Of a DNA stretch of 64,000 nt, positions 1 through 64,000 are shown piece by piece (positions within the stretch are counted from its first letter, which is position 1; every line of letters begins with the position of its first letter). Source of the DNA: a virus (taxonomy: Duplodnaviria; Heunggongvirae; Uroviricota; Caudoviricetes). Position numbers and translations under genes: made by a program. Under the pieces are notes generated by a model that was given only the letters and a program-made list of their open reading frames with translations, did not search any database and had not been told where the DNA came from. The stretch lies in the IMG/VR virus record IMGVR_UViG_2974506819_000001, positions 98,789 through 162,788 of that record; one strand, given 5' to 3'.

Positions 1-322
1 AGCTAAACCACCGGTATTGAATGTCTTCACAGGTAACATACCGGTATTCATTACCTGGAAGGGTATTACTGGTTTTCAGGGGGACGTTAGCTTTGGTGTC
101 TAACCACGCCTGAATGGTAAGTTCATTACTAATCAGCTCGTTACGGTAATCGTTCAGCAAATCGATGCTGACCTGCTGATTGTAAACCCCATCCAGCACC
201 ACAATAATGAGTTGGCGGAAGTGAATGGGAATGTTCTTTAGTGCGATGCGACTGATGTCCAGTAGCTGTTGTCCCTCGGGACCAGTGGAGTAGACTCCGA
301 CTGCGCGCTGGTAAGTGTACAT
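1..322 (-). CDS. Hypothetical protein, 5' part only (start codon at 322-320, ORF runs off the window at position 1); N-term MYTYQRAVGVYSTGPEGQQLLDISRIALKNIP...
   Basis: Open minus-strand frame from ATG (cat at 320-322) to window edge; divergent from the + strand fibre operon; not in ORF track because truncated. Confidence 0.45.
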   Translation of the reverse strand, partial: MYTYQRAVGVYSTGPEGQQLLDISRIALKNIPIHFRQLIIVVLDGVYNQQVSIDLLNDYRNELISNELTIQAWLDTKANVPLKTSNTLPGNEYRYVTCEDIQYRWFS

Positions 323-418
323 ACTAGACCCTCTGTTGAATTTTATAGAGTTCTAAACTCAAGCTATAACATCTCTGGCCAGAGCTGTTTTTCCACTTCA
401 AAGATATAGGTAAATGCC

Positions 419-1156
419 ATGGCACAACCAGCCTATCCCTGGAACCCGTTTCAGGATTTGATCGATTCAAACATTGCCGGGGAAATTATCAAGCCCGCCA
501 CTGAAAATAACCGCATGGAATTTGTGCCTCGTGCGGCACCGTTCTTTGCCAAAGACTTTAAGCTCTACAAACAGGGCAGCAACACCCCGCTGGTGTTTGG
601 GCAGGACTACGTGTTTGCTCATCCGTTTGACGCCTTCATTGATACCTACAAGCGCAACGTGTTTGGCTCGGTGGTCTTGCTGAAGAAAGTCACCGGGGCA
701 CTGTACGCCGACTACGGCACCATCGGTACGCCGTTTGTGCTGGATGACGTGGCGTTTGCAACCCTGGTTGCCAACATCATGAACAGTCCGCGTCAGGTAG
801 ATTGGTCTAACCTGTCCAATGTCCCGACGGAATTCCCGTCTGACCCCCATCCCCATCCGATGATGCAAACCTACGATTACTACGACATGATGGTCATGCT
901 GCGTAGCTTAATCAATGCCATCTCCTACACCAGTAATGGCCAGACCATTCAGGGTCTGTTGGAAGAGCATATCGGTAAGCGCCTGATTGAAGCCCACAAG
1001 GCAGACAACAGCGATCTGGGTATGGACCTGGTAGAGAACGCCGGGTTAGCATCGTCGGCTGATCTTAATGGCAACAGTGCCAACAGCATCATGACCGTGG
1101 CGACCTTTAAAGAAGGGCTGCGTAAGTTCTCTGCGGGTCAGTTGAATATCGACTAA
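419..1156 (+). CDS. 245-aa protein sharing the N-terminal domain of the two large tail fibres (putative fibre-related/adaptor protein)
   Basis: ATG with SD aggtaaa; motif FVPRAAPFFAKDFKLY parallels IVPVNGPFFVDTLVLT and VIPNGAPFFGTDVELY in the next two genes. Confidence 0.6.
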   Translation: MAQPAYPWNPFQDLIDSNIAGEIIKPATENNRMEFVPRAAPFFAKDFKLYKQGSNTPLVFGQDYVFAHPFDAFIDTYKRNVFGSVVLLKKVTGALYADYGTIGTPFVLDDVAFATLVANIMNSPRQVDWSNLSNVPTEFPSDPHPHPMMQTYDYYDMMVMLRSLINAISYTSNGQTIQGLLEEHIGKRLIEAHKADNSDLGMDLVENAGLASSADLNGNSANSIMTVATFKEGLRKFSAGQLNID

Positions 1157-1168
1157 TAGAGGTTGACC

Positions 1169-4100
1169 ATGAATTTCCCCATTGTACAACAATATAAGTT
1201 TGATATTGATGGGACCAACCCTGAGAACAAAATCACTGACGAACCCATCAAAACCCCAGCCGGTATTTGGAACCGCATTATTGTTCCGGTAAACGGTCCG
1301 TTCTTTGTTGACACCCTGGTGCTGACACTGCCTAACGGTAAACCGCTGGTCGAAGAGGTTGATTATCGCATCTTCCGTATGATGGGGAAACTGTCGGAGT
1401 TCTGTGCCAGGGATGTGGCCTGCATCATTGAACTGATTAAGCCGGAAATTACGGACGTCCTTGCTACCTACCATACCGTAGGGGAAACCACTCTGTTTGA
1501 CCGCAGCATGCTGCTGTTGATTATGGACGCCGTCAATGACGACCGTCCGGTGTGGTGGGAGAACGTCCTGAACAAACCGGTGGCTTTCCCGCCGACTCTG
1601 CACGGTCACAGTTTGATTTATGAAATGGTGGCCTTCCAGGACATGGTGTCGATGATCGACGAGTTGTTGGATTTCCTCAACGACGGTCACCGCGATTTGC
1701 TGGAACTCAAAATCGACCACCTGAGCACGCTGATTGATTGGTACATCAGTCTGTATACCCAAACCCTGACGAAGTATCTGGAGCGTCATGAGGCGTCGTA
1801 CAACGCCCATGGGTTAACAGCCGCACAGGCCGGTGCCGATTTAATCGATAACTTCCCAACGGCGACCTTAACCCAGTCGTTGCAGGGTGAACGATCTGAC
1901 CTGGTGATTAAGCCAGCGGGACTAAAAGCACTGATGCAGGAATACGGTTACAACAGTGACTTCTTCCTGGAAACCAACATCATTCCGCTTTCCCGTTACG
2001 GTGCGCGTAGCTTTATCCCACCTTCTATTGATGGTAACTTCGAAGGCCTGGGAGCAGAAGTTGAAACCACCGGTATCTGTATGGAATCCGACGGGTCGCT
2101 GAGTATTTTGAGCAACCACTGGGATGGACGTACCGAAGGCTTGTACTTCAGTACCTGTCCAAACTATCAGGTAAAGGTGGAACGTATCTTCACCGGCTTT
2201 AAATACACGCACCAGAAAATCATTGCCAACGGTCAGGAAGTCACCCGCGTTATTGGTGGCACTAACCATGAAGTAATTATGGTGGGGCGTCCAGGTACAC
2301 CGAACTGGTTTGTGGGGTTAAGTAAAGGCACGTTGAACCCGTCGAAACATATTCTCTCTAAAGTGAATATGAAGCCGATTAACGATGCCATCGGTAACCC
2401 CAACGGTCAGAACTACAACAGCCACGATAAGCTGTCTGTGCACCTCATGGGGAACTGGGTTTACTTTATCCAGACCTACAGTGGTCCGTTAGGTGAAAAC
2501 GGCAGCAAGCGGCTTTTCCGGGTTCCTCGTGCATCGGTAGAAGCAGGTCTTGATGTAACGCCTACATCGATTAAGATTACGTACAAGAACTGGGACGGTA
2601 AACAGTACAACAGCGTCGATGAGTTCATCTGGGGTTCTCCAACGTTCGACAGTAACAATGCCGCAACGCGTTACCTGTTTAACTTTAACCCGGCTGTTCC
2701 GACCGCCACTACCGGTGGACTGTACCGTGCTGCAGTTACCCTTTCCTGTGCCATTCCGAACAAAGCCAACGCCTATGTGCTGAAGTTCATGAGTCACTTC
2801 TGGATTCCGTACATCGCTGGCAACGTCTCCACCGCCATCGATTGCTCTCCAGAGCTGGTATACGAATTTAACCCAGACACCGGGGTAATGACGTTAATCA
2901 GTAAGAGCGATGAACCCGGTGTTGTGGACATGACGAAAGGCAACGTTTCAGTTAACACCCTTAACGAAAACTCCAACGGGTTAATCGTTGCTAACTGGTC
3001 TCGTCAGGCTGCAGTGGTGTTGCCCAATGGTGATGTGGTGTTTGGGGGGAGTTCACTTTATTCGTACCCGCACTACCTCTACATTTACAAAACCGGCCAA
3101 CGTACACCGTATGAAACCATGAAGCTATGGTGGTCACGTCGTAACTTCCCGGCATCGGGATATGCAAGTGCGACTGAAATACCGGTGTCACCTATTGTGA
3201 GCGGCATTCAGCAGATTGGGGTGACGTACGACAATGAAGGTGAGTTCTACACAGCCTATCCGCAAAACGCATTGAATACCAAGTACCTGTACCACCGTAC
3301 GGTTACCGGTGACTATGCCAAACGCGAAGGGGTCAACAACCTGATCTATCCGAACTATTACTCTCGTCCAGTGGGTGGTGTGGTTAAACGGATCATGGCG
3401 ATGTGTAACACTCCCCGTATCAATATCACTGGTACGGCTACCCAAATTTCCAAATACGGATTAAACCTGGGATGGACTGGATTTGGTATGGGTCCTGAGG
3501 AACGTTTCTGGCGCCGTACGCAGAACTCGAACTGGACACCGGGAACAAACGATAATGATATCATGCTGGTCACGGCACACAACAAGCGTGACAACGGCGA
3601 CGGTACCATATCGTTGATTCCAACCAAACAGGTGCTCTGGCCTGCGGCCATTGTCAATCAGTTAAAGAACCTGATTCCTGCAGCGTACCGCAGCTCTCCG
3701 GATATCGCAGTCAGTATCATTGACTTCAGTGATGGTCCGGAAGGTAAGTTCGGCAGCTTCCCGGCAATCGTCCAGATTTATTATGTGGACGTTTCTCGTG
3801 CTATGGCACGTCAGATGTTCTTAACCGTTCGTCCGACGTACAGTGCGCCGTCAGGGATTCGCCGTACGGTAACAGGTTACACCATTCTGGGGTCATTGGA
3901 CGTTGACGTCATGGGCAGCCAAACCGACGTCTCAACGTGGCAACCGTATTTTGTGGGTGGGGTAAACGGTAGTGTAGCGAAAGCCGATATCTACCTGAAT
4001 GATGACGGCACCATGGAAGTGGACATTTGTTCAGGGGTCGCGTCACAGCATGCTGGTAACAACAGTATGGCGTGTGCACGTTTCACCATTAACAAGTCCA

Positions 4101-4669
4101 CGGGTCAGTTGGTTGGCGGTATTCCGTATAACTATCAGGAAGCTATGCAGTCTGGTCGTCATGCGGTACCGAAGGTTGGGATTGGACAGAACGTGTTCTG
4201 GGGAACCGGCAGTGGCGGGTCTGCGTTGATTAACGGTGCAGGCGGTAACTACTACATGCTGGCATCATGTTATCCAGAATCCGGATGGGTGGTCTACTTC
4301 CAGAAAGCTCAGGAAGTGGTGTTTAACGGCACGTCGTATACTCTGCCGCAAGGTACCATTGACTTGCGTGATATTGAGCCGAGCCCTGGGAATAAAACTT
4401 TCTACCTTTACTGTGAGGTGAAAGAGAACAAGGCCGCGTATCAAATCAGTACGCAGAAGCTGGAAGACACACCGTTCCACATGTGGATTGGTATTATCCG
4501 TACCAACGAGAAACAAATCCTCACCATTGATCGTTTCAACGTCTTTACCTTGAACGGTCAGCGTGTGTCGGAGACACGTCGTGGTTCTGCACTGCCAGCC
4601 TCTTCTGGTGCAATTAACAGTCTGGGTCAGATTCCGTGGCTGAAACCTTCTGAGATTATTCAGGGTTAA
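1169..4669 (+). CDS. Tail fibre / receptor-binding protein (~1166 aa)
   Basis: Very long ORF; ATG 1169 with SD gagg (ORF-track start 1163 is TTG); shares N-terminal ~340 aa and C-terminal ~100 aa (LPQGTIDLRDIEPSPGNKTFYLYCEV) with the following paralogue; Gly/Ser/Thr/Asn-rich beta-rich centre. Confidence 0.7.
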   Translation: MNFPIVQQYKFDIDGTNPENKITDEPIKTPAGIWNRIIVPVNGPFFVDTLVLTLPNGKPLVEEVDYRIFRMMGKLSEFCARDVACIIELIKPEITDVLATYHTVGETTLFDRSMLLLIMDAVNDDRPVWWENVLNKPVAFPPTLHGHSLIYEMVAFQDMVSMIDELLDFLNDGHRDLLELKIDHLSTLIDWYISLYTQTLTKYLERHEASYNAHGLTAAQAGADLIDNFPTATLTQSLQGERSDLVIKPAGLKALMQEYGYNSDFFLETNIIPLSRYGARSFIPPSIDGNFEGLGAEVETTGICMESDGSLSILSNHWDGRTEGLYFSTCPNYQVKVERIFTGFKYTHQKIIANGQEVTRVIGGTNHEVIMVGRPGTPNWFVGLSKGTLNPSKHILSKVNMKPINDAIGNPNGQNYNSHDKLSVHLMGNWVYFIQTYSGPLGENGSKRLFRVPRASVEAGLDVTPTSIKITYKNWDGKQYNSVDEFIWGSPTFDSNNAATRYLFNFNPAVPTATTGGLYRAAVTLSCAIPNKANAYVLKFMSHFWIPYIAGNVSTAIDCSPELVYEFNPDTGVMTLISKSDEPGVVDMTKGNVSVNTLNENSNGLIVANWSRQAAVVLPNGDVVFGGSSLYSYPHYLYIYKTGQRTPYETMKLWWSRRNFPASGYASATEIPVSPIVSGIQQIGVTYDNEGEFYTAYPQNALNTKYLYHRTVTGDYAKREGVNNLIYPNYYSRPVGGVVKRIMAMCNTPRINITGTATQISKYGLNLGWTGFGMGPEERFWRRTQNSNWTPGTNDNDIMLVTAHNKRDNGDGTISLIPTKQVLWPAAIVNQLKNLIPAAYRSSPDIAVSIIDFSDGPEGKFGSFPAIVQIYYVDVSRAMARQMFLTVRPTYSAPSGIRRTVTGYTILGSLDVDVMGSQTDVSTWQPYFVGGVNGSVAKADIYLNDDGTMEVDICSGVASQHAGNNSMACARFTINKSTGQLVGGIPYNYQEAMQSGRHAVPKVGIGQNVFWGTGSGGSALINGAGGNYYMLASCYPESGWVVYFQKAQEVVFNGTSYTLPQGTIDLRDIEPSPGNKTFYLYCEVKENKAAYQISTQKLEDTPFHMWIGIIRTNEKQILTIDRFNVFTLNGQRVSETRRGSALPASSGAINSLGQIPWLKPSEIIQG

Positions 4670-4685
4670 TGTTCACTAATTAAAG

Positions 4686-4716
4686 TCCGGGGGAGGTCAC
4701 CCTCCCCTGGCTTTCT
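4686..4716 (+). terminator. Rho-independent terminator after tail fibre 1
   Basis: GC hairpin gggggagg-tcac-cctcccc followed by ctttct. Confidence 0.5.
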
Positions 4717-4732
4717 AAAAGAGAATAAAGAG

Positions 4733-7700
4733 ATGGATGATTTACGTGTCCTCGATTTCGACGTTTTGGGAACGAATCCTAAAAACTATATCCGAGACGA
4801 GACGATACCGTTAACGGACAAAACCTGCCCTTGGGTAATTCCTAACGGTGCGCCGTTCTTCGGAACTGATGTAGAGCTGTATGACGAACGTGGTGCTTTG
4901 ATCCCACCTCGTTTATACTCTTTTGTGGCTGACTTTATCCCGTTCTCTGAACTCACTGGCAAAGCCGTTTGGTCTTTTATTGAACTGGACGAATCGATTC
5001 GCGAGAAGAATGCCTTTATTACGGTAAACTACCGCAGCATCGGGGCGTACTTTGTTCCGCGTAACCAGTTGGAAGATTGGTTAGAGAAAATCAAAACGGG
5101 GATTATCCCGGTGGGTTGGGAGAAGGTCTACGGTCTGCCGTTAACCTATAACCCAAGCTGGCACATTCACAGCGCCATCACAGAAATCGGTGACTGGTAT
5201 GAGCTGACCTGGTTCTTTGAAGCATTAACCAACATCCGGTTAACTCGTGACCCACAGCTGGACATCAACATCAATTCGGTGGTGGACACAGCGTATAAGG
5301 ACATGTTGCGAATCAAGGACGCACAGCTTCAACGGCTGGTTGACCACGATCACAATTACCATGACCCGCACGGTACCGATAAGTCACACCTGCAACTGGG
5401 TAACCGTGACAACTATCGGGTGGCGACCGCAGCGGAAGAAGCCGAAGGTAAACGCAACGATGTGCTGAGTACCCCACGTGGTGCACGCCTCAAAATCCAA
5501 TCATTGATTCCGGATACTGAGAAGCTGATGCAGAACGGGGTATTGCCTATCAGTCTGCTGGGTGGGGGTGACTTTATCCCTCCAACGATTGACGGGTCCT
5601 TTGAGGGCATCGGAAGTGACAGCGAGTCCACTGGGTTCTGTTTAGAGAACAACGGCCGTCTGATGTTGTTAACACGCCATTTCGATGGTCGTAACGCCGG
5701 ACTGTTCTTCTCGTTCGTGGATAACTACAAAGCCAACCCTAACGCCAACACCATCATCTTTACCGGGTACAAATATGCTAACCAGTATATCTCGGCAGAT
5801 GGTGTGGAAGCCGACTGCATTATTGCGGGAAGTAACCACAAGGTCTTGATGGTCGGTAAAAAGGGAACAGCGAACTGGTATCTGTGCTTAACCAATGGCA
5901 CGTTTAACCCGGCATCGCATTCCTTTATTAAGGTTGACATGACCAACGTCAACCTGAAGGCGTTTAATTCCCCGAACAACCCGACTTATTATAACGATGC
6001 TTTGGCTAACGTTCACAGAATTGGGGATTGGATTTATCTGATTCAAAGCACAGGCATTAACGGGAACGGGCCGAGTGGGTCGCAGTACTTCTTCCGTATC
6101 CGTGTGTCGGATGTATTGGCGGGTAACAATGCCAGCTGGGAACACGTTAAGCTCACCTACATTGATTATGACGGTGTGCAGCGTGTGAGCTTTGATTATT
6201 ATCAGATGCTGACTCAGCAAACCAACGCCCAGGGAAAAATTACCAAAGCCGGGTATTACTACAACCCACCCATGGACACGTACAGCGGGTTCTACCGTAA
6301 GTTTGTGTCCTATAGTGGTGAACACCCCACGGACAAGAACCGCGCCAGTCTCCACATGATTGGCCACACCTACCTGACGGTGCGTCTGAATAACAATACC
6401 TACACCACGGGTCCGGATGTGGACATGGCGTATGACTTTAACCCGAATACCGGCAACATGGTACTTCAGGATAAAGCGCCGCTGTGCACCATTGACGAAA
6501 ACAACGTGGTGCGTGACATGAACGGTAAGGTCATGGGAAGTCCGTGTCCTTTCGGTTCCGACATGACCTTCAGCTCCGGTAACTCTGCGTCTGTGGTATT
6601 GCCAAATGGTGATTCACTGAACTCCAACGGTCCGGACTCGGCGAAAACGTACCCGCGTAACTTTGTGGTGATGACGTCGCCTACCCTTACCAATGAGTGG
6701 GAAATGACGCGGCGTTCGTTGTACGCAATTGGGAACTTGGCGGCGACCTTCCGTTATCGTCAGCATTCCGTTATTGCGGGTCCGTTAAAGAACAACGTTT
6801 ACCCAGGCTGTATTTGTTATGCTTCTGACGGTGAGGTCTTTACCGCCCTGAACCAGAACGATAACAGTCGTGGAATGTTCTTTAAGAAAGTCACGGGTCC
6901 GTATCAGCTGCGCGACGAAGTCAAGATGAAAAACTATCCGAACGCGGTTTCTCGTCCTCTGACCAACGAAGTGTATAAAGCAAACCTGCCGCCAATGCAG
7001 ACCAACATCAACATGACCGGCACGGCTGCTCAACTCAGTTCTGCGGGACGTGAGATGGGTGACCATGGGATGAGCGTGGCGAAGTTCATTAACGTAACGT
7101 TGCCAGGGAATGACGGGAAGTTTAACGGTAGCTTTGACGGCATTGAAATGTGTTGGCCGAAGACCTTTAGCCGTAAACTGAATCAGGACCTCACCGCAGA
7201 TTATGCCGTGACCCGCTATTACGGTATTCGTCCGGCAACCCTACAGTCGTTGTACAACAACAACACACCTGGGGCCATTGGTGACAAAGCGTGCAGTATC
7301 GCAATGTTCCCTGCCGAGAACGGTCCGATGTTTAATGGTATTGCCATTGGCATGATGGCGTTTGTGTACTACGTCGGTAACTCCACGCTTCGTGTTCGTT
7401 TGGTGACCTTTAAAGCCACCATTGAAGCTGCGAACGCTGCACATCCTAACGTTGACCTGATTACCAATTTCCAGGTACTGGCTACGCAGGACGGTATCGG
7501 TAAAGAGTCCGTTCTTGATAGCAGCTGGGGGATCGGTATCCAGTATGGTACCATGGTTCCTACGTTACAGTGTTATCGTAATGGTAACTCAATGGACTTC
7601 TACTGGTATATTGGTTTCCAGTTTCTGGTTGCAGGTAATACCAACATTGCATGTTGTTCAGGGACAGTTAACCTGACGTCGGGTGCTATCAGCAATTACG

Positions 7701-8251
7701 AGCCGGCTACCGCTAACTGGTTACCGGACGGCAGTACCCAACAGGCCGTACCAAACGTTGGATTGTGTTTAAACGTATTTGTAGGAAACGGCAGCAGCCC
7801 AAGCGCACAGGTAGCACAAACTGTGGATGGAAGTCGCACCTTCGTATTGGCCTCGACCTATCCGTCTCCGTTGTGGTCGGTGTTTTTTAAAGAAGGGACC
7901 CGCGCACTGATTAACGGCACGAAGTACATGTTGCCAATTGGGGTTGTGGACCTGCGAGACATTGACCCATCACCTGCCAACAAAACGTTCTACATTTATG
8001 TGGGGGTAGATGAGAACGGAGCGAAATACTTGATTACCAAAAACCGCCTACGCCACAACAACTTCTTGTTGCCGGCTGCTACCGTGGTGTGTGGTGAGAA
8101 ACAGGTGATTCGTATTGATACCCGTCAGCCGTTCTTGATTGGGGATTACATCCTGACGTCAGACCGTGAAGGCGGAACCATTCCTGTGTCTACTGGTCTG
8201 CCAATGGATGAAGGTAGCTTCCGTTATATCTACAACTCGGACCTGATTTAA
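4733..8251 (+). CDS. Tail fibre / receptor-binding protein paralogue (1172 aa)
   Basis: ATG with SD aaagag; conserved N-term (IPPTIDGSFEGIGSDSESTGFCLENNGRLMLL) and C-term (LPIGVVDLRDIDPSPANKTFYIYVGV) match the previous gene, central region divergent. Confidence 0.7.
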   Translation: MDDLRVLDFDVLGTNPKNYIRDETIPLTDKTCPWVIPNGAPFFGTDVELYDERGALIPPRLYSFVADFIPFSELTGKAVWSFIELDESIREKNAFITVNYRSIGAYFVPRNQLEDWLEKIKTGIIPVGWEKVYGLPLTYNPSWHIHSAITEIGDWYELTWFFEALTNIRLTRDPQLDININSVVDTAYKDMLRIKDAQLQRLVDHDHNYHDPHGTDKSHLQLGNRDNYRVATAAEEAEGKRNDVLSTPRGARLKIQSLIPDTEKLMQNGVLPISLLGGGDFIPPTIDGSFEGIGSDSESTGFCLENNGRLMLLTRHFDGRNAGLFFSFVDNYKANPNANTIIFTGYKYANQYISADGVEADCIIAGSNHKVLMVGKKGTANWYLCLTNGTFNPASHSFIKVDMTNVNLKAFNSPNNPTYYNDALANVHRIGDWIYLIQSTGINGNGPSGSQYFFRIRVSDVLAGNNASWEHVKLTYIDYDGVQRVSFDYYQMLTQQTNAQGKITKAGYYYNPPMDTYSGFYRKFVSYSGEHPTDKNRASLHMIGHTYLTVRLNNNTYTTGPDVDMAYDFNPNTGNMVLQDKAPLCTIDENNVVRDMNGKVMGSPCPFGSDMTFSSGNSASVVLPNGDSLNSNGPDSAKTYPRNFVVMTSPTLTNEWEMTRRSLYAIGNLAATFRYRQHSVIAGPLKNNVYPGCICYASDGEVFTALNQNDNSRGMFFKKVTGPYQLRDEVKMKNYPNAVSRPLTNEVYKANLPPMQTNINMTGTAAQLSSAGREMGDHGMSVAKFINVTLPGNDGKFNGSFDGIEMCWPKTFSRKLNQDLTADYAVTRYYGIRPATLQSLYNNNTPGAIGDKACSIAMFPAENGPMFNGIAIGMMAFVYYVGNSTLRVRLVTFKATIEAANAAHPNVDLITNFQVLATQDGIGKESVLDSSWGIGIQYGTMVPTLQCYRNGNSMDFYWYIGFQFLVAGNTNIACCSGTVNLTSGAISNYEPATANWLPDGSTQQAVPNVGLCLNVFVGNGSSPSAQVAQTVDGSRTFVLASTYPSPLWSVFFKEGTRALINGTKYMLPIGVVDLRDIDPSPANKTFYIYVGVDENGAKYLITKNRLRHNNFLLPAATVVCGEKQVIRIDTRQPFLIGDYILTSDREGGTIPVSTGLPMDEGSFRYIYNSDLI

Positions 8252-8258
8252 CTTTTAT

Positions 8259-8285
8259 GGCCCACGCAGTCAGTGGGCCTGTTTC
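8259..8285 (+). terminator. Weak terminator/attenuator hairpin between fibre 2 and fibre 3 genes
   Basis: ggcccac-gcagtca-gtgggcc then tgtttc. Confidence 0.35.
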
Positions 8286-8299
8286 ATGAGGAGTTACGC

Positions 8300-11200
8300 G
8301 TGATTATTATCGAGCGTTGGAAAGAACCTCCCGTTCTCGACACCCCCGAGCCGAAGTTTGGTGAGGTGATACGCAGCCTTAACGATTTGTTGTTTTTAGC
8401 CGAACAGCAAACCCAACAGTTTAATGCCAGCACCACCGCTAAGCTCGACACCATTAAAACCAAACTGACCCGTTTCAGTGTGGACCTGCCTGCACGTATT
8501 GATGTTCACTTGAACGGTAAAGGTGCGATGCACGGTGAAACCAGAAACACCATCGGGTTAAGTAAAGTCGACAACTTCCGTACGGCGACGCTGACAGAAC
8601 AACGTGACATGGTCGATGTGGATGCCCTGTGTACTCCAGCCGGTGTGCAGGCCGCTGTAGACAAGAACAACTCGTTCCGTCAAGAAGACTACCAAAAGAA
8701 CGACCTGTTCCCATTTGGCAGTATTCATACCCCTGACCTGTACCCGCGTGTTTCCACCAACTGGAAGAACGTACCTTACTTCCAAAACGATTACTGTACG
8801 TTGGGTTATCAAAACGACCGTGTCATTGTTTCCCCTAAACAAGACGCCAGCAAATACAGTGGGTTCACTGGCTTTGTATCGGACTCCTTGCAAGCAGCCT
8901 CGATGATGTTGCTGAACGAGCAGTCGGATATGGCGATGAGTTACCTGGGTGAAGGATGGGGGATGCGTGGAGCTCAGACGTCGGATAACAAGGTTGCTGT
9001 GTTTCGTCCGCTGGCTAACCTGAAAAAATTCAACTACCCCAGCCAGATGAACCTGCCGGGCAGTAAAGCCTACATCCTGTGGGATGAATACATCACCGAT
9101 TTGGTGCAAGGCTTTGCGGTGAGTGTGGATGTGTCCGGTAGCACGATCTCTGTGTACCATGACGTGTTTAAAGCACTCAACCCTACCACTGACCCTACGT
9201 TAACTTCCGCGGTCTCCTTGGGGGTCTTAACGTCCTTAACGTGGATTGGTGGGTTGGACTTGGTGCCGGTACGCGGTAGCCACGCCTACAACCTGTACAA
9301 CTTCATTGATGCGGACCCAGGTGTTACCATTGCGGTAAACCCAGCGGCACGTATTAAAGTCAGCCCGACCTTAATCTGGGCAGTGCAGGACAAAGAGATT
9401 TACGTCCATATTGCCGTGCCGGTTATTGTCGCAGCTAACGGTAAATCCAAAGAGTATGTTCTGCGGTTTACGGAAAGCTGGAACGTGGCAGGGATTAACA
9501 ACGGGTCGCAAATCTCGACTACACAGTTAGGGGTCTTAACCAAAGACTACGTTAACGCCAATCTGGAAATCCGTGACACGCCCAAATGGATGATGCCCTG
9601 CGACTGGACTGACGCACTTAACCCTGTAGGGTTACCGGGTGTCTTCCTGAAGTCCGGGTACGTTATTCAGGCGCGTTCAACGAAGTACGGGATTAAGGTC
9701 AAGTACTCGACCACGCCACTGAAATCCAGTCTGGAGTGGATTAACGGTTACAAGACCGCGAAGAAACCGTCGTCTGCAGTAACCCGTACCTTCTCTCCGG
9801 GTCGTTACCTGTCCTTTGGGGAAATCCCAGAACGTATCCTGCCAATGGATGTGTCTAACGGGGTTACTCGTTACCTGTCCTATCAGGACATTAACAAGAA
9901 GCATGGTTACGGTTGGACAGAACACACCTGGTTCAACGACAAGGTGATGAAAGCAGGCAGTCCGGTGAACACCCACAGTGCGTTGTCTCCGGATAACTCC
10001 ATTGTGTACGAGTTCAGTAATGACTTCAACAAATCCCTGGTAATCAAAGCCGGTAAAAATGGCGGGATTGCGACCAGTGGCATGGCCTTTACCTTCGCCA
10101 ATGATTTTGTTGGCAAAGACGGGTTCAGCTACCAGAGCGGGATTGTGAAACCAGGAGTTGACGTGGCATTGGGTAAACCCATTATCGCGGCAATGCAGAC
10201 CCATGGCCTGAAGATACTGAAACGCGCTGCAGCGCAATACGGTACCGGTTACGATGCGCGTAAATCTGAGCTGACTAACCAGGTCTACTGTTTCGACAAC
10301 AGCAAAATCCTCGTGATTATCAGCGACGGTCTTGCTTACGCCGAAGCCGGCCTCTTTACCTACCGTATTGAAAACGGGGTATTGAACGCAGAGATTCCAT
10401 TAACGGATGACCAGTTCTTCCGTATTACCGACAGCACCAAGCGACCGAGTTTGTTAAGTCGTACCAGTGCTACCGGTGATGGGGTCAACCACCTGTTTGC
10501 GGACCTGCTCATTTATCAGGAAGATGATGACACGTTCCATGTCGGTGTACCGCGTGCCTTCGGTCATGTGTTTGGTGACCTGACGTTCTCTATCACCAAC
10601 TACCGTACCAAACCGGCCTTCACACCTCGTATCACGAACCCAGCGCGTCTGTACAGCAATGATTCGCCGATTGATGTGGTGGAAGAGCTCTATCCTCAAG
10701 TACTGGCTACGACCTTTGGTCTGTTTGCTTTCCAACCGAGCATCACGTCAGCAGTACAAACGCGTCTGCAGCAAGCGGGTGGGTCGTTTACTATGGATCC
10801 TTATCTGCCTCCAGATGCGTATTACTGTATCGTGCCGAGCGGGACCCGTTGTATCCTGGGGGGTCGTTCAGTCACTCTGGAACGCAGCTACTACCTGCCG
10901 TTTGATGGTACCGACAACACGCACTTCTATCTGACCCGTAACGGTGACGATGTGCTGTTGGAGAAATCCATTGGACTCATGGAACCGAGTAACAGTTCGG
11001 TGTTGTACGCTTACTACCATCCTGGTGAGCTGACCATTGTACCGTCGTATATCGTGTTGGATGACCATGTGCTAAGTTATGCTCGTCGTGGTTCGGCTAT
11101 CCCGGTAACGTTGGATACCGGCACGGCAATCGGTAGCAACGTGTTCTTCCGTCGTGGTGATGTTAACTACGTGGATGTCCCGGTTGCACAGTTCGAGCTG

Positions 11201-11602
11201 TTAGCGGACTACCATTACCGAGGCGAAGTGTCGTTGTTGAACGGTAACATGACATTACGCTTGAGCTCAACGGTAGATAACGGTACGGGAACTGAGATTG
11301 ATCTGATTACAGGTCAAACGTGGTCACCGGGTGTACGTTATACTGGACCGGGTGGTAGCGAAGCAGGATGGAACACACTGAATTCCTGGTCGAAGGTGAT
11401 GCCTGGATTGGCTATTCCGAACATCCAGAACGCGAAGTCCGCAACGGTACGTGTAGTGCCTGTTCGTGGTCGTCAAGGTGACGTAGCAGTATTGCAGCAA
11501 CCAACCGCAGCAAACAACTGGACGTTCATTACTGGCGGAACTGACTTACCGGGTGGAAGTGACAACTACATCTGGCAGGTTTATTTAACCGTTAACTGGT
11601 AA
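8300..11602 (+). CDS. Large fibre/spike-like structural protein (~1100 aa)
   Basis: Long ORF in the structural module; GTG 8300 preceded by SD gaggag (ORF-track GTG 8273 lies inside a terminator hairpin); no nearby in-frame ATG. Confidence 0.55.
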   Translation: MIIIERWKEPPVLDTPEPKFGEVIRSLNDLLFLAEQQTQQFNASTTAKLDTIKTKLTRFSVDLPARIDVHLNGKGAMHGETRNTIGLSKVDNFRTATLTEQRDMVDVDALCTPAGVQAAVDKNNSFRQEDYQKNDLFPFGSIHTPDLYPRVSTNWKNVPYFQNDYCTLGYQNDRVIVSPKQDASKYSGFTGFVSDSLQAASMMLLNEQSDMAMSYLGEGWGMRGAQTSDNKVAVFRPLANLKKFNYPSQMNLPGSKAYILWDEYITDLVQGFAVSVDVSGSTISVYHDVFKALNPTTDPTLTSAVSLGVLTSLTWIGGLDLVPVRGSHAYNLYNFIDADPGVTIAVNPAARIKVSPTLIWAVQDKEIYVHIAVPVIVAANGKSKEYVLRFTESWNVAGINNGSQISTTQLGVLTKDYVNANLEIRDTPKWMMPCDWTDALNPVGLPGVFLKSGYVIQARSTKYGIKVKYSTTPLKSSLEWINGYKTAKKPSSAVTRTFSPGRYLSFGEIPERILPMDVSNGVTRYLSYQDINKKHGYGWTEHTWFNDKVMKAGSPVNTHSALSPDNSIVYEFSNDFNKSLVIKAGKNGGIATSGMAFTFANDFVGKDGFSYQSGIVKPGVDVALGKPIIAAMQTHGLKILKRAAAQYGTGYDARKSELTNQVYCFDNSKILVIISDGLAYAEAGLFTYRIENGVLNAEIPLTDDQFFRITDSTKRPSLLSRTSATGDGVNHLFADLLIYQEDDDTFHVGVPRAFGHVFGDLTFSITNYRTKPAFTPRITNPARLYSNDSPIDVVEELYPQVLATTFGLFAFQPSITSAVQTRLQQAGGSFTMDPYLPPDAYYCIVPSGTRCILGGRSVTLERSYYLPFDGTDNTHFYLTRNGDDVLLEKSIGLMEPSNSSVLYAYYHPGELTIVPSYIVLDDHVLSYARRGSAIPVTLDTGTAIGSNVFFRRGDVNYVDVPVAQFELLADYHYRGEVSLLNGNMTLRLSSTVDNGTGTEIDLITGQTWSPGVRYTGPGGSEAGWNTLNSWSKVMPGLAIPNIQNAKSATVRVVPVRGRQGDVAVLQQPTAANNWTFITGGTDLPGGSDNYIWQVYLTVNW

Positions 11603-11608
11603 CAGACT

Positions 11609-11647
11609 CTACTACTCTCTCCTTGCGGAGAGAGTAGTAGTTTATTA
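11609..11647. terminator. Bidirectional terminator between converging fibre operon (+) and spike gene (-)
   Basis: Perfect 14-bp stem ctactactctctcc / ggagagagtagtag, loop ttgc, then tttatt. Confidence 0.8.
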
Positions 11648-11650
11648 ACG

Positions 11651-12634
11651 TTATTGAGGTCCGGCAGTTTTGTCGCCACCTTTTTCCACACCGCCGTGAA
11701 GGTGTTTATTAAGGCTGACGTTAGAACGCACATCCGAAGCAGAGTAAATCTCTTCTGTGGATTTAATCCCGCCTTTCTGGTCAATATTGCCGGTTAAATC
11801 AATATCGCCTTTCCAGGTTGTTTTCGGACAGTCGACATTCCAGGAGCTGGAAATTTGGAACTGGGTGTTCTTAGCCTGCACCTGCCACGTATCACACTGG
11901 ATGTTTAACTTCTTGGTCAACAGGTTAATCTCTTTATCAGCGTTGAGATTAATCTTGTCCTTAGTGTACGCAGTCAGTACTTGCTTGTTGATGTTGAACA
12001 CACTGCCGTCGGCGTTGGTATACGTCAGGCTACGTTCAATGTCATCCAGCACCAGATAACTCTTCTCTTTACCCCCCACCATAATTTTCCCGGCCATGGC
12101 ATCAATCATGACTTCAAAGACGGTCTTCTCCTGGTTCTTCTGCGAGGTACGGAACGAGACCTTACCGGTGTGGGTAGAAATCATGAAGGTGTAGAAGTTA
12201 TCAATGTTGAAATCTTCTTTATCCGGATCAGTGATGTTCTCATCGGTTGCTGGACTGGCACTCCACCCGTACATAACCGTTTCCAGACGCATGGTCTTGG
12301 CGTTCATCCCCCAGGTGGTCCAGTAATACTTCTTCTGACCGGTTACCTGGTAGATGCTTACCTCAGAGCCCTCACGCACATCGGGAGATGACAGGCGGTT
12401 CGAGTCACCCATGGACTTCCAGAAAGCCGGCACGGCGTTACTCATTAAAACTTTACTGTTAACTGTATTACCTTGAGCATCCAAACTTTGTTTTTCTTGT
12501 TGCTCTGCGGTGGCTTCAACTTTACCATCCGCCATCGGGAACTTGCTGGGCAGGTAGACCATGATTTGGTCAGTGTTGGTGTTTTTGTTAGCCGCCACTA
12601 TACCTGTCCCTAAGAATTGAATCATACTGCTCAT
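11651..12634 (-). CDS. Baseplate central spike-like protein (P2 gpV / T4 gp5-like), 327 aa
   Basis: Minus strand, converges on fibre operon at a bidirectional terminator; beta-rich; C-terminal SLNKHLHGG resembles the HxH apex motif of gpV-type spikes. Confidence 0.5.
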   Translation of the reverse strand: MSSMIQFLGTGIVAANKNTNTDQIMVYLPSKFPMADGKVEATAEQQEKQSLDAQGNTVNSKVLMSNAVPAFWKSMGDSNRLSSPDVREGSEVSIYQVTGQKKYYWTTWGMNAKTMRLETVMYGWSASPATDENITDPDKEDFNIDNFYTFMISTHTGKVSFRTSQKNQEKTVFEVMIDAMAGKIMVGGKEKSYLVLDDIERSLTYTNADGSVFNINKQVLTAYTKDKINLNADKEINLLTKKLNIQCDTWQVQAKNTQFQISSSWNVDCPKTTWKGDIDLTGNIDQKGGIKSTEEIYSASDVRSNVSLNKHLHGGVEKGGDKTAGPQ

Positions 12635-12712
12635 ACGAATATCCCTAGGAATAATAAAAATAAACTAGCAAGCCATCTTATCATGGGCCACTAAACTATA
12701 AGATTTCGTATC

Positions 12713-15172
12713 ATGATACTGAAACTCATCCTGGAAAACTACGTTCCATTAGCAACAAGCGGCATTAACAAAATCGAGCTTGACGTAAACCACATCGTCA
12801 ACTTGTTAATCAGTGTCAACGGCTCCGGTAAAACCAGTATTCTCAAAGAGATGAATCCACTGCCTCCGGACAACGCCAACTACAAAACAGGCGGCCGTAA
12901 ATACATCTCGATAATGCACAACCAAAAACACTTTGTGCTGGATTCATATACCCACAAAGGTAACGGTCACAGCTTCAAGGTTGATAACAAAGAGATGAAC
13001 GAAGGCGGCACGCTCACCGTTCAAAAGAACCTGGTGTTACAGTTCTTTAATCTCGACAACAACCTGAACAAAGTGTTGAGTGGGTTAAAAGTACCTGACC
13101 AACTCAGTGCCATGTCAACGTTACGTCGTAAAGAAGTCTTTATGCGTATCTATCCCAACAACACGGACTATGCGGTTGGGGTGTACAACAAGTTAAAGGA
13201 TGAACGCAACAGCTTAAAGGGTGCGATTAAGAATCAGGTTACCCGCTACGCCGAAGAGAACCGGAAACTGGAAACCCTGAGCGGGATGACCATCGGGGAA
13301 CTCGAAGACCAGGTCAAGTACATCGAAGAAGAGCTCAAGCATGCGCTGCTGTTACGTGGTCAGTTAGAGAACGCTGAGATGGACCCGGAGATGCGTAGCA
13401 AGTATGACCAGTTCAGTCGCCTGGTTGATAGCTTAACGTTGAACGTGGCGAAAGCCACCTCCATGAGTCACGAAGAGCTGTTACGTGAAGCGGCTCGGTT
13501 AGAGAACATGTTGGACTTTAACCTCAAGCACGCTGAGAAGTACACCACGCTGATTAACGAGTATACCAAGAACTTGTCAGGGTTAAGTTTAGAAGAGCAA
13601 GACCCGAAGAAGTTCAAGGATCAGCTCGAAATCATCAGTGATGAATTGGTGCGGTTGAATGAGTCAGTTATTCAACACGGTGAGACGCTGAAAGCTTTCC
13701 CTATCTTTAATGACGGGGAAATGTACGAAGAGTTGACGGTGATTGCCGAAGACTTTACCAGCTACCTACACCGTATCACGTTAGCCAGCTCGCCCGAGTT
13801 AACCAGCGGTCAGTATAAGCAGTGGTTAGCAGAAATCGAACAGATGAGTAACACCATTCGGTTACGTAAACAAGAACGTCAGCAGATTGCGCATCAGTTA
13901 AAGCACATGCAGCAGGCCGATGTGATTGAGTGCCCGGAGTGTACGCATAAGTTCAAACAAGGTATTACCCCGCAGGATATTGTTCGTGTAGAGCAGGGAT
14001 TGATAGCCGCCGATAAGTTCATCGAATCTCAGGAAGCCAAGTTAGTGAGTTTGCAAAAGCAGATTGACAACGACGCCGACTGGTATTACAGCATGAACCA
14101 ACTCGCTAGCTTTGTGCGGGAAAACCAGCACGTTCGTGTACTGTCTACGTTGATGCGTGAATACAACCTGGGTAAAGATCCAACCGAACGGTTGATTAAC
14201 GGCCTCAGGATGCATTGTAATCGCGTTAAACTTATCAAACGTAGAAACGCCTTGATGGAAGAGGAGAGCGTCTTAAAAGGGCGCATACAAATCCTCGAAA
14301 ACAATAATATGAGTCAGGCGCTGGAACAAATCCGGTGGGCCGAAGGGCAATTAGCTGACTTTAATCAGGGTATTCTGTTATACAGAGGGAAGTTGAAGGA
14401 CGTTAATCGCGAACTTGAACTGATTCGTCGCCACGAAATTGATTTGGAAACGCTGCTGTTCTTACGGGAAGAACTCTACTCAGGTTTTGTTAACCGAGCA
14501 CGGGCTGAACTCCGTAACACAGTAGACAACATCATTACCACGCTGGGTCCACGTAAAGACCGTCACCTGGCCGACATTATTCGCACACGTTCTTTGAGTT
14601 CTGTTGTGGCTTCTATTGATGAAGATATTCAACGCTTAAAGAAACGATTAGTTATCGTTGAAACAGCCATGGATGGGTTGTGTCCGAATAAAGGGTTAAT
14701 TGGTAAACTGATGTCCGATTTCATTCAGGCCGTCTGTGGTAACATGAACGCCATCATCAAAGACGTTTGGAACGAACGCCTGCTTATTAAACCTTGCACG
14801 AAGGAGAATGGAGATTTAACGTATAAGTTCCCGGTGATAAACGGTGAAGATTCGGTTAACTCGGACATTGTTGATTGTTCGGCTGGCGAAAGTGAAATCA
14901 TTAACTTTGCTTTCCGCTACGTCATGTTGCAATATCACGCTGACTATCCAATGTTCATGGATGAAGTCGGGGTATACTTCGACGAAATTAACCGCGGCCG
15001 TTTCTTTAACTTCATCAAGAACTATGCGTTGAGTGGCGACTGCACACAGATGTTTATGATCTCCCACTACGTTAACCAGTACGGCATATTCAAAGACGCA
15101 AACATCATTGCGCTGAAGTACGACGGGTTGACGATTAATGGGGAAGTGAACAAGCATTCTGTCATACACTAA
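12713..15172 (+). CDS. Rad50/SbcC-like SMC-family ATPase (819 aa)
   Basis: Walker A NGSGKTS at N-term; long central coiled coil with CPEC (zinc-hook-like CxxC); C-terminal signature-like SAGES, Walker B MFMDE, H-loop-like MISH. Confidence 0.7.
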   Translation: MILKLILENYVPLATSGINKIELDVNHIVNLLISVNGSGKTSILKEMNPLPPDNANYKTGGRKYISIMHNQKHFVLDSYTHKGNGHSFKVDNKEMNEGGTLTVQKNLVLQFFNLDNNLNKVLSGLKVPDQLSAMSTLRRKEVFMRIYPNNTDYAVGVYNKLKDERNSLKGAIKNQVTRYAEENRKLETLSGMTIGELEDQVKYIEEELKHALLLRGQLENAEMDPEMRSKYDQFSRLVDSLTLNVAKATSMSHEELLREAARLENMLDFNLKHAEKYTTLINEYTKNLSGLSLEEQDPKKFKDQLEIISDELVRLNESVIQHGETLKAFPIFNDGEMYEELTVIAEDFTSYLHRITLASSPELTSGQYKQWLAEIEQMSNTIRLRKQERQQIAHQLKHMQQADVIECPECTHKFKQGITPQDIVRVEQGLIAADKFIESQEAKLVSLQKQIDNDADWYYSMNQLASFVRENQHVRVLSTLMREYNLGKDPTERLINGLRMHCNRVKLIKRRNALMEEESVLKGRIQILENNNMSQALEQIRWAEGQLADFNQGILLYRGKLKDVNRELELIRRHEIDLETLLFLREELYSGFVNRARAELRNTVDNIITTLGPRKDRHLADIIRTRSLSSVVASIDEDIQRLKKRLVIVETAMDGLCPNKGLIGKLMSDFIQAVCGNMNAIIKDVWNERLLIKPCTKENGDLTYKFPVINGEDSVNSDIVDCSAGESEIINFAFRYVMLQYHADYPMFMDEVGVYFDEINRGRFFNFIKNYALSGDCTQMFMISHYVNQYGIFKDANIIALKYDGLTINGEVNKHSVIH

Positions 15173-15186
15173 CAATAGTTTTTCAG

Positions 15187-15210
15187 ACCTACATTATTAG
15201 GCTGATAGAG
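15187..15210 (+). promoter_or_regulatory. Degenerate promoter-like motif copy (GACCTACATTATTAGGCTGATAG) upstream of the SLT gene, overlapping a 10-bp-stem 5'UTR hairpin
   Basis: First half matches CTACATTATTA; second half diverges. Confidence 0.3.
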
Positions 15211-15277
15211 GCAAGATTTAAGTGCAATATCCGAAGCAGTCTTGCCTCTAAAAACAAAATAGAGGAAACACCGTATC

Positions 15278-15976
15278 ATGTTCAAGTCAATTCTTATCAC
15301 TTTAGGGGTCGTTTTCAGCTTGATGGGCGCGCCAGCACTGGCTAGCACAAGCACGGCACACCCAGCCGAAATTAAAGGGTTCAATAAACTCAAGGACTAC
15401 ATATTCGAGGCAGAACAAAAAACGGGGACGTCAGCCGAGTTGCTTACGGCCTTGTTAAGTGTCGAATCCACCATGGGACACAATACTGTTAACCGTCACA
15501 GCAGTGCGCGTGGGGTGATGCAGTATACCAGTAAAACCTGGCGGGCGGATTTAAAGAAGTACCATAAACAGTTGGGGTTATCAGCCAATGCCTCTGTCAC
15601 TAATCCACGTGCCGCTATTCTGGTCACGGCAGCAGCATTAGCCGATAATAAAGTTTACCTACAACGTAAAACAGGCAGAACCATCTCTAACGGTGATTTA
15701 TACATGACCCATTTTGTTGGCCTAGGCGGTGCGGAGAAAATCCTACGAGGAGAATCTACCACTCGCGTGTCCAAACTGGTTACTGTACACAGTAAGAATG
15801 GAAAGCGTTACCACGTCAAAGGTAAGGTTGCCACGGTCGCTCAATTCCGGGCAAAGATGAATACCTTAATTAAGAACGAGACACGTAAATACGCCGTGGC
15901 TCTGGATCAAAGTCGAATGGATAACTTGATGACTGCTTTGAGTAACAACAAATCTTACGCAGTGGCTTCACTGTAA
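15278..15976 (+). CDS. Lytic transglycosylase (SLT domain) with N-terminal signal peptide
   Basis: Signal peptide MFKSILITLGVVFSLMGAPALA; SLT catalytic motifs LLSVES...SSARGVMQYT; SD agagga. Confidence 0.75.
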   Translation: MFKSILITLGVVFSLMGAPALASTSTAHPAEIKGFNKLKDYIFEAEQKTGTSAELLTALLSVESTMGHNTVNRHSSARGVMQYTSKTWRADLKKYHKQLGLSANASVTNPRAAILVTAAALADNKVYLQRKTGRTISNGDLYMTHFVGLGGAEKILRGESTTRVSKLVTVHSKNGKRYHVKGKVATVAQFRAKMNTLIKNETRKYAVALDQSRMDNLMTALSNNKSYAVASL

Positions 15977-16094
15977 TTTGTTACCACGCGGTTTCATAGT
16001 TATGAGGATAATGTACTTGAAATAACTAACTGTAGTAGACGATAAAATCAGGGGTCGATTCTACATGAGTTGTTCTAGTCGAATGAGGTTAATT

Positions 16095-16352
16095 ATGACT
16101 AAGCAAATTGTTAAAGCAACTGTAGTGGATGACGTTCTGGTTCCCAACCCCAATGGTGAAACTGAAGTCATCGTAGATATTGAACAAAACGCCGGTGATT
16201 GCAAGACTGCTACCCTGTCTTTCTGGGGTAACATCCAAGGGGTCGTCAGCTATGACGAAACCGGTGAACGTGTGGTTAGCCATATGGCACTGGGAATGGG
16301 CGACACTGCGAATATTGCATCGTCCATTGAAAACATTGCCAATGTAATTTAA
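16095..16352 (+). CDS. Hypothetical protein (85 aa)
   Basis: ATG 16095 with SD gagg 6 nt upstream (ORF-track start 16065 also ATG); followed by terminator hairpin 16374-16400. Confidence 0.4.
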   Translation: MTKQIVKATVVDDVLVPNPNGETEVIVDIEQNAGDCKTATLSFWGNIQGVVSYDETGERVVSHMALGMGDTANIASSIENIANVI

Positions 16353-16373
16353 TCACGTCAGGTACTCTCTAGG

Positions 16374-16405
16374 GCTTGTCCCTAGAGAGTAACCTTTATT
16401 ATGCT
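16374..16405 (+). terminator. Rho-independent terminator
   Basis: 11-bp stem actctctaggg / ccctagagagt, then tttatt. Confidence 0.6.
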
Positions 16406-16424
16406 TTTTTGAAGGATTGCTTTT

Positions 16425-16916
16425 ATGCTGTTACTTAAAGATATCCGCGAATTAGATGAAGTACGTTTCCCGTCGAGCATTAACCACTCGTATAAATGGT
16501 GTCTTTTACCTTATCAAAGCGGTAACGACAGCAACGACCTGCTGTTGATGTTAATCCGTGAACCGATTCGTTTACCTTTGCCGCCGAAGTTTGGCTACTA
16601 CAATAACTGGGATATGCCAGAAGTTGAAACGGAAACCATTGAGTGTATCAGCCTCAGTCGTGCCGGTCAGCTCTGGAGTGCAGAAGTCGGGACCGACGGT
16701 ACCAAGACCGTGGCGGACTTCGTGACCTGGATTATTGCCATCATGGTGGTGAAGATCAAGAACATGCTGTTGGAAGTCGATATCGAAGACGAGAAGGTTT
16801 ATCCGTTTGCTCGAGGGTTTGTGGATGCGCATTCACAAGACCAGGGACTCCACGCTATTGCTAACGTGCTGACCAACAACTTTAGTCAGCTGTACTATTT
16901 TTCTAATACACACTGA
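16425..16916 (+). CDS. Hypothetical protein (163 aa)
   Basis: ATG start, codon usage consistent with neighbours. Confidence 0.5.
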   Translation: MLLLKDIRELDEVRFPSSINHSYKWCLLPYQSGNDSNDLLLMLIREPIRLPLPPKFGYYNNWDMPEVETETIECISLSRAGQLWSAEVGTDGTKTVADFVTWIIAIMVVKIKNMLLEVDIEDEKVYPFARGFVDAHSQDQGLHAIANVLTNNFSQLYYFSNTH

Positions 16917-16926
16917 GATTACCGTA

Positions 16927-17604
16927 ATGAGCTTTGTATTAAACTTAGACATGGACGACGTTGTTACCGACACCAACACTTTAATGGTGAGCGACTTAAT
17001 CACCATTCTCAAAGACTACGATCATCCTGCAGCGGAATACTTATTGCACCATTTAATTATTCACGACGACCTCCATACTCTAGCGTTTCAAGAAAGGTTG
17101 CGTAAGCACGCGCCAGAGTTGGGGACGTTGTTGGATACCGTTATCAAAACGGCTATCATGGACAAAGGGTGTTACATGACCCGTGTCAAACCCAACTACG
17201 CCGTGGTGGACTACATCCGGACCACTTTAGCCAAAGCGGTAGAGAGTGGTCGCATTGAACTGGCGGTGACAACACACCGTGGGTTCCATGTGGATGCCAC
17301 GGACCTGACCAAGGCGTGGTTACGGGAACAGAAGGTTGAACATCTGATTAACGATTTCAACGTCCTGGATTACCGCACCATTCCCAACAAGCTGGTTTAC
17401 CTGCGCGAGCGCTACGGCGATAACTTCCTGCTGGTTGACGACAACCCTATCGCAGGAACAGAACTGCTGCCGCACCACAAAGAGTTGGTGATTTACACCA
17501 ATGGGCGGAAACACCTCAGTCGGTACACCAATCAAGCCATTGTCAATAACGTTGCTGAACTCCATGCGCACCTTATTGAACTGGGTGTGATTGGTTACTA
17601 TTAA
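16927..17604 (+). CDS. HAD-superfamily 5'(3')-deoxyribonucleotidase-like protein (225 aa)
   Basis: N-terminal HAD motif I LNLDMDDVVTD (DxDxV), motif IV LLVDDNP; pattern resembles NT5C-type nucleotidases common in phages. Confidence 0.5.
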   Translation: MSFVLNLDMDDVVTDTNTLMVSDLITILKDYDHPAAEYLLHHLIIHDDLHTLAFQERLRKHAPELGTLLDTVIKTAIMDKGCYMTRVKPNYAVVDYIRTTLAKAVESGRIELAVTTHRGFHVDATDLTKAWLREQKVEHLINDFNVLDYRTIPNKLVYLRERYGDNFLLVDDNPIAGTELLPHHKELVIYTNGRKHLSRYTNQAIVNNVAELHAHLIELGVIGYY

Positions 17605-17612
17605 GGAAACCC

Positions 17613-19544
17613 ATGAAAGCCATTAACCAAGACATACTCGAACAAATGCAAACGTTGCATGAGCAGATTGCTCATTATAACCACCTGCATTTCGTTGAGA
17701 ACAAGTCCGAAATCAGCGATGAAGAGTTTGATGCGTTAATGCGAGAACTCAACACCCTGAAGGCAACCAACCCCAAAGAAGCCCGGGAGCTGGAAAAGAA
17801 GTCGGCGGTGATTCCGTTGTCCGGTGGCGGGACGGAATTAGAACTGGCACGGCTGGAAGAAAAGATGTTGTCACTCAATAAGGTGTATAACCAAGGTGAG
17901 TTAGACATCTTCATGAAACAGCAGCCTGAAGGTGCAACGTTTAGCTACGAGTACAAGCTGGACGGCTTGGCATTGGAACTCAACTACGTGAACGGAGTGT
18001 TAAAGGAAATCCTGACGCGCTATGACGGTTCTAACGGTGAGTTGGTTACTCATGCGTTGCCGTTGTTCAACAACATCCCGCTGGAAGTACCAGAATGGCG
18101 TGATATCCCCACCCGTCGGGTACGGGGAGAAGGATACATCACGTATGCCAACTTTGCCCGTTACAATGAAGTGTCAACGCTGCCGGCAAAGAATACCCGT
18201 AACTCGGTAGCCGGTTGGGTTCGTGCTTTACCACAGAACCAGAATCCCCTGGCAAAAGGATTGCTGAGCTTTAACACGTATTGGTGTGACGCTGACTTCG
18301 GTAAAACCACGTACGATGAAGTCATGGACGAACTGGTTAAGCTGGGCTTTGAGCGTGCGCCAAAGATTACCGAACTCTACATTGAAAACAATGTACGTAG
18401 TACGGTTGTGCCGGTGGATGGAGTGGTCATCAAAGTCAATGAGTTAGCGCTGCAGAAGAAGCAAGGTAACCGAAGCAACAGTCCGCGTTGGGCCATTGCG
18501 TATAAGTTCCCTGCTGAAACCGCTGAAACCCGTTTGACCGATGTGGTATGGCAAGTGGGTCGTACCGGAGCCGTAACCCCGGTGATTCAATATTCACCAA
18601 TCATGCTGATGGGGGCAGAGTGTTCACGTGCTACGATCCATAATTATCGCCGTTTTATTAACCACGGTCTGCGTATCGGTAGCCGTGTGCTTATCTCTCG
18701 CAATGGTGACGTGATTCCTCACTTAGCCAAGGTGATTGATAACGGCAACGGGAAAATCATCCATGCCCCTAAAGCCTGTCCGAGTTGCGGAGCCTTACTC
18801 TCTTACGAAGGAGAGAATGACGAAGCGATTCACCTGCGCTGTAATAACGTCGCCAGCTGTCCTGCACAGTTAGCCCAGCGTTGTTATAACCTGGTAGATA
18901 AGGATGGATTGGATATCGATGGGATTGGCCTGGTAACGATCACCAAATGGATTGAAGAGGGGTTAGTGAAAAACCCGGCTGATATCTTCCGGTTACCGGA
19001 GTCCGCTACTAACCCCGGTATCTATGCCCGTATCCATGCCGCCCGCCAGGTGCCGCTGAATAAGTTCATTAAAGCACTGAGTTTGCCGAGCGTGGGTGTA
19101 GTGACTGCAATGAACATTGCCAAGGCGGTAGGGGATTATGAATTACCCTACTTTCTGACGCAGGTCGAACTGTTAGCGGCTATCCCTGACATTGGTCCGG
19201 GTACGGCTATGGAAATCGCCAACGCTGCCCAAGACCCAGAGTTCGTGAAGCTGCTGACTCGGTTATTGGAAGAGGTGTCGCTGATTCCACCTAAGGTTGA
19301 AGTTTACACCTGTAAGGCTGCCATCAGTGGGTCAACGTCGATGCCGCGGTCTGAACTGGAGGATATCTTCCGGGAAAGCGGTATTGAGATTACCAACAAG
19401 GTAACCAAGGATTGTAAGGTCATGTTGGTGGGACAACGACCCAGTAATCCGAAAGTTGCCAAAGCCAACAAGTTTGGTTTACCTGTTATCGATGTGGTAT
19501 CGGTTCCTGATATCCAGGCATTAATTGAGAGGATTTTAGCATGA
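17613..19544 (+). CDS. ligA: NAD+-dependent DNA ligase (LigA family), 643 aa
   Basis: Adenylation motif KLDGLA (KxDG); N-terminal Ia domain; Cys4 zinc finger CPSCG...CNNVASCPAQ; C-terminal BRCT-like segment; SD aaggaaa. Confidence 0.9.
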   Translation: MKAINQDILEQMQTLHEQIAHYNHLHFVENKSEISDEEFDALMRELNTLKATNPKEARELEKKSAVIPLSGGGTELELARLEEKMLSLNKVYNQGELDIFMKQQPEGATFSYEYKLDGLALELNYVNGVLKEILTRYDGSNGELVTHALPLFNNIPLEVPEWRDIPTRRVRGEGYITYANFARYNEVSTLPAKNTRNSVAGWVRALPQNQNPLAKGLLSFNTYWCDADFGKTTYDEVMDELVKLGFERAPKITELYIENNVRSTVVPVDGVVIKVNELALQKKQGNRSNSPRWAIAYKFPAETAETRLTDVVWQVGRTGAVTPVIQYSPIMLMGAECSRATIHNYRRFINHGLRIGSRVLISRNGDVIPHLAKVIDNGNGKIIHAPKACPSCGALLSYEGENDEAIHLRCNNVASCPAQLAQRCYNLVDKDGLDIDGIGLVTITKWIEEGLVKNPADIFRLPESATNPGIYARIHAARQVPLNKFIKALSLPSVGVVTAMNIAKAVGDYELPYFLTQVELLAAIPDIGPGTAMEIANAAQDPEFVKLLTRLLEEVSLIPPKVEVYTCKAAISGSTSMPRSELEDIFRESGIEITNKVTKDCKVMLVGQRPSNPKVAKANKFGLPVIDVVSVPDIQALIERILA

Positions 19545-19864
19545 TAATTCGCAATGGTTATATCGTTCACCTGATTAACCAAAAGGGCAGTGCTGCTGAG
19601 CTGGAAAAGGTGTTGCCGGACAATGTGAAGGTTAACGTAATAGAGATTGGGGAACGCCGCCTGCAGCTGATGATTCCGGATAGCACTACGTTTACTGAAC
19701 AGTTGGGTAACAGTCTGGTGGCTACTGGTCCGTTCCTGGTGTCGCAGATGATCTCCGCAAAGGGTGAAATGTATGTCTACTACACCAAAGACGACTTCCG
19801 CAGTCAGGTGAAAGAAGATAACCAGCGTCTGGCCGGCGATCTGTTTAACCCTGGACGTCATTAA
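19541..19864 (+). CDS. Hypothetical protein (107 aa)
   Basis: ATG overlaps ligase stop (ATGA). Confidence 0.5.
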   Translation: MIIRNGYIVHLINQKGSAAELEKVLPDNVKVNVIEIGERRLQLMIPDSTTFTEQLGNSLVATGPFLVSQMISAKGEMYVYYTKDDFRSQVKEDNQRLAGDLFNPGRH

Positions 19865-20070
19865 TGGAAAAGACCAATGTGAAGCATGTTGCATTGGTCG
19901 GTCCTCCTTTGACCACTACCCTCGTGAGTATGGCACTGGGAGGACAATCCAGTCCGGCGAATTTTGTCTATCAAGCACTGCCCGAAAACCCACCACGTTT
20001 TCAAGGGCGGGAAGTTATCATCTCAGCAAAGGGTAACCTGTACCCGGCCGCTAAAACTCGACGCAAATAA
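19864..20070 (+). CDS. Hypothetical small protein (68 aa)
   Basis: ATG overlapping upstream stop (TAATG); short, uncertain. Confidence 0.3.
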   Translation: MEKTNVKHVALVGPPLTTTLVSMALGGQSSPANFVYQALPENPPRFQGREVIISAKGNLYPAAKTRRK

Positions 20071-20079
20071 GGATAGAAA

Positions 20080-21600
20080 ATGGCAGATAAGAAAAAGAAA
20101 CTTGCTCCGGTCACCAGTAATTTGAAAGAGGACGTGGATGCAGCAATCAATGAAGCTGCTGCAGAGATCGTCGCCGAGTCGATTACCCAGAAAGCCATCG
20201 CGGCGGTAATGGACAAATCTGACAAAGTCATTGCCAACACCGTGACCGACGTACTTGAAATCGTGGAAGAAGATGAAACCACGGGTTCTGTTCGTGGGCG
20301 TCTTAAGAAAAAGTACAGTGAACCGAAAGGGCTGGCAAACGGTCGCCTGCAGTTAGACACCGGTTCAGGTGAACTCAGCGTGCAGCGCGACAAAGTAAAA
20401 GACGTGCTGGAAACCTACCCGCTGGTATCTATCTACGGTATTGAGCTGAAACCGGTAGGCGAGAAGCTGTCGTTTGGTGAAGTCATTGGTTATGACTCTG
20501 TCCTCGGCAACTATACTCGCAACCAGCATCGCATGGTGCGTTATCTCCCAGTAGGTAACGGAAGCGAGTTTCACCATTTCGCCTTTGTGCTGAACGGTAC
20601 TACCACTCACCTGTTCATTACTGATGGTTCCTCCTACGTCGTTAATGACAAAAACAACACCTACTATTACGCCCGCAATAAGGGTACCATCGCGGCGGCC
20701 ATCATCGTTAACAGCAAACTCACCAACGTATTGCTGGAAGGCGGTAGCATGACCTACAACGCTATCATTGACGAAACCACACTGAACGACTCTATTGTGG
20801 TAACGCTCGATAAAGAAGAGATGGCCCGCAATCACGTGGCCGGCAACGATGGCATGTACCGCCGTGGACATCAGTATTTCGACATCCACGGCACCGACAA
20901 TCAAATGACCACGGTTGATGAGTGTCACCTGACGCGTACAGATGTGGTTAACTGCCAGATTACTAAGGTGAACGCCACTCAGACCAATATGGCCAACACG
21001 GTAATCCGCAATAACAAGCAAACCTGCCTGATCGACACCACCATCGGTAACAGCGTAATTGACGGCGCGTTCTATTTTGAAGCACGTCGTTCGTCGCTGG
21101 CCGTTAGCATCAACGCAACCCATCGCGTTGAACTCAGCAATGTGCGTCTCTACGGTGGTAACTTCCACCATATACCGTATGAAATACAGGTTGAGTCGCC
21201 GTTTGGTATCACGAAGATCTCCTGGATGGACGATACCAAAGTTCGCATGTTGACCAGCAAAGACGGTGTCGTGCTGGAGATTCCACAGAACAACGTGGAG
21301 AGCTACGCCGATCGCTTCCTGTTCATTCCTTACGACCAACCGGAACAACCTGCTATTCATTTACGTGGTTGGCAGCCACCGCATGTTGAGCAGATGATCA
21401 CTGATCACATGCGCTTCTACCGTAACGGTAAACGTTTGCCGAAACCAGACCTGATTCAGCAAAGCTTCTTAACGTATCTGATCGATACCGTTAACAGTCG
21501 CCTTAAAGTGCTGAGCCTGCTGGAAGCGGTGAAACAAAACCGCCACACGGTTGCCCCAGGGTTAAACCGAGGTGACCACGACGACTATCTGCCGTTCTAA
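20080..21600 (+). CDS. Hypothetical protein (506 aa) with Lys-rich/acidic N-terminus and beta-helix-like repeats
   Basis: Good SD aaggatag; the antisense 331-aa ORF (20365-21360) has an implausible composition; followed by terminator 21612-21650. Confidence 0.55.
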   Translation: MADKKKKLAPVTSNLKEDVDAAINEAAAEIVAESITQKAIAAVMDKSDKVIANTVTDVLEIVEEDETTGSVRGRLKKKYSEPKGLANGRLQLDTGSGELSVQRDKVKDVLETYPLVSIYGIELKPVGEKLSFGEVIGYDSVLGNYTRNQHRMVRYLPVGNGSEFHHFAFVLNGTTTHLFITDGSSYVVNDKNNTYYYARNKGTIAAAIIVNSKLTNVLLEGGSMTYNAIIDETTLNDSIVVTLDKEEMARNHVAGNDGMYRRGHQYFDIHGTDNQMTTVDECHLTRTDVVNCQITKVNATQTNMANTVIRNNKQTCLIDTTIGNSVIDGAFYFEARRSSLAVSINATHRVELSNVRLYGGNFHHIPYEIQVESPFGITKISWMDDTKVRMLTSKDGVVLEIPQNNVESYADRFLFIPYDQPEQPAIHLRGWQPPHVEQMITDHMRFYRNGKRLPKPDLIQQSFLTYLIDTVNSRLKVLSLLEAVKQNRHTVAPGLNRGDHDDYLPF

Positions 21601-21611
21601 ACTGCGCTGAC

Positions 21612-21650
21612 CCAGTGGGGGTAATTCCCCACTGGTGAGGTTATCTTTAT
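21612..21650 (+). terminator. Rho-independent terminator after 506-aa gene
   Basis: 9-bp stem ccagtgggg / ccccactgg, loop gtaatt, U-rich tail. Confidence 0.5.
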
Positions 21651-21672
21651 GATAACCAAGAAGGAATGATTC

Positions 21673-22221
21673 ATGACCTGGCATAAAGGTAAAAACAAGA
21701 AACACTGGCACAAGAAACGAAAGCCCTCTCCCAAGCCGGAGTACCCACCGCCTAAACCGGGCGAAGTGTGGTACAACGTACATACGGACGGCAGTTCGTT
21801 AGGTAACCCCGGGCCAGGCGGTTACGGTTGTGTTGTGCGACTGGGAGACACCAAGCTCACGTTATCCAAAGGTTACCACCTGACTACCAACAACCGCATG
21901 GAAATCATGGCCGTGATAGCAACGTTGGAAGAGTTCGGGCCTAATAAACGGTTTAATATCTTTCTCGATTCTCAATACACAATGGATGGTGCGACAGGGT
22001 GGATATTCGGCTGGAAGAAACGTAACTGGATGACTGGACAAGGTGAACCGGTTAAGAACAAGGACTTGTGGGAACAGCTGTATGACCTGCTCAAAGAGAA
22101 CGAGGTCCGCTGGCACAAAGTCCCTGCTCACTCCGGGGTTCCTGATAACGAAGAAGCTGACCAATTGGCCAAAGCAGCTGCAGGCAGCGCGACGGATACC
22201 GATTACGGATACTTAAAGTAA
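21673..22221 (+). CDS. rnhA: Ribonuclease HI with 35-aa Lys/His-rich N-terminal extension
   Basis: Near-canonical RnhA motifs TDGSSLGNPGPGGYG, TTNNRMEIMA, DSQY, WKKR, PVKNKDLW, HSGVPDNEEADQLA. Confidence 0.9.
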   Translation: MTWHKGKNKKHWHKKRKPSPKPEYPPPKPGEVWYNVHTDGSSLGNPGPGGYGCVVRLGDTKLTLSKGYHLTTNNRMEIMAVIATLEEFGPNKRFNIFLDSQYTMDGATGWIFGWKKRNWMTGQGEPVKNKDLWEQLYDLLKENEVRWHKVPAHSGVPDNEEADQLAKAAAGSATDTDYGYLK

Positions 22222-22314
22222 TCACCGTCGATACATTCTACAGGGGATATATTCCAATAAAGTCCCCTTTTATTTTTGATTGTACACTTCAATTGTTTTC
22301 ACAAAGGAAATACC

Positions 22315-22866
22315 ATGCAAACTCCTTCAATGTCTCTCGAGGGGAAAGAACTTGTTTTCAATTGGGAGCATGACGAGAAACCTGTGAGCTTCCGTGTCGA
22401 ACAGGCTAAGTTCATTCAGCTCGTATGCAAAGCTTGCCGTACGCCGCTGCCGTTGGTGGATGTCTCTAAAGCGTATCAGTGCCAGTGTGGTGCTGAAATC
22501 CAACCGGACGGATTGAATCACCGTGCTGAAGATTATGGCCGGTGGGTAAGCTACCTTGGGACATGGCGTTGTAAAGACAACTATCAGATTCTGCTGAAAG
22601 ACGGACGGGTTATTGACTACGTCTACCCTAACGGCGGAAGTTGGTACCCTAAAACCAAGGCAGCACAAATCGCGTCACAACCTGAAGGCCGTTACCTCGA
22701 CGAAGACGTCCTGGCGGTTCGCCTGGTACTGGACAATGAACTCGAGTCGCGTTATGAGTTCACCGGTAAACAACGTCTTGAGCGTAATGTTGATTACTTC
22801 GGTGACGCATTCCCTACACAAGACCGGGTTATTAACCTGAATGGACAATACGGAATTTTAGTGTGA
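22315..22866 (+). CDS. Hypothetical Cys-rich protein (183 aa)
   Basis: ATG 22315 with SD aaaggaaa (ORF-track start 22276 is TTG); CKACRT...CQCGAE suggests metal binding. Confidence 0.5.
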   Translation: MQTPSMSLEGKELVFNWEHDEKPVSFRVEQAKFIQLVCKACRTPLPLVDVSKAYQCQCGAEIQPDGLNHRAEDYGRWVSYLGTWRCKDNYQILLKDGRVIDYVYPNGGSWYPKTKAAQIASQPEGRYLDEDVLAVRLVLDNELESRYEFTGKQRLERNVDYFGDAFPTQDRVINLNGQYGILV

Positions 22867-23045
22867 CGCTAGAGCTCGACGTACTCGTCTTTATCTGGGT
22901 GTACGGGTGCTTGGGTGCAGCATTGATTAAGAAAGTCAAATACGACCCGGGAACACCGTACTGGAAAATCTTTCTGATGTACGTGTCGTTACCGTTAACC
23001 TGCGTAGTGTGGGTTGGGGTACGATTGGTGCGTTGGATATTTTAA
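22863..23045 (+). CDS. Small two-TM membrane protein (60 aa)
   Basis: GTG overlapping upstream stop (GTGA); two hydrophobic helices; speculative. Confidence 0.3.
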   Translation: MTLELDVLVFIWVYGCLGAALIKKVKYDPGTPYWKIFLMYVSLPLTCVVWVGVRLVRWIF

Positions 23046-23054
23046 GAGGTAGCA

Positions 23055-23429
23055 GTGGAAAAGTATAAATACCTTTTGGGACAGACCTCGTCCCTGAATC
23101 AGGTGTTCGTGGTGTTGTCCTCAGCATCCACGTTCACGCACGCAGAACTGGCGTTTAAGTTGGGCATTACTGACATTGTGTCTCAGGGCGAGTTGCTCTC
23201 TACTGATCCAGCGTTTACGCTGCCGGCCAGTGAAGCAGCACACCAGGGCGCAGTTGACGCATTGCCGGACGATCGTTTCTTTACCGCGGATGTTCCTCAT
23301 TTTAGTTTTGCTCACCACATCTATCTGAACGTGGCTGAAATCGACGAAGATGAGTTCCACTACCGTCTGAGAAACATGAGTTCGGCGACGCTTCCAGAAT
23401 CTGGCTTTACCTTTGCTTCACCTCTGTAA
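23055..23429 (+). CDS. Hypothetical protein (124 aa)
   Basis: GTG start with SD gaggtag; followed by G-rich hairpin element 23438-23462. Confidence 0.45.
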   Translation: MEKYKYLLGQTSSLNQVFVVLSSASTFTHAELAFKLGITDIVSQGELLSTDPAFTLPASEAAHQGAVDALPDDRFFTADVPHFSFAHHIYLNVAEIDEDEFHYRLRNMSSATLPESGFTFASPL

Positions 23430-23515
23430 TCTATTACCCTGCCTCCGTAAGGGGGTGGGGTAATGTAAAGTTTTACCTCCTTCTTTATATCTATGCGAAA
23501 AACAAGGAATACATC

Positions 23516-23782
23516 ATGAATAACGAAACCACCGCTGTAGACGTTCCTGCTCCATTAACCAAAGGTCAGCTGTTGGCTCGCCTTGACCGCTACGGACCGG
23601 AATACTCGTTCCACAAAGACCTGGTCGCAATCGCCGATTTGGCTGACACGCTGTATACCCGCATGGCCATTAGCCGTAGTCGTCAGCACAACATTCAGAT
23701 TCGTGCGGCGCTCTCAAAATTAAGCGTGGCTGTCGATTGGACAGTTACCGTGTTGAAACAAGATATCGTGAGCTACGAATAA
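23516..23782 (+). CDS. Hypothetical protein (88 aa)
   Basis: ATG with SD aaggaa. Confidence 0.5.
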   Translation: MNNETTAVDVPAPLTKGQLLARLDRYGPEYSFHKDLVAIADLADTLYTRMAISRSRQHNIQIRAALSKLSVAVDWTVTVLKQDIVSYE

Positions 23783-23791
23783 GGACACGTC

Positions 23792-24253
23792 ATGGAAAAC
23801 GTATACTTGCCTGGATTACGTAATGCCCTGATGCTGGCATTCATTGAAGAAGCCCGCAGTACCGGTAACCAGGTCTACCTGACGTTAAACGCCCGTCGTT
23901 TAACTGACCCTGCATTAGCACAGTACATCAAAGACGGCGTCCTGACCATGAACGTGGCCATTCGTGCTACGCCGGGTTATGACGTTGAACCTGAATTCCT
24001 GATTCTGCATTCTTCCTTTAATGGAAAGAAAGCCCAGGTCTTTGCGTATTACGATGACGTGATGATGATTGTGGCCTATGATGAAACCCGTCAACCACGC
24101 GCCATGTTCCACATCACTGACCATCATCAGGTTTCTATCCAGATGGAGAACATCAACGCCGCAGCCTTTACGGAAACCAATCCGTTAGAAGCTGTAAACG
24201 AAGAAACTCCACCGCCAGCTAAAGAGCGTCCCAAACTCTCTGTAGTTAAATAA
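23792..24253 (+). CDS. sspB: SspB-like ClpXP specificity-enhancing adaptor homologue (153 aa)
   Basis: Colinear with E. coli SspB: LRNALMLAFIEEA, YIKDGVLTMNVAIRAT and FNGKKAQVFAYYDDVMMIVAYDETRQPRAMF match the SspB substrate-binding domain; C-terminal ...RPKLSVVK matches the ClpX-binding tail ...RPALRVVK. Confidence 0.6.
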   Translation: MENVYLPGLRNALMLAFIEEARSTGNQVYLTLNARRLTDPALAQYIKDGVLTMNVAIRATPGYDVEPEFLILHSSFNGKKAQVFAYYDDVMMIVAYDETRQPRAMFHITDHHQVSIQMENINAAAFTETNPLEAVNEETPPPAKERPKLSVVK

Positions 24254-24262
24254 GGGTGCCGT

Positions 24263-24607
24263 ATGCGTAAATGGTTTTCGGTATTAGGGCGCTACACGGT
24301 TGCCCTATGCCAGCTTGGGTTAAAACGTATTCTTCTTGGTCACCATACGCGTCGCCTCATTAAGAAAGAGGACCGTATCATTCAAGAGTTCGAAAGGGCA
24401 CTGACGGCACAAGGCAAAGCTTTGCGTAACCGGGGGTATTTGTCCCGGCAAAGCCTGAAGCACCTTACACTCCATCTGGCAGACGAATTGCACATGCAGA
24501 AGTGTCAGATTCGGAAAGTGACAGTAGAACTCATTGACGGTGATTTCTTTATTGATTTAGAAATCACTACCCATAACCGGACCGTGACCCGTTTGGTCGT
24601 TGTGTGA
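24263..24607 (+). CDS. Hypothetical protein (114 aa)
   Basis: ATG with SD aagggtg; stop overlaps the DHFR SD. Confidence 0.5.
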   Translation: MRKWFSVLGRYTVALCQLGLKRILLGHHTRRLIKKEDRIIQEFERALTAQGKALRNRGYLSRQSLKHLTLHLADELHMQKCQIRKVTVELIDGDFFIDLEITTHNRTVTRLVVV

Positions 24608-24614
24608 GGACAAC

Positions 24615-25193
24615 ATGAAAGTATCCATGATTCTGGCTATGGACCGCAACTGTTTAATCGGGAAAGGCGACCAACTTCCCTGGCGTCACCCGGAAGACCT
24701 GTTGTGGTTCAAACAGCAAACCATCGACAAACCGATTCTCATGGGACGTACGACCTATGAAGGATTAGGGCGTCCATTACCAAACCGCCCCAACATCGTG
24801 CTGAGTCGTGCTGACACTAACTTAGTGGGTGATGTAGCACGGGTGCAGTCGTATGAAGACGCACACTACCTGGCTAAGCAGTTGGGTTATGATGAGCTGA
24901 TGATTATCGGCGGCAAGCAGGTGTATGAGTCACTGATTGACCATGCTGACTGTATCTACGTCACGGTCATCGATCACGACTACAACGGTGACGTCCATAT
25001 GACCCATCCGTTGTTCGAAGCATTGGCTGGTCGGGACCTCTCTGAGAAGAACCCGGCCTTTACCAATCTCGGCTTTGATCGGTTGTTTACTCGCGACGGT
25101 GACGTGAGACATGTGTGGGATGTCGAGGTGTTGAACCGTGTCCTTAGCAATGATGTTATGCTCAATTTTGTGAAGCTAACACGTTGCCATTAA
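24615..25193 (+). CDS. frd: Dihydrofolate reductase
   Basis: Motifs MILAMDRNCLIGKGDQLPW, DLLWFKQQT, ILMGRTTYEGLGRPLPNRPNIVLSR; ATG 24615 with SD gagga (ORF-track 24600 is TTG). Confidence 0.85.
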   Translation: MKVSMILAMDRNCLIGKGDQLPWRHPEDLLWFKQQTIDKPILMGRTTYEGLGRPLPNRPNIVLSRADTNLVGDVARVQSYEDAHYLAKQLGYDELMIIGGKQVYESLIDHADCIYVTVIDHDYNGDVHMTHPLFEALAGRDLSEKNPAFTNLGFDRLFTRDGDVRHVWDVEVLNRVLSNDVMLNFVKLTRCH

Positions 25194-25202
25194 GGAAAGG
25201 AT

Positions 25203-25637
25203 ATGGGTCTGGGTTACATCGACGTTAAGCTCGATTCCAAGCAAGAAGATGACTTGATTCGGGACTTAACAACTTTAGGGATTAAAGCTCTACCAAAAGG
25301 GAAGTACCACTGTACTGTCATTTATGACAAACGTGAGGAACTTGATAAGCCGCTGTGCGACATCGACCCTGAGCAAGTCTTTGAAGCACACGTCGTGGAG
25401 GTTAAACCACTCGGAGATGCCCTGGTCTTTACTATGACGTCTAAAGATATCTATGATGAATTTAGACGATTGCAGGAAGCCGGATATCAGCACAGTTTCC
25501 CTGAGCTGTTGGTTCACATGTCAATTTGCTACGACTTCAGTGCGTACGACAAGTTGAAGGTGGAACAGTTCATGGGCCGATGGATAGGCCGCAACATTCA
25601 GTTCTCTCGCGAATCGTTACAACCCGTTAAGTATTGA
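25203..25637 (+). CDS. 2H phosphoesterase superfamily protein (LigT/Acb1-like), 144 aa
   Basis: Two H-x-[TS]-x motifs on hydrophobic strands ~70 aa apart: KYHCTVIY and LLVHMSICY; size typical of phage Acb1-type enzymes. Confidence 0.5.
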   Translation: MGLGYIDVKLDSKQEDDLIRDLTTLGIKALPKGKYHCTVIYDKREELDKPLCDIDPEQVFEAHVVEVKPLGDALVFTMTSKDIYDEFRRLQEAGYQHSFPELLVHMSICYDFSAYDKLKVEQFMGRWIGRNIQFSRESLQPVKY

Positions 25638-25760
25638 TGCTCCCCTGCCCTCGTCCTACGGGACGGGGGTGGGGTTAATCTATAAGAAATTTCATCTCTA
25701 AATTATTATCGTGTATGTAGACCACCTATATACACTTATCCAATCAAGAGGACACAAGTA

Positions 25761-26330
25761 ATGAAAAAGAAAGCGACACATAAATTCTTCCCTAACGGTA
25801 AACAAGTGGGTGAAGCCGTTTCTGCGTGTTTAAACAACATGGTGTGGGTTGCCGGGAGTCACGGTGTATTACCGCCGAACATGAATGTCACTGTGCCGTT
25901 CATGCTTACCGCCACTGACCGCATGATGGTGAAGAACTCCGTGTGCAATATCTTGATCGACAATGAAGCCAGCTGGCAGTTAATTCTGGTGGCCGCTTTC
26001 GACAATGCCAAATCCCGCTCTTACGTAACGGCGGATATCCATTTGAATCAATGGACCTTGGCTGAAGTTGGGCAGAAGATTATGGAAATCTGTGAAGTCA
26101 CGGTTCGCAAGATGGAAGAAGTGTTCTGTGGTGAAGGCGCAGTTAACCTAAACGATATTCACCACTACGGTTACATGCTGTCGCCTACGCAGGGTCTGAA
26201 CACTGACGTAATCGAAGAGCGGTTAATCGATGCCTTACAAACGGGTAGCTTCGATCACTACGACTGGCAGTCCCGTCCGGTTATTACTCCCAAAGACTTT
26301 ATTGACTCTATCGCGGCTGTGAAGATTTAA
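25761..26330 (+). CDS. Hypothetical protein (189 aa)
   Basis: ATG with SD aagagga. Confidence 0.55.
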   Translation: MKKKATHKFFPNGKQVGEAVSACLNNMVWVAGSHGVLPPNMNVTVPFMLTATDRMMVKNSVCNILIDNEASWQLILVAAFDNAKSRSYVTADIHLNQWTLAEVGQKIMEICEVTVRKMEEVFCGEGAVNLNDIHHYGYMLSPTQGLNTDVIEERLIDALQTGSFDHYDWQSRPVITPKDFIDSIAAVKI

Positions 26331-26347
26331 GATATAGAAATGTTCAC

Positions 26348-26394
26348 GTCTATATAGTTAGGGTGAATAAGTAATACATATTTATTCTTATAAT
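26348..26394 (+). promoter_or_regulatory. Conserved promoter-like motif copy (GTCTATATAGTTAGGGTGAATAA) followed 18 nt later by TATAAT
   Basis: Seen in sequence; near-identical copy at 43901-43923. Confidence 0.5.
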
Positions 26395-26431
26395 AACGAT
26401 ATTGACAGTTAATCTACTGGAGATAAAAATC

Positions 26432-27466
26432 ATGGCAAAACGTGATATTAATTACGCTGTAGAACGCATCACCAATTCCTTGTCGAATGCAATGAATGGC
26501 GGTACGTCGCAAGAACAACTTCTTGCTCTGTATAAGTCTCGACTGTTTGATGAAGAGCTGGTTGACAAAGATCGTCGCAATCAGGTTCTGATGGCAGTCA
26601 ATAAAGAACTCGGCATGGACATCAAGATGCGTGATGTTAAGCAAGCCGACAACACCTTACTTGAACAAGTTCTGGCTAACAGCGGTGAAACCGGGCCTGA
26701 AATTGTACAAGAGCCAAATGACCTTCCTGCTCCTACAGCAGAGTTCATTCTGGCAAACCGGGAAGAGTTCAGTGTGGCTGAAGTTACCAAAGCCGGCATC
26801 GACCTCCACTCCCATCAGGGTACTCAAGTAGCAGACGCTACAGGCCCAGTTTCTGAAGTTAAATCCGCAAACACCGTAAACACTAATTCCACTGAGGATA
26901 CCGACATGACTACCAACGCTTCTAACTCTTACAACACCACTACCTCTACTTCTGCTCAGGCTGACAACAACCACACCGCAGAAGAAGCGCTGAACAAAGG
27001 CGCTGAAACCGTTGACGAAACGCTGAAAGCTGGCGCTGAACAGGCGAAAGAAAAAGCGCAGGAAACGGTTGAGAATCTGGCCGATGAGTCCTTCATGGAT
27101 AAAGTCAATTCCATCCGTCCTGAATACCTGGCTGCAGGCGCTGCTGTAATCGGTGCAGGGGCAACTATCCTGAACGCTGATGCAGTAAACGCTTACAACC
27201 TGGCCGGCGGCGCAGCAGGCGTAGCAGCAAGCTACTTCGGTGCTAAACATTTCCTGGGTGGCCGTGAAAACAACATCGTGACCAAATCCATCGCAGTATC
27301 TGCGGGTCTGGTTGCTGGTGCTGCACTGGCTCGTGCTGGTGACATGGTGCGTGACTACGTTATCGCTGGCGATGCCAACCAGGCTGCTGATGGCGAAACC
27401 GTGGTTACCATCAAACCGGTTCCGGCTCCGGCACCTGTAGTAACTGTTGAACAGCCACTGTTCTAA
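26432..27466 (+). CDS. Highly expressed Ala/Gly-rich protein with glycine-zipper-like C-terminal hydrophobic segments (345 aa)
   Basis: ATG 26432 with SD ggag (ORF-track 26402 is TTG); strongly biased codons; promoter motif + TATAAT upstream; strong terminator downstream. Confidence 0.6.
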   Translation: MAKRDINYAVERITNSLSNAMNGGTSQEQLLALYKSRLFDEELVDKDRRNQVLMAVNKELGMDIKMRDVKQADNTLLEQVLANSGETGPEIVQEPNDLPAPTAEFILANREEFSVAEVTKAGIDLHSHQGTQVADATGPVSEVKSANTVNTNSTEDTDMTTNASNSYNTTTSTSAQADNNHTAEEALNKGAETVDETLKAGAEQAKEKAQETVENLADESFMDKVNSIRPEYLAAGAAVIGAGATILNADAVNAYNLAGGAAGVAASYFGAKHFLGGRENNIVTKSIAVSAGLVAGAALARAGDMVRDYVIAGDANQAADGETVVTIKPVPAPAPVVTVEQPLF

Positions 27467-27479
27467 CAGGCGAGGGGGA

Positions 27480-27510
27480 ACTTCGGTTCCCCCTTAGTTT
27501 TACCCCGACT
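27480..27510 (+). terminator. Rho-independent terminator after the highly expressed 345-aa gene
   Basis: 9-bp stem agggggaac / gttccccct with UUCG loop, then tagtttta. Confidence 0.7.
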
Positions 27511-27555
27511 ATTTAAAATTTATTAGATTGACGTTTTTCTTTAAAGGGTTGAATC

Positions 27556-27957
27556 ATGAAAAAGTTTATCGCTCCACTTGTTGCTGTTCTGCTGTCTGCT
27601 TGCGCTACCCAACCGAAGCCTGCGGTAGAAGTTACCTATGAGTGTTCCAACTTCACCATGGGTCGTATTACTTCCCTGACTGAAGCGCCGGCACCGTCAA
27701 AGATTATTCCGGTCAAGCAGGTTGTCGTTCAGAACGATGAAGGTTACTTCATTCCGAAAGGTGGTGCGTTCGAACGTGACCGCTACTACTTCTGGCTCAA
27801 TGAAGATGCCAGCACACAGAAAGCCGTCAGTGGCAAATTGGCCATGACTGAAAAAGATAGCAACTTTGTTATCTATGCTTTCCGTACTCCGTACAACGGC
27901 ACCAACCCGCAGGACGTTGTGGGTTACATGGCGCTGTTGGACTGCGTGAAGAAATAA
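27556..27957 (+). CDS. Lipoprotein (133 aa)
   Basis: Signal peptide with lipobox LLSAC. Confidence 0.6.
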   Translation: MKKFIAPLVAVLLSACATQPKPAVEVTYECSNFTMGRITSLTEAPAPSKIIPVKQVVVQNDEGYFIPKGGAFERDRYYFWLNEDASTQKAVSGKLAMTEKDSNFVIYAFRTPYNGTNPQDVVGYMALLDCVKK

Positions 27958-28241
27958 CGTAGCGGGCTGGGTATCCAGCCCCTATAGAAAAGTGAAAACC
28001 ATTGCCATGGTTTTAACCCAACCGGTAAGAGTCCTTTGGACCGCCTCCTGTTCGAGGCCATTTTTCTATAGTCACCTCGTTAATGCCAACACATCTGATA
28101 CGTAGATGCCTTAGGAATCCTTTCTGATTCCGGGAGAAAAAGGAATTTCTCCTTCTTTTTATTCCGTGGCCTTCCCGTAGTTATCTACGGGAGGGTCCAT
28201 ACTACAACAATCATTTTTATTTTTTGTAAGGAAACCGTTTC

Positions 28242-28877
28242 ATGTCTACTCCTGCCGTTACGTCCATTGCCGAAGCCATCAGTGACGTTCTGTGGCCGGA
28301 CAGTATTCTGATTGACTTTGAATCGTGCAGCCTCCAGCCTGACAGTGCACTACTCAGCTTTGGGGCATTGGCCTTTAACCGCCATCAGGTTGCCAGTGTG
28401 TCGCATTACGCCAACATCCCTGAGATGATGATTAACATCAACCTCGACCTTACTACCCAGTTCCTGCAAGGGTTTGATTTTGATAAAGACACCGCTAAAT
28501 GGTGGCGGGAAAAGAACGGACACAACATCAAAGGGTTGTACATTGATCGTGTGGAACTGATCGACATGGTGACCCAACTGAATACGCTGTTAGCGACGGT
28601 GAAGAAGAACTGCAAAGACGTGGCCTTCTTCTGTCGTCATCCGCATGCTGACTACGTGTGGTTACGTACCGTGTGTGAGCGCTTAGGGGTTCGCAATCCC
28701 ATCAGCTACAACCGCATCTATGATGTGGCGACCTATGTGTTCAGCCGTACTGATAACCTGCGTGGGGTTTATGAACTGGATACGCCGCGCAGCAGTTTCC
28801 ACCATGCGTTCAATGACTGCTACCGGGATGCATTACAGGTTGCTACTGTTAACGAAAGGAAGATACTCGATGTCTAA
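28242..28877 (+). CDS. DEDDh-family 3'-5' exonuclease-like protein (211 aa)
   Basis: Exo I ILIDFES (DxE), Exo II-like HPHADYVWL, Exo III FHHAFNDCYRDA (HxAxxD). Confidence 0.55.
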   Translation: MSTPAVTSIAEAISDVLWPDSILIDFESCSLQPDSALLSFGALAFNRHQVASVSHYANIPEMMININLDLTTQFLQGFDFDKDTAKWWREKNGHNIKGLYIDRVELIDMVTQLNTLLATVKKNCKDVAFFCRHPHADYVWLRTVCERLGVRNPISYNRIYDVATYVFSRTDNLRGVYELDTPRSSFHHAFNDCYRDALQVATVNERKILDV

Positions 28878-29328
28878 GATTGCATACATGACCTATCTGG
28901 TGAATGAGATACCGATTGTGTTTCATTCTGCGCTTATGTCGCTGGCTAAGGAGCTCGTAGCATATGAGCAACAGCTTACGATGGATGTGCTGGGAAAACA
29001 GCGTCACATGGTTCCTGTGGACTCTGTGAAGGACTTCTTTATTGAAGACAGCGTGGTTGTGGTGGCCTTTAATGAGCGGGAAGAGTTACCGGTGGGGTTC
29101 TGTAGCTATTGGGCAGAACCGACCCAGGGTCGGCTGATTATCGACACGGTTTACGTTGCTCCTGCTTACCGTCAACAAGGCATTGCCAGGGCCATGTTAG
29201 CAGGACCCCTGGACATGGGGTTCTCACTTATTGACATTCACGCCATGGCGAATAACCCCGCAGCGTTAAAACTGTATGCGTCATTAGGATTTAAACCCTA
29301 TATTACTACGATGACGAAAGTAAATTAA
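28870..29328 (+). CDS. GNAT-family N-acetyltransferase (152 aa)
   Basis: ATG 28870 with SD aaggaag, overlapping upstream stop by 8 nt (ATGTCTAA); motif A YRQQGIARAML; ORF-track N-terminal extension rejected. Confidence 0.65.
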   Translation: MSKIAYMTYLVNEIPIVFHSALMSLAKELVAYEQQLTMDVLGKQRHMVPVDSVKDFFIEDSVVVVAFNEREELPVGFCSYWAEPTQGRLIIDTVYVAPAYRQQGIARAMLAGPLDMGFSLIDIHAMANNPAALKLYASLGFKPYITTMTKVN

Positions 29329-29354
29329 TCTTTTCATTTAAGGAGACATTCCAC

Positions 29355-30356
29355 ATGTCAAGCTTAGAACAAATGTTTGATAAAGCCATGAACGAACATA
29401 CTGCTTCGTTTAATTCAAACCTAAAAACCATTAATGCCAAAGGGTGGGTAAACGATTGGGTTAACCGCCACAACGGCAAAGTTCCAATTAACTTTATCCC
29501 TTACGAAGAATTTCGTGCTCACCTAACTTCATTCTTTAAACCCGGCCACGGTCACGATGAAGCCGGTGCTGATGTTGTTGGGTTAACACTGTTTCAACAT
29601 TTGATGTACAACTTGACCAAAGTGGATATCCATGTCGAAGAAACCGTTATTGTGGAGTTAATGAATGACACCACCTTCGATAAAGATGAAGCAAAAATAC
29701 CCACAGAAGTATTAAAGCGGCTCCCCTACTGGTCGGTGCACATTCCTATCACCAGAAGCTTTAATGAAGAGGTAGACGATCCGAACGCCAATTATTATAA
29801 GTTTCTCGAGGTGTACGTCAGCCGCATTAACATCGATAATGACGACGCGTTATTAATTGACATCAATGCGATGTACAAAGATAAAATTCTGCAACACACC
29901 AGAGTGATATCATTAAATTCCCCTACTATACGGGAGGGGTTAGAACGTCACGCCGACATGAATGACCGGCTGGATATAAACAAACACGGTGATATTTTTG
30001 ACTTTACCTTACGTCAAGTGTTTCCGGTTATTTTGTATGTGTGTTCTCAGCAAAAACAAAAGGACATTGGTAGTTCCCCCCTGACCGGGTACAGTATCAA
30101 ACGAAAAGGGAAGAACTTTGTTTTAAAAGCAGCCCCTAAAGTCAAAGTGATTGAATATGGACAAGAGCTAAAAGAACAGCTTGAACGTTTCCATCAATTG
30201 CTAAAACAAGAGCGTGACTTTAAAGGCCGTATTCCCCATATTCGTAAAGCGCACTGGCACGGTTACTGGATAGGACCTCGTGTTGGTGAACGTGATTACA
30301 TCTATCATTGGATTCCGCCAGTCATTGTGTCGGGTTCTGAAGCAGAAATTAAGTAA
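29355..30356 (+). CDS. Hypothetical protein (333 aa)
   Basis: ATG with strong SD aaggagac. Confidence 0.55.
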   Translation: MSSLEQMFDKAMNEHTASFNSNLKTINAKGWVNDWVNRHNGKVPINFIPYEEFRAHLTSFFKPGHGHDEAGADVVGLTLFQHLMYNLTKVDIHVEETVIVELMNDTTFDKDEAKIPTEVLKRLPYWSVHIPITRSFNEEVDDPNANYYKFLEVYVSRINIDNDDALLIDINAMYKDKILQHTRVISLNSPTIREGLERHADMNDRLDINKHGDIFDFTLRQVFPVILYVCSQQKQKDIGSSPLTGYSIKRKGKNFVLKAAPKVKVIEYGQELKEQLERFHQLLKQERDFKGRIPHIRKAHWHGYWIGPRVGERDYIYHWIPPVIVSGSEAEIK

Positions 30357-30374
30357 CCTTATTTGGAGAGTGTT

Positions 30375-30746
30375 ATGGCAACACGTATTTTTGCAGGTAG
30401 CATTGATTTAGTCACGGTGTCGTTAAACGAACGTCTGCAGCCCATGTTAAAGGGTCAGGTTATTGACTGGTTTAGCTACACCAAAGAATCAGGCTCTCAA
30501 GTTGAGTACGTCTGGGATGGCCCGGCTGTGGTGACCATTTGGGATTTGATTGTTTCAGCCAAACCCAACATTGGTAGTGGTGACGATGATGACGGGTTTA
30601 TTCTCACCGAAGAAGAGGTAAAGGGATTCATTGCGGATGGTCTGGAGCAAACCACCGGGTTTGTTCGTAATAAGTTCATCAAGCTGGAATCGTTGGTGGG
30701 TCGCTTTGATTTTGACAAGCACTGCCTGGTCTTCTTCTTTTCTTAA
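30375..30746 (+). CDS. Hypothetical protein (123 aa)
   Basis: ATG 30375 with SD ggagag (ORF-track 30363 is TTG). Confidence 0.5.
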   Translation: MATRIFAGSIDLVTVSLNERLQPMLKGQVIDWFSYTKESGSQVEYVWDGPAVVTIWDLIVSAKPNIGSGDDDDGFILTEEEVKGFIADGLEQTTGFVRNKFIKLESLVGRFDFDKHCLVFFFS

Positions 30747-30760
30747 TAGTAGGTAACAAA

Positions 30761-30931
30761 ATGAAAACGAATGTTACAACAAACACCGACCCGTTTATTG
30801 GTCGTCAGGTCCCTGACAGTGAGCCGGTCGTGATGTCTAAAACTAAACTGCTGGTGATTGCCTTGGTGGCTTTCCTGACAGGGATGTGCTTTGGTGCAGC
30901 TTTCATGTTGGAATACATCCCATGGTTATGA
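30761..30931 (+). CDS. Small C-terminally membrane-anchored protein (56 aa)
   Basis: ATG with SD aggtaac; C-terminal TM LLVIALVAFLTGMCFGAAFML; below ORF-track size cutoff. Confidence 0.35.
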   Translation: MKTNVTTNTDPFIGRQVPDSEPVVMSKTKLLVIALVAFLTGMCFGAAFMLEYIPWL

Positions 30932-31161
30932 TGAAAAGCGCTCTGTCGATATCAGTGTCGTTACATCTGAGCGGAACATTGGGATTAAAACCCATCACGC
31001 ATAATCCTTACCTGTATGGTGGTTGGCGTTTGCTGCCCGACGTGGAAACCACAACGATATATCAGAAACCCGATTCGGTTTATGAAAACGTTGTGCATGC
31101 CCATCTAACAGCGAACATGACACCGAAGGAAAACATCCCTAGAGTGAGAATTGTGAAATAA
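30928..31161 (+). CDS. Hypothetical protein (77 aa)
   Basis: ATG overlaps upstream stop (ATGA); speculative. Confidence 0.3.
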   Translation: MMKSALSISVSLHLSGTLGLKPITHNPYLYGGWRLLPDVETTTIYQKPDSVYENVVHAHLTANMTPKENIPRVRIVK

Positions 31162-31227
31162 GTTATCCTGTTACTTTTTACAAAACAATATATACTTTGT
31201 TCACTTACAACTTTTTAGGGAATCCTT

Positions 31228-31578
31228 GTGGGAACTTTTTCTGTTTATTTTGCGGCCAGCCCAATTAAGTTTCTGATTGGGTTGGTGCTGTTGTTGATAT
31301 TCCTCATCTCCTTTATCCGGGGTAATCAAGTAGCTTGGAAAAGAATGGGGTTGAAGCGGGATACCCGTTTCTATATCTCAGCAGCACTGGTTCTACTGTA
31401 CTTTGCTTTGGGGTTTAACATCGGACACCGACAAACCGATTTACACCGCGAGCAATTTGACACACCGATGGCTACCACAGCACCGGAATTACCTGCAGAA
31501 AGGTCGATTGAAAAACCTGATGCAAAAGCACTCTTTAAAACTGAATTAGAAAACATTAAAAAGGAAAACGCACAGTGA
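31228..31578 (+). CDS. Two-TM membrane protein (116 aa), partner of SPFH gene
   Basis: GTG start; two hydrophobic helices then charged tail; stop overlaps the SPFH gene start (GTGA). Confidence 0.45.
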   Translation: MGTFSVYFAASPIKFLIGLVLLLIFLISFIRGNQVAWKRMGLKRDTRFYISAALVLLYFALGFNIGHRQTDLHREQFDTPMATTAPELPAERSIEKPDAKALFKTELENIKKENAQ

Positions 31579-32444
31579 AACGTGTTATCGCACTTATTGG
31601 TTTAATCTTCGCTTCTATTCTTCTCTCTGGCTGCGGTGAGGTTGTTGAACCCGGCTTCAAAGCCAAGTTCCTCAGCCGCGACGGGTATTCTCCGGAAATC
31701 AAAGAGTCCGGTCGTTACAACGTCTTCTGGTGGGAAGAGCTGGTCTTCCTGGAAACGTCCACCAAAACTGTTTCTGTTCCGCTGAAAGTGAAAATGGCCG
31801 ACGGCCTTGATCTGAAGTTCAATATCAACTTCCGTACCCGCATCGGTGGGAACGACAAAGTTCTGAACGCCATGTTCAACGATGTTAAAGTTGATGTCGA
31901 TGAACAAGATCGTAAGGTCATCACGCTGGACAAAGTATTTAACATCTACGGCAGTGACGTGGTCAGTAACGTTGGCCGGTCGGTGCTGGGCAAATACAAA
32001 GTGGAAGAGGTCGCCAAGAAGTACGACGACATCAACAAACAGCTTCAGGTTAAGCTTAGTGAAGCCATGAAGAACAACCCGCTGGAAGTTTCTAACGTCA
32101 CCCTGGCTGATGTAGACTGGCCGAAAGTTATCACCGACGCGATTGAGAAACAATCCGAACGCGAACTGGCGATTAAGACCGAAGAGAACCAGCAGGCAAT
32201 CGAAATGGTGAAACGCACCAATGAGCTGGCACTGGCTCAAGCGGACCGCGAAATTGAACTGACCAAAGCCCGTACGTTGCGTGATCAAAACGCCATTACC
32301 AACGAAGGCTTGAGCGACAAACTCCTGGCTTACAAAGCACTGGACGTTCAAGCGAAAATGGCAGAAAACAAAGCCGCCATCTTTGTTCCGTACGAAGCGT
32401 TGAATGCCCCAGGGTTATCCAACCGCGTCTTTAACAACAAGTAA
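31575..32444 (+). CDS. SPFH/band-7 (HflC/prohibitin-like) domain lipoprotein (289 aa)
   Basis: Lipobox LLSGC; SPFH-like core and C-terminal coiled coil (ELAIKTEENQQAIEMVKRTNELALAQADREIELTKAR); terminator 32451-32484 follows. Confidence 0.65.
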   Translation: MKRVIALIGLIFASILLSGCGEVVEPGFKAKFLSRDGYSPEIKESGRYNVFWWEELVFLETSTKTVSVPLKVKMADGLDLKFNINFRTRIGGNDKVLNAMFNDVKVDVDEQDRKVITLDKVFNIYGSDVVSNVGRSVLGKYKVEEVAKKYDDINKQLQVKLSEAMKNNPLEVSNVTLADVDWPKVITDAIEKQSERELAIKTEENQQAIEMVKRTNELALAQADREIELTKARTLRDQNAITNEGLSDKLLAYKALDVQAKMAENKAAIFVPYEALNAPGLSNRVFNNK

Positions 32445-32450
32445 TTCGGT

Positions 32451-32484
32451 GTCCTCCTGTTTCGGCAGGAGGATTCTTTTCTTT
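32451..32484 (+). terminator. Rho-independent terminator after SPFH operon
   Basis: 8-bp stem tcctcctg / caggagga then ttcttttcttt. Confidence 0.7.
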
Positions 32485-32540
32485 GAGGTTGAATAATCGA
32501 AAACAAAGAAAAGCATAACCGCACTTATTAAGGATAAGCA

Positions 32541-32870
32541 ATGCACCACATCACTGACTTATTAACACAACACCAACTCAACACTATTTGCGACAACAAC
32601 GTATTGTTCGCAGAACTTGCACGACTGACTCAGGAAGACCCGGTGTTTATCGCCTGTCAGGGTTATCCTGGCGGTACCGTAATTGCCAACAAGAAAGGCA
32701 GTGTGCGTCTGGACGGTATTCATATCCGTTTAGGTGAGCGTTTTCTGACGGCAACCAAAGTCTCTGCACCGGCGGCAGTTTCTTCAGTAACCGTGCAACA
32801 AAAAGAAGCGGCTGTAGCGAAAAAGAAAAAACCACTGGTTCGCAAAGCCAAAAAGGGAAAACGTAAATGA
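32541..32870 (+). CDS. Hypothetical protein with poly-basic C-terminal tail (109 aa)
   Basis: ATG with SD aaggataag; C-term KKKKPLVRKAKKGKRK suggests nucleic-acid binding. Confidence 0.55.
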   Translation: MHHITDLLTQHQLNTICDNNVLFAELARLTQEDPVFIACQGYPGGTVIANKKGSVRLDGIHIRLGERFLTATKVSAPAAVSSVTVQQKEAAVAKKKKPLVRKAKKGKRK

Positions 32871-32899
32871 AACCAATCTTTAATCGTAAGGGTTAATCC

Positions 32900-33547
32900 A
32901 TGAGCCACTCGCTTTCTATTTCTACTGACGGAACAGTCATTACGCTGACCCGCAACGGTCAGAAGTTCGAACTCATCCTCGAAAAACAAAAAATCATGAT
33001 CGCCGATAAACCGGTGCGTGCTACGCTTACTCATAACGACAAAATCATGTGTCGTATGCCGTGCGTAACCGAAGACCCGATTAAAACGCTGGTCATGGCC
33101 TACCGTATGATGAAGTGCGGCGTTATCGGTTATGACCGTAACGGTTCCTGGGATCCGCTGGCCGATTTCCGGATGGCTGTTAATCAATTCACCAAACACG
33201 ATATTCAAATGAGTGCGTGGATTGAAGACGAAGACGAAAACTCCAACCGTAACTTCTACAAGCTGCCGTTCTCTAATGGCCTGCTGGCAGTAGAAACCGT
33301 GCTGGATGGTCGTAAGTACAGCGTTCGCCAGGAATGTTCACCCACATCTAACCAGATGTACTGTGTGAAGCTGGTGTTCTGCCCGCACAGCGTTTATCCG
33401 TTACAACCGGGTTATGTTGAGCAAACCATTGAAGCGCGCATGTGGTACTCTGACAGTCGTATTCTGCCGGACGCAGAAGCTATGATTGCCCAGTACGTCA
33501 AAGCCCGTAAATACCCTCACCCTGAATACGAAGCAGAACCCGCATAA
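32900..33547 (+). CDS. Hypothetical protein (215 aa)
   Basis: ATG with SD aaggg. Confidence 0.55.
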   Translation: MSHSLSISTDGTVITLTRNGQKFELILEKQKIMIADKPVRATLTHNDKIMCRMPCVTEDPIKTLVMAYRMMKCGVIGYDRNGSWDPLADFRMAVNQFTKHDIQMSAWIEDEDENSNRNFYKLPFSNGLLAVETVLDGRKYSVRQECSPTSNQMYCVKLVFCPHSVYPLQPGYVEQTIEARMWYSDSRILPDAEAMIAQYVKARKYPHPEYEAEPA

Positions 33548-33555
33548 GGCCCACC

Positions 33556-33819
33556 ATGAGCATCTTTTGGATTGTTGTTCTCTATACTGTTTTGGTAATG
33601 ATTCTTTGTGCGCTGGAGTATAAGGCGTATATCCGTAACGGTAAGTTCAAGAAGCGGGCCTTCGCTAAAGACTTCGTGCGGTTGTGGACGGTGGGGATGT
33701 GTATCATCCTGGCGGCCATTTGGGAAGCCTTGAAGTTTATCTTCGTCTGGGCAGGTAAAATCATTGACTGGGTCTGGGCGTTGATGAAGTTCATCGTTGC
33801 CAAAGCTCGACAAGACTAA
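33556..33819 (+). CDS. Small membrane protein, holin-like topology (87 aa)
   Basis: Two-three hydrophobic helices and charged C-term KARQD; terminator-like hairpin 33826-33851 follows. Confidence 0.45.
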   Translation: MSIFWIVVLYTVLVMILCALEYKAYIRNGKFKKRAFAKDFVRLWTVGMCIILAAIWEALKFIFVWAGKIIDWVWALMKFIVAKARQD

Positions 33820-33878
33820 TCTCCTATTCCTCTGCCTCACAGCAGAGGAATATCCTTAAGCTAATTTAAGAGGTAATT

Positions 33879-34370
33879 ATGCAACCTATTCATGTGTTAT
33901 ACCAAGAGTTCATTGAGAAGCTGCGGGCACTGATTGATTCACAAAGCAACTTCGCCAAGGTGGAATTCAAAACCGACAGCCGTTGGTTAACCGTGTGGTG
34001 TATGGTGGGTCAAAACGAAAACCTGGAACGTGAATGTGTGTACCGGGTAGAGTACGGTCACCTCGACCGCAGTAACAAGGTCAGAATGCACTTTAAAGAG
34101 ATTGCAGACCTGCATGCATTCATTCGTACCGCCATCTGGAAAAATCCTCGCTACGCGACGCTGAGGGCGGATTTCAAGCACAAGGATTTCTTTCGCCAAG
34201 GCACCTTGCGTATGTTGCGGGCAATGAAAGCCATGCACGAACCCAAAACGGCGACCACCACCGATTTCTTTAAGGGATGTAAAGGCACGGAAGATAACGG
34301 CCCGACAACGGAGTTAGTGTTGCACGTAAAGAAGGATCACGGCGGTAACGTTTTTGTTGTAGAACACTAA
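33879..34370 (+). CDS. Hypothetical protein (163 aa)
   Basis: ATG with SD aagaggt; strong terminator 34366-34416 downstream. Confidence 0.55.
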   Translation: MQPIHVLYQEFIEKLRALIDSQSNFAKVEFKTDSRWLTVWCMVGQNENLERECVYRVEYGHLDRSNKVRMHFKEIADLHAFIRTAIWKNPRYATLRADFKHKDFFRQGTLRMLRAMKAMHEPKTATTTDFFKGCKGTEDNGPTTELVLHVKKDHGGNVFVVEH

Positions 34371-34416
34371 TTTACTCTGAGAGGTCCCCTGCGGGCCTCT
34401 CAGGGATATTCTTATT
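34366..34416 (+). terminator. Rho-independent terminator
   Basis: Stem ctgagagg / cctctcag followed by a T11 run. Confidence 0.7.
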
Positions 34417-34456
34417 TTTTTTTTGATGCTATGGACTCAACCAAAAGGAACTTAAA

Positions 34457-35938
34457 ATGGAAACCAGCATCAAGTTTAGTGAAATGCCGAAACTCGACTC
34501 TATCACTGCGGATACCCTTATCCCAGTTGTAGGAACAGGGGAAGATGGCCAGCCTGCTAACTTCAGTATTAAGGGGTCAACCCTGTTGGCGTTTGTGGGA
34601 GAACTCGCGACGCCTGTTGGGTCAGCTAATCAACGTCCTTTCCAGGAGTGGCTGTCTCAGCTAGAACGTCGTACTACCTATGACTTCCGTCCCGTTCCAG
34701 TAATGACCAATCCTCCAGTGACGTCTCTGGTGAAATCCCAAGGGGTATCGGGTGTGTCAGTCGTTAACGGTGGCGCGGGTTATAAAGTCGGCGACAACTT
34801 GACCGTGGATGGCGGTGAGTTCGGCGTAGCTGCACGTCTGCGTGTAACGTCTGTGGATGGCGACGGTAAGATTTTGGCAGTCGCGGTACAGCTGACCGGC
34901 ACGTATATTACCAAACCTGTTAACCCAGTTTCAACAACGGATGATTCTACCGGCACAGGGGCAACCTTTAACCTGACGTGGAACCCAGGCGTAGGGTCTA
35001 CTATCTATAACGGTAAGACCTGGAACCGTACTGATGAAACCCTGTTTAAGTATCTGGGTTACAACATCAAGGACACCTCTTCAGGTTATCGCGGTAACGG
35101 TATCGGTAATGGTACGCAGTGTGTAATTGAATTCTTCTGTGATGCCGACGCCATTGACTTCCGCTTCATTGGCGGTAATGCTCAGTACGACCTTTACGTC
35201 GACGGACAGCGTATCAGTGATAAACCAATTCAAACGGATTCATCCGGTGCGCCCTACATCTATAATGTCACTTGGCCGACTTCTGTGCCACGTCATTATA
35301 AACTGATGGGTATTAACACCGGGTTTGGTGGTATCATCACTGCCCAACAGTATACTGTATGGCATCCAGGTCCACGTCGTCGTCCATTAATTTGGCAGAT
35401 GGGTGACTCTTACACCTACGGTACTGGTGCAACCCAAATCTCATTCAACGATCTCAAAGTGATGGCAGACATTCTGGGGTTTGATTCCATTGCGGACGGG
35501 ATTGGAGGTAAGGGGTGGACGTCAACCGATTCCACTATTCCTCAACAGCGTGTGGCTGACAAGCTCGCTATCCTCAACGATACGCCAGAGTATGTCTTCC
35601 TCTCCCTGGGCTATAACGACGCCGCAGCGGGCCGTTTAGAAGTACTGGAGACCAACTTCCGGGCAACGATTGCGAAGCTCAATGAAGTGGTGCCTAATGC
35701 CAAGGTTGTGGTAATTGGTCCGGCAACTCCAATGGGATCAACCAGCAAGATTACCGACATCCGTGCATCCCTTATCAAACTCAGTGCTGAATTCAACCTG
35801 ATGTTTGTGGATGTGGATAACTGGGTTAGTGCGGCGAATGCCAAGCTGTATACCCTGAGTGATAACACCCACCCTAACGACGCCGGGTATATCTACCGTG
35901 GTGTACGTTTAGCTCAAGCATTGGCGAGTCGTATCTAG
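34457..35938 (+). CDS. SGNH/GDSL-family hydrolase (esterase) with N-terminal beta-rich region (493 aa)
   Basis: Block I IWQMGDSYTYG (GDS), block III LSLGYNDAAAG, block V DNTHPNDAGY (DxxH). Confidence 0.65.
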   Translation: METSIKFSEMPKLDSITADTLIPVVGTGEDGQPANFSIKGSTLLAFVGELATPVGSANQRPFQEWLSQLERRTTYDFRPVPVMTNPPVTSLVKSQGVSGVSVVNGGAGYKVGDNLTVDGGEFGVAARLRVTSVDGDGKILAVAVQLTGTYITKPVNPVSTTDDSTGTGATFNLTWNPGVGSTIYNGKTWNRTDETLFKYLGYNIKDTSSGYRGNGIGNGTQCVIEFFCDADAIDFRFIGGNAQYDLYVDGQRISDKPIQTDSSGAPYIYNVTWPTSVPRHYKLMGINTGFGGIITAQQYTVWHPGPRRRPLIWQMGDSYTYGTGATQISFNDLKVMADILGFDSIADGIGGKGWTSTDSTIPQQRVADKLAILNDTPEYVFLSLGYNDAAAGRLEVLETNFRATIAKLNEVVPNAKVVVIGPATPMGSTSKITDIRASLIKLSAEFNLMFVDVDNWVSAANAKLYTLSDNTHPNDAGYIYRGVRLAQALASRI

Positions 35939-35943
35939 CGTAC

Positions 35944-36858
35944 ATGCTATGCTCTATACAACCTCACTCTGGTGTCACTATGGATAATACGTTTTCGGTC
36001 GAGTCTCGTGACATTGATTGTCAGCTTGACCACGCGTCACGCATCGCACAAGGAATGTGCGATACTGTCAATGGCAGTGAAGGGCTCACGGATGCCCAAC
36101 TGTACCTGCACGGTATTCTGTTTGCTCATGGCATTTTACCGAACCGGGTAGAGGGCAACGAAAGTTTAATCGTGGGCTCTCTGCTCAATGAGTTCAGTAA
36201 GTTCTTTGACATGATCTCCGATATCTCTAACGGGCTGGGCAAGTTCTTCTCAGGCGATGCGTTAACCAATGAGTTGCTGAAATCATCAAAAGCCATTGAA
36301 AGCGCCGTGACCGGTATCAAGAAGTTAGAAGGTCAACAGCAACTTAAGTCTTCGCATCAAAGTGATTTGAATAAACTGTTTCGTCGTTTCATTAATGACA
36401 TGGAAGGCAACATCAAGAAACAGGCGAAGATTTGTGTGTCCATGGAAAAGGTCGATAAAAACGTCACGGGTAACTGGAAGTACCACGCGATGGTCATGAA
36501 GCAAAGTTCCTACCATGAAGAACTGTTGGATTGGGCAGAGAACCTGGGAACGGTATCGTCAGTGTCCGAAGCCAGTCGTATCCTTAGCAGACTCCAGTCG
36601 GTTATTAAAAACATGACGGGACAAATTCGGGATGCAAATAAAGCGGCACAAGACCTGGAACATAACCGTCGTCTCTTTCTGCAAGGGAAGCGGATTGAGA
36701 ACAACAAAGAGAACAAAAAGAACTTAGCACTGGCTCACACCATGACCGTTTACATGATTGACTTAATCAAGTTAACGAAGCAGGACATTGAGCTTAAGAT
36801 GAAATTCATCAGTGCTTGTACCTCGCACTTAAAACCAGGTTGCTTCCAGAAGGCATAA
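35944..36858 (+). CDS. Hypothetical alpha-helical protein (304 aa)
   Basis: ATG 5 nt after upstream stop; alternative in-frame ATG at 35980. Confidence 0.5.
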   Translation: MLCSIQPHSGVTMDNTFSVESRDIDCQLDHASRIAQGMCDTVNGSEGLTDAQLYLHGILFAHGILPNRVEGNESLIVGSLLNEFSKFFDMISDISNGLGKFFSGDALTNELLKSSKAIESAVTGIKKLEGQQQLKSSHQSDLNKLFRRFINDMEGNIKKQAKICVSMEKVDKNVTGNWKYHAMVMKQSSYHEELLDWAENLGTVSSVSEASRILSRLQSVIKNMTGQIRDANKAAQDLEHNRRLFLQGKRIENNKENKKNLALAHTMTVYMIDLIKLTKQDIELKMKFISACTSHLKPGCFQKA

Positions 36859-36920
36859 CGGATATATGTTATGCTTTATAACAAAGTAGCTTGACTTCTT
36901 ATTTTGCAAAAGGAACTCAC

Positions 36921-37517
36921 ATGTTTGGACTCAACTCCCTCTGGGTCTTCCTGGTGCTGGCTGCTGTGATGGTGGTAGGTTACTACCGTTTCAGCGCTAA
37001 GGCCAAGAAGCCTTTCGAGATCATTACCGGGATTACCGGTTTCTTCGATGACATTCACCGTAAAGTCGAAGAAGTAATCGCTTATATTAAAACCCTGTCC
37101 AAGTACCACCTCGACCTGCATGAGCGAATATCCGGCATTCTGGATTTGTTCAGCAGTGCGCAAACCGAAAGGGCTGCCGTTGAGCAACGCTTGAAACAAC
37201 ACCTTACTGATCTGGTCGACCAGCGCTTCGCCGAACTTAAGGAGGGGCTGGATAAACAGACGGAACGAATATTCCACGGTCTGGACATGCATCGCAAGGT
37301 TCTGGTTACTGAAGTGACAAGTGCGCTTACCCCGCCGGAACCCGTGGTGCAACAGCTGACTCCTGAGCCGTCGAAAGACACCGAAGCGACGCCGTTTAAA
37401 GCGGCAACTGAGCTGGCGGAAGCTCCGAAAGTTGATCTGACCCAAAGCGGTCAAGCCGGGTTTGTACCCGAACCGGAAGTAAAAGCGGTGAAAGGCCGTG
37501 GGCGTAGCAAAAAGTAA
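36921..37517 (+). CDS. N-terminally membrane-anchored coiled-coil protein (198 aa)
   Basis: ATG 36921 with SD aaaggaa (ORF-track 36891 is TTG); TM LWVFLVLAAVMVVGYY; basic C-term. Confidence 0.5.
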   Translation: MFGLNSLWVFLVLAAVMVVGYYRFSAKAKKPFEIITGITGFFDDIHRKVEEVIAYIKTLSKYHLDLHERISGILDLFSSAQTERAAVEQRLKQHLTDLVDQRFAELKEGLDKQTERIFHGLDMHRKVLVTEVTSALTPPEPVVQQLTPEPSKDTEATPFKAATELAEAPKVDLTQSGQAGFVPEPEVKAVKGRGRSKK

Positions 37518-37528
37518 GTGATCCCCTG

Positions 37529-37580
37529 TACTACTCCCCGCAATGCGGGGAGTAGTAGTTCCTGTAGTTATTTTTTATTC
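37529..37580 (+). terminator. Rho-independent terminator before phoH
   Basis: 13-bp stem tactactccccgc / gcggggagtagta, loop aat, then U-run; sequence-related to the 11609 terminator. Confidence 0.75.
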
Positions 37581-37644
37581 TTCGTACAAATGTTATGCAC
37601 AGCAACCCCGTCCATCATTTTGATGTTTAATAAGGAAGTATCGC

Positions 37645-38409
37645 ATGACTAAACGTATTAATGCGAAACGTATCGCTCGCCAGTCACGTCGTGAAGATAA
37701 ACGCGCTAAACTCCAACTGGTGTCCGACCAAACGCAACAAGAGCGTGTACACGAGCCTGCACCGGCGAAGCGTCTCAATGCTCCTCTGGCTGCTCGTAAT
37801 CCTAATCAGGAACTGTACATCAATGCGCTGCAATCCAAGCGTTTGATTTTCAGCACGGGCAGTGCCGGGGTAGGTAAAACGTATCTGGCCACTTCTCACG
37901 CTTGCCGTGAACTGCTGGCAAAAGATATCGACCGCATCATTGTAACCCGTCCGGTGTTACAAGCAGACGAAGACCTGGGCTTCCTTCCGGGTGACGTCAA
38001 TGAAAAGTTTGCACCGTATTTCCGTCCGGTATACGACGTGCTGCTGGAGCAGCTCGGTGGCTCATTCCTGGAGTACTGCTTGAAACCAGGCATCGAGAAA
38101 GTTGAAATTGCACCCTTTGCGTTTATGCGTGGCCGTACCTTCAAGAACGCCGTGGTGATTCTTGACGAAGCGCAAAACGTGACGGTAAACCAGATGAAGC
38201 TTTTCCTGACACGTATCGGGGAAAACTGCACGGTGATTGTGAACGGCGATATCACCCAGTGTGACCTGCCGCATCACAAACAAAGCGGGTTGCAGGATGC
38301 ACTTAACCGCTTCCAGGACAACGAGCTGGTTGGCGTTGTTCACTTTACTGACGACGATTGTGTTCGTTCAGACATTTGTGCGCTCGCATTAGACGCATAC
38401 AGCAAATAA
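37645..38409 (+). CDS. phoH: PhoH-family ATPase
   Basis: Walker A GSAGVGKTYLA; Walker B VVILDEAQN; PhoH pattern IVNGDITQCDLP. Confidence 0.85.
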   Translation: MTKRINAKRIARQSRREDKRAKLQLVSDQTQQERVHEPAPAKRLNAPLAARNPNQELYINALQSKRLIFSTGSAGVGKTYLATSHACRELLAKDIDRIIVTRPVLQADEDLGFLPGDVNEKFAPYFRPVYDVLLEQLGGSFLEYCLKPGIEKVEIAPFAFMRGRTFKNAVVILDEAQNVTVNQMKLFLTRIGENCTVIVNGDITQCDLPHHKQSGLQDALNRFQDNELVGVVHFTDDDCVRSDICALALDAYSK

Positions 38410-38465
38410 AAAAAGCAATACCATAACCGCACGGGGGAAACCCTGTGCGGTTAAATGGAACTCAG

Positions 38466-38488
38466 TCCTATATTACTAAGGTGAATAT
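38466..38488 (+). promoter_or_regulatory. Conserved promoter-like motif copy (TCCTATATTACTAAGGTGAATAT)
   Basis: 21 nt upstream of ATG 38509. Confidence 0.45.
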
Positions 38489-38508
38489 AACTGAAGAAAG
38501 GCTGTATC

Positions 38509-39027
38509 ATGAGCGACATCTTTAAGCAAGATAGCCAAGGTCGTTTAATCGGTTATCACGTTGAATGTATTTCTGAGTGCAAGGAAGATGCCCGACCCCA
38601 ACTGTCGACGTCAACCCTGCAGGATGATAAGCCGTTGTTCTTGTGTGCACGCAAGAATGATTGGTATCCGTTTCATTTAAAGGAAGCCGATAACTACCGT
38701 ATCCTGAAAGTAACGTTTTGGTCACCCGGTCAGTCGGTCACCTTTAATGAGGAGAAAGATTATAAGCAACTGTTTAACATGTTGCGTGATAAAGACAATC
38801 CCGACAAGTACCACTTCATGCTAACCCCGTTCGGTAAGACCTATATCGAAAAGGGGTATCACCTCATCAACCTTCACACCAAACATGAGCTGCAGGAATC
38901 CTTCCTTTGGACGCCGTCAACCTATGTGGATGAGATTGAAGAGATTGAAGTCAAACCCATGCCGTTGAAGATTGCTGGCATGCCGGATATCGTTAACGTT
39001 GTTTATCAAGAGGAACCCCCTGAATGA
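38509..39027 (+). CDS. Hypothetical protein (172 aa)
   Basis: ATG with SD gaaagg; promoter motif copy 38466-38488 upstream. Confidence 0.55.
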   Translation: MSDIFKQDSQGRLIGYHVECISECKEDARPQLSTSTLQDDKPLFLCARKNDWYPFHLKEADNYRILKVTFWSPGQSVTFNEEKDYKQLFNMLRDKDNPDKYHFMLTPFGKTYIEKGYHLINLHTKHELQESFLWTPSTYVDEIEEIEVKPMPLKIAGMPDIVNVVYQEEPPE

Positions 39028-39377
39028 GTAATAGTCTAACCCAAGTTTGGAAGTCCCTGAAAGCAGAACATGGCGTACCGGTGGCGTCTGAATTGTTGGT
39101 GGGGTATTACGAAGAGCAAGGCGTGAAGTTTGCAGAGAACTGGGACATGATGCAAAAGAGTCAAGTCATCGCTACGTTCTTTGAAAGCATCCGCACTGTG
39201 AAAGGTGGGGTGGTGTTTGATGTCAAGGTGGGTGGTGAGACATTAAAGGAAACCGTGGACGCAGTATTCCATGCGTTAGCGCAATCCCAACCGGTTACCG
39301 TACCCGAAGATTTCCTGGTGTACCCGTTCAGCAAACAAGAAAAGAAACAACTCCGCAAAGACCGTTACCGTCGCTAA
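39024..39377 (+). CDS. Hypothetical protein (117 aa)
   Basis: ATG overlapping upstream stop (ATGA). Confidence 0.5.
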   Translation: MSNSLTQVWKSLKAEHGVPVASELLVGYYEEQGVKFAENWDMMQKSQVIATFFESIRTVKGGVVFDVKVGGETLKETVDAVFHALAQSQPVTVPEDFLVYPFSKQEKKQLRKDRYRR

Positions 39378-39500
39378 CTCTCTACCCTGGGCTCACGCCT
39401 GGGGTAGGTAGTCTGCTTTATTTTTAAGTGTTTTTTCACGGTGCGTTTAATCTATTGTATTAACTGTTCTGATGAGGATAACTTATAATTATTTTCATCC

Positions 39501-39520
39501 CTACATCATTAAGGTGAGTA
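39501..39520 (+). promoter_or_regulatory. Conserved promoter-like motif copy (CTACATCATTAAGGTGAGTA)
   Basis: 45 nt upstream of ATG 39566. Confidence 0.4.
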
Positions 39521-39565
39521 GGACACCTGATCTGGGCAGTTTAATACGTAGGGATTCGACACAAG

Positions 39566-39943
39566 ATGAACCATGTTAAAGTAATAACGGCACTGCCCCA
39601 AACCAACGAAGCAATTCGTCAGTTGAAGGAGCTAGTGAATGAGTTAATCGCTTTGATTTTGAGAACTAAGGATAGAGAATTACAAGAACAGCTTGACCGT
39701 CGCATATTGCAACTTCGGTTGTATATTGCTGAGCTTGAATCTGACGTCGACGTAGGTAGGGATAGATTCGATACTGTGCGGTTTAACCAAGCAGTAAAGG
39801 AACAATTTGTACTCAAGCGTAAAGTGAAAAACGCTATCCACGAACAGCGGGAGCTAGAGCAGATGAGAATACCCGCCGGTATACTGTTCTTGATTTTCTT
39901 ACTCCTCGTACTGTCAGCTGCAGTCGCAGGATTTGTTATTTAA
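39566..39943 (+). CDS. C-tail-anchored membrane protein with coiled coil (125 aa)
   Basis: C-terminal TM IPAGILFLIFLLLVLSAAVAGFVI; promoter motif copy 39501-39520 upstream. Confidence 0.5.
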   Translation: MNHVKVITALPQTNEAIRQLKELVNELIALILRTKDRELQEQLDRRILQLRLYIAELESDVDVGRDRFDTVRFNQAVKEQFVLKRKVKNAIHEQRELEQMRIPAGILFLIFLLLVLSAAVAGFVI

Positions 39944-40006
39944 CTTACCGGACAAATCGTAAAACAATTTGCCCTTAACCCCAGTAACCCGTAAAAAGGA
40001 AGCGAC

Positions 40007-41038
40007 ATGTCTACACAAACTGTATTAAATAAGTTCGGCACCACCACCATTCATGACCGCATTGTTAAGCTCACCTCTATGCAACCCATGGTTATCATGG
40101 AGATGCGTTTCAGTGAAACGGTCTATGACGACGGGGGCGTCTTCCGTGGCAATAGCCTGATGTTTATTTGTCCTGAGCTGAAAACCTCGCTCTACATTCA
40201 ACCTAGCGGTTACGGTGCGCTAATTAAGGCACTGGGAAATGTGGTGTCGGAGGGTCATCAGAAGTTCAAGGATAACCAAATCCCTAACCGGTTTAGCAAT
40301 ACGGTGGGTGAGGTTACGGTCAGTGTCACCCAACGGGGTGTCAGTGTCTCTTATAAAGGCCAGGCAAACATGATGGTGTATCGCAGTCCACACGCCAAGG
40401 TTACCAGCGAATTTGGAGGACTCAGCAGTCAGAAATTGCTGTCCCGTCATATCCAATGTGCTGACGATATCTTGACCGCGTTGATACCTACCGTCGCTGC
40501 GGGTGATGCCTGGATTACTAAACGGGCGTTGCCAGAGAACAACGACCACGGTGAGATTGTTCAACCTCACATGTTGTACCGTCAAGTTCCAAGCAGTGAA
40601 GCAGGACGTGGGTTAACCACCATGTCTATCCTGGTTCACAAATGCCTGAACTTCACGGAGTCAGTTTACCGTGTTCAGCTTTCTACCTCGAACACCATCC
40701 TGAGTTTGTATGATGAGCCCAGTGACCATAACCCGCGTCCAAAGTGGGTATTGATTCAGCTGCGGAAAGCCCTCATCACGCTGAAACACCTGATGGAAGA
40801 TAATCCTGACGTTCCCCAGCGCGTTGACCTGTTTGACTGTACTGCGCAGTATGACATGTTCAAAGTGTACAACGGGTACGTGGCGTCGGTTCCCTCTAAA
40901 CGGGGAATGCGCATTGTCATTAACTACGACTACGTTCCGGCGTATTCTAAGTTAAGCTGGTTGGACAGTGAGATAGATATGGACGATGTCCTTGCAGCAT
41001 TTGACCACATCATTGAACACTATCCTGTCGATAATTGA
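40007..41038 (+). CDS. Hypothetical protein, paralogue A (343 aa)
   Basis: SD aaaaaggaag; shares RGMRIVINYDY...SKLSWL with next gene (HRRVVINFDQ...SKAHWV). Confidence 0.55.
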   Translation: MSTQTVLNKFGTTTIHDRIVKLTSMQPMVIMEMRFSETVYDDGGVFRGNSLMFICPELKTSLYIQPSGYGALIKALGNVVSEGHQKFKDNQIPNRFSNTVGEVTVSVTQRGVSVSYKGQANMMVYRSPHAKVTSEFGGLSSQKLLSRHIQCADDILTALIPTVAAGDAWITKRALPENNDHGEIVQPHMLYRQVPSSEAGRGLTTMSILVHKCLNFTESVYRVQLSTSNTILSLYDEPSDHNPRPKWVLIQLRKALITLKHLMEDNPDVPQRVDLFDCTAQYDMFKVYNGYVASVPSKRGMRIVINYDYVPAYSKLSWLDSEIDMDDVLAAFDHIIEHYPVDN

Positions 41039-41108
41039 GACTCAGTCTCTTGTGGCAGCAAGGGTAACAGCTTGCTGCTTTTTTCAATCCCAATAGAAGG
41101 ATTTTAAT

Positions 41109-42023
41109 ATGTTTACTAAAGTTGATATGCATCGTGTCGAACGTGTCGTCTGTGATAACCCACTGGTGACCTGTTCATTCGTTATGTCTGTAGCGGACGA
41201 TAATGGAAAATTGAACAACGTTTCTCGTTTTGAATTCCACAACTACAACACCGGTCAGGTTCTACGAATCATTGGCGGTAAAAAGAAAGACCTGGTGAAA
41301 GATTTGAAAACCATGTTGGAAAACAGAAACACTAATCAACAGGTTGGCGATACCAACAAACGGTTGTTGATTAATGCGTTGGGTGAACGCAAGACGGAAA
41401 TCAGTTACTCGTTCCGGGGGTATCGTCATGTGTTGACTCATGGCACCACGGAATACGTCACCACTGAGCATCTGAAACGGTTGATCGCGATTCTGGACTG
41501 GTACATGGAGATGCGTCTTCCATGGATTCACGACGGGTTCTTTGACAACCGGGTTAAGGTTTCTCCGGACCAAACAGCCGAAGACCTTACCGTACGTATT
41601 ATCCGTAAGAAAGATTCCAAGAACCCACCGATGGCCATTGCATTAGAGAATGACATCAACAACGGTCAACGCACGGTTCGGTTCTTAAACGGAATGTCGT
41701 CACTGGTGCTGGTTGATTATACTGCTGGGCTGAAAGACACCACCATTAAGAAAGTGCTGGAAAAAATAAGTAATACTTTACTGCACGTTCTAAACTATGA
41801 CCAGAAATGCCACAACATCGATTTGTTTCATCATTCCGATGACATCTCTCCGGAGATTTTAACCTACAAAGGTTATGTGGCACTTTCTCAGGATGCCAAG
41901 CATCGCCGTGTGGTGATTAATTTCGACCAGAATATAATGTGTTCAAAAGCACACTGGGTTCACGAACGTTTCTTTACCAAAGCAGTACAAGAAGCTCTAT
42001 CTGATATTATCGCGGTTTATTAA
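41109..42023 (+). CDS. Hypothetical protein, paralogue B (304 aa)
   Basis: SD gaagga; paralogous to 40007-41038; hairpin 42031-42057 follows. Confidence 0.55.
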   Translation: MFTKVDMHRVERVVCDNPLVTCSFVMSVADDNGKLNNVSRFEFHNYNTGQVLRIIGGKKKDLVKDLKTMLENRNTNQQVGDTNKRLLINALGERKTEISYSFRGYRHVLTHGTTEYVTTEHLKRLIAILDWYMEMRLPWIHDGFFDNRVKVSPDQTAEDLTVRIIRKKDSKNPPMAIALENDINNGQRTVRFLNGMSSLVLVDYTAGLKDTTIKKVLEKISNTLLHVLNYDQKCHNIDLFHHSDDISPEILTYKGYVALSQDAKHRRVVINFDQNIMCSKAHWVHERFFTKAVQEALSDIIAVY

Positions 42024-42118
42024 GCAGGACCTGGAGCCTCCGCAAGGGGGCTCCAGTAGTAGTACGTAGTACCTATAACTAAAATCAAAAATATTTTCAT
42101 TTACAAAGGAGAATTATA

Positions 42119-42529
42119 ATGAAAAAGAAAGACACAATTACTACCATAGAAGCAGAAGTATTACACAGCATGGCAAACAAATTAATTGCACGTTGTCACG
42201 TACAGAATCAAAAACAGTATTCCGCAGAATTAAACGGTATCTGTATCGACCTGAGTGCACGTTCCAGTAACTACCTGGCGATTTCACAGGGTCGCATGTC
42301 TTCCCCGATTTATAACAACGACGCGTTAGAAGTCGAGTTAGAGGTTTTGAACAGTTACGAAGTTATCATCAAAGGGTTTGAAGTTCCTAGACCCCGTGTA
42401 TTATCCGGCATTTATGACGTGGAAGATACCGGTGATGAAGATGCACCGTGGAACAGTAAGTCAGAATGGATTGTGTTTGGTGGTCTGCTGGTACTGACCG
42501 CAATATCCTTCTGCTGGGTCTACTTCTAA
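42119..42529 (+). CDS. C-tail-anchored membrane protein (136 aa)
   Basis: SD aaaggag; C-terminal TM WIVFGGLLVLTAISFCWVYF; terminator 42545-42578 follows. Confidence 0.5.
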   Translation: MKKKDTITTIEAEVLHSMANKLIARCHVQNQKQYSAELNGICIDLSARSSNYLAISQGRMSSPIYNNDALEVELEVLNSYEVIIKGFEVPRPRVLSGIYDVEDTGDEDAPWNSKSEWIVFGGLLVLTAISFCWVYF

Positions 42530-42544
42530 AAACAATAGGTGACC

Positions 42545-42578
42545 TCGTGTCACCTATTTTATTTTTTATGTGAGGGCG
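42545..42578 (+). terminator. Rho-independent terminator
   Basis: 9-bp stem ataggtgac / gtcacctat then attttattttttat. Confidence 0.75.
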
Positions 42579-42584
42579 TAATTT

Positions 42585-42971
42585 ATGACGCAACAAGAAG
42601 TCTTACAGGCGATTTACGTCAGAGCAGAACTGATTCATAAACTGATGGTGTTTGCTAACCTGGCCGTACAACGCTTTCCAAAACCCATGATAATTCGGTT
42701 ATCGCCGTTCATGGAAAACTGTACCGAATGGGTGGAGTATTTTACTCGGCTCATTCATTCTGTTCAACACGACTGGGATGACTCAGTAGATATGTCTGCT
42801 GAGTTTCATTCCCTGTTCGGTAAAGCCGACCTGTTCCTGCAACGGTCAGCGGAAGAATTGTTGGCGGTGGTAGAGGTTGCTTATAAATGGCGACGCAAGA
42901 TACTTACGCGATTCTACCTGACCATCGTATTGTTTATCGTGGCGATTGCTTTCGCCGTTATCACCACTTAA
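42585..42971 (+). CDS. C-tail-anchored membrane protein (128 aa)
   Basis: C-terminal TM FYLTIVLFIVAIAFAVITT. Confidence 0.5.
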   Translation: MTQQEVLQAIYVRAELIHKLMVFANLAVQRFPKPMIIRLSPFMENCTEWVEYFTRLIHSVQHDWDDSVDMSAEFHSLFGKADLFLQRSAEELLAVVEVAYKWRRKILTRFYLTIVLFIVAIAFAVITT

Positions 42972-42983
42972 TAAGGATAACCC

Positions 42984-43496
42984 ATGCCACATTTCTTAGG
43001 GGCGGATTTTCATCTGTGTGACCCCAGTTCCCTCAAATACCGAAAACAGTTTCCCTCTCTGGGGTATCACGACGAATACGTCTGCGATGTGGTCTTGGCC
43101 AAACTTCGCCCTAATGACCTGCTCACCATGGTAGGAGACTGCCTGGTGGGAAAGGGAGCCATTGAGCTGATTAAAAAGTTTCCCTGCCGTAAGCGCCTGA
43201 TTGCAGGCAACCATGAATTTGAGAAAGGCATTAACTTCGCCGATTTAGTAGGAGTCGTGGATGAGATTCACTCATCGTACAAATGGCGAGGCCGTTTCAA
43301 TATTGTCCATATTCCGCCGCATCCTGCCCATCTTCGTGGTAAGACTATTATTCATGGGCATCTTCACGAAGTCATTATACCTGATCCTCGTTTCATTAAC
43401 GTCTCGTTAGAAGCGACAGGGTATCGTCTGGTACAGGCCGAAGAGATTATTACCGGCGAGTATCGTTCTTATCGTATTCCGGAGGTTTGCACGTGA
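42984..43496 (+). CDS. Small calcineurin-like metallophosphoesterase (170 aa)
   Basis: MPP motifs DFH (I), GDCLVGKG (II), GNHEF (III), GHLHE (VI); SD aaggataa. Confidence 0.6.
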   Translation: MPHFLGADFHLCDPSSLKYRKQFPSLGYHDEYVCDVVLAKLRPNDLLTMVGDCLVGKGAIELIKKFPCRKRLIAGNHEFEKGINFADLVGVVDEIHSSYKWRGRFNIVHIPPHPAHLRGKTIIHGHLHEVIIPDPRFINVSLEATGYRLVQAEEIITGEYRSYRIPEVCT

Positions 43497-43876
43497 TCTT
43501 TGTTAATGGATATGCTAAAACCCACATCAACATCGCTAAGCCTGATGAACTGGTAGAGCGCATCGAAGTGATGCCCGTCACGGGATTACAAGTTAAAGCC
43601 GATATCCGCAAGCAAGTGGATGATTTGGTGCGTGACCAAAAGCTGTGGGTGCTAACGAGCGACCCCGCCAGCTTGAATCCCATTGACCCGAGCAGTCGTT
43701 GGTGTCGTGGCTACGTGACACACATCGATTGGATTGATGACACCGAGGTCAAGGTCACCATGCAGGTCATGAAGCACACCCGTGGTGCCGAGTTTAACCG
43801 GTGGCAGCTTACTGCTAAACAAACCCGGAGTCGGGAAGACGGGCTTTATATTGAGCCCTACGTTCTACTGTTCTAA
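43493..43876 (+). CDS. Hypothetical protein (127 aa) translationally coupled to the phosphoesterase
   Basis: GTG 43493 with SD ggagg 7 nt upstream, overlapping upstream stop (GTGA); ORF-track start 43487 is TTG. Confidence 0.4.
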   Translation: MIFVNGYAKTHINIAKPDELVERIEVMPVTGLQVKADIRKQVDDLVRDQKLWVLTSDPASLNPIDPSSRWCRGYVTHIDWIDDTEVKVTMQVMKHTRGAEFNRWQLTAKQTRSREDGLYIEPYVLLF

Positions 43877-43900
43877 AAATTAATCTGGAGTTGTTCTCAG

Positions 43901-43923
43901 GTCTATATAGTTAAGGTGAATAA
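43901..43923 (+). promoter_or_regulatory. Conserved promoter-like motif copy (GTCTATATAGTTAAGGTGAATAA)
   Basis: 47 nt upstream of ATG 43970; 22/23 identical to the 26348 copy. Confidence 0.5.
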
Positions 43924-43969
43924 ACAACATAGTTTATCACTTTAATTCACCTGCCTGAGGATAACCCAA

Positions 43970-44263
43970 ATGAAACGTCGCATCTATAGCAACCCTGAAA
44001 AACTGTTTTCTGCTCTTACAAAACGTCACGCTGTGAAAGGTGACTGGTTAGGTCGTATGGCTGTCAAATTCGAAGAACTGGGCGTCGCCTTCCCTACTAC
44101 GTGGTCTAAAGAAAAACGTGATGACTTCATCATGACTTTCCTGAACACTGCAACAGTAGAAGATTGTGGCACCAAACTGTCTTTAATGACAGCGAAAGAA
44201 ATTGGCAACGACGAGGCTCTGACCATTTTGTACGATATCATAAAAGCAGTATCAATAACCTAG
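43970..44263 (+). CDS. Hypothetical protein (97 aa)
   Basis: Preceded by promoter motif 43901-43923; SD tgagga; strong terminator 44261-44305. Confidence 0.5.
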   Translation: MKRRIYSNPEKLFSALTKRHAVKGDWLGRMAVKFEELGVAFPTTWSKEKRDDFIMTFLNTATVEDCGTKLSLMTAKEIGNDEALTILYDIIKAVSIT

Positions 44264-44305
44264 CGGAGGAGCCTATGCTCGCTCCGCTAGAGTTTATTTT
44301 TTTTT
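44261..44305 (+). terminator. Rho-independent terminator (stop codon inside stem)
   Basis: Long hairpin tagcggag-gagc-ctat-gctc-g-ctccgcta followed by T10. Confidence 0.8.
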
Positions 44306-44364
44306 TGTCTCTTTTTTTTTTCGTGTAATTTTATGACCCGTCACTTTACATAAGGAATCGGTAA

Positions 44365-45048
44365 ATGAAAATCGGCATTGAGCAGACCCTTATCAATGCG
44401 CTTGTTAGGACACACACGCCTTTGGTTACTCCAGAGTTGGCTACGCGTTTATTCACTGATTTAGCCACATCTGAAATAATCGTAGTGCCGACTGCCGGGG
44501 ATGTGACTTCCATGAAGTTTACTGCAGACATCACCTGTGAACGTCGACGATTCCGAGCACCGGACCAAACGTGGCAAGGATCCCCACTACAGGACATCAT
44601 TAAGCCAGAGCTGCTCTATTCAGGAACACTGGATGAATTCTTGGCTGAAGGTGATAATGCATTGATATTGGTAGACGACGGTAAGCTGTATGTCCCGTAT
44701 TCTCCCGACGACACCTACATGACCGAAGCAGAAGCTCTTGAGTTATTAAGCTTCGCCACGGGATTTGATTTTGGTGACATCGGTGAGATTAAAGGCATTC
44801 ACGCCACCAACTTCTTTACCAAAGAAACGATTACCACTCCCCCTGCAAATCTAACGAACAGATTAGAGGCTGTTTGGACCATCACAGGCGGGATTATCAG
44901 TGGTACCGTGTTTTTCATTAATGATGGTTATTTCTCGTTTGCGGAAGACGTTGACCTTGGAACATTGCCTACTCAGTTAAACGGTGTTCTGGCGGAAAAC
45001 GGTAACAGCTTCGTAACGGAACAAGGAACTTCTATTGTTACGGAGTAG
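44365..45048 (+). CDS. Paralogue family member 1 (227 aa), function unknown
   Basis: SD aaggaa; shares LSFATGFDFGDIG and FFINDGYFSFAEDVDLGTLP with next gene. Confidence 0.55.
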   Translation: MKIGIEQTLINALVRTHTPLVTPELATRLFTDLATSEIIVVPTAGDVTSMKFTADITCERRRFRAPDQTWQGSPLQDIIKPELLYSGTLDEFLAEGDNALILVDDGKLYVPYSPDDTYMTEAEALELLSFATGFDFGDIGEIKGIHATNFFTKETITTPPANLTNRLEAVWTITGGIISGTVFFINDGYFSFAEDVDLGTLPTQLNGVLAENGNSFVTEQGTSIVTE

Positions 45049-45080
45049 CAAACCCATACGCTATTATAAGGAAAGTTGCA

Positions 45081-45746
45081 ATGAAGATAGAACAAAGTTT
45101 GCTCGATCGTTTTATTGCCGTGCGTAGTTCGGAGTTAACGGCCGAACAGATAACCCAGTATTTTGACGGTCTTACCCTCGAAGACCTTCAGCTTACCGCC
45201 ATCAAGTGGGACGGTAATAACAACCGAGCCGTTCGTGGCGTAATGGTGTGTAAGAGCCGTAAATGGCGAGCGATTCGTGTAGCATGGACCAACACCGCCA
45301 TGTCCAGCATGATCAAACCGGATTTCCTGGATGACCGTACGTTGGCAGAATTCTTGACAGAGGTTGTACCGGGTAAGTTGCATGTCATCCCCAGTGACAA
45401 CCGCGGTCAGATGGGTCATATCTGTATCCCGTCTGCTGCTGGACAGAGTTACGATCAAGAAACCCTGATGTCCTTGCTGGGTGCATTAACCGGGTATGAC
45501 TTCACTGACATGGGGACATTGAAAGATGAGTACGGTAAACCGTGCCACGTTATTGAAACGTTCCCTAACCCAACGATAGAAGACAGTGTCATACCGGACA
45601 TCAGCATGAATGGGCGTGTTGATTACGCGTACCGCATCTCTGGTCCGATTGCCGAAGGTATCGTGCTGTTTGTGAATGACGGTTACCACCAGTTCCAGAA
45701 TGACGTGGACATTGGTGTACTGCCGGGTGAGTTACCTACCACGTAA
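45081..45746 (+). CDS. Paralogue family member 2 (221 aa)
   Basis: SD aaggaaag; LGALTGYDFTDMG, LFVNDGYHQFQNDVDIGVLP; terminator 45752-45797 follows. Confidence 0.55.
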   Translation: MKIEQSLLDRFIAVRSSELTAEQITQYFDGLTLEDLQLTAIKWDGNNNRAVRGVMVCKSRKWRAIRVAWTNTAMSSMIKPDFLDDRTLAEFLTEVVPGKLHVIPSDNRGQMGHICIPSAAGQSYDQETLMSLLGALTGYDFTDMGTLKDEYGKPCHVIETFPNPTIEDSVIPDISMNGRVDYAYRISGPIAEGIVLFVNDGYHQFQNDVDIGVLPGELPTT

Positions 45747-45751
45747 TAATA

Positions 45752-45797
45752 AACTCCTGGGGCTTCGGTCCTGGGAGTTATTGTCATTATTTTTTCA
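45752..45797 (+). terminator. Rho-independent terminator
   Basis: Hairpin aactcctgggg-cttcgg-tcctgggagtt then attattttttc. Confidence 0.6.
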
Positions 45798-45860
45798 CAC
45801 CTACATTATCTATATGTAAGACAACCGGTTTCTTACTCATTTAACTCAAAAGGATAGATC

Positions 45861-46121
45861 ATGTCTAAGAGCATCAAAATCGCAGAATCGCAGCTGGGCT
45901 TTGTTGGAGAAACCAAAGAGTTCGTAGTCACCGGTGTGAAAGCTGGTTCTTTCACCATCGCCAAAGACGAGCAGGTGCTGTCTGTGGAAGGTAGCCTCGA
46001 CGGCCTGAAGGTTGCCGATCTGGTTGTGGTGAAAGACGGTTCGCTGTGGAAGAAAGGCACCGAAACCAGTCAGAAAAAGCACAACCCGTCGCCGGCCACC
46101 ATGGCTGAATACGGTTTCTAA
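45861..46121 (+). CDS. Small highly expressed protein (86 aa), possibly virion-associated
   Basis: SD aaaaggatag; strongly biased codons; strong terminator 46142-46165. Confidence 0.5.
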   Translation: MSKSIKIAESQLGFVGETKEFVVTGVKAGSFTIAKDEQVLSVEGSLDGLKVADLVVVKDGSLWKKGTETSQKKHNPSPATMAEYGF

Positions 46122-46141
46122 TCTTCGATCATGCTGGCGCG

Positions 46142-46165
46142 CTCCGTACCCTTCGGGGTACGGAG
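46142..46165 (+). terminator. Rho-independent terminator (tail overlaps the next gene's promoter-like motif)
   Basis: 10-bp stem ctccgtaccc / gggtacggag with UUCG loop. Confidence 0.6.
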
Positions 46166-46167
46166 TT

Positions 46168-46183
46168 CAATAACTACAATATC
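46168..46183 (+). promoter_or_regulatory. Second conserved motif CAATAACTACAATATC (contains -10-like TACAAT)
   Basis: 18 nt upstream of ATG 46201; near-identical copy at 60285-60302. Confidence 0.4.
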
Positions 46184-46200
46184 AGAGTTTTTCGTGAACC

Positions 46201-46770
46201 ATGAAAAGAACAAAAAACATTAACCGAGCACGGTTTCGTAAGAAGTTAGTTGTGACTCACGCTTCTTTGTTTTACGGCGGGATATTAGGTGCTGCACTTT
46301 TCTTAACGGGGTGTGATGATACCACGACCCGAACTGAATACCTCAACCGTCCTTATACTGATGCGGTTGATTGTTACAAACACAGTGACTTAAGTTATGA
46401 TGACTGTGTGCGTGGGCAGAAACAGGCCGTTGAAGAGGCCATGGCGACGAAACGCTTTTCCTCCAGAGAAGAGTGTCTTCGGGACAACCCCAATAACGAT
46501 TGTCAACAGAACGGTAGCGGGTCCCATGCAACGTACTACCCCTATCCCCACTATTACGGTTACAACACCGCCACGGGAACGGGACAAGCCTTTTACCAGG
46601 GAAGAAGCAGCAACAGTTTTTCCTCCTCTCAAGGTAAATCGTTTAACGCCAAAACGTCCAGTGTACCCAGAACGTACACAACCACACGTGGTGGTTTCGG
46701 TTCGTCTTTCGGATCTTCGTCTCATTCATCTTTCTCGTCTTCTTCCTCCCGGAGCAGTTTTGGGGGATAA
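46201..46770 (+). CDS. Lipoprotein with Ser/Gly-rich low-complexity C-terminus (189 aa)
   Basis: Lipobox FLTGC after long basic n-region; C-term SSFGSSSHSSFSSSSSRSSFGG. Confidence 0.5.
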   Translation: MKRTKNINRARFRKKLVVTHASLFYGGILGAALFLTGCDDTTTRTEYLNRPYTDAVDCYKHSDLSYDDCVRGQKQAVEEAMATKRFSSREECLRDNPNNDCQQNGSGSHATYYPYPHYYGYNTATGTGQAFYQGRSSNSFSSSQGKSFNAKTSSVPRTYTTTRGGFGSSFGSSSHSSFSSSSSRSSFGG

Positions 46771-46787
46771 CCATTAAGGTAACAATT

Positions 46788-47339
46788 ATGAGCATCATTG
46801 TTTACTCACCGTCTGAGATGTGTATTATTGCAGATACCTTTACTCTGCATACGGATGATTTCAACGGGGCTATCAGTCAGGCATCGTTTCGTAACGAAAG
46901 CAAGATTGTTACCACAGACGATCAACATTTCGCCTACTGCTTTGAAGAGACCCAGGCTCCGGCATTTATTCCGGTACTGACGGCGTACCTTAAACGGTAT
47001 GAACTTGGGTTGCTGAAGAAAGACGACAAGCTTCCCCTCTATGAACCCATTCAGTTCTCGCTGGGTATCATGAGTAAACGTTACATGTACCGGGTCATCA
47101 ACCGGAAAGACAAGATCACCATCAGTCGTCGAGTGATGACGTTCTGTAATCATTGTGACAATGCGTCGTTAATGTATGCGGCTAAATTGCCAGCAATGGA
47201 AGTGTGGGAAGAGCTAACGAAGATGGATGATGTCTATCATGGGTTAGTGCCAGACGTGGTCACCAACAAGCATCTCAAGCTGATTAAGAAGCAAAAGAAA
47301 ACCACCGTCCAGCCTGACCAGATTACGACCGAGGTGTAA
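46788..47339 (+). CDS. Hypothetical protein (183 aa)
   Basis: ATG; good coding character. Confidence 0.5.
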   Translation: MSIIVYSPSEMCIIADTFTLHTDDFNGAISQASFRNESKIVTTDDQHFAYCFEETQAPAFIPVLTAYLKRYELGLLKKDDKLPLYEPIQFSLGIMSKRYMYRVINRKDKITISRRVMTFCNHCDNASLMYAAKLPAMEVWEELTKMDDVYHGLVPDVVTNKHLKLIKKQKKTTVQPDQITTEV

Positions 47340-47342
47340 CCC

Positions 47343-47819
47343 ATGTTTATTACCGACAATAAGTATGCTGCCTTCAGCGATTGCAAAGACGACATGAAAT
47401 GTGGTCCGTATGAAGTTATGCCGTATGTGGTAGAGTATAAAGAACAACACTACCTGTTGTGGCAGGGCGAGATTAAAAACGCAAAAGGTACCGACCGTTA
47501 TACACTGGGTTTGTTAATGAACAAGCACGGTGTGTTCTTCCATTGCCAAATCGATCAGGTCACCCTGTCCGTAATGCAAACTGTACCGGCGATTAAGAAC
47601 CGTGTACTGAGCCTCTGTAGTGTGGACTCCGAGAACGGGCGTTTCCAGGTGGGAATTATGGAACGGGCTATGCGTTATCACGGTTGGTCGGTGAAAGAGC
47701 TGTTTGATAACTTCCGCAACTGCGGGACCTCTTACCTGACGCAGTGTGTCAGCATTGATGATTTGAAGAAACGCCTGGAGAAAGTAAATGAAAGTGACAT
47801 CAACTACCACCTCAATTAA
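47343..47819 (+). CDS. Hypothetical protein (158 aa)
   Basis: ATG 4 nt after upstream stop. Confidence 0.5.
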   Translation: MFITDNKYAAFSDCKDDMKCGPYEVMPYVVEYKEQHYLLWQGEIKNAKGTDRYTLGLLMNKHGVFFHCQIDQVTLSVMQTVPAIKNRVLSLCSVDSENGRFQVGIMERAMRYHGWSVKELFDNFRNCGTSYLTQCVSIDDLKKRLEKVNESDINYHLN

Positions 47820-48159
47820 GAGCGTGGAGATTACTGGCACCATGATTGCAGGACCACACAAGTTAACCCGCAGTGTGCGTCGTGAATTGTTGGAAAGCAT
47901 TAAGCGGGAAGAACTGAAAGTATACCAGCGCATCTTAAGCTACGGAGCCAAGACCTATGCCGAACTTGAGTTGGCACAGTGCGGTGAAGTTACCTCCCTG
48001 CATTTCCACGACAAAAAGAAAACCAACAAGGTTACCGTTGTCCTGGATAAAGCCACCTGGGAAAACCGCAGCTGGGCCAGTTCGTTTGACTTGGTACGTT
48101 TATACGTGGTCGATAAAGTCCTCGGCCCTCACTACATTTATGGTTTACGTTTCCTGTAA
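47788..48159 (+). CDS. Hypothetical protein (123 aa)
   Basis: ATG with SD ggag; overlaps upstream gene by 32 nt. Confidence 0.4.
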   Translation: MKVTSTTTSIKSVEITGTMIAGPHKLTRSVRRELLESIKREELKVYQRILSYGAKTYAELELAQCGEVTSLHFHDKKKTNKVTVVLDKATWENRSWASSFDLVRLYVVDKVLGPHYIYGLRFL

Positions 48160-48169
48160 GGATAGAACA

Positions 48170-48754
48170 ATGTCTGATTCCGTTAAGCACACACCGCACA
48201 ACCGTCATCCTGAAGGTGACGATCCGTTTGAAAAATACATTCGCTTAGAGCGCCACCAGTTGGCCATGGGCGATTTAACCGACGATGCATTAGCCAATGC
48301 CGTTTACCTGCACGGTAACGTAACACCGAAGATTGAAGACGTGTTAAGCGGTGAAGCAAAAATGCCGATCATTTATCTTACCGCGGCCAAAGAACGTATT
48401 CGTTGGTTAAGCCGTCGCAACATGAAGCTGGAGCAACAGCTGGCAGAAGCGCAGGCTGCCTTGGCGGAGAAGAACCGTTATGTTCAAATTGACGGGGCGG
48501 TCAGTGAACACGGTTCGGCAAACGGCGAACTTAAGAACATCATATTGAAACAGCTTTCCCACACTCCGGCCAAAGAGATCTCTATCTCCAAGCCATTACA
48601 AGACGCTATCAAGAACGGCGGTGGAATTCCTCGCGGAAGTTTTTATATGATTGCTGCAATTACTCCGCCTGAAAAGTCACGCCTTCTGATTATAGAAGGT
48701 TCCTATGACACTACTGAAAAAGCTCCCGATGGGGGAGAAGGCCAGGGAAGTTGA
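48170..48754 (+). CDS. Hypothetical protein (194 aa)
   Basis: ATG 48170 with SD aagga (ORF-track 47957 start runs through the upstream gene in another frame). Confidence 0.45.
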   Translation: MSDSVKHTPHNRHPEGDDPFEKYIRLERHQLAMGDLTDDALANAVYLHGNVTPKIEDVLSGEAKMPIIYLTAAKERIRWLSRRNMKLEQQLAEAQAALAEKNRYVQIDGAVSEHGSANGELKNIILKQLSHTPAKEISISKPLQDAIKNGGGIPRGSFYMIAAITPPEKSRLLIIEGSYDTTEKAPDGGEGQGS

Positions 48755-49067
48755 TACCCTGGCTTTAAGTGAACTCATTGAAGATGGCCTGCACGAAACT
48801 GAAACGTCAGGCTACTTCAAATCCAAACGCGGTGGTTACGTTTATTTAAGTGCTGCCGCGGCGGCTGTTATCCGGCTTTTTGTTGCTGACATTAAGGCCC
48901 ACGCTAAAGAACACAAATACGAGTTCGCAAATGCAACCAAACAAGGTTGCTTTATGTTGTGGAAGCATTCCAACGAGAAAGCCCGCAACCGTGAACTTTA
49001 TTATCGTTATGCGTTTCATCCACCGGTTGAAAGACACATCCCGGTGGTGGACCTGCAAATTCCGTAG
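48705..49067 (+). CDS. Hypothetical protein (120 aa)
   Basis: ATG with SD aagg; 50-nt overlap with upstream gene; alternative ATG at 48729. Confidence 0.4.
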   Translation: MTLLKKLPMGEKAREVDTLALSELIEDGLHETETSGYFKSKRGGYVYLSAAAAAVIRLFVADIKAHAKEHKYEFANATKQGCFMLWKHSNEKARNRELYYRYAFHPPVERHIPVVDLQIP

Positions 49068-49076
49068 GGAACCCCC

Positions 49077-49466
49077 ATGAAAAACCATGGCATTATCCGT
49101 CGTACTCCTGAAAACAGTCTCCATACGTTCCTGGTGAAGTTGGACGCGGACTGTGTCCCTGAAGGTGATAACCGTCAAATCTTTGCGGTAATCGACCGTC
49201 AGTTTCAAACGCTTGGGACAGCGCGTATTAAAGAACGTCGACACGGTCAATATGTGTTTGAGATGGTTATCCCCAATAAAGCCACAGCCGCCGCGTTGTA
49301 TTCGTTAACCGATAAAGAAAACCAATCTGCGGGGAACATTTGGGGGCACAGCAACCGACGTTGCCAGGATATCTTCTGTATTGAATTGGGTATCATGAGC
49401 CAGGCTAACAATCCGGAAAGTTTTGGTTATCGGGAGTATAATCCGATTTACCGTAACCTGCACTAA
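49077..49466 (+). CDS. Hypothetical protein (129 aa)
   Basis: ATG with SD taggga; hairpin 49480-49507 downstream. Confidence 0.5.
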   Translation: MKNHGIIRRTPENSLHTFLVKLDADCVPEGDNRQIFAVIDRQFQTLGTARIKERRHGQYVFEMVIPNKATAAALYSLTDKENQSAGNIWGHSNRRCQDIFCIELGIMSQANNPESFGYREYNPIYRNLH

Positions 49467-49531
49467 GTAAAGTTTCTCTGGTGGTTTATTATATTACGTA
49501 AACCACCTCACTCCCTTTAAAAGGAAACCTC

Positions 49532-50146
49532 ATGTTTAACGTCACCATTTTTGATAAAATCATCAGCTGGTCTAAAGCCCGCAACATTATTGGTGCTGGC
49601 ACTACCATCGGTCAGGTTGGTAAATTCAACGAAGAAGTTGGGGAAATCCAAACCGGTCTGGTACGGACTAACGTTGCTGATATCAAAGATGCGGTTGGGG
49701 ATGCGCTGGTTATTATGACCAACGTGCTGACAATGGAGCAGTACGCGGTGAAGCAAACCATCAACCTGTTGGTGGAGCCGACGCCGCGTTTTAAAGACCT
49801 GCACGACAACCACATCATTTGTGGCATCAACTACAAGTGGTGTAAATACTTCTGGGAAGAAGGTTTCCTGGGGATGTGCATGACCGACCTGGATGACCTG
49901 GCAAGCGACGTGGTAGAGCTGCTGGCTGAGTTGGCGCGTCGTCACGGTTTCACCTTGACCGAAGCTATTGAACATTCCTACGCGCAGATTGAGCACCGCG
50001 TGGGTATCTTCTACAACAACGTCTTTATCAAGCAACAAGACTTCACCGTTGACCTGTTGCAGAACATCATCGCCGACAGTGAAATCACTGATGCTGTCCG
50101 TGTCTTTGCTGACGAACAACTTCACCTGCTGCGAGAGAAACTGTAA
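49532..50146 (+). CDS. mazG: MazG-like nucleoside triphosphate pyrophosphohydrolase (204 aa)
   Basis: MazG EEVGE motif FNEEVGEIQ and acidic DAVGDALV motif; SD aaaaggaaa. Confidence 0.65.
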   Translation: MFNVTIFDKIISWSKARNIIGAGTTIGQVGKFNEEVGEIQTGLVRTNVADIKDAVGDALVIMTNVLTMEQYAVKQTINLLVEPTPRFKDLHDNHIICGINYKWCKYFWEEGFLGMCMTDLDDLASDVVELLAELARRHGFTLTEAIEHSYAQIEHRVGIFYNNVFIKQQDFTVDLLQNIIADSEITDAVRVFADEQLHLLREKL

Positions 50147-50418
50147 TGTCCGAAATCAAAATTGAACAAAAGCTCAGCAAACAACACAGCGCGGATATGC
50201 AAGCCCAGTATAAAAACGGGGTGGTGTATATCCTGAGCAAGCGTCCAGACGACAACAAGTGTGCGGCAGACCTGATTGCCGGTAAAGCCAAACGCATCAT
50301 GTTCCTGCACTCTAAGTTGGTCGTTCACGCTGAGGTTCTGAACAATGCCGATATTGACCTGAAAGGCAAATTCAAGGTCAGTAAGCTCGACGACGGTTTC
50401 GCTATTCATCCACTGTAA
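50146..50418 (+). CDS. Hypothetical protein (90 aa)
   Basis: ATG overlaps MazG stop (TAATG); terminator follows. Confidence 0.5.
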   Translation: MSEIKIEQKLSKQHSADMQAQYKNGVVYILSKRPDDNKCAADLIAGKAKRIMFLHSKLVVHAEVLNNADIDLKGKFKVSKLDDGFAIHPL

Positions 50419-50424
50419 CAGTTG

Positions 50425-50460
50425 CCTCCTTACCCTAGGGTAAGGAGGTAGGAGTTTATT
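50425..50460 (+). terminator. Terminator whose 3' arm doubles as SD of the next gene
   Basis: 11-bp stem cctccttaccc / gggtaaggagg, then taggagtttatt-ATG. Confidence 0.6.
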
Positions 50461-50874
50461 ATGGGTCTCTTATTTATTCCCGGTTTCTTTTTCCTTTTGG
50501 GTGTCATGGTATTGTTCCCTAAGAAAGACCGCAGTAAGAACCGGGTGACTTTCTTTAAGGTAATGACGGGTATCGCTGTGTTCTTTACGGTACAAGTCCT
50601 TACCATGAATTACGTGTACAATCGCGTAGGGGACAAGTATTATGTCGAAGGCACCATAACCCATACCGGTCCCGCTAAAGAAGGCGGGTTCTTTGAACAG
50701 GCAGGATGTTATGCCAGTGTTCGCACCGAGAGTGGTAATATTGTCACTCCTTGGATACCCAACTGCGGGGTCGTGGGAATGAAAGTGTATAAAGCTTGCG
50801 AAGGCACTAGCTGTTATGGTTCATGGGTTAGTTATAATGAGTTGTCCCCAGGACATCGTCTCTCCCGCAGTTAA
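50461..50874 (+). CDS. Membrane protein with two N-terminal TM helices and Cys-containing periplasmic domain (137 aa)
   Basis: SD aggag formed by the 3' arm of the upstream terminator; bracketed by terminators. Confidence 0.5.
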   Translation: MGLLFIPGFFFLLGVMVLFPKKDRSKNRVTFFKVMTGIAVFFTVQVLTMNYVYNRVGDKYYVEGTITHTGPAKEGGFFEQAGCYASVRTESGNIVTPWIPNCGVVGMKVYKACEGTSCYGSWVSYNELSPGHRLSRS

Positions 50875-50875
50875 C

Positions 50876-50925
50876 CTACTCCTACTCCCTTCTGGGGAGT
50901 AGGAGTAAACCCTGGCTTATTTATT
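50876..50925 (+). terminator. Rho-independent terminator
   Basis: 13-bp stem tactcctactccc / gggagtaggagta, then U-rich tail. Confidence 0.7.
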
Positions 50926-51003
50926 GTTTGTTATCTTGGATGTCGTAATACTTCGTATTACTCCGCTATTAACTGTCGATCCCTGGACAGTATAGGTAGG
51001 ATG

Positions 51004-51021
51004 ATATTAATAAGTTAATAT
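51004..51021. promoter_or_regulatory. 18-bp AT-rich palindrome ATATTAATAAGTTAATAT overlapping a TATAAT element upstream of the highly expressed gene 51099
   Basis: Perfect inverted repeat atattaa / ttaatat around taag. Confidence 0.35.
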
Positions 51022-51098
51022 AATAGTACCAAAATAAAACTTTATGGGTTTAATGTTATGCAACACCCGAAGTCGTATTATTTGAAAAGGATACCATC

Positions 51099-51749
51099 AT
51101 GGCTCTTATTAATTTCGAAACCGCGTTTCTGGACAAGTTCAAAGCAGCTCACGTTGCCGAGCATGACCTGAGCGCCCTCCTGCCGCAGCACCTGTCTGTT
51201 GCCGCAGCAGCTATCGCCGACGTGGGTGGTACTGCTAAGTTCAAAGGCAACGTCGTGTCTGTTGTGGGTTCTCCGATCAAGTTCTCTGCTGTTGATCAGC
51301 TGTGGAACCCGACCAAGCTGTCTGCGCTGGTCATGGACGGTTACATCACTGAAACCGATCCGGCTGTGTTCACCTCGAACACCACCAAAGAAGTGTACAC
51401 CGAAGTAGGTACCATCGTTCTGCGTCTGGAAACCCTGACCGGTGACGGCGCGTCTGACCTCGACCTGATCAAAGATCGTCTGGGCGTCCTGACCAACTAT
51501 GACTTCGCCACTGCGGGTAAAATCGTAACGGCTGACGGCGTAACCGGTCTGGTGCAGGTAACAGCAACTGACGGTTCTACCGAACTGAACGGTTCTGACC
51601 TGAAGTCCGAAGATTTCGACCACGTGTACAAAATCGCCCTGGGCGGTAAACTGTTCGATAACGAACTGGTGTTCGTGGTTGGCGGTAACGGTACTGTTGA
51701 ACTGGCGTCGAAAGACCTCGGTGACGTAGCTACCCAGCAGACTGTTTAA
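51099..51749 (+). CDS. Paralogue family member 3 (216 aa), highly expressed, probable abundant structural protein
   Basis: SD aaaagga; biased codons; own AT-rich upstream region with 18-bp palindrome; strong bidirectional terminator; LGVLTNYDFATAGKIV matches family motif. Confidence 0.6.
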   Translation: MALINFETAFLDKFKAAHVAEHDLSALLPQHLSVAAAAIADVGGTAKFKGNVVSVVGSPIKFSAVDQLWNPTKLSALVMDGYITETDPAVFTSNTTKEVYTEVGTIVLRLETLTGDGASDLDLIKDRLGVLTNYDFATAGKIVTADGVTGLVQVTATDGSTELNGSDLKSEDFDHVYKIALGGKLFDNELVFVVGGNGTVELASKDLGDVATQQTV

Positions 51750-51772
51750 GTCTCTCGTTAAATAAGCAACCT

Positions 51773-51812
51773 TCTACCCTACCCCGCAAAGGGTAGGGTA
51801 GGGGTTTATACT
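51773..51812. terminator. Bidirectional terminator between family member 3 (+) and dam (-)
   Basis: 11-bp stem ctaccctaccc / gggtagggtag, loop cgcaaa, U-rich on both strands. Confidence 0.8.
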
Positions 51813-51814
51813 GT

Positions 51815-52609
51815 TTATTTGTACATCAGTAATTCCGTAACTGATTGGCGTGTGTCACCTTTACAACTGATGAGCCGCATAATGTCCAGCTCAACTAAAG
51901 AGAATTCGCTATAGAGTTCTTTTACAACATCATTGTTAGAGTTCGTGGCAATAACCTTTACACCTTTACTGGCTAATTCATTCAGGCGATATTTTAATTC
52001 TACCTGGTGAGTCATATTAAAGGGTTCTTTATTGTAGTTTGTAAAGTTGCTTGTGTAATTGAGGGGTACATAGGGTGGGTCGCAAAACACCACATCGTCT
52101 TTGTCTACCGATGCTAACGTCTCTTCAAAGGACTGATGGAGAAACACGGCATTCTGACTGCGTCTATGAAAATCCAGTAACTCTTCTTCCGGGAAGTACA
52201 CCGTTTTGTATTTTCCGTATGCGGCGTTAAACACCCCCTTCAGATTATACCGCACCAATCCATTAAAACTGTGGCGGTTTAAATACAACAGCAGCACGGC
52301 ACGTTCATAAGCGTCCTCAGAGTTGTTGTACTCGTCTCGGAACTTAAGGTACTGTTCTGGATTGTTGTGTTTAAACAACGCCTGTGTGTCCTTTATAACG
52401 CGTTTAACGTTATCCCTGACGGCAGTATGAAGACTGATTAAATCTTTGTTGTTATCTGAGAGAATATACTCGTCAAACTGGGTATTGAGAAAAACAGCAC
52501 CGCTTCCCACAAACGGTTCTATTAATCGCTTTCCAGAACCGACGTAGGGTAACAGTTGGTCGAGTACACGGGTTTTTCCGCCTACCCATTTCAAATACGG
52601 ACGTATCAT
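51815..52609 (-). CDS. dam: DNA adenine (N6) methyltransferase, Dam family (GATC-type)
   Basis: Colinear with E. coli Dam: YLKWVGGK, EPFVGSGAVFLN (FxGxG), YLNRHSFNGLVRYN, FCDPPYVPL (DPPY). Confidence 0.9.
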   Translation of the reverse strand: MIRPYLKWVGGKTRVLDQLLPYVGSGKRLIEPFVGSGAVFLNTQFDEYILSDNNKDLISLHTAVRDNVKRVIKDTQALFKHNNPEQYLKFRDEYNNSEDAYERAVLLLYLNRHSFNGLVRYNLKGVFNAAYGKYKTVYFPEEELLDFHRRSQNAVFLHQSFEETLASVDKDDVVFCDPPYVPLNYTSNFTNYNKEPFNMTHQVELKYRLNELASKGVKVIATNSNNDVVKELYSEFSLVELDIMRLISCKGDTRQSVTELLMYK

Positions 52610-52640
52610 GGAGTGCCCTTAACATACAGTAATTTTTACG

Positions 52641-52661
52641 TCTACATTATTAACATGAATA
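52641..52661 (+). promoter_or_regulatory. Conserved promoter-like motif copy (CTACATTATTAACATGAATAA)
   Basis: 33 nt upstream of ATG 52693. Confidence 0.4.
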
Positions 52662-52692
52662 ACGTATAGTATTTTTACTTGGAGTGTAACGA

Positions 52693-53121
52693 ATGAAAAA
52701 GGTAATTGCAGGTCTGGTTGCAGGTTTAGTTTTAGTATCCGGTTCAGCGTTCGCCGATACCGTGTTTTATTGTAAAAGTGATACTACTATGGTAACCGTC
52801 GTAGAGAAAAACAATATCTTTACGTTTAGCCAGTTTGAGAAAGGTCGTACCAAACCTGTGTTGTCTATTTCCAAACCCCGTGACAGCCTGGGGATGGACA
52901 TCAGTACCGAGAACGGCCGCGACTTTGCCATCTCGCTGATGTTCGTAGAAGGCGACATTGTTTATCAAGCTGCCAACGATAAACAAGGCGGTAAGAACTA
53001 CGGCAGCTTTGAAGTGCTGCGCATGGGAACGTCCGTGGGATTTGGCAAGTGTGAGCCTGACAGTTACATCCAGAAACTCACCGATGCGAAAACCATGAAA
53101 GACATCACGGTCGTTGATTAA
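52693..53121 (+). CDS. Secreted/periplasmic protein (142 aa)
   Basis: Signal peptide MKKVIAGLVAGLVLVSGSAFA; promoter motif copy 52641-52661 upstream. Confidence 0.55.
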   Translation: MKKVIAGLVAGLVLVSGSAFADTVFYCKSDTTMVTVVEKNNIFTFSQFEKGRTKPVLSISKPRDSLGMDISTENGRDFAISLMFVEGDIVYQAANDKQGGKNYGSFEVLRMGTSVGFGKCEPDSYIQKLTDAKTMKDITVVD

Positions 53122-53157
53122 CGTTATCAGTTATTCCACATAACAAAGGAAGGCAAT

Positions 53158-53997
53158 ATGTTTAGCAAGAACCTTGACTGGTTTACTCGGTCATCCTATT
53201 TTGGTACCTGGAGTCGTGTGTTGCTGCGAATGGGCGGTGACTACCCGAAGCAGGTTGAAATCTCGCTCAATACCCCCAACAATTGGGATTTGGAATGGCG
53301 GGATATGCTGCAGTGTCGGGTGCGTGTTCATCAGACACCGAAAGCAGAACGGGATGTGTATATTCATAACCTTCCCGACAGCGTGTACGACACCCTGGTA
53401 GATCATTTCGATACAGAGACGGCGGACTTCTTTGTTCATACCGACCTTTATAAAATGATTGACTGGGAAAACTTCGACGAAGTTGAAGCTGACTGGGTCG
53501 GCGGTGGCGGAGTACCTATCGCACTGGTGATTAAGTCCCAGGCGTGGTTACCAAACCAGATGCGGGACTACTGGGAAACCAACCGTGCTACCTTGTGTGA
53601 AAGCTTCTACATTCACCGTGATGCCCGCATGCAAGCCAAGCTGCGTTTACTGGCCAACAAGTTCAATCCTGAAGATGCCGGTGACTTCGGTAGGTTCATG
53701 AACTACGTGACCACGGCCGATAACGTGTGGAACCCTGAGAAGTATCAGAACTCACGGGTTATGTCTGGCAACAGCTTCGGTAAAGAATCCTGGTTCCGTT
53801 ACCAGTACGTGTTAGGTAACGCCTTTGCCGAAGGTTACATCGATACTTTCCAGTTCCGAATCTTTAAGAACCACTCGAACTTCCAGCTGTATATGAAGAC
53901 CCGCGACGGCAAGTGGCCTGAGAACTGTACCTACAGTGTCACGGTCGATAAGAAGAACGACATGATTGCGTTCATTGCTGACAAACTTAACCATTAA
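53158..53997 (+). CDS. Hypothetical protein (279 aa)
   Basis: ATG with SD aaaggaagg. Confidence 0.55.
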   Translation: MFSKNLDWFTRSSYFGTWSRVLLRMGGDYPKQVEISLNTPNNWDLEWRDMLQCRVRVHQTPKAERDVYIHNLPDSVYDTLVDHFDTETADFFVHTDLYKMIDWENFDEVEADWVGGGGVPIALVIKSQAWLPNQMRDYWETNRATLCESFYIHRDARMQAKLRLLANKFNPEDAGDFGRFMNYVTTADNVWNPEKYQNSRVMSGNSFGKESWFRYQYVLGNAFAEGYIDTFQFRIFKNHSNFQLYMKTRDGKWPENCTYSVTVDKKNDMIAFIADKLNH

Positions 53998-54037
53998 TCT
54001 ATTTGAAGGGGAGCCCATCTCCCCGTAAGGAAATAAC

Positions 54038-54478
54038 ATGACTCTGAACTTAGTAGAAACCCACGAAGAAAATACCACCCCGGCTTTCAGCATCATTACC
54101 GTTGACCGCTTTGGTGAAGAAACGCTGTGCTATGTTGACCAGGACGAATTCCTGGGTGAAGCACTGCTTTCCTTTGACGAGGATGGCAGCAGTCGTTTCG
54201 GTGTGCTGTACGACAACAATGAAACTCACTCTCAGATTATGATGGTGAACTATTTCAGCGGCGATCTGGAAATGCTGAAACTGGTTGCGTACCGTAATGA
54301 TTCCGAGCTGGTGCTGACCTGCTGTATCGAAAACGAAGACGGAGCCGATAAGCGTCTTAATGACGTTGTTGACTTCCTGAACAGTTCAGAGAAACTTCTG
54401 ATGATTAATGGCGATGTTTGGACGGAGATTCTGAGCGCATACGGGAACTGCATGGATCGCTTCCAACAGGAGGCGTGA
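54038..54478 (+). CDS. Acidic hypothetical protein (146 aa)
   Basis: ATG with SD aagg; strongly acidic composition. Confidence 0.5.
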   Translation: MTLNLVETHEENTTPAFSIITVDRFGEETLCYVDQDEFLGEALLSFDEDGSSRFGVLYDNNETHSQIMMVNYFSGDLEMLKLVAYRNDSELVLTCCIENEDGADKRLNDVVDFLNSSEKLLMINGDVWTEILSAYGNCMDRFQQEA

Positions 54479-54479
54479 T

Positions 54480-54953
54480 ATGGTTACTCGTCGCTTGACC
54501 TCACGGAACCGGGTTAACTCAGCACACTATGTGGTTAACCATGTTCATTATGCCCGTAACGGCATTTACGAAATTAAACTGGCAGAGTTTCCCGCTGACC
54601 GCATTCTTAACTCCGACGAATCATTAGAGCGTCTGGCCCGAGCAATGCAGCGCGAAGCCTTTATTGTGGAATACTATCCCAGCTTAGCCCACAACCCGAA
54701 CAAAGACAAGCAGTGTGCGAAAGTCCTCAAAGCTTGGTACGACGCCAAAGAACGTGTTATTCGCGGCATGGTTCAACTTGAGGGACATTATGCACGTCAC
54801 CTTGACCAACTGATTCGGTATTCGGGTGAATTGACGTTGGCCATTCGTGGGAAGTATCTGCCGGGTGGTCTCAACAAGAATGAATCTACTACCTTTACCT
54901 ACACGGAAATCACCGGTTTCCGTTTAATGATCCCTAACGTTCGCTCTTGGTAA
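54480..54953 (+). CDS. Hypothetical protein (157 aa)
   Basis: ATG with SD aggagg, 1 nt after upstream stop. Confidence 0.5.
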   Translation: MVTRRLTSRNRVNSAHYVVNHVHYARNGIYEIKLAEFPADRILNSDESLERLARAMQREAFIVEYYPSLAHNPNKDKQCAKVLKAWYDAKERVIRGMVQLEGHYARHLDQLIRYSGELTLAIRGKYLPGGLNKNESTTFTYTEITGFRLMIPNVRSW

Positions 54954-54979
54954 TCCAATTACTTAATAAGGACAGTACA

Positions 54980-55612
54980 ATGAACAAGCATTCTTTCTTC
55001 TCCTCACTCGCTTCTTTCCGTAACCCTGAGTTCAAACAAATCGCCTTTCAAAGAAAATGTGTTACCGCTATTCGCGAGCACCTGAAATGGTTGGTAACGG
55101 ATTTTGAACTCACTGACGATCTTTATCAGGAAGGCCGTCCTATTTTGCTGGAGCCCAGCAAAACCAAAGTGGACGATAATCTGGAACTGGTGATTGCAAC
55201 AGAGATTGATTTACGCGGTCACATTCTGACATACATTGCTTTCCACAGCTATAAAGAGAAACAACCTAAAGCCAAAGAAGGCAAAGTGGATGACACGTCT
55301 AAAGTGAACCAACCCACTGGATTTGGTTTCAGTCGCCAGTCATCTGATCGTGACTCTCGTACTCCGTGGCCGACTTCAATGGATCCGAAAGACACAGAAA
55401 CCCACACTGTTTCAATTAAGCGTCTCAGTGATCACATCTCAACTTTCTCAGTGCCGCGTTCTCAGGTACGACATGAAACTGTTCGTGGGCCGGAACTGTC
55501 GTTGATCGATACATTGACACAAGACCACCAATTACGTGAAGCGCTGTGGAAAGCTGAGTTCCGTATGTTCTATTCTGAAGAAGAAGCCATCTTTACTGTT
55601 GCGATAATCTAA
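54980..55612 (+). CDS. Hypothetical protein (210 aa)
   Basis: ATG 54980 with SD aagga (ORF-track 54947 extension rejected). Confidence 0.5.
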   Translation: MNKHSFFSSLASFRNPEFKQIAFQRKCVTAIREHLKWLVTDFELTDDLYQEGRPILLEPSKTKVDDNLELVIATEIDLRGHILTYIAFHSYKEKQPKAKEGKVDDTSKVNQPTGFGFSRQSSDRDSRTPWPTSMDPKDTETHTVSIKRLSDHISTFSVPRSQVRHETVRGPELSLIDTLTQDHQLREALWKAEFRMFYSEEEAIFTVAII

Positions 55613-55845
55613 TGATACGCGAGCTGGAAAACGGCAAGCGGTACTTAAGTTACTCCGGTCGACCCTTTCAGGTCACCGGGGTAATGCAGTATGCGCTGAA
55701 CTGTTCAGTCAGGGCAGTTCGATATATCAACCTTCTTCCAACCGACGATGCCGCAGCAGGTACTGAGTGGTATCTGGAAGAGTCTGTGTTTTTAAGAACG
55801 TTCCGGTACGACGATACCGAGACGTATGTCACGAGGGTAGAATAA
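55612..55845 (+). CDS. Hypothetical protein (77 aa)
   Basis: ATG overlapping upstream stop (TAATG). Confidence 0.45.
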   Translation: MIRELENGKRYLSYSGRPFQVTGVMQYALNCSVRAVRYINLLPTDDAAAGTEWYLEESVFLRTFRYDDTETYVTRVE

Positions 55846-56501
55846 TGGAACCAATTGTCAACAACCGTGTAGTAGAACCGTCACATACTGTCAGTGAAGA
55901 CATCTACCTGTTATCGATGTCTGCGGTCGGTGATATCGCAAAAGCGATTTACGTCAGTATCTTTGCGTTGGTGAATGAACCCCACCAGGTAAAGAACGTT
56001 AAAGTTCACCGTGCCCGTATCGTTACCGATGATCGTCGTCGCTCTATGCAAAAAGACTTTATCGGTAAAGTTCGTTTCCTGGAAGCCCGCTGCGGGAATC
56101 ACCTGTTGGAAAACTACTGCACGGATAAAGTAACGGGTATCAATAACTTCGTGTTTTACCCCACCGCCTTTATCAACGAATATTGTGCAAACAAAGTCAA
56201 CAGCGCGAAAGCGTTAGCTGAAACCTTTGAACAGCATGGTGTTGCTACGTCCTACATGGAACTGGGAATGGCGCTTAACTTGATTGCACATCAATACCAA
56301 TCCAGCGCCATGGCCGGTGAGTTCCACCAACATCGCATGGAACTGTTGGACAACATCAAACAACAGGTACAAGACAATTTCCCGGAGTTAATGATTGAAG
56401 AACATCGGATGATTGTTGACGGTCCGATTTTCTACAAGCTGCGTAAATGCCCCGGCAATGTGGAGAAAGACAATGTCTCAGTTGAAGACGAGGATGAATG
56501 A
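55845..56501 (+). CDS. Hypothetical protein (218 aa)
   Basis: ATG 55845 overlapping upstream stop (TAATG); ORF-track 55767 extension rejected. Confidence 0.5.
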   Translation: MEPIVNNRVVEPSHTVSEDIYLLSMSAVGDIAKAIYVSIFALVNEPHQVKNVKVHRARIVTDDRRRSMQKDFIGKVRFLEARCGNHLLENYCTDKVTGINNFVFYPTAFINEYCANKVNSAKALAETFEQHGVATSYMELGMALNLIAHQYQSSAMAGEFHQHRMELLDNIKQQVQDNFPELMIEEHRMIVDGPIFYKLRKCPGNVEKDNVSVEDEDE

Positions 56502-56640
56502 TGCCTTCCTCGACCACCTGCTCAAAACCTCGGCCCCAGCTACCGCGCCGAAAGCTAAACCCGATTTTACTCCGCCGCAACCCGCAACGTTTCGGCAAAT
56601 CTTTTCCACTACTTTAGAGAAAGCTAAAAATGAACGATAA
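56473..56640 (+). CDS. Possible small overlapping ORF (55 aa)
   Basis: ATG with SD ggagaaag; overlaps both neighbours; speculative. Confidence 0.2.
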   Translation: MSQLKTRMNDAFLDHLLKTSAPATAPKAKPDFTPPQPATFRQIFSTTLEKAKNER

Positions 56641-57328
56641 ACAGATTGATGCGATTATTGACGATATCATGAACCTGGACAAAAAAGCCGAGTTTCTTCC
56701 TATCGTCACGCCGGATGGAAAAGAAACCCTTGTCAGTGTCGACACGGTAATGAAGGCTATCGGCCTGGCTAAACTGCACGAAGGTGAAATCTCGCCGGTT
56801 ATTCTCGGAGAGCAGGTTATCTTCGATCACAAAGATCGCATCTCCGGTAACCGTTATGTGTTCTACACTCATGACCGGGTAGTAACGGCGTTCGACTTAA
56901 CGGTTTGTGTCATGAACAAAGACAACAAACTGATTAAGCGTGGGGTGGTTGCAGAGCTGTGCGGTGAGAGTTTCTTGTTTGCTCGCTTCATGGAAAACCT
57001 GTACCAGGAATTCAGCTTTGCGTTTGCGTACCCGGCAACCACTACCATTCTCAATATGGCCAAAGCTGGATTGGTCGGTAACGAAGTTGACGAAGGGAAC
57101 TGGGAACCGCTGTTGAACGGTAACAAAATTACTGATAACGGCGAAGTTATTCCTCCCGGCTTTAAACTGACCGAAGGTGACCAAAGTAAAGGGGTCATTG
57201 TTCAGGTTCTGGAAGACCACGATCTTCCGCACAATGAAAAGGGTGAGATTGCTGAAGTAGCACGATACACCACCCCCACTTTCCCAAACAAATCAAAAAT
57301 TGGCTTTGACCCAAAGGATAAGAACTAA
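56630..57328 (+). CDS. Hypothetical protein (232 aa)
   Basis: ATG start; good coding character. Confidence 0.5.
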   Translation: MNDKQIDAIIDDIMNLDKKAEFLPIVTPDGKETLVSVDTVMKAIGLAKLHEGEISPVILGEQVIFDHKDRISGNRYVFYTHDRVVTAFDLTVCVMNKDNKLIKRGVVAELCGESFLFARFMENLYQEFSFAFAYPATTTILNMAKAGLVGNEVDEGNWEPLLNGNKITDNGEVIPPGFKLTEGDQSKGVIVQVLEDHDLPHNEKGEIAEVARYTTPTFPNKSKIGFDPKDKN

Positions 57329-57329
57329 T

Positions 57330-57857
57330 ATGTTACACGTTAATTTAAGCATGCCCCAGCAGACTCGTTTCGGCCACGCTCTCCTGCACTTCTGGTACGG
57401 TTCTAAATCAGAAGAGATGCGTGGGTTGGTTATCTCCATGACCGGTTACCCTCATAACGGCGGCGAACATTCACTGACCATCGGCGCTAACCCGAAAGAT
57501 GTCATTGCCTGGGTGCAGCTGTTCCGTGATGAGTTCCCGTATGTGGACGAGGAAATCCAGCTGCTGCTCAAAGAGTTGGAAGGCAAGACCACGGGCAAGG
57601 TTAACTTGATTCAGGTAATTCGTGACAACAAAGAAAGCCTGTTATGGCAGTGGGTGCGTTGTCAGGACCGTTTCATTAACCCTGTTGATGGGAACGTGGA
57701 TAAGAAGCAATTCATTCGCAAACATGTTGCTGGTCAACAACAACCGTTTGTGGGTCGTCCGGTCCGTACCGAAGAAGCACCTGATGAAATCCACTGCCGT
57801 AAAGAAGACGCACCGGCAGTCATCGAACATATCAAACAACACGGGCGGGTACATTAA
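57330..57857 (+). CDS. Hypothetical protein (175 aa)
   Basis: ATG 57330 two nt after upstream stop (ORF-track 57300 is an overlapping upstream extension). Confidence 0.5.
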   Translation: MLHVNLSMPQQTRFGHALLHFWYGSKSEEMRGLVISMTGYPHNGGEHSLTIGANPKDVIAWVQLFRDEFPYVDEEIQLLLKELEGKTTGKVNLIQVIRDNKESLLWQWVRCQDRFINPVDGNVDKKQFIRKHVAGQQQPFVGRPVRTEEAPDEIHCRKEDAPAVIEHIKQHGRVH

Positions 57858-58165
57858 TGTCTCGACTGAAAGAGTTTGCGGTGGTCTCTGAAACCACCGG
57901 TAAGGTCCTGGGACGCTACTTAGAAGATAAAGTGACCGGATGTATCAAGAAGTTCCGTCACCTCTCCTACGGCGTTTTGAAGGACGGTGAAGTGGTATCC
58001 CACGATACCGTGATGCTCACGTCTACCCAAAAATACATCCACGCAGTAAAAGAAGTAGGTAACGACAAGTTCGTGGTGGATGGCAAAGCGTTTGGTCACG
58101 ATGTTGAAATTTTGATGGTGCTCCAAGACTGGGAAGTTGAACCGGTTCAAGCTGCTGTCATTTAA
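57857..58165 (+). CDS. Hypothetical protein (102 aa)
   Basis: ATG overlapping upstream stop (TAATG). Confidence 0.5.
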   Translation: MSRLKEFAVVSETTGKVLGRYLEDKVTGCIKKFRHLSYGVLKDGEVVSHDTVMLTSTQKYIHAVKEVGNDKFVVDGKAFGHDVEILMVLQDWEVEPVQAAVI

Positions 58166-58181
58166 TCTGCAGAAGTATTCG

Positions 58182-58205
58182 TCTCTACATCATTAACGTG
58201 AATCT
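58182..58205 (+). promoter_or_regulatory. Conserved promoter-like motif copy (TCTCTACATCATTAACGTGAATCT)
   Basis: about 18 nt upstream of ATG 58221. Confidence 0.4.
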
Positions 58206-58220
58206 AACCAGGGGGTAGTT

Positions 58221-58514
58221 ATGGAACCTAAAAATGAAGTAGTAAAAATTATTGTCGACACCTTGATTGAATTCGTTGAAGGCAAAGAAGGAGACGATAA
58301 GTTTACCATTAAAGAGTTAGTCCAAGGGTATTGTAAATCCGACTCCCCGACTCACATGAATATGGCAGCGGTTTATAAACAAACATATGAGCAATTGCTG
58401 ATTCGTGACCTGGCTTATGTTGGTGGAATGCCGGAAGGTGCGGGACTAGAAGATGTGGTATGGTATCGCAAGTTTGACAACGGTGTGTATGAACTTTATA
58501 AGGCATGTAAGTAA
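58221..58514 (+). CDS. Hypothetical protein (97 aa)
   Basis: Promoter motif copy 58182-58205 upstream; SD gggggtag. Confidence 0.5.
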   Translation: MEPKNEVVKIIVDTLIEFVEGKEGDDKFTIKELVQGYCKSDSPTHMNMAAVYKQTYEQLLIRDLAYVGGMPEGAGLEDVVWYRKFDNGVYELYKACK

Positions 58515-58696
58515 TGACTTCTAAAGATTTCAACAAACAGTGGGAACAACGTAATAAAGAACGTTGGCCTGGGTTGACGTGCCCTGTCATACACGTTACT
58601 GAAAATGTGGATGTTGACAAATTGCTTAAAGAAGCAAAGCAACCAATTATGGTTTGTCAGCTAACTATCAAAAACATGGGTTTTGTATCAAAGTAA
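58514..58696 (+). CDS. Hypothetical small protein (60 aa)
   Basis: ATG overlapping upstream stop (TAATG). Confidence 0.35.
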   Translation: MTSKDFNKQWEQRNKERWPGLTCPVIHVTENVDVDKLLKEAKQPIMVCQLTIKNMGFVSK

Positions 58697-58709
58697 AAGG
58701 AGAATGGCA

Positions 58710-59633
58710 ATGGGTATGTTTGACAGTATCAAAGTGGAAGAGAACAACGTTTGCAATATCGTTATCCCGGTAGACGAGTATCAAACCTACAGTCTGGATA
58801 ATCAGTGCTGGACGTACCGCATTACTCAAGATGGTAAGTTGGTTGTTGACAACAAACCCAGCGACTACGCAAAGCCTTACGACGAGCAATTCCGTCGTTG
58901 CTTGAGTGACGGGGCGTTCGCTTTGGGCAGAATTAACGCCGGTCTGTTTGAAGGTGTTATTCAAATGGGTGGGGACGTCAAAGAGACTGGCGAATGGAAA
59001 GATTACACACTGTTAATTCACGGTAGTGAAATCCAGTTTGTCACCGCTTACGACGAAGTCATTTACAGTCGCGATCCTGAAAGCAACGATAGCTTTAAAG
59101 AAGCCATTGAGCGAGAATGGAATCAGTCACCGACTTCAGCAACACAAAATATCATGTTTCAGCAGATGATGTCGACTAAGCATCTTCTCATGAAGCCGGC
59201 CACAACGGAAGGTGTGCGTGCAGCCAATGGCATACTTACAGAAACCATGGCAAAGATGGGGTTCAATATAGACGGCACCCCTAAAGAAGACGCTGTTGTT
59301 GATCCCGAGCAAAAAGAGTTTGTGGAAAGGTTAGCGGCACAACTTCCTGGAGTCATTCGTCCCGATGGCAGTATTGATATCTATCAACTCATCCGGGGCC
59401 AAACAGGTGATCTGAATGTTGAGATGATTAAGCAACTCAACGAAGCACCTTTCATGGACCATTATGCTGATGGGATTGTTAACCTGGGTTCAAACCTGGA
59501 ATCTCGTTGTGCGTCTCGTTCTTTGCTAACCAAAGAAGAAGCAGAGAAAGGGTTTAAGCTCGAAACAGAAGCTCGCAGAGAAAAACTGATAGAAGCAATA
59601 AAGAAAGGAGGGGATGATGGAAGTAAAATTTGA
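58710..59633 (+). CDS. Hypothetical protein (~307 aa)
   Basis: SD aaggag at 58696-58701; ATG 58710 gives the best spacing (ATGs also at 58704 and 58716; ORF-track 58683 is TTG). Confidence 0.5.
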   Translation: MGMFDSIKVEENNVCNIVIPVDEYQTYSLDNQCWTYRITQDGKLVVDNKPSDYAKPYDEQFRRCLSDGAFALGRINAGLFEGVIQMGGDVKETGEWKDYTLLIHGSEIQFVTAYDEVIYSRDPESNDSFKEAIEREWNQSPTSATQNIMFQQMMSTKHLLMKPATTEGVRAANGILTETMAKMGFNIDGTPKEDAVVDPEQKEFVERLAAQLPGVIRPDGSIDIYQLIRGQTGDLNVEMIKQLNEAPFMDHYADGIVNLGSNLESRCASRSLLTKEEAEKGFKLETEARREKLIEAIKKGGDDGSKI

Positions 59634-60060
59634 TGTTACTCCGGCGCAGCTTAAACGTTTAATGGGTAACAGCCAGACCGATAAAGAAGTGGTTGCTCGG
59701 CTTATCAGCGCGATAAACCAGTCGGAATTCTTTAAGTCGATTGATGATCTGGCTAGCGATATTGTTGCTCATATTTTGAACACCGTTACCGTTAAAGCCA
59801 ATGAACGTGGTTTCTCTATTGCCGGGACGGCAATGTTTTATATCACTAACGTTAACCCCCAGAAATTCGACAAAGAAGTATTTGATACGCTGGTAGAAAT
59901 GGTTAGAAATCGTTTATTGAAAATGGGACTAATCTACAAGCATCCTGAATGCGATAAAGTAACTGACGGTGACCTGTGGAAGTTCGGTGAGAATCAACCG
60001 GCCATATTCAGGGACTCTGCTGCGTTTCACTTCGCCCACACATTCTCTCAGTTTAAATAA
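59614..60060 (+). CDS. Hypothetical protein (148 aa)
   Basis: SD aggagggg immediately upstream; tandem ATGs at 59614/59617; overlaps upstream gene end. Confidence 0.5.
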   Translation: MMEVKFDVTPAQLKRLMGNSQTDKEVVARLISAINQSEFFKSIDDLASDIVAHILNTVTVKANERGFSIAGTAMFYITNVNPQKFDKEVFDTLVEMVRNRLLKMGLIYKHPECDKVTDGDLWKFGENQPAIFRDSAAFHFAHTFSQFK

Positions 60061-60068
60061 GGCACAAC

Positions 60069-60275
60069 ATGGAAAAGGTCAAACGTCTGTACGTCATGGT
60101 TAACAACACCCGTGTGGGTTCCGGTTATACAGACTATAACCGCGCAGTAAAGAAGTTCAATCAGGCAGTTAAAAGCAACAGCGGCAACAATAAAGTAAGC
60201 CTTGTTATTCTTACCGACAAGAATAACAAAGTTGAGCTGCTGTCTAACCAATCACAAGAGCAGTTCGCTGCTTAA
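60069..60275 (+). CDS. Hypothetical small basic protein (68 aa)
   Basis: ATG; short. Confidence 0.4.
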   Translation: MEKVKRLYVMVNNTRVGSGYTDYNRAVKKFNQAVKSNSGNNKVSLVILTDKNNKVELLSNQSQEQFAA

Positions 60276-60284
60276 TTAGTATTA

Positions 60285-60302
60285 CTCTATAACTACAATA
60301 TC
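60285..60302 (+). promoter_or_regulatory. Second conserved motif CTCTATAACTACAATATC
   Basis: 14 nt upstream of ATG 60316 (HTH regulator gene). Confidence 0.4.
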
Positions 60303-60315
60303 CTAAGGAACCATT

Positions 60316-60690
60316 ATGTCCCGTAAATTAAAATCCGTAGAGTCTGTAACTCGTTTCGCCTTAACCCGTCTGTCTTCTATGCTGTACCGTCTGCATAAAG
60401 AAAAGACCATGAAAGAAATTGCTGAACGTGCTGGCGTATCAGCGAGTGTTCTGTCGAGCATCAAAAACGACACTATTAAAAGCATTGCGCTCCCGCGTGT
60501 ACTTCGCATCATTGAGAACCTCAACGTTGAGTACACAATGAACATTAGCAACCGCGCCGGCATCAAATACTACTCCTTTGAAATGGAAGGCTACGGTCAC
60601 TTTGGGCGGTCTGATAAAGACACTGTCGAAGTTCGTGAGCCGGGTAAGAAATTGCCCAAACACATTCCGTCTACTGTCCGCTATAACTGA
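60316..60690 (+). CDS. XRE-family helix-turn-helix DNA-binding protein (124 aa)
   Basis: HTH-like TMKEIAERAGVSASVLSSIKN; SD aaggaa; ATAACTACAATATC motif upstream. Confidence 0.55.
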   Translation: MSRKLKSVESVTRFALTRLSSMLYRLHKEKTMKEIAERAGVSASVLSSIKNDTIKSIALPRVLRIIENLNVEYTMNISNRAGIKYYSFEMEGYGHFGRSDKDTVEVREPGKKLPKHIPSTVRYN

Positions 60691-60697
60691 GGTTACC

Positions 60698-60973
60698 ATG
60701 CGTAAATTTGGATCTCGTTTACTCAAGAACATCATCAGCGCCGTCATCCAACCTACCTTTGAGAAATCTCAGGCGTTGGAACCTATTCCTCCCCTCACTA
60801 GCGCGGACTTGTCTCTAAAGCACATGCCAGTAGAAGAGGTGGCAGAGTTCAGAGCGTTGAATGGTCGATACCCTGTGAGACATATACCTTTCGCGGTATT
60901 GTCAGTGCATCCGTGTGTTCGGGGTTTCCTCGCTATCTTTGAATCACAATCAACCAGGGCTCCTCATGCTTGA
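60698..60973 (+). CDS. Hypothetical protein (91 aa)
   Basis: ATG 60698 with SD tgaggt (ORF-track 60578 extension rejected). Confidence 0.4.
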   Translation: MRKFGSRLLKNIISAVIQPTFEKSQALEPIPPLTSADLSLKHMPVEEVAEFRALNGRYPVRHIPFAVLSVHPCVRGFLAIFESQSTRAPHA

Positions 60974-61223
60974 GAACTTACAGTACGTCGTATTCATCAA
61001 CCCACAAATGCAGATCATGCCACGCTTCTCTCCTAATACTCATGTTGAGGTAGGTGAAGATAAAAAGCGGGTTCCGGTGTTGTTTGATGAGGCTATCATT
61101 CGTGGTGTCTTACCGGCAAAGGTTATGGTGGTGGTACTCAACCCCAAAACCATGACGCCAGTAAAATCCACTGTGATTGAAAAGTGTGAAGTCTGGCCGC
61201 CGTTAATTGAAGAGATCGCGTAA
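60966..61223 (+). CDS. Hypothetical protein (85 aa)
   Basis: ATG 60966 overlapping upstream stop by 8 nt; terminator 61227-61258 follows. Confidence 0.4.
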   Translation: MLENLQYVVFINPQMQIMPRFSPNTHVEVGEDKKRVPVLFDEAIIRGVLPAKVMVVVLNPKTMTPVKSTVIEKCEVWPPLIEEIA

Positions 61224-61226
61224 CCT

Positions 61227-61260
61227 ACTACTCCTACCCAAAAGGTAGGAGTAGTTTTTC
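61227..61260 (+). terminator. Rho-independent terminator
   Basis: 11-bp stem ctactcctacc / ggtaggagtag, loop caaaa, then ttttt. Confidence 0.75.
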
Positions 61261-61342
61261 ACTGCCTTTTTATTTGTATGTTTGCTATTGGGTTTGAAAC
61301 CTATATTACTATTATGAGAAAAAGTGAAAAGGTTCTTTTATC

Positions 61343-61960
61343 ATGGCTAAATTTAATAAATTTGGACGGGAGTTTCTTTTAAATAAAGCAGCATGCCCAG
61401 ACATGGTTTACTGGGCTTTACGATTTAGTGATGAGGGATTTTGGAATGCCGACAAAGATTCATGGATGGGGGCGTTTAATATACGGATTGACAAAACCAC
61501 AATCCTCCTGCACACCAGTAATGAAAACGACGACACCAATTTCCAGAAGTTCTTGTGGAAGCTGCATAAGCTGGAAACAGCAATAAAGCAGTTCATGGAA
61601 ACAGCCAAGAAAGGTCCCAAAGGGTTTAAGAGCGTAAGGACCTGGCTTAACCCCGAAAACACCAAAGGCGAGCATTACTTTAACGGCTACGTGGTTCAGT
61701 CGTTTGAAGAATCGTCGTTCTCACGTATCTCTATTGCCGACTGCAACCGATCTATCATCATGTCGTTTGCTGATGAGACCATTGGCGGTCGGTGGGCAAA
61801 ACGGGAGAACAGAGACAACTACCGCCGACTCGAAAGCATAATCAAACAGATTGGCGCTATTCGAGAAGCAGCTAAACAAATCAATGAAAAAGTGGCAGCC
61901 CGTCCACCCGAAAAAGAAGATCGGGTTCCGGTGTCCACCATGAAAATTACAGTACGTTAA
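61343..61960 (+). CDS. Hypothetical protein (205 aa)
   Basis: AT-rich upstream region with half promoter motif (CCTATATTACTA at 61300); ATG start. Confidence 0.5.
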   Translation: MAKFNKFGREFLLNKAACPDMVYWALRFSDEGFWNADKDSWMGAFNIRIDKTTILLHTSNENDDTNFQKFLWKLHKLETAIKQFMETAKKGPKGFKSVRTWLNPENTKGEHYFNGYVVQSFEESSFSRISIADCNRSIIMSFADETIGGRWAKRENRDNYRRLESIIKQIGAIREAAKQINEKVAARPPEKEDRVPVSTMKITVR

Positions 61961-61975
61961 TAAGGATAGAACCCT

Positions 61976-62347
61976 ATGGGACGTTTTACCCGTAATGTGG
62001 GTTATCGTAGCAAGCACAACAAACGTTGCCAGGAACTCAAAGAAGCTATCCTGAGAACGGCGGCAAATTATCGACGAGTATGTGAACTGGGACGCAACAA
62101 GAAACAGTTGTTGAGTTACATGCTTCGTCAATACAGTCGCAATAAAGTGGCTGCGGATTTACACACCATCAAAACCCTGCGGATAACCTTGGCGAAGCTG
62201 GCAAGGGAATCCAGACTGTATGAGCTGCAGCTGACTGAATTAAAAGCGCAGTACCATACCGCATACCAAAACCTTTTAACACGTATTACCAACAATAGAG
62301 GAACGAAAGATGCCGAATCAATCTCAAGCTCCAGCAGTTGTTACTAA
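61976..62347 (+). CDS. Hypothetical basic protein (123 aa)
   Basis: SD aaggatag; Arg/Lys-rich, possible nucleic-acid binding. Confidence 0.45.
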   Translation: MGRFTRNVGYRSKHNKRCQELKEAILRTAANYRRVCELGRNKKQLLSYMLRQYSRNKVAADLHTIKTLRITLAKLARESRLYELQLTELKAQYHTAYQNLLTRITNNRGTKDAESISSSSSCY

Positions 62348-62690
62348 TCGTATCGCCCTGGTTTTAAAGGTCAATCACCTGGAAGCCATCGAAGGCGGGT
62401 TTGAATCCGGTGCGCCGTTTGTACTGGAGTACGAGAACAAGCAGGTCTTCCCGAATGAAGAAGCCCGCACGCTGTTCCTGAAGTCCATGCAGCTTATTCA
62501 AACCATCGAGTACGGCTGGGACTATGCGGTGTATCGTGTAATTCCAGAAAACCGTGAAGTTCTCGTTGGACCAGGCGACTACCTCGTGGTCTTTGAAGAC
62601 CGTAGTTTCGCTGCCTATGTAGGTGCCGGCGGTCTTAACATCATCAACCATCCAGAACTGGGTGACATCATTACGGTGAGCCGCGATTAA
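62310..62690 (+). CDS. Hypothetical protein (126 aa)
   Basis: SD agaggaacg; overlaps upstream gene by 38 nt. Confidence 0.45.
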   Translation: MPNQSQAPAVVTNRIALVLKVNHLEAIEGGFESGAPFVLEYENKQVFPNEEARTLFLKSMQLIQTIEYGWDYAVYRVIPENREVLVGPGDYLVVFEDRSFAAYVGAGGLNIINHPELGDIITVSRD

Positions 62691-62692
62691 TC

Positions 62693-63628
62693 ATGACCAC
62701 GGAGAAACCTAAAATGACCAGCACGCCCTTAGAGCTCTTCGAAGCTTTTGAAGAGTTACAGTCTGACATCTTTGCCAAACACGAAGGTGAGAGTATTACA
62801 CCTGAGTTATTAGGTCGGGTTGAAGCTGATTTCTTCGATGCAATTAACCTGTGGCGTTACCGTCCCTCGTTGATTCCTCGTACTAAGGGCCGTCTGTTGT
62901 CCGTAAAGGTAACAGTAAATGAAGCGGGTAATGGCCTTACTGTTACTCCCAGCGATGATCTGAAAACAATCCTGGAAGATCTCATTCGTGAGGCCCTCCG
63001 TGATAAGAACTCGTTTCACTCAAGGAATCACCCGATGCTTGAATCTGGACATTTCCGCTCACAGCTTAACCTGTTTGTAAAATACGACGGTCGACTGCTT
63101 AATCCGTTCTTGTCAACCATAGAACGGCCTGATGCAGAGAACCAGCACGTTGAACACCTGTTCATCGGATTCAGAAAATCTTTCGATCGGTTATTCCATA
63201 CCGATGGGTTTGAGAAAGAGTTCCCTGACCTCATCCGTCGGGCAGAACAATCCGGTAAAGCGACTCTGGCTAAATCCCATGTCGAGATTATCGTTATCAA
63301 GAGCGCGATGGGAATAAACCCTGAAACCTTGGTTAACGAACATAATCTGGGCGAGTACACCGGTCCTAAGCTGGTGTTAAGTGGGGGAGCGATAGATGTA
63401 CTGCACAAGCTGTTTTGGTTCGGCCCGCAAAACGTTGGCGACTTGCCTTCAAAAGCAGGTGAAAGCGAATTGCGAGAACTGGGCTATTGTCAGCGTATGC
63501 TTGTAAAGAACGCACCCAAAGACAGAGACCAGTGTGTCATCATGTTAACCGCCCCAGGGCTGCTGTACGCAATTAAGCAGTACCAAGCAGCCAAAAACTT
63601 ACCACCGTCTGATTCAGCAAAACTGTAA
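62693..63628 (+). CDS. Hypothetical protein (311 aa)
   Basis: ATG 3 nt after upstream stop (alternative ATG 62714 with SD ggag); strong terminator 63634-63671. Confidence 0.55.
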   Translation: MTTEKPKMTSTPLELFEAFEELQSDIFAKHEGESITPELLGRVEADFFDAINLWRYRPSLIPRTKGRLLSVKVTVNEAGNGLTVTPSDDLKTILEDLIREALRDKNSFHSRNHPMLESGHFRSQLNLFVKYDGRLLNPFLSTIERPDAENQHVEHLFIGFRKSFDRLFHTDGFEKEFPDLIRRAEQSGKATLAKSHVEIIVIKSAMGINPETLVNEHNLGEYTGPKLVLSGGAIDVLHKLFWFGPQNVGDLPSKAGESELRELGYCQRMLVKNAPKDRDQCVIMLTAPGLLYAIKQYQAAKNLPPSDSAKL

Positions 63629-63633
63629 CGTAT

Positions 63634-63671
63634 CAGGTGAGGGCTGATGCCCTCACCTGTGATTAGTTTTT
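63634..63671 (+). terminator. Rho-independent terminator before thyA
   Basis: 11-bp stem caggtgagggc / gccctcacctg, loop tgat, then tgattagttttt. Confidence 0.75.
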
Positions 63672-63734
63672 ACTGTCGGTATTATGGTATTAGTCAAGCA
63701 CATTTACTGACTTTACGGAATAGGATAATAAGCA

Positions 63735-64000
63735 ATGAAACAATATTTAGATATGGCGCGTCATGTACTGGAAACCGGCGTTGAAAAGAAAGACCGTACC
63801 GGCACAGGGACCCTGTCTGTATTTGGTTACCAAATGCGTTTTGACCTGGGTGAGGGTTTCCCGCTGGTGACCACGAAGAAGTGCCATATGCGTTCTATTA
63901 TCCATGAACTGCTGTGGTTCCTTAAAGGCGACACCAACATTCAATACCTCACTGACAACGGTGTCACCATTTGGGATGAGTGGGCGCTGAAAGAAGACGA
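63735..64000 (+). CDS. thyA: Thymidylate synthase (ThyA), N-terminal part; continues beyond window
   Basis: Near-canonical N-terminus [72 protein letters not shown]. Confidence 0.9.

Follow-up and report, generated by a model that had tools for sequence, protein, structure and literature searches.

SspB of Escherichia coli (P0AFZ3; PDB 1OX9, 1YFN and 8ET3) is a specificity-enhancing adaptor of ClpXP, and is built from a helix and beta domain, a disordered acidic linker and a C-terminal tail of the form RPxLxVVK. The tail binds the zinc-binding N-domain of ClpX, and tethering is the main way in which the adaptor works (PMC8138137, PMC9963277). E. coli SspB tethers weakly when it is monovalent, a result of Bolon 2004 given here as cited in PMC9963277, and conservation within the protein falls on its dimer interface and its ssrA groove (PMC9963277). 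Fusing an XB peptide to a bait suffices for degradation of a degron-less protein (PMC12373786). The engineered XB-peptide degraders termed CLIPPERs (PMC12373786) and split SspB adaptors use the same logic as we propose below for the phage protein gp117; in such constructs, joining an XB tail to any target-binding module is enough for degradation that depends on ClpXP and, as they are synthetic, this speaks to feasibility only.

SspB homologues are also encoded by phages. In Pseudomonas phage pf16 the product of gp18 was discussed in 2017 and was proposed, on modelling grounds only, to compete for RseA (PMC5587285). [quoted passage not shown] We found no paper in a literature search that reports biochemical characterisation of any phage SspB, and the closest experimental precedent is Gp53 of the Bacillus phage SPO1, which, in the manner of an adaptor, acts on a AAA+ Clp unfoldase of the host and changes the substrates that the unfoldase selects (PMC6873191). 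As an adaptor-like phage modulator of ClpCP, Gp53 is akin in concept to gp117; it is, however, an unrelated protein that acts on the ClpC unfoldase in a Gram-positive host, and it is backed by experiment whereas gp117 is known from its sequence.

The gene for gp117 was analysed in a stretch of 64,000 nucleotides from IMG/VR record IMGVR_UViG_2974506819_000001, hereafter the window. Approximately 2.7 kb around the gene matches Erwinia phage vB_EamM_RisingSun (NC_042018.1 / MF459646.1, 235 kb) at 100% identity, and its sibling Joad is 96.7% identical over the same 2.7 kb. Position 23792 of the window is position 122580 of the record, and the gp117 coding sequence (NC_042018.1 122580-123041) is 100% identical. 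Risingsunvirus is placed in the Chimalliviridae, the nucleus-forming jumbo phages (NCBI taxonomy), and the RisingSun genome encodes the nuclear-shell protein chimallin (gp28), the PhuZ tubulin (gp17) and GroEL. The reading frame consists of an ATG start, 153 codons and a TAA stop, and its coordinates, plus strand and translation were as given in the preliminary description of this DNA, which had also quoted the translation correctly. On the opposite strand there is no open reading frame of comparable length, the single one being of 70 aa (23915-24127, minus strand), and we rejected a chance frame on that strand as an explanation.

In RefSeq gp117 carries the name 'stringent starvation protein Sspb-like', the same PHROG-derived name as RAY gp039, and in UniRef it is a stringent starvation protein; the paper that first described RisingSun is silent on it. 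The preliminary description had been aware of no characterised phage SspB. As a statement of novelty this fails, for both this gene and other phage SspBs were already annotated or reported, but it stands with respect to biochemistry. The SspB-like identity is correct and was already known as an annotation. With that identity recorded in RefSeq, UniRef and PHROGs, and with the adaptor idea published, the finding does not by itself amount to a discovery. What the present analysis adds is the pattern of selection on the tail, a fast-evolving domain paired with gp118, the loss of a motif in helix 1 and a cassette containing an Acb1 homologue.

Table 1. Positions of the features in and around gp117, numbered within the window.
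Feature	Position	Strand	Details
Strong RNA hairpin upstream of gp116, 5' boundary of the block	23435..23462	+	Shares GGGGGTGGGGT with the downstream hairpin
Shine-Dalgarno AAGGA	23781..23785	+	6 nt before the gp117 ATG; overlaps the gp116 stop codon; read from the sequence
gp117 CDS (YP_009612861.1), divergent SspB-family protein	23792..24253	+	153 aa + stop; from identity to NC_042018.1
N-terminal alpha-helix, residues 7-24, counterpart of the SspB dimerisation helix	23810..23863	+	AF2 secondary structure, pLDDT ~90
Beta-sandwich core of the substrate-binding domain, residues 25-100	23864..24091	+	Keeps G49, N54, A59, F76, G78
Predicted extra beta-hairpin, residues 101-118	24092..24145	+	Strands 102-108 and 114-118; both AF2 models, pLDDT 75-85
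Disordered acidic proline-containing linker, residues 119-145	24146..24226	+	27 aa, 6 E + 1 K
Putative XB-type ClpX N-domain docking motif RPKLSVVK, residues 146-153	24227..24250	+	Extreme C-terminus; binding inferred from sequence
gp118, no known family	24263..24607	+	114 aa; starts 9 nt past the gp117 stop
gp120, Acb1 (anti-CBASS 2H phosphodiesterase) homologue	25203..25637	+	PF23474, 50.5 bits (cut-off 27), E=2.4e-13
Strong RNA hairpin downstream of gp120, bounding the block on its 3' side	25642..25674	+	-31.3 kcal/mol, z=-4.5; exact GGGGGTGGGGT copy

Family membership and fold of gp117

The Pfam SspB model (PF04386) aligns with residues 13-153 of gp117 over model positions 6-156 of 156 and scores 27.0 bits (E=5.2e-6), a borderline match exactly at the gathering cut-off of 27. 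A full-length match is obtained with PHROG 8945, named 'stringent starvation protein Sspb-like' and assigned to the moron/host-takeover category, which covers residues 1-153 on profile positions 3-149 of 149 (E=3.2e-64). With BLASTP residues 44-83 align with residues 44-83 of E. coli SspB (E=2e-4), for which we used a sequence 100% identical to PDB 8et3 chain Y. Pairwise identity to the E. coli and Erwinia proteins is just 21-28%, and with gp117 alone the PDB entry of H. influenzae SspB is matched at only E=0.017. HMMER, run exhaustively against 1.84 billion representative proteins, returned 15 relatives, and a family profile was built from 11 of these, which are 25-69% identical to gp117. With this profile the E-values are 1.9e-21 for full-length E. 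coli SspB and 5.4e-18 for its substrate-binding domain taken alone, and 9 of the 11 relatives match PF04386. The segments that the preliminary description had set against E. coli SspB were recovered by BLASTP, PF04386 and MAFFT, the MAFFT pairs being LRNALMLAFIEE with RRPYLLRAFYEW, FNGKKAQVF with FGGIPRQVS and ERPKLSVVK with GRPALRVVK.

The AlphaFold2 model of gp117 has a pLDDT of ~90 over residues 11-110 and consists of an N-terminal helix packed on a small beta-sandwich, as in SspB's substrate-binding domain. In a Foldseek search of the PDB the 15 best matches to this model were all SspB structures, and a control model ruled out the fold being an artefact of bacterial SspBs in the alignment. 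The search against PF04386 and the comparison of a predicted structure with the SspB fold were both checks suggested in the preliminary description, and both favour its assignment. On the evidence of the profiles and the model we place gp117 firmly in the SspB family and fold. This would not imply functional equivalence to bacterial SspB, given the identity of 21-28% and the cut-offs of the NCBIfam equivalog models (n=8, PRK11798, 'ClpXP protease specificity-enhancing factor'), none of which is reached; the top-scoring model gives 30.9 bits where 135 is required, and the others give 14-28 bits against cut-offs of 162-319.

Among phages, E. coli SspB finds homologues in 78 records, mostly jumbo phages and including phiKZ gp232. 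RAY gp039 is detected in this way at E=1e-8, whereas RisingSun is not detected at E<=1e-3. Like gp117, RAY gp039 has an SspB-like domain, a linker and an XB-like tail (KKPTLTVVK), but the two proteins are only 26% identical over 120 residues and their genomic neighbourhoods differ. XB-like tails are also found in the homologues pf16 gp18 and phiKZ gp232; unlike gp117, pf16 gp18 resembles the host protein, with 53% identity to E. coli SspB, and phiKZ gp232 is a protein of 302 aa with a long insertion between domain and tail. The copies of the Ralstonia phages and pf16 are near to host SspB, with 41-53% identity to the E. coli protein. A word-indexed protein search returned six relatives only, even with a profile, and tblastn with gp117 against INPHARED returned only RisingSun and Joad below 1e-5, plus two weak jumbo-phage matches. 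With the relatives P0003 and P0007 as tblastn queries the only additions were Erwinia AH06 and two Serratia phages. IMG/VR scans with A1, P0003 and P0005 gave no matches, and alignment A2 had no usable conserved stretch.

Diverged domain, linker and putative docking tail

The three-part architecture of gp117 is common to E. coli SspB, yet gp117 differs from the bacterial protein in that the EW..DN..TP motif is replaced, the linker is shorter, an extra hairpin is predicted, the binding domain evolves much faster and the gene is carried by a lytic jumbo phage. In a column comparison the helix-1 motif Y12/R15/W20/D23-N24/T27-P28 has become A/L/E/S-T/Q-V in the RisingSun clade, whereas it is mostly kept in RAY, pEa_SNUABM_54, phiKZ and Xanthomonas phages, RAY keeping the classical N-Y..AN..TP motif that gp117 does not. 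By analogy with E. coli SspB (PMC9963277), gp117 may dimerise through helix 1. The divergence of the dimer-interface helix (Y12A, R15L and W20E equivalents) would weigh against an assured dimer.

The core keeps the motifs DGxLxxN[VI]..RA and FxG. At the 31 domain positions that are invariant in five classical SspBs, gp117 is identical at 10, with G49, N54, A59, F76 and G78 in that set, and has ~8 conservative changes; the ssrA groove was compared with conservation as a proxy for the published contact residues. The extra hairpin lies in part past the point where the bacterial substrate-binding-domain constructs of known structure (about 105-118 aa) stop, and its motif is conserved only in the closest relatives, P0002-P0005. 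Beyond it the linker, with an AF2 pLDDT of 40-57 that stays below 50 from residue 128, is the least conserved region of gp117 (4-56% identity across relatives). By composition and pLDDT it is the unstructured acidic linker that had been claimed, though at 27 residues it is shorter than the 44 of E. coli SspB.

The C-terminal tail behaves differently from the linker and the core, with identity to gp117 of 62-100% compared with 4-56% and 21-64%, respectively. Of the Enterobacterales SspBs that we fetched, 78 of 80 end in RP[AS]LRVVK, including those of seven Erwinia species, and 117 of 120 SspB protein clusters have an XB tail when close variants are counted. The gp117 tail differs from that of the host genus at two positions, K for A/S and S for R, and has the Leu and Val docking positions (L149 and V152; L161 and V164 in E. 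coli). An ending of the form L-x-[VI]-[VI]-K occurs in one of 628 open reading frames (at least 60 aa, six frames), namely gp117, in a scan of ~214 kb of the 235-kb genome that covered record positions 100001-131000 through the window only and left out 231000-235108.

P147, L149, V152 and K153 make up four of the six columns that do not vary across 11 divergent relatives (hypergeometric p ~5e-5). The apparent conservation of the tail is inflated because the relatives were gathered with a profile containing it; three weaker profile matches (P0012, P0015 and P0016) are without it. We also consider an independent sample, obtained by tblastn with the E. coli domain and with alignments ending at or before residue 133, in which several phage homologues carry XB-like tails (RAY KKPTLTVVK, pf16 KKPTLRVVK, pEa_SNUABM_54 SRPKLTIVK, FLC4-3B KGFLSVVK and phiKZ gp232 TPKLTVIKGGKK) and two Xanthomonas phage homologues do not. 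At the codon level the last nine codons differ from those of three relatives by 5-6 synonymous and 0-2 replacement changes. Since synonymous changes far outnumber replacements, the codon comparison indicates that the tail peptide itself is under purifying selection. The match of the C-terminus to the ClpX-tethering tail noted in the preliminary description is thus present and, judged from these codons, selectively maintained. It is likely that gp117 docks on host ClpX.

Gene block and rates of change

Genes gp116 to gp120 (23516-25637) form a block with intergenic gaps of about 9 nt or less, and an RNA hairpin marks each end. The upstream region 23430-23495, which contains the hairpin and a second weaker stem, folds at -25.6 kcal/mol (z=-5.1). 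A scan for sigma-70 promoters and terminators found no excess over shuffled sequences and was uninformative on timing. The gene directly downstream, gp118, belongs to PHROG 27980 (function unknown) and has no match in Pfam or NCBIfam; a conserved C-terminal degron was searched for on gp118 and is absent. The neighbour that the preliminary description had called a 2H phosphoesterase turned out to be a homologue of the anti-CBASS protein Acb1 (PF23474), and its presence nearby fits a host-interaction cassette. RefSeq lists this gene, gp120, as 'RNA ligase'.

No Clp or Lon protease gene is annotated anywhere in the RisingSun record, and a search of the window and of a further 216 kb that were fetched gave neither tRNA nor tmRNA, which disposes of a phage-encoded tmRNA or tRNA as an SspB partner in that sequence. 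Any proteolytic action of gp117 must therefore use the host ClpXP. ClpXP is functional in E. amylovora, where it turns over RpoS (PMC6386880). For SspB itself, a single genome scan returned seven other Erwinia species and not E. amylovora.

Two metagenomic contigs (L002 and L013) carry the same block of gp116, the SspB-like gene, gp118, DHFR and Acb1. Relative to RisingSun, identity in L002 is 97% for RNase H, 94% for Acb1, 92% for DHFR, 84% for gp116 and 75-82% for the remaining neighbours gp113, gp115, gp121 and gp122, and falls to 69% for the SspB-like protein and 59% for gp118. In L013 the values are 77% for Acb1, 61% for gp116, 52% for DHFR, 31% for the SspB-like protein and 28% for gp118. 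Consequently the SspB-like gene and gp118 evolve faster than every other gene of the block in each of the two comparisons, and it may be speculated that gp118 is a functional partner of gp117. For comparison, identity among bacterial SspB domains is 86-90% when Escherichia is set against Erwinia, Pantoea or Brenneria. The reading frame remains intact and gene order is retained in three divergent genomes. In the RisingSun lineage a docking tail that does not vary is thus joined to a binding domain that changes very quickly, which argues against a plain ssrA-binding role and fits either a changing cargo or a decoy.

Possible roles at host ClpXP

The explanation that we prefer, and to which we give about an even chance, is that gp117 docks on ClpX and delivers cargo that is not ssrA-tagged; given docking, this is the best single reading. 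The protein, with its helix and beta-sandwich, flexible acidic linker and XB-type peptide RPKLSVVK, would be made in the host cytoplasm and, probably as a dimer, would attach through its tails to the zinc-binding N-domains of host ClpX in the manner of bacterial SspB. Docking would re-programme the substrate choice of ClpXP. The diverged domain would bind a cargo other than, or besides, the ssrA tag and tether it for degradation, and this cargo could be a host protein or a phage protein. By occupying the N-domains gp117 would simultaneously act as a competitor of host SspB and of other N-domain-dependent substrates. Other cargo is favoured over a plain ssrA role because the phage domain is 31% identical where Acb1 is 77%, against 86-90% for bacterial domains, because EW..DN..TP is replaced and because the NCBIfam scores are 14-31 bits against cut-offs of 135-319.

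An orthodox function, in which gp117 binds the ssrA tag and/or RseA and boosts the clearance of tmRNA-tagged products by ClpXP, would recycle amino acids and sustain ribosome rescue during infection. Family membership, the complete adaptor architecture and the several classical motifs that gp117 keeps all speak for it, and the host-like copies of pf16 and the Ralstonia phages could plausibly act in this way. For gp117 we nevertheless consider it improbable, as identity is limited to 10 of the 31 classical invariant positions, EW..DN..TP is lost, the equivalog models are missed by more than 100 bits and the host genus already has its own SspB. The domain also evolves far faster than expected for a binder of an invariant 7-residue tag. 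Still less probable, indeed very doubtful, is a role independent of ClpX, for example as a chaperone-like or regulatory binder, or a decaying relic, in which the fold would be a generic peptide- or protein-binding module and the tail an unused inheritance. The extreme divergence, the predicted extra hairpin at 102-118 and the tail-less homologues (LucasX, RTH11, P0012, P0015 and P0016) speak for it, but the purifying selection on the codons of the tail, its retention across relatives with an overall identity of 25-38%, and the intact frame and synteny in three divergent genomes all count against it.

It is also possible, though somewhat unlikely, that gp117 acts as an inhibitor, with a cargo-free dimer bearing two XB tails that would fill up the N-domains of ClpX, so that degradation dependent on host SspB, on RssB or on the N-domain is blocked. 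Phage proteins would then be shielded from ClpXP, or protease-triggered host responses through degradation of antitoxins or anti-sigma factors would be prevented. In its favour the tail alone is strongly conserved and the domain drifts fast, a pattern explained equally well by a decoy that needs only a fold, a dimer and two tails. Free XB peptide inhibits the degradation of SspB-stimulated, lambda O and FtsZ substrates by ClpXP (PMC3983244), knock-down of clpX raises the fitness of some phages, and viral clpX copies without the zinc-binding domain have been read as dominant negatives (bioRxiv 10.1101/2024.04.20.590424). A decoy would, however, need neither the groove-region motifs (G49, N54, A59, F76 and G78) nor a linker of adaptor length, although the kept residues may be purely structural, and substrate-free SspB competes weakly at ClpX in E. 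coli (PMC9963277).

A further reading would make gp117 a natural fast-evolving 'degrader', with a constant ClpX-docking tail and a diversifying binding domain that, possibly with gp118, sends host immune or regulatory proteins to ClpXP. We regard this as an unlikely proposal, and if true it would represent anti-defence by targeted proteolysis beside Acb1, recurrent in nucleus-forming jumbo phages. SspB-like proteins are recurrent among jumbo and nucleus-forming phages that infect Erwinia, Pseudomonas, Ralstonia, Serratia and Xanthomonas, and would sit in the cytoplasm, the location of host ClpXP, as was shown for the RAY protein. If they retarget or blunt ClpXP, this may be a general mechanism of host takeover or anti-defence, and it would provide a natural precedent for bacterial targeted-protein-degradation tools. 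An 'SspB-like protein' is also annotated in the Serratia phage Kodama.

The gp116–gp120 block

Using the Pfam family PF23474, which describes the anti-CBASS cyclic-nucleotide phosphodiesterase Acb1, we obtained a match that spans the whole of gp120 (E=2.4e-13, 50.5 bits vs a cut-off of 27). The protein is labelled 'RNA ligase' in RefSeq and belongs to PHROG 755; this public annotation is probably wrong. gp120 is also conserved at 77–94% in the two metagenomic relatives that carry the same block.

The five-gene block gp116–gp120 is enclosed by two RNA hairpins, which have in common the exact 11-mer GGGGGTGGGGT. A canonical U-tract is absent 3' of both. It is likely that the hairpins mark the limits of a transcription unit, either as terminators or as elements acting in RNA stability or processing.

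Features in the window (RisingSun) and in other phage loci (L005, phiKZ; L009, LucasX; L010, RTH11; L016, RisingSun outside the window)
Feature	Position	Strand	Remark
RNA hairpin	window 23435-23462	+	very stable, z about -5
Additional beta-hairpin (predicted), gp117 residues 101-118	window 24092-24145	+	both AlphaFold models
gp118	window 24263-24607	+	114 aa; no family match; start 9 nt 3' of SspB-like gp117
gp120, Acb1 match	window 25203-25637	+	Pfam PF23474
RNA hairpin	window 25642-25674	+	very stable, z about -5
phiKZ gp232	L005:2971-3879		302 aa
LucasX SspB-like gene	L009:1453-2019		
RTH11 SspB-like gene	L010:1495-2034		
RisingSun gp190	L016:34840-36519		

gp117 and its fast-evolving neighbour

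The additional beta-hairpin of gp117 is placed C-terminal to the canonical SspB domain in the AlphaFold models, with a pLDDT of 75–85, and the xMxNxN motif in this region is common only to the closest relatives, P0002–P0005. In the 3500-residue protein P0006, 20 separate stretches match the gp117 profile (E=2.6e-10), all of them on profile positions 94–143, the hairpin and linker region; this match probably arises artefactually from composition or repeats.

Together with gp117, gp118 has the highest evolutionary rate in the syntenic block, its identity in the two metagenomic relatives being 59% and 28%, compared with 75–97% and 52–77% for its neighbours. A search for a conserved C-terminal degron in gp118 found none. 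It may be a partner of gp117 or a co-evolving host-interaction gene.

SspB-like proteins in other phages and proteostasis genes

In phiKZ gp232 the SspB-like N-terminal domain is followed by ~170 additional residues, and an XB-like TPKLTVIK motif lies 4 residues before the C-terminus. The gene, which is without annotation in its record, was found in dozens of phiKZ-like phages. The SspB-like proteins of the Xanthomonas phages LucasX and RTH11 have no LxVVK tail, and instead end in a common motif, DFRA(R/P)RKP(S/K)S, which may be an alternative docking peptide suited to the ClpX of Xanthomonas or to a different partner.

The RisingSun genome carries two proteostasis-related genes, the SspB-like gp117 and gp190, a phage-encoded GroEL-type chaperonin.

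What the first reader, a model, noticed from the sequence alone, without database searches (positions are those of the whole stretch)
25203..25637. Acb1/LigT-like 2H phosphoesterase directly downstream of DHFR
The 144-aa protein has two H-x-[TS]-x motifs on hydrophobic beta-strands (KYHCTVIY near residue 36, LLVHMSICY near residue 105). The spacing and protein size are those of minimal 2H phosphoesterases. This family includes the phage anti-CBASS nuclease Acb1, which cleaves cyclic oligonucleotide immune signals. It also includes LigT/RNA 2',3'-cyclic phosphodiesterases used to repair tRNA cleaved by anticodon nucleases. Either role would make it a counter-defence enzyme.
Basis: partly seen in the sequence, partly recalled or inferred. 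Interest (0 to 1): 0.7.

Follow-up and report, generated by a model that had tools for sequence, protein, structure and literature searches.

The report
Lid-less Acb1 phosphodiesterase of phage RisingSun
This gene of the jumbo Erwinia phage RisingSun encodes a small enzyme of the known Acb1 family, which phages use to destroy the cyclic-nucleotide alarm signals of bacterial CBASS immunity.

Summary
The ORF at 25203-25637 (+) is real. It is gp120 of Erwinia phage vB_EamM_RisingSun, a 235-kb phage that encodes a nuclear shell protein. It starts 9 nt after a confirmed DHFR gene and carries H36-C-T-V and H105-M-S-I as described.

The Acb1 reading is therefore supported and the LigT/RNA-repair reading is disfavoured. 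UniProt already names this exact protein "Anti-CBASS protein Acb1", so novelty at the annotation level is nil. The GenBank label ("putative structural protein") and the RefSeq label ("RNA ligase") are misleading.

One point is of some interest. gp120 is a minimal core: it lacks the C-terminal lid of T4 Acb1, the N-terminal lid of the Burkholderia phage enzyme PDE-9, and the Trp-bearing hairpin. Its substrate range is therefore uncertain, and no member of its jumbo-phage subfamily appears among the enzymes tested in the papers I read.

The parts
25203..25637 (+). CDS of RisingSun gp120 (144 aa plus stop), an Acb1-family 2H phosphodiesterase
25308..25319 (+). First catalytic motif, H36-C-T38-V, on strand beta 36-41
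   Evidence: H36 is invariant and T38 nearly invariant in 42 relatives. It aligns with H44-x-T46 of T4/FBB1 Acb1 and H50 of PDE-9.
25515..25526 (+). Second catalytic motif, H105-M-S107-I, on strand beta 105-110
   Evidence: H105 is invariant. Position 107 is Ser in 37 and Thr in 5 of the 42 relatives. It aligns with H113-x-T115 of T4 Acb1 and H123 of PDE-9.
25192..25200 (+). Shine-Dalgarno-like AAGGAAAGG, overlapping the DHFR stop codon (25191-25193)
   Evidence: Read directly from the sequence.
25642..25674 (+). G+C-rich hairpin directly after the stop codon; a probable transcription terminator or RNA 3'-end element
   Evidence: RNA fold of 25630-25700 gives -31.6 kcal/mol, z -4.1, with 0 of 200 shuffles as stable. 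The hairpin is kept, with changes on both arms, in three relatives. There is no clean T-run, so the consensus terminator scan did not call it.
24615..25193 (+). Upstream neighbour gp119, dihydrofolate reductase (context, same strand, 9-nt gap)
   Evidence: Pfam PF00186 at E 5e-42. The DHFR-Acb1 order is kept in four metagenomic relatives.
23438..23459 (+). Related hairpin, CCTGCC..GGTGGG, upstream of gp116. With the hairpin at 25644-25673 it brackets the five-gene block gp116-gp120 (context)
   Evidence: The pattern occurs only twice in the window, against 0.1 expected. This one was also called terminator-like.

Best explanation
gp120 is a cytoplasmic, metal-independent 2H phosphodiesterase of the Acb1 family. 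By homology, the tetrad H36/T38 + H105/S107 performs acid-base catalysis. The 2'-OH next to the scissile phosphate attacks a 3'-5' bond of a cyclic di- or trinucleotide. This gives a 2',3'-cyclic-phosphate intermediate that is then hydrolysed to a linear 3'-phosphate product. Destroying the second messenger made by host cGAS/DncV-like nucleotidyltransferases (CD-NTases) keeps CBASS effectors off and prevents abortive infection. For a phage whose DNA is already shielded by a protein shell, signalling-based suicide systems are among the defences that remain dangerous. This would explain why the gene is kept.

Shown here: the ORF, family membership by sequence and predicted fold, conservation of the catalytic tetrad, purifying selection and conserved gene order. 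Inferred: catalysis, the substrate (most likely 3'3'-cGAMP-type CBASS signals), cytoplasmic location and the counter-defence role. Because gp120 lacks both known lids and the Trp hairpin, I expect a slower or narrower enzyme than T4 Acb1.
For: - **Family match.** Pfam Acb1 PF23474 is the only family hit, at E 2.4e-13 and above the curated cut-off. All 42 relatives found by an exhaustive HMMER search match PF23474.
- **Link to solved enzymes.** A profile of those relatives hits FBB1 Acb1 (7T26) at E 8.9e-17 and BCSR5 PDE-9 (9Q2G) at 4.4e-15.
- **Predicted fold.** The AlphaFold model has pLDDT 93.2 and pTM 0.86. An independent BFVD model of the same protein agrees at TM 0.98.
- **Catalytic residues.** H36 and H105 align with the catalytic histidines named in the papers: H44/H113 of T4 Acb1 (PMC9117128) and H50/H123 of PDE-9 (bioRxiv 10.1101/2025.08.21.671373).
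- **Stacking residues.** Y5 and F99 correspond to the base-stacking Y12 and F107 and are aromatic in 42/42 and 41/42 relatives.
- **Selection and gene order.** dN/dS is 0.05. Gene order is conserved in relatives with 75-94% identical proteins, and the gene lies downstream of RNase H also in EL and pTD1.
- **Distribution.** The subfamily is found only in some lineages of jumbo phages, as expected of an accessory gene.
- **Neighbourhood in other phages.** In Rak2-like phages the homologue sits among NAD-salvage genes (NAMPT, Sir2, Nudix); from my own knowledge such genes suggest counter-defence.
- **Host relevance.** E. amylovora strains carry CBASS type I, and acb1 is the commonest anti-defence gene called in Erwinia phages (PMC13480210).
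- **Phage type.** RisingSun encodes a nuclear shell protein (gp28) and PhuZ (gp17).
Against: - There is no biochemical or genetic test of gp120. Within this jumbo-phage subfamily, the two members listed by Doherty et al. (EJP2 EJP02_129, pTD1 gp030) were catalogued but not purified, and I found no tested member in the papers I read.
- gp120 lacks the C-terminal lid of T4/FBB1 Acb1 (residues 145-152, including the stacking W147).
- It lacks the 15-residue N-terminal lid of PDE-9.
- It lacks the hairpin that carries W74.
- The adenine-reading E141 is Q140 here and varies across the subfamily.
- A T4 Acb1 mutant without its lid was inactive in vivo, and PDE-9 without its lid kept only 3'3'-cGAMP cleavage.
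- Two structural groups of viral 2H PDEs cleaved none of 18 messengers tested.
- Identity to any characterised enzyme is only 18-21%.
Confidence: 0.65

Rival explanations
1. It is a 2H phosphodiesterase aimed at a different nucleotide signal. With no lid and a short hairpin the pocket would be more open. It could accept larger rings (cA4/cA6 of type III CRISPR), 2'-5'-linked oligoadenylates, or ADP-ribose-derived cyclic phosphates, rather than CBASS dinucleotides.
Against: The closest solved structures and the closest sequence families are all cGAMP-cleaving enzymes. PDE-9 without its lid still preferred 3'3'-cGAMP. No data point directly to another substrate.
Confidence: 0.17
2. It is a LigT-like RNA 2',3'-cyclic phosphodiesterase that heals RNA or tRNA ends cut by host anticodon nucleases, as part of an RNA repair pathway.
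Against: gp120 itself hits no LigT-type Pfam family even at E<=10. LigT-type structures score well below the three viral cyclic-dinucleotide PDEs. The protein is 25-45 residues shorter than LigT enzymes. No RNA ligase, polynucleotide kinase or other repair partner is annotated in the 230 kb of the 235-kb RisingSun genome that I read, though about 60% of the genes are hypothetical. The "RNA ligase" label is the historical name for the 2H fold, not evidence of ligation.
Confidence: 0.07
3. It is a virion component, as GenBank labels it. It would be either purely structural or an enzyme packaged in the particle and delivered with the DNA.
For: The homologue CBB_118 of Pectobacterium phage CBB (about 30% identical) was found in purified virions by ESI-MS/MS, with 7 unique peptides and 60% coverage (PMC5259590). 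This is probably the source of the label that spread by BLAST. A review states that phiKZ injects the signal sponge Tad1 (PMC13282480), so there is a precedent for packaged anti-signalling proteins.
Against: gp120 is not among the 31 RisingSun proteins detected by LC-MS/MS of lysate, though that survey was shallow (PMC6034870). The gene lies in a block of metabolic and replication genes, not among virion genes. An intact, conserved catalytic tetrad argues against a purely structural role. Packaging would add to the enzyme role, not replace it.
Confidence: 0.08

Closest known systems
Burkholderia phage BCSR5 phosphodiesterase "2H PDE-9" (PDB 9Q2G/9Q2Y; Doherty et al., bioRxiv 10.1101/2025.08.21.671373)
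   Different: gp120 lacks the 15-residue N-terminal lid of PDE-9 and the Trp-containing hairpin 'IWQDHKGR'. Identity is only about 18-20%. PDE-9 has been assayed: it cleaves 3'3'-cGAMP and spares 2'3'-c-di-AMP. gp120 has not been assayed.
Acb1 of phages T4 (gene 57B) and FBB1 (PDB 7T26/7T27; Hobbs et al. 2022, PMC9117128)
   Different: gp120 has no C-terminal lid (145-152, W147) and no W74 hairpin. E141 is replaced by Q140, the second motif is HxS, and there is an inserted helix at 114-126. Identity is 20-21%. T4-type Acb1 occurs in about 1,500 mostly T4-like phage records. The gp120 type occurs in about 95 records; all 60 listed are large phages of 184-366 kb.
Penguinpox cGAMP phosphodiesterase (PDB 9BKQ)
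   Different: It is a eukaryotic-virus protein of about 200 aa with its own N-terminal lid, acts on 2'3'-cGAMP, and is 13% identical.
LigT / bacterial and archaeal RNA 2',3'-cyclic phosphodiesterases ('2'-5' RNA ligase', e.g. PDB 5LDI, 4QAK, 1VGJ)
   Different: These proteins are larger (170-190 aa). gp120 gives no significant sequence match to them. They act on RNA ends, and they are cellular housekeeping or repair enzymes rather than phage accessory genes.

Membership tests
Acb1 (Pfam PF23474, anti-CBASS 2H phosphodiesterase) | Sequence match to the curated family model above its gathering score | tested here: met
   50.5 bits against a cut-off of 27, E 2.4e-13, covering residues 5-142 and profile positions 4-137 of 144. 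All 42 relatives match.
Acb1 (Pfam PF23474, anti-CBASS 2H phosphodiesterase) | Compact 2H phosphoesterase fold closest to solved Acb1 structures | tested here: met
Acb1 (Pfam PF23474, anti-CBASS 2H phosphodiesterase) | Active-site HxT/HxT tetrad (T4 H44, T46, H113, T115) | tested here: met
   H36, T38, H105 and S107 align with the tetrad. Both His are invariant. The second motif is HxS in 37 of the 42 relatives. The His-His distance in the model could not be measured, because coordinates are not exposed.
Acb1 (Pfam PF23474, anti-CBASS 2H phosphodiesterase) | [quoted passage not shown] | tested here: not met
   gp120 ends three residues after the position of T4 P142, and its first strand begins at residue 3. 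The ORF cannot be extended at either end. The lid is a feature of the characterised enzymes, not of the Pfam definition.
Acb1 (Pfam PF23474, anti-CBASS 2H phosphodiesterase) | Aromatic base-stacking residues Y12, W74, F107 and the adenine contact E141 | tested here: inconclusive
   Y5 and F99 are present and conserved. The W74 hairpin is deleted (gp120 has 'KPLGD'). E141 is Q140 and varies in the subfamily.
Acb1 (Pfam PF23474, anti-CBASS 2H phosphodiesterase) | Cleaves 3'3'-cGAMP and related CBASS signals; rescues phage from CBASS | not testable with these tools
   This needs enzyme assays and plaque assays. None is published for gp120. Its closest catalogued relatives, EJP2 EJP02_129 (37% identical) and pTD1 gp030 (31%), were listed but not purified.
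LigT / 2'-5' RNA ligase-type RNA cyclic phosphodiesterase | Sequence match to LigT-type Pfam models (PF02834, PF13563) | tested here: not met
   There is no hit for gp120 even at E<=10. Nineteen of 42 relatives give weak secondary hits to PF13563, the best at 1.7e-06.
LigT / 2'-5' RNA ligase-type RNA cyclic phosphodiesterase | LigT-type enzymes are the closest structural neighbours | tested here: not met
LigT / 2'-5' RNA ligase-type RNA cyclic phosphodiesterase | Genomic partners for RNA repair (RNA ligase, polynucleotide kinase/phosphatase) | tested here: inconclusive
   None is annotated in RisingSun records 1-230,000. Most genes are hypothetical, and I ran no profile search of the whole genome.

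The most novel reading that the evidence does not exclude
gp120 represents a natural lid-less, short-hairpin form of Acb1 that is widespread in jumbo phages: about 26 of 42 cluster representatives have at most 7 residues before the first strand, and all but one lack any C-terminal extension. Its substrate range may differ in a useful way from T4 Acb1. One possibility is a narrow enzyme that removes CBASS signals while sparing the 2'3'-c-di-AMP decoy guarded by Panoptes. Another is an open-pocket enzyme that also takes larger type III CRISPR rings. In some lineages it may be packaged in the virion and delivered at injection, as the CBB proteome hints.
Probability: 0.2. Interest if true: 0.5.

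Novelty: already known. Interest (0 to 1): 0.2.

Why it matters
The practical value is correcting the annotation. GenBank calls gp120 a "putative structural protein" and RefSeq calls it an "RNA ligase". Both hide a probable counter-defence enzyme in a fire-blight phage that could be considered for biocontrol, where host-range limits set by CBASS matter.

Scientifically it adds one data point. A 2026 review counts only one anti-defence protein (Tad1) as described in jumbo phages (PMC13282480). Yet nucleus-forming and Rak2-like jumbo phages carry a distinct minimal branch of Acb1. If that lid-less branch proves active, it would show that the lid is dispensable in some cores, and it would help define what sets substrate choice in viral 2H phosphodiesterases. 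The kind of enzyme, its mechanism and its role are established, so a specialist would not be surprised.

Tried and rejected
- **Second 2H enzyme in the window?** I asked whether the gene annotated "phosphoesterase" (gp147, 42984-43496) is a second 2H enzyme. It is unrelated to gp120 (BLASTP E 20), has no Pfam or PDB sequence hit, and shows GD../GNHE-type motifs, so it looks like a metallophosphoesterase.
- **Repeated promoter motif?** I looked for a repeated motif from the conserved sequence upstream of gp121. Only one exact copy exists in the window. The looser matches exceed chance (14 against about 6 expected) but are not convincing.
- **Sigma-70 and terminator scans.** They gave nothing beyond background around the gene.
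- **Second virion proteome.** I looked for support for packaging in the phAPEC6 proteome paper and found no usable mention.
- **Nucleus-forming phage review.** It contains no mention of Acb1 or CBASS.
- **Deep database search.** The word-indexed protein search returned few sequences: 6 with the single query and 26 with the profile. The exhaustive HMMER search was needed to see the family.
- **His-His distance.** I could not measure it, because model coordinates are not exposed. Adjacency rests on superposition with solved enzymes.
- **"RNA ligase" label.** I rejected it as a relic of the 2H-fold name.
- **"Structural protein" label.** I rejected it as annotation transfer from CBB_118.

Full report
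**Origin of the window.** The stretch 24000-27000 is 100% identical to Erwinia phage vB_EamM_RisingSun (MF459646 / NC_042018, 235,108 bp); window coordinate + 98,788 gives the record coordinate. It is 97.6% identical to the sister phage Joad. RisingSun encodes a nuclear shell protein (gp28) and the tubulin PhuZ (gp17), so it is a nucleus-forming jumbo phage. The finding corresponds to gp120. GenBank labels it "putative structural protein" and RefSeq labels it "RNA ligase".

**Check of the observation.** The ORF runs 25203-25637 on the + strand, is 144 aa long and starts with ATG. Because the ORF list starts at the first start codon after a stop, it cannot be extended upstream. A Shine-Dalgarno-like AAGGAAAGG lies at 25192-25200 and overlaps the stop codon of the upstream gene. 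The upstream gene (24615-25193) is a true dihydrofolate reductase, Pfam PF00186 at E 5e-42. On their own the two motifs are weak evidence: 3.4% of shuffled versions of the protein have two H-x-[ST], and 0.7-0.8% do so with the hydrophobic fourth residue or the observed spacing. Homology is what gives the motifs meaning.

**Family by sequence.**
- The only Pfam hit is PF23474 "Anti-CBASS protein Acb1", at 50.5 bits against a gathering score of 27 and E 2.4e-13, over residues 5-142.
- PHROG 755, named "RNA ligase", matches at 2e-30.
- A single-sequence search of PDB chains finds only the Burkholderia phage BCSR5 phosphodiesterase (9Q2G, E 0.0025). The alignment places H36 on H50 and H105 on H123 of that enzyme.
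- An exhaustive HMMER search of 1.84 billion cluster representatives finds 89 relatives at E<=0.001.
- In an alignment of 42 of them, which are 24-56% identical to gp120, M1, H36 and H105 are the only invariant columns. T38, Y41, G71, G94 and Y110 are nearly invariant.
- All 42 match PF23474, and 19 also give weak hits to the general 2'-5' RNA ligase superfamily model.
- The profile of this alignment hits the crystallised FBB1 Acb1 (7T26/7T27) at E 8.9e-17 and 9Q2G at 4.4e-15. The next 2H enzyme, the Arabidopsis cyclic phosphodiesterase 1FSI, is not significant at E 0.53; one unrelated chain lies between them, the Pam3 portal protein (8HDS, E 8.5e-05).

**Family by predicted structure.**
- An AlphaFold2 model built on 26 sequences has mean pLDDT 93.2 and pTM 0.86. 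The two His motifs lie on strands 36-41 and 105-110.
- Foldseek against the PDB ranks 9q2g first (E 1.6e-8, TM 0.81), then FBB1 Acb1 (TM 0.62). LigT, CPDase and related 2H enzymes follow only at E>=4e-4.
- The three nearest solved structures are therefore all viral enzymes that degrade cyclic-dinucleotide immune signals.
- Against BFVD the top hit is the same protein, UniProt A0A223LHU1, at TM 0.98. It is already named "Anti-CBASS protein Acb1 [Erwinia phage vB_EamM_RisingSun]". This confirms the model independently and shows the assignment is already public.

**Evidence that the gene is functional.** Four metagenomic relatives with 75-94% identical proteins keep exactly 144 codons. Against the closest one (87% nucleotide identity), pS is 0.49 and pN 0.038, giving dN/dS 0.05. 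The order RNase H ... DHFR - Acb1 - ... - Rv2179c-like exonuclease - GNAT is kept in these relatives. The gene also lies downstream of RNase H in Pseudomonas phage EL (44% identical protein) and Vibrio phage pTD1 (31%). This points to vertical inheritance within this branch of nucleus-forming phages.

A strong G+C hairpin follows the stop codon at 25642-25674 (-31.6 kcal/mol, z -4.1). It is kept in the relatives with changes on both arms. A related hairpin lies at 23438-23459. The pattern CCTGCC..GGTGGG occurs only at these two places in the window, and they bracket the five genes gp116-gp120. That is consistent with one transcription unit, but this is an inference.

**How gp120 differs from characterised Acb1 enzymes.** I aligned it with FBB1 Acb1, a T4-type 57B protein (RB32), BCSR5 PDE-9 and several relatives. 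I mapped onto this the residues named by Hobbs et al. (PMC9117128).
- The tetrad H44/T46/H113/T115 corresponds to H36/T38/H105/S107.
- The stacking residues Y12 and F107 correspond to Y5 and F99.
- The hairpin carrying W74 is shortened to 'KPLGD'.
- E141, which reads the adenine, is Q140.
- The protein ends one residue after the 'P-V-K' that aligns with T4 'P-L-K'. The whole C-terminal lid (145-152, with W147) is therefore absent.
- The first strand starts at residue 3, so the 15-residue N-terminal lid seen in PDE-9 is absent too.
- gp120 shares with PDE-9, but not with T4, an alpha-helix (114-126) after the second His strand.

Across the 42 representatives, only one has a C-terminal extension. 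Thirteen have 11 or more residues ahead of the first strand and may carry a PDE-9-like lid. About 26 are as short as gp120. The terminal Tyr of gp120 is not conserved even among close relatives.

This matters because Doherty et al. report three relevant results (bioRxiv 10.1101/2025.08.21.671373):
- T4 Acb1 without its lid no longer triggers Panoptes, read as loss of catalysis.
- PDE-9 without its lid still degrades 3'3'-cGAMP over an hour but loses 2'3'-c-di-AMP cleavage.
- Two structural groups of viral 2H enzymes cleaved none of 18 messengers.

Their catalogue includes two members of the gp120 subfamily: Escherichia phage EJP2 EJP02_129 (37% identical to gp120) and pTD1 gp030 (31%). Neither was purified.

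**Most likely mechanism.** By homology, gp120 is a metal-independent phosphodiesterase. The His/Thr-His/Ser tetrad catalyses attack of a ribose 2'-OH on the adjacent 3'-5' phosphodiester of a cyclic oligonucleotide. This passes through a 2',3'-cyclic phosphate to a linear 3'-phosphate product, which removes the CBASS second messenger before effectors fire. The context fits. A protein shell protects the DNA of such phages from nucleases, but not from signalling systems that kill the cell. A pangenome study reports CBASS type I in E. amylovora and acb1 as the most frequent anti-defence gene in Erwinia phages, in 61 of 227 genomes (PMC13480210). The subfamily is present in about 95 phage records. 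All 60 listed are large phages of 184-366 kb: EL-like, RisingSun-like, pTD1-like, Aeromonas, Miami-like and Rak2-like. No phiKZ-type phage appears among them, as expected of an accessory gene. Catalysis, substrate and the role in infection are all inferred. Given the missing lid and Trp hairpin, I put 0.65 on the specific anti-CBASS reading.

**Rival explanations.**
- *Another nucleotide signal* (larger type III CRISPR rings, 2'-5' oligoadenylates, ADP-ribose-derived cyclic phosphates). This is the strongest rival, because the pocket should be more open. Rak2-like homologues also sit between NAMPT and Sir2/Nudix genes.
- *LigT-like RNA repair.* This is disfavoured. gp120 gives no LigT-type Pfam hit, LigT structures rank clearly lower, and no RNA ligase or polynucleotide kinase is annotated in the first 230 kb of the 235-kb genome. 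That last point is weak, because most genes are hypothetical.
- *"Structural protein".* The label can be traced. The CBB homologue CBB_118 was found in purified virions with 7 peptides and 60% coverage (PMC5259590), and the name spread by BLAST. gp120 is not among the 31 proteins detected in a RisingSun lysate (PMC6034870). Packaging of an Acb1-like enzyme remains an open and mildly interesting possibility for Rak2-like phages.

**Verdict.** The protein belongs to a known, curated family and is already named as such in UniProt. I therefore rate the finding as already known and of low interest (0.2). The residual novelty lies in the lid-less minimal architecture shared by much of this jumbo-phage subfamily, for which I found no biochemical test.

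Noticed in passing
L004 2995-3441 (Pectobacterium phage CBB, CBB_118): This Acb1-family homologue (about 30% identical to gp120) was detected in purified CBB virions by ESI-MS/MS, with 7 unique peptides and 60.4% coverage (PMC5259590, Table 4). That explains the "structural protein" labels on this family. It also suggests that some jumbo phages package the enzyme.
   Followed up: partly
L009 1159-5765 (Erwinia phage Hallingskeid) and L004 82-4499 (CBB): In Rak2-like jumbo phages the Acb1-like gene sits between nicotinamide phosphoribosyltransferase and Sir2 genes; Hallingskeid also has Nudix and cytidylyltransferase genes there. This NAD-salvage neighbourhood looks like a counter-defence island.
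   Followed up: no
window 23438-23459 and 25644-25673: Two related G+C-rich hairpins (CCTGCC...GGTGGG) are the only two matches in the 64 kb, against 0.1 expected. They bracket the gene block gp116-gp120. The second is kept, with changes on both arms, in three relatives.
   Followed up: partly
window 25700-25735 (intergenic, upstream of gp121 at 25761): The AT-rich motif ATTATTAnCGTGTATGyAGnCCACCTrTATA is conserved in three relatives whose Acb1 genes are only 70-87% identical to gp120 at nucleotide level. It is possibly a phage promoter. Only one exact copy exists in the window.
   Followed up: partly
window 28242-28877 (gp124), 28720-29328 (gp125), 29355-30356 (gp126): An Rv2179c-like 3'-5' exoribonuclease (Pfam E 4e-13) is followed by a GNAT acetyltransferase. 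In a metagenomic relative (L016) the next gene carries a precomputed hit to PF26125 "AcrVA2-like". RisingSun gp126 itself gave no Pfam hit at E<=0.01.
   Followed up: partly
window 23792-24253 (gp117): This is an SspB-like protein: Pfam PF04386 at exactly the gathering score of 27.0 bits, and PHROG 8945 at E 3e-64. It is a possible ClpXP-adaptor mimic, in the same gene block as DHFR and Acb1.
   Followed up: no
window 42984-43496 (gp147): It is annotated "phosphoesterase" (PHROG 547) but is unrelated to gp120. GD.. and GNHE motifs suggest a calcineurin-like metallophosphoesterase. It has no Pfam or PDB sequence hit.
   Followed up: partly
L018 (Logan SRR19636044 contig of 232,793 bp); protein P0001: A RisingSun-like phage genome, with an Acb1 protein 94% identical to gp120, is present in public assemblies. 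One copy of the protein is filed in NCBI under Salmonella enterica. This suggests relatives that infect, or contaminate samples of, other enterobacteria.
   Followed up: no
window 27556-27957 (gp123): This small lipoprotein-like protein matches the Cor superinfection-exclusion PHROG (E 9e-12), which is unusual in a strictly lytic jumbo phage.
   Followed up: no

Follow-up and report, generated by a model that had tools for sequence, protein, structure and literature searches.

A short motif recurs ahead of start codons in the 64,000-nucleotide stretch of DNA analysed here (the window), raising the question of what kind of element it is, which polymerase would read it and where transcription would begin. 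The window comes from Erwinia phage vB_EamM_RisingSun, a 235-kb nucleus-forming jumbo phage of a genus placed in the Chimalliviridae, whose host, E. amylovora, is the fire-blight pathogen. A first-pass annotation had described a ~22-nt 'phage-specific' promoter, comparable with T4 late or T7-type promoters and read by a phage-encoded or phage-modified RNA polymerase (RNAP) or sigma factor. As set out below, the motif is very probably a chimallivirus early-class promoter, which the injected virion RNAP (vRNAP) would read with a start at the guanine at position 16 (G16). Since this promoter type is already known from phiKZ and its relatives, no new mechanism is involved; the motif is of use for annotation and does not amount to a new kind of element.

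Copies of the element in the window

A search of the window with a degenerate consensus, allowing up to 3 mismatches, gave 6 matches, all on the + strand (26350, 38468, 39501, 43903, 52642 and 58185), compared with 0.06 expected from shuffles. In all, the window holds 11 of the 28 copies present genome-wide (Table 1). The nine copies listed in the first-pass annotation all exist, with coordinates right to 1-3 nt (e.g. 52641 for 52642), but two more, at 25698 and 29298, had been missed. The copies at 15187, 45801 and 61300, previously regarded as weaker, are real members, scoring 33.4, 25.4 and 24.0 bits. The 29298 copy is less certain because it lies within coding sequence.

The initial PWM scores were circular, in that the matrix contained the scored sites, and were therefore replaced by leave-one-out scores and by a matrix from other phages. 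The leave-one-out scores of the 28 sites range from 13.4 to 41.3 bits, whereas no other position in the genome, on either strand, exceeds 12.4 bits; at a threshold of at least 14 bits, 0.25 matches are expected under a Markov null.

Table 1. Putative early promoters and neighbouring hairpins in the window. C1 is the first base of the AT-rich box; scores are leave-one-out PWM scores; starts and leaders are predictions.
Feature	Sequence	Coordinates	Strand	C1	Score (bits)	Predicted start	Leader (nt)	Downstream gene (ATG)	Remarks
Putative early promoter	ATAGTTTTTCAGACCTACATTATTAGGCTGATAG	15175..15208	+	15189	33.4	G 15204	74	gp104 (15278)	gp104 is an SLT lytic transglycosylase (SLT domain)
GC-rich hairpin	CCCCTGCCCTCGTCCTACGGGACGGGGGTGGGG	25642..25674	+						Just upstream of 25698 copy; MFE -29.8 kcal/mol (upstream 65-mer)
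Putative early promoter	AAGAAATTTCATCTCTAAATTATTATCGTGTATG	25684..25717	+	25698	26.4	G 25713	48	gp121 (25761)	Conserved in Joad
Putative early promoter	AGAAATGTTCACGTCTATATAGTTAGGGTGAATA	26336..26369	+	26350	33.4	G 26365	67	gp122 (26432)	Identical in Joad, where a downstream HNH gene is inserted
Weaker early-promoter-like copy	TTAGGATTTAAACCCTATATTACTACGATGACGA	29284..29317	+	29298	18.7	G 29313	42	gp126 (29355)	C1 57 nt before gp126; inside gp125 3' end
GC-rich hairpin	AACCGCACGGGGGAAACCCTGTGCGGTT	38425..38452	+						After gp139 (PhoH), immediately upstream of 38468 copy; MFE -25.8 kcal/mol (upstream 65-mer)
Putative early promoter	AATGGAACTCAGTCCTATATTACTAAGGTGAATA	38454..38487	+	38468	30.7	G 38483	26	gp140 (38509)	Exact phiKZ-type TATATTAC core
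Putative early promoter	AATTATTTTCATCCCTACATCATTAAGGTGAGTA	39487..39520	+	39501	37.8	G 39516	50	gp142 (39566)	
Putative early promoter	AGTTGTTCTCAGGTCTATATAGTTAAGGTGAATA	43889..43922	+	43903	29.1	G 43918	52	gp149 (43970)	
Terminator-like hairpin	AACTCCTGGGGCTTCGGTCCTGGGAGTT	45752..45779	+						After gp151, 22 nt upstream of 45801 copy; 12-bp stem (terminator scan), MFE -22.4 kcal/mol
Putative early promoter	TTATTTTTTCACACCTACATTATCTATATGTAAG	45787..45820	+	45801	25.4	G 45816	45	gp152 (45861)	
Putative early promoter	AGTAATTTTTACGTCTACATTATTAACATGAATA	52628..52661	+	52642	36.8	G 52657	36	gp165 (52693)	In divergent gap adjoining - strand methylase gene gp164
Putative early promoter	AGAAGTATTCGTCTCTACATCATTAACGTGAATC	58171..58204	+	58185	28.3	G 58200	21	gp176 (58221)	
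Terminator-like hairpin, then T-run	ACTACTCCTACCCAAAAGGTAGGAGTAGT	61227..61255	+						After gp181, 46 nt upstream of 61301 copy; 12-bp stem (terminator scan), MFE -20.1 kcal/mol
Putative early promoter	ATTGGGTTTGAAACCTATATTACTATTATGAGAA	61287..61320	+	61301	24.0	G 61316	27	gp182 (61343)	

Architecture of the element and comparison with sigma70 promoters

The element is longer than the ~22 nt originally assigned to it, extending over ~34 nt (consensus A-N4-TTTTCA-N3-CTAYATTAYTAAnGTGAATA) and reaching upstream to the TTTTCA block and a conserved A. C1, T2, A5 and G16 are invariant across all 28 RisingSun sites. When G16 is set as +1, by homology with mapped starts in other phages, the conserved blocks fall at -15 to -5, -24 to -20 and -30, i.e. 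the AT-rich box CTAYATTAY at -15 to -7, a TTT(C)A block at -24 to -20, the three T positions of which are kept in 24-27 of the 28 sites, and an A at -30 (26 of 28). The TTTTCA block is only 3 nt before C1, and T-1/G+1 falls inside 'GTGAATA'. At the sequence level, a G occurs exactly 6 nt past the box in every site of RisingSun (28/28), EL (5/5) and phiKZ (10/10). The earlier proposal that transcription starts within or just after the motif is likely to be right, G16 being where the start maps in phiKZ, phiR1-37 and AR9 (PMC5312081).

The resemblance of the TAYATT part of the box to a -10 element raises the alternative of strong sigma70 promoters used by the host polymerase, like those of T4 early genes, with the T-tract as a spacer or UP-like element. 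TATATT shares 5 of the 6 bases of TATAAT, the critical T-12, A-11 and T-7 among them, a start set by sigma70 would likewise land near G14-G16, and 2-3 copies (45801, 52642) overlap 9/12 sigma70-type matches. By contrast, no conserved bases were found among the sites at the sigma70 -35 position, 16-18 nt upstream, and TTTTCA falls in the would-be sigma70 spacer; recognition by sigma70 involves neither of the invariant positions C-15 and T-1/G+1; and the identical phiKZ element belongs to a programme reported as rifampicin-insensitive (PMC5312081; PMC13282480). Sigma70-type sites are, moreover, not enriched in the window (21 versus 26.7 expected; 25 versus 27.8), and a sigma70 scan misses 7-8 of the 10 strong copies. 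The sigma70 reading, which is very unlikely, was rejected on the lack of enrichment and the copies not called, and the original placing of the motif outside the sigma70 class is upheld. Given the 5/6 match in some copies, the host polymerase may nonetheless make some use of the box.

Genome-wide distribution and leaders

All 28 sites are on the + strand, as had been claimed for the orientation of the motif, each upstream of a co-oriented + strand gene, and no site of comparable score was found on the - strand of the whole genome. Nor is the motif equally frequent inside coding sequence, the other pattern for which the first-pass annotation had suggested looking: coding sequence makes up 94.7% of the genome, yet 22 of the 28 sites lie wholly outside it (binomial p = 2e-23). 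In 27 sites the start codon is 13-118 nt from C1, the exception being a borderline site (record 91778) inside gp89, and the predicted leaders span ~21-103 nt genome-wide. Of the 87 + strand genes that have a gap of at least 40 nt, only 23 carry the motif, consistent with a subset or temporal class. A search for a second promoter class by 7-mer enrichment in the other 78 upstream regions gave only T-runs, Shine-Dalgarno-like AAGGA and TTTTATG, the last of these being a lead only.

A 5'-leader RNA signal affecting stability or translation would also be strictly strand-specific and lie upstream of genes, and an XRE-family HTH protein (gp180), encoded by RisingSun, might suggest that the element is the operator of a regulator rather than a promoter. 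Dyad symmetry of the operator type is, however, absent, and the variation in start-codon distance speaks against a signal for translation. Over +1 to +40, the predicted leaders have less structure than 40-mers drawn at random from the genome (-4.0 versus -6.4 kcal/mol), on which ground the RNA-structure reading was rejected. About 40% of the copies lie directly 3' of terminator-like hairpins, among them CCCCTGCCCTCGTCCTACGGGACGGGGGTGGGG, which probably terminates the transcription unit before it, so that no upstream transcript would carry those copies; and mapped transcription start sites accompany the homologous element in phiKZ (PMC8244752; PMC5312081). An operator or leader signal is thus even less probable than sigma70 promoters. 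As regards the leaders themselves, the 26350 copy has a small hairpin, GAATAA...TTATTC, at its predicted 5' end and a similar stem occurs at 43903; seen by eye in these two copies, such hairpins were rejected as a general feature.

Downstream genes and the phage RNA polymerases

Consistent with the earlier description of the downstream genes as mostly small accessory genes, 9 of the 10 first downstream genes tested in the window are without a Pfam family. Outside the window, a copy at record 21779 heads the operon of gp28 and gp29, and others precede gp39 (record 31379), gp43-44 (record 36303), gp84-85 (record 82706) and the PhuZ gene gp17 (record 14394). Of these, gp28 is chimallin (phrog_4795, 2.5e-181), and the others include orthologs of the non-virion RNAP (nvRNAP) subunits of phiKZ, i.e. 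gp29 (PHIKZ055 family, beta'), gp39 (PHIKZ068 family, phrog_3209), gp43 (PHIKZ071), gp44 (PHIKZ074) and gp85 (PHIKZ123; PDB 7ogp_E, 3e-16). PDB sequence searches with gp28 and gp39 gave no match, and these two assignments were made by PHROG profiles instead. All five nvRNAP subunit genes are within two genes of a motif copy. Among the 28 genome sites, none precedes the vRNAP genes, gp50 (PHIKZ080 family) and gp229/230 (which match virion RNAP beta and have a homolog annotated as 'virion-associated'), and none precedes an annotated structural gene, apart from the borderline site inside gp89.

RisingSun thus encodes two sets of split beta/beta' multisubunit RNAP subunits, virion and non-virion. 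At the level of annotation, the RNAP-related products among its 243 CDS are all beta/beta' fragments, with no single-subunit RNAP and no gp55-like sigma product. The part of the earlier proposal that invoked a phage polymerase therefore probably stands, given these two RNAPs and the homology to the phiKZ and EL early promoters; the sigma factor does not, none being implied.

T7-type promoters (consensus TAATACGACTCACTATAG) are read by a single-subunit RNAP, and T4 late promoters, with a TATAAATA box at -10, by the core enzyme of the host together with the phage-made sigma gp55, gp33 and the sliding clamp. Like the RisingSun element, both are compact, contiguous phage classes that start at or beside a conserved block and are independent of the host sigma70 -35/-10 pair. 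The RisingSun element is, however, unrelated in sequence to either, and by homology its polymerase would differ from theirs in being sigma-less, split into multiple subunits and delivered with the virion. The better analogue is the phiKZ-type early promoter of the virion RNAP.

Relationship to the early promoters of phiKZ and EL

According to Ceyssens et al. (2014), as cited in PMC7598289, the phiKZ early promoters are read by the virion RNAP; phiKZ transcription start sites (TSSs) have been mapped by dRNA-seq (Wicke et al., PMC8244752) and ONT-cappable-seq (Putzeys et al., PMC10914365). The phiKZ sites compared here come from our scan of the phiKZ genome, the tie to the literature being through verbal descriptions and through PHIKZ054, which has one scanned site upstream and an early-motif primary TSS by dRNA-seq (PMC8244752). 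The intergenic + strand sites of phiKZ read aTTTaAAnAn-TATATTAC-tAAnnTG-a. The TATATTAC core, probably the 'idealized' consensus published for phiKZ, was read here from the phiKZ genome itself. Between 28 and 32 phiKZ early promoters are reportedly listed in the 2014 work of Ceyssens and the supplements of later papers.

With a matrix made from the phiKZ and EL sites only, RisingSun sites rank 1-25 of ~470,000 positions, and with one from the phiKZ sites alone, 19 RisingSun sites are within the top 20 genome positions. The two phages share the core, the 6-nt spacing, the invariant G and the TAA-nn-TG context, as well as a T-rich block upstream of -19, as described for phiKZ (PMC8244752), and conservation near -30. 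In both, the element is on the leading strand only, in intergenic gaps, including those before chimallin and the gene for the fifth nvRNAP subunit. RisingSun differs in having an invariant C before the box (CTAYAT), in tolerating Y at box positions 3 and 8, in preferring TTTTCA where phiKZ has TTTaAA, and in its stronger GTGAATA start region; further, the phiKZ sites are backed by transcript mapping, whereas those of RisingSun are predictions.

Joad aside, no sequenced relative is closer than EL, which has 53% amino acid identity in vRNAP beta. The EL record (NC_007623.1) annotates ATTTGAAACCTAAATTATT and ATTTTAAACCTACATTATC as 'putative phage promoter', which correspond to the upstream two-thirds of the RisingSun element; the comparison covers 42 kb of EL, and the EL promoter features are themselves bioinformatic predictions. 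As in RisingSun, EL copies precede PhuZ, chimallin, a gp68-like gene and the nvRNAP beta/beta' operon, and G16 is invariant. By contrast with RisingSun, the region between box and G16 is variable in EL and is without the TAAnGTGAATA block.

Other relatives and the temporal class

All 28 sites are kept in Joad, inside a low-divergence valley, with differences from RisingSun at 0.5% of motif positions versus 1.0% in the non-coding flank (p = 0.27). Because Joad is too close to show position-specific constraint, its use as a phylogenetic footprint was rejected. More distantly, uncultivated ~220-kb UViGs have an exact CTATATTATTAAGGTGAATA ~155 nt before a homolog of gp43 (nvRNAP beta) that is 25% identical. 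The element is shared among Chimalliviridae and is not, as first described, specific to one phage.

Related promoters extend beyond the family. AR9, phiKZ and phiR1-37 have an AT-rich box with its centre near -10 and, 6 nt downstream of the box, a conserved TSS (PMC5312081; PMC7598289), the AR9 early promoter being AAATATATATTAT-N6-G+1 (PMC5312081). The promoters of AR9 and phiR1-37 are early, act without new protein synthesis and use a virion multisubunit RNAP (PMC5312081). Like the RisingSun element, they have an extended AT-rich box containing TATATTAT and a conserved G start 6 nt downstream; they differ in a longer upstream A/T run and in being without C-15 or the TTTTCA block. AR9, which is outside the Chimalliviridae (PMC13282480), and phiR1-37 are uracil-DNA phages of a different lineage and with different hosts. 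In 201phi2-1, early promoters have an AT-rich motif ~10 bp upstream of the TSS, with -10, -20 and -30 conserved, as in RisingSun, and precede hypothetical genes (PMC11512511).

Several promoter classes exist in phiKZ-like phages, such that the sites might instead be middle-class promoters, read by newly made nvRNAP or by vRNAP with a newly made factor. PHIKZ054 has an early promoter as well as a middle one (PMC8244752), and some 201phi2-1 nvRNAP genes are driven from middle promoters (PMC11512511). By contrast, the RisingSun element agrees with the early motif in sequence and in the arrangement of blocks at -10, -20 and -30, and is unlike both the published middle motif, which is weak, AT-rich/TACT and centred near -22 to -24, and the published late motif, which has TATG at the start site (PMC7598289; PMC8244752). 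Nor can nvRNAP be needed for its own synthesis, because all five subunit genes are behind the motif. A middle-class assignment is thus improbable, about as much so as the sigma70 one. The early promoter is near only some of the nvRNAP subunit genes in 201phi2-1, versus all five in RisingSun; because not all those of 201phi2-1 are near an early promoter (PMC11512511), the association is supportive of the early class and not defining.

Proposed mechanism

By homology to phiKZ, AR9 and phiR1-37, a start at G16, early timing and vRNAP as the reader are the most plausible assignments for the RisingSun element. RisingSun would package a multisubunit vRNAP of split beta/beta' polypeptides, including gp50, gp229 and gp230, that would enter the cell with the injected DNA and recognise the ~34-nt + strand element without host RNAP and without new protein synthesis. 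Transcription would begin at the invariant G, 6 nt past CTAYATTAY, the 28 promoters launching an early set that would comprise many small genes, to which no function is assigned and which may act in host takeover, together with chimallin (gp28), PhuZ tubulin (gp17), a GroEL-like chaperonin (gp190) and all five nvRNAP subunits (gp29, gp39, gp43, gp44 and gp85). The nvRNAP would then transcribe the genes of the middle and late classes. Early activity within minutes that is rifampicin-resistant and needs no new protein is described for phiKZ and AR9 only (PMC5312081; PMC13282480), and the literature found on these promoters contains no report of their direct binding by purified vRNAP.

The core (C)TATATTAY-N6-G, the -20 T-tract and the -30 A recur in RisingSun/Joad, EL, phiKZ and the uncultivated ~220-kb clade, lineages whose polymerase subunits are only ~25% identical. 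It may be that the promoter specificity of vRNAP has been essentially frozen across the Chimalliviridae, a tentative proposal to which we give slightly less than even chances. A review describes the motifs as 'different from phage to phage' (PMC7598289), and the proposal goes somewhat beyond that.

Implications

The predicted sites provide a first transcription map, itself a prediction, for RisingSun and Joad, in which the motif search of the original genome paper had missed this element (PMC6034870). It comprises 28 predicted transcription units, 11 of them in the window, each with a start predicted to the single nucleotide, and flags small genes of unassigned function as probable immediate-early genes that may act in host takeover of the fire-blight pathogen. 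With chimallin, PhuZ and the five nvRNAP genes behind such promoters, RisingSun would offer the tidiest vRNAP-to-nvRNAP cascade so far.

That the core is kept in very distant relatives points to a matrix with which early genes could be annotated family-wide. Were the specificity indeed frozen, a single matrix could pick out the early regulon in any genome or metagenomic contig of a chimallivirus, a ~35-bp cassette could be a host-independent, infection-triggered promoter across hosts, and C-15, T-1/G+1 and the GTGAATA region would mark lineage-specific tuning of initiation in RisingSun. At the level of annotation, the sites correct two start codons that lie inside a promoter and identify one doubtful ORF.

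The RisingSun element and its distribution

At 100% identity, the window belongs to Erwinia phage vB_EamM_RisingSun (MF459646.1, 235,108 bp), a member of the genus Risingsunvirus, which is placed in the Chimalliviridae; its first base corresponds to position 98,789 of the record. The sole close relative of RisingSun is Joad (~95% identity). The analysis covered the entire annotated RisingSun genome, all of Joad, phiKZ up to 100 kb from its start, and a 42-kb stretch of phage EL surrounding its chimallin gene.

The short consensus in the first-pass annotation has six matches in the window at up to 3 mismatches, all on the + strand, versus 0.06 expected. Iteration of a position matrix over the entire RisingSun genome converged at 28 sites, all on the + strand, with leave-one-out scores of 13.4-41.3 bits; elsewhere, on both strands, the score peaks at 12.4 bits, and under a first-order Markov null 0.25 matches at ≥14 bits are expected, both strands combined. 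All nine copies listed by the first-pass annotation belong to this set, which includes two further window copies. The full element is longer than first described, i.e. A-N4-TTTTCA-N3-CTAYATTAYTAAnGTGAATA. Numbering from the first base of the CTAYATTAY box, C1, T2, A5 and G16 are invariant, followed by T6, T15, the T-tract and the far-upstream A, at 24-27 of the 28 sites each. Every site has the same direction as the next gene, and 22 lie entirely outside coding sequence, which makes up 94.7% of the genome (p = 2e-23), so that equal frequency in coding sequence and on both strands, which would have argued against a promoter, is not observed. Of the 87 + strand genes that have at least 40 nt of gap upstream, only 23 carry the motif, which thus distinguishes some transcription units from the rest. 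A near-identical sub-family of four copies, GTCTATATAGTTARGGTGAATAA, has A-G where T-A is usual at box positions 7-8; these copies may have arisen by promoter duplication or may differ in promoter strength.

Likeness to early promoters of phiKZ and EL

The + strand intergenic TATATTAC sites that our scan found in phiKZ have the same architecture as the RisingSun element, aTTTaAAnAn-TATATTAC-tAAnnTG-a, and precede PHIKZ005, 006, 010.1, 036, 041.3, 054 (chimallin), 058.1, 068 (the fifth subunit of nvRNAP, the non-virion RNA polymerase made in infection) and 076. Ten of them are recovered by the RisingSun matrix at ≥17 bits, on the + strand only. The phiKZ early motif is described as an extended -10 box with a T-rich motif upstream of -19, and it lies at the primary transcription start site (TSS) of PHIKZ054 (Wicke et al., PMC8244752). 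The two 'putative phage promoters' annotated in the EL record, ATTTGAAACCTAAATTATT and ATTTTAAACCTACATTATC, cover two-thirds of the RisingSun element, from its upstream end; five EL copies precede an HslV-like gene, PhuZ, chimallin, a gp68-like gene and the nvRNAP beta/beta' operon. With a matrix built from phiKZ and EL sites only, RisingSun sites take ranks 1-25 of ~470,000 RisingSun genome positions, which removes the circularity of the first RisingSun scan.

At the level of sequence, the element has every characteristic of a phiKZ-type early promoter for vRNAP, the virion RNA polymerase packaged in the phage particle, and is most likely one; transcription from it would then be early and insensitive to rifampicin and chloramphenicol. 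Host sigma70 promoters are a very unlikely reading: the similarity of the box to a -10 hexamer is not accompanied by a conserved -35 element, the conserved T-tract falls in the would-be spacer, matches to sigma70-type sites do not exceed the number expected from shuffles (21 versus 26.7; 25 versus 27.8), and most copies are not called in the sigma70-type scan.

The AR9 early consensus is AAATATATATTAT-N6-G(+1), and phiKZ and phiR1-37 likewise have their conserved TSS 6 nt past the consensus element (PMC5312081). The base 6 nt past the box, G16, is G in 28/28 RisingSun, 5/5 EL and 10/10 phiKZ sites; by analogy, RisingSun transcription should start there. Counted from G16 as +1, conservation is seen at -15 to -5, -24 to -20 and -30, in agreement with reports that phiKZ and 201phi2-1 are conserved at '-10, -20 and -30' (PMC11512511), and the predicted leaders of the window copies are 21-74 nt. 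An operator or leader RNA element that is no promoter is likewise very unlikely, given that the element has no dyad symmetry, its distance to the start codon is variable, the predicted leaders are less structured than random sequence, and terminator-like GC hairpins immediately precede ~40% of the copies.

The predicted +1 also bears on annotation. The GTG starts of gp14 and gp32 coincide with G14-T15-G16 of two strong copies; the predicted transcripts begin at the last base of the GTG, so the true starts are probably further downstream. One of the best copies lies within the 33-aa ORF gp9, which is probably not a gene.

Genes downstream of the element

By tblastn against phiKZ, PHROG profiles and PDB search, gp29, gp39, gp43, gp44 and gp85 are orthologs of PHIKZ055, 068, 071, 074 and 123, respectively, all nvRNAP subunits (gp85 versus 7ogp chain E, E = 3e-16 in the PDB search), and gp50, gp229 and gp230 are vRNAP subunits. 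Copies stand at the head of gp28-gp29 (the nuclear-shell protein chimallin, phrog_4795, 2.5e-181, and nvRNAP beta'), gp39, gp43-gp44, gp84-gp85, gp17 (annotated as PhuZ-like tubulin), gp190 (GroEL-like) and many small hypothetical genes. Among ten first downstream genes tested in the window, nine have no Pfam family, the tenth being an SLT transglycosylase. Across the whole annotated genome no copy was found before vRNAP genes or, apart from one borderline site inside gp89, annotated structural genes. This arrangement follows the logic of the phiKZ cascade, in which injected vRNAP transcribes early genes, including those for nvRNAP subunits, and nvRNAP transcribes later classes (PMC7598289; PMC13282480). 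That the sites are instead middle or late promoters of nvRNAP is very unlikely: they differ from the published middle and late motifs (PMC7598289; PMC8244752), and nvRNAP cannot be needed for making its own subunits.

The proposal of the first-pass annotation, that the motif is read by a phage-encoded polymerase, is supported in substance by homology to the phiKZ/EL early promoters and by the presence of the RNAP genes, whereas its analogies to T4 late and T7 promoters, and its description of the motif as phage-specific, do not hold. The sole motif that the RisingSun/Joad genome paper reported from its motif discovery is another one, located in structural genes gp196-204 (PMC6034870), so the promoter set appears to be new for RisingSun. 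The kind of promoter is already known: according to a 2020 review, one can find such a motif in all jumbo phages that encode an RNAP (PMC7598289). The RisingSun set is a further case.

Two annotation matters concern other genes. The MF459646 product names of gp45 ('putative terminase') and gp240 ('ATP-dependent DNA helicase') look swapped, these being homologs of the phiKZ gp75 helicase and gp25 large terminase, respectively. The thymidylate synthase gene is annotated as two parts, gp186 and gp188, with the GIY-YIG homing endonuclease gene gp187 between them, which suggests an intron or other mobile-element interruption.

Conservation in relatives

Joad keeps all 28 sites. Divergence between the two phages is ~0.5% from -20 to +30 versus 3-5% further out, a difference that is not significant when the motif is compared with non-coding flank alone (p = 0.27). 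A scan of IMG/VR with CTAYATTAYTAANGTGAATA gave seven loci, six of them in one group of uncultivated phage contigs (L014-L019; UViGs 3300011906_000002, 3300011361_000001, 3300014012_000001 and others) of 81-223 kb, three being ~220 kb, with GC ~53%. The group shares gp39/gp41/gp43/gp44/gp45/gp50 synteny with RisingSun at 20-30% amino acid identity and, judged from these sequences, is an unsampled chimallivirus lineage. In all six contigs the exact motif CTATATTATTAAGGTGAATA lies ~155 nt upstream of a 25% identical homolog of gp43 (nvRNAP beta), with other flanking synteny (gp41, gp44 or gp45 homologs) in five. That the motif has stayed at the orthologous position while the proteins diverged so far argues strongly for its being functional.

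The Joad ortholog of RisingSun gp122 is interrupted, immediately after codon three, by a free-standing HNH endonuclease gene (Joad gp122). The insertion is directly downstream of the promoter copy that heads the first-pass annotation; the start of the interrupted gene is re-created by synonymous changes (ATGGCCAAGCGCGAC versus ATGGCAAAACGTGAT). This looks like a homing endonuclease borrowing an early promoter.

Hairpins and a candidate late motif

A strong GC-rich hairpin lies 15-50 nt upstream of ~11 of the 28 copies, forming terminator-then-promoter modules. Several have no T-tail and for that reason escape the intrinsic-terminator scan; what the phage polymerases require of a terminator may lie behind this. 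The unusually long gp123-gp124 gap holds two terminator-like hairpins, and no early-promoter copy was found in it.

TTTTATG is enriched in non-coding DNA: of 26 occurrences in the genome, the non-coding 5% holds 15. Several stand 20-75 nt ahead of structural or - strand genes (gp83, gp196, gp206, gp217, gp8, gp101, gp146 and gp150), and four of the 15 are a gene's own ATG or within a few nt of one. In phiKZ the consensus of late promoters is TATG, its G being +1 (PMC7598289; PMC8244752); by analogy, these sites may be nvRNAP late promoters.

Positions of the features discussed (L001 and L005, segments of RisingSun; L008, segment of Joad; - strand marked)
Feature	Position	Remark
Window copies absent from the first-pass list	window 25698, 29298	29298 weaker
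Sub-family GTCTATATAGTTARGGTGAATAA	window 26350, 43903; record 26591, 88212	88212 is variant AGTCTATATAACTTGGGTGAATAA
Copies at annotated GTG starts	C1 at record 12324, 26591	gp14 (L001:12337), gp32 (L001:26604); outside window
Copy within gp9 (L001:9028-9129)	C1 at record 9081	69 nt before gp10
GC-rich hairpins before copies	window 25642-25674, 38425-38452, 45752-45779, 61227-61255	
GC-rich hairpins before copies, other sites	record 82640s, 88150s, 187470s, 225110s	
gp123-gp124 gap	window 27958-28241	284 nt
Hairpins in this gap	window 28034-28058, 28132-28153	+ strand
TTTTATG	window 8253, 42564, 44329	
TTTTATG	record 80313, 173947, 184503, 197147(-), 8781(-)	
gp45	L001:40476-42008	
gp240	L005:26548-29847	
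Split thymidylate synthase gene	window 63735-64000 and beyond; record 162523-164748	
RisingSun gp122	from window 26432	
Joad gp122	Joad record 125143-126120 (L008)	HNH endonuclease
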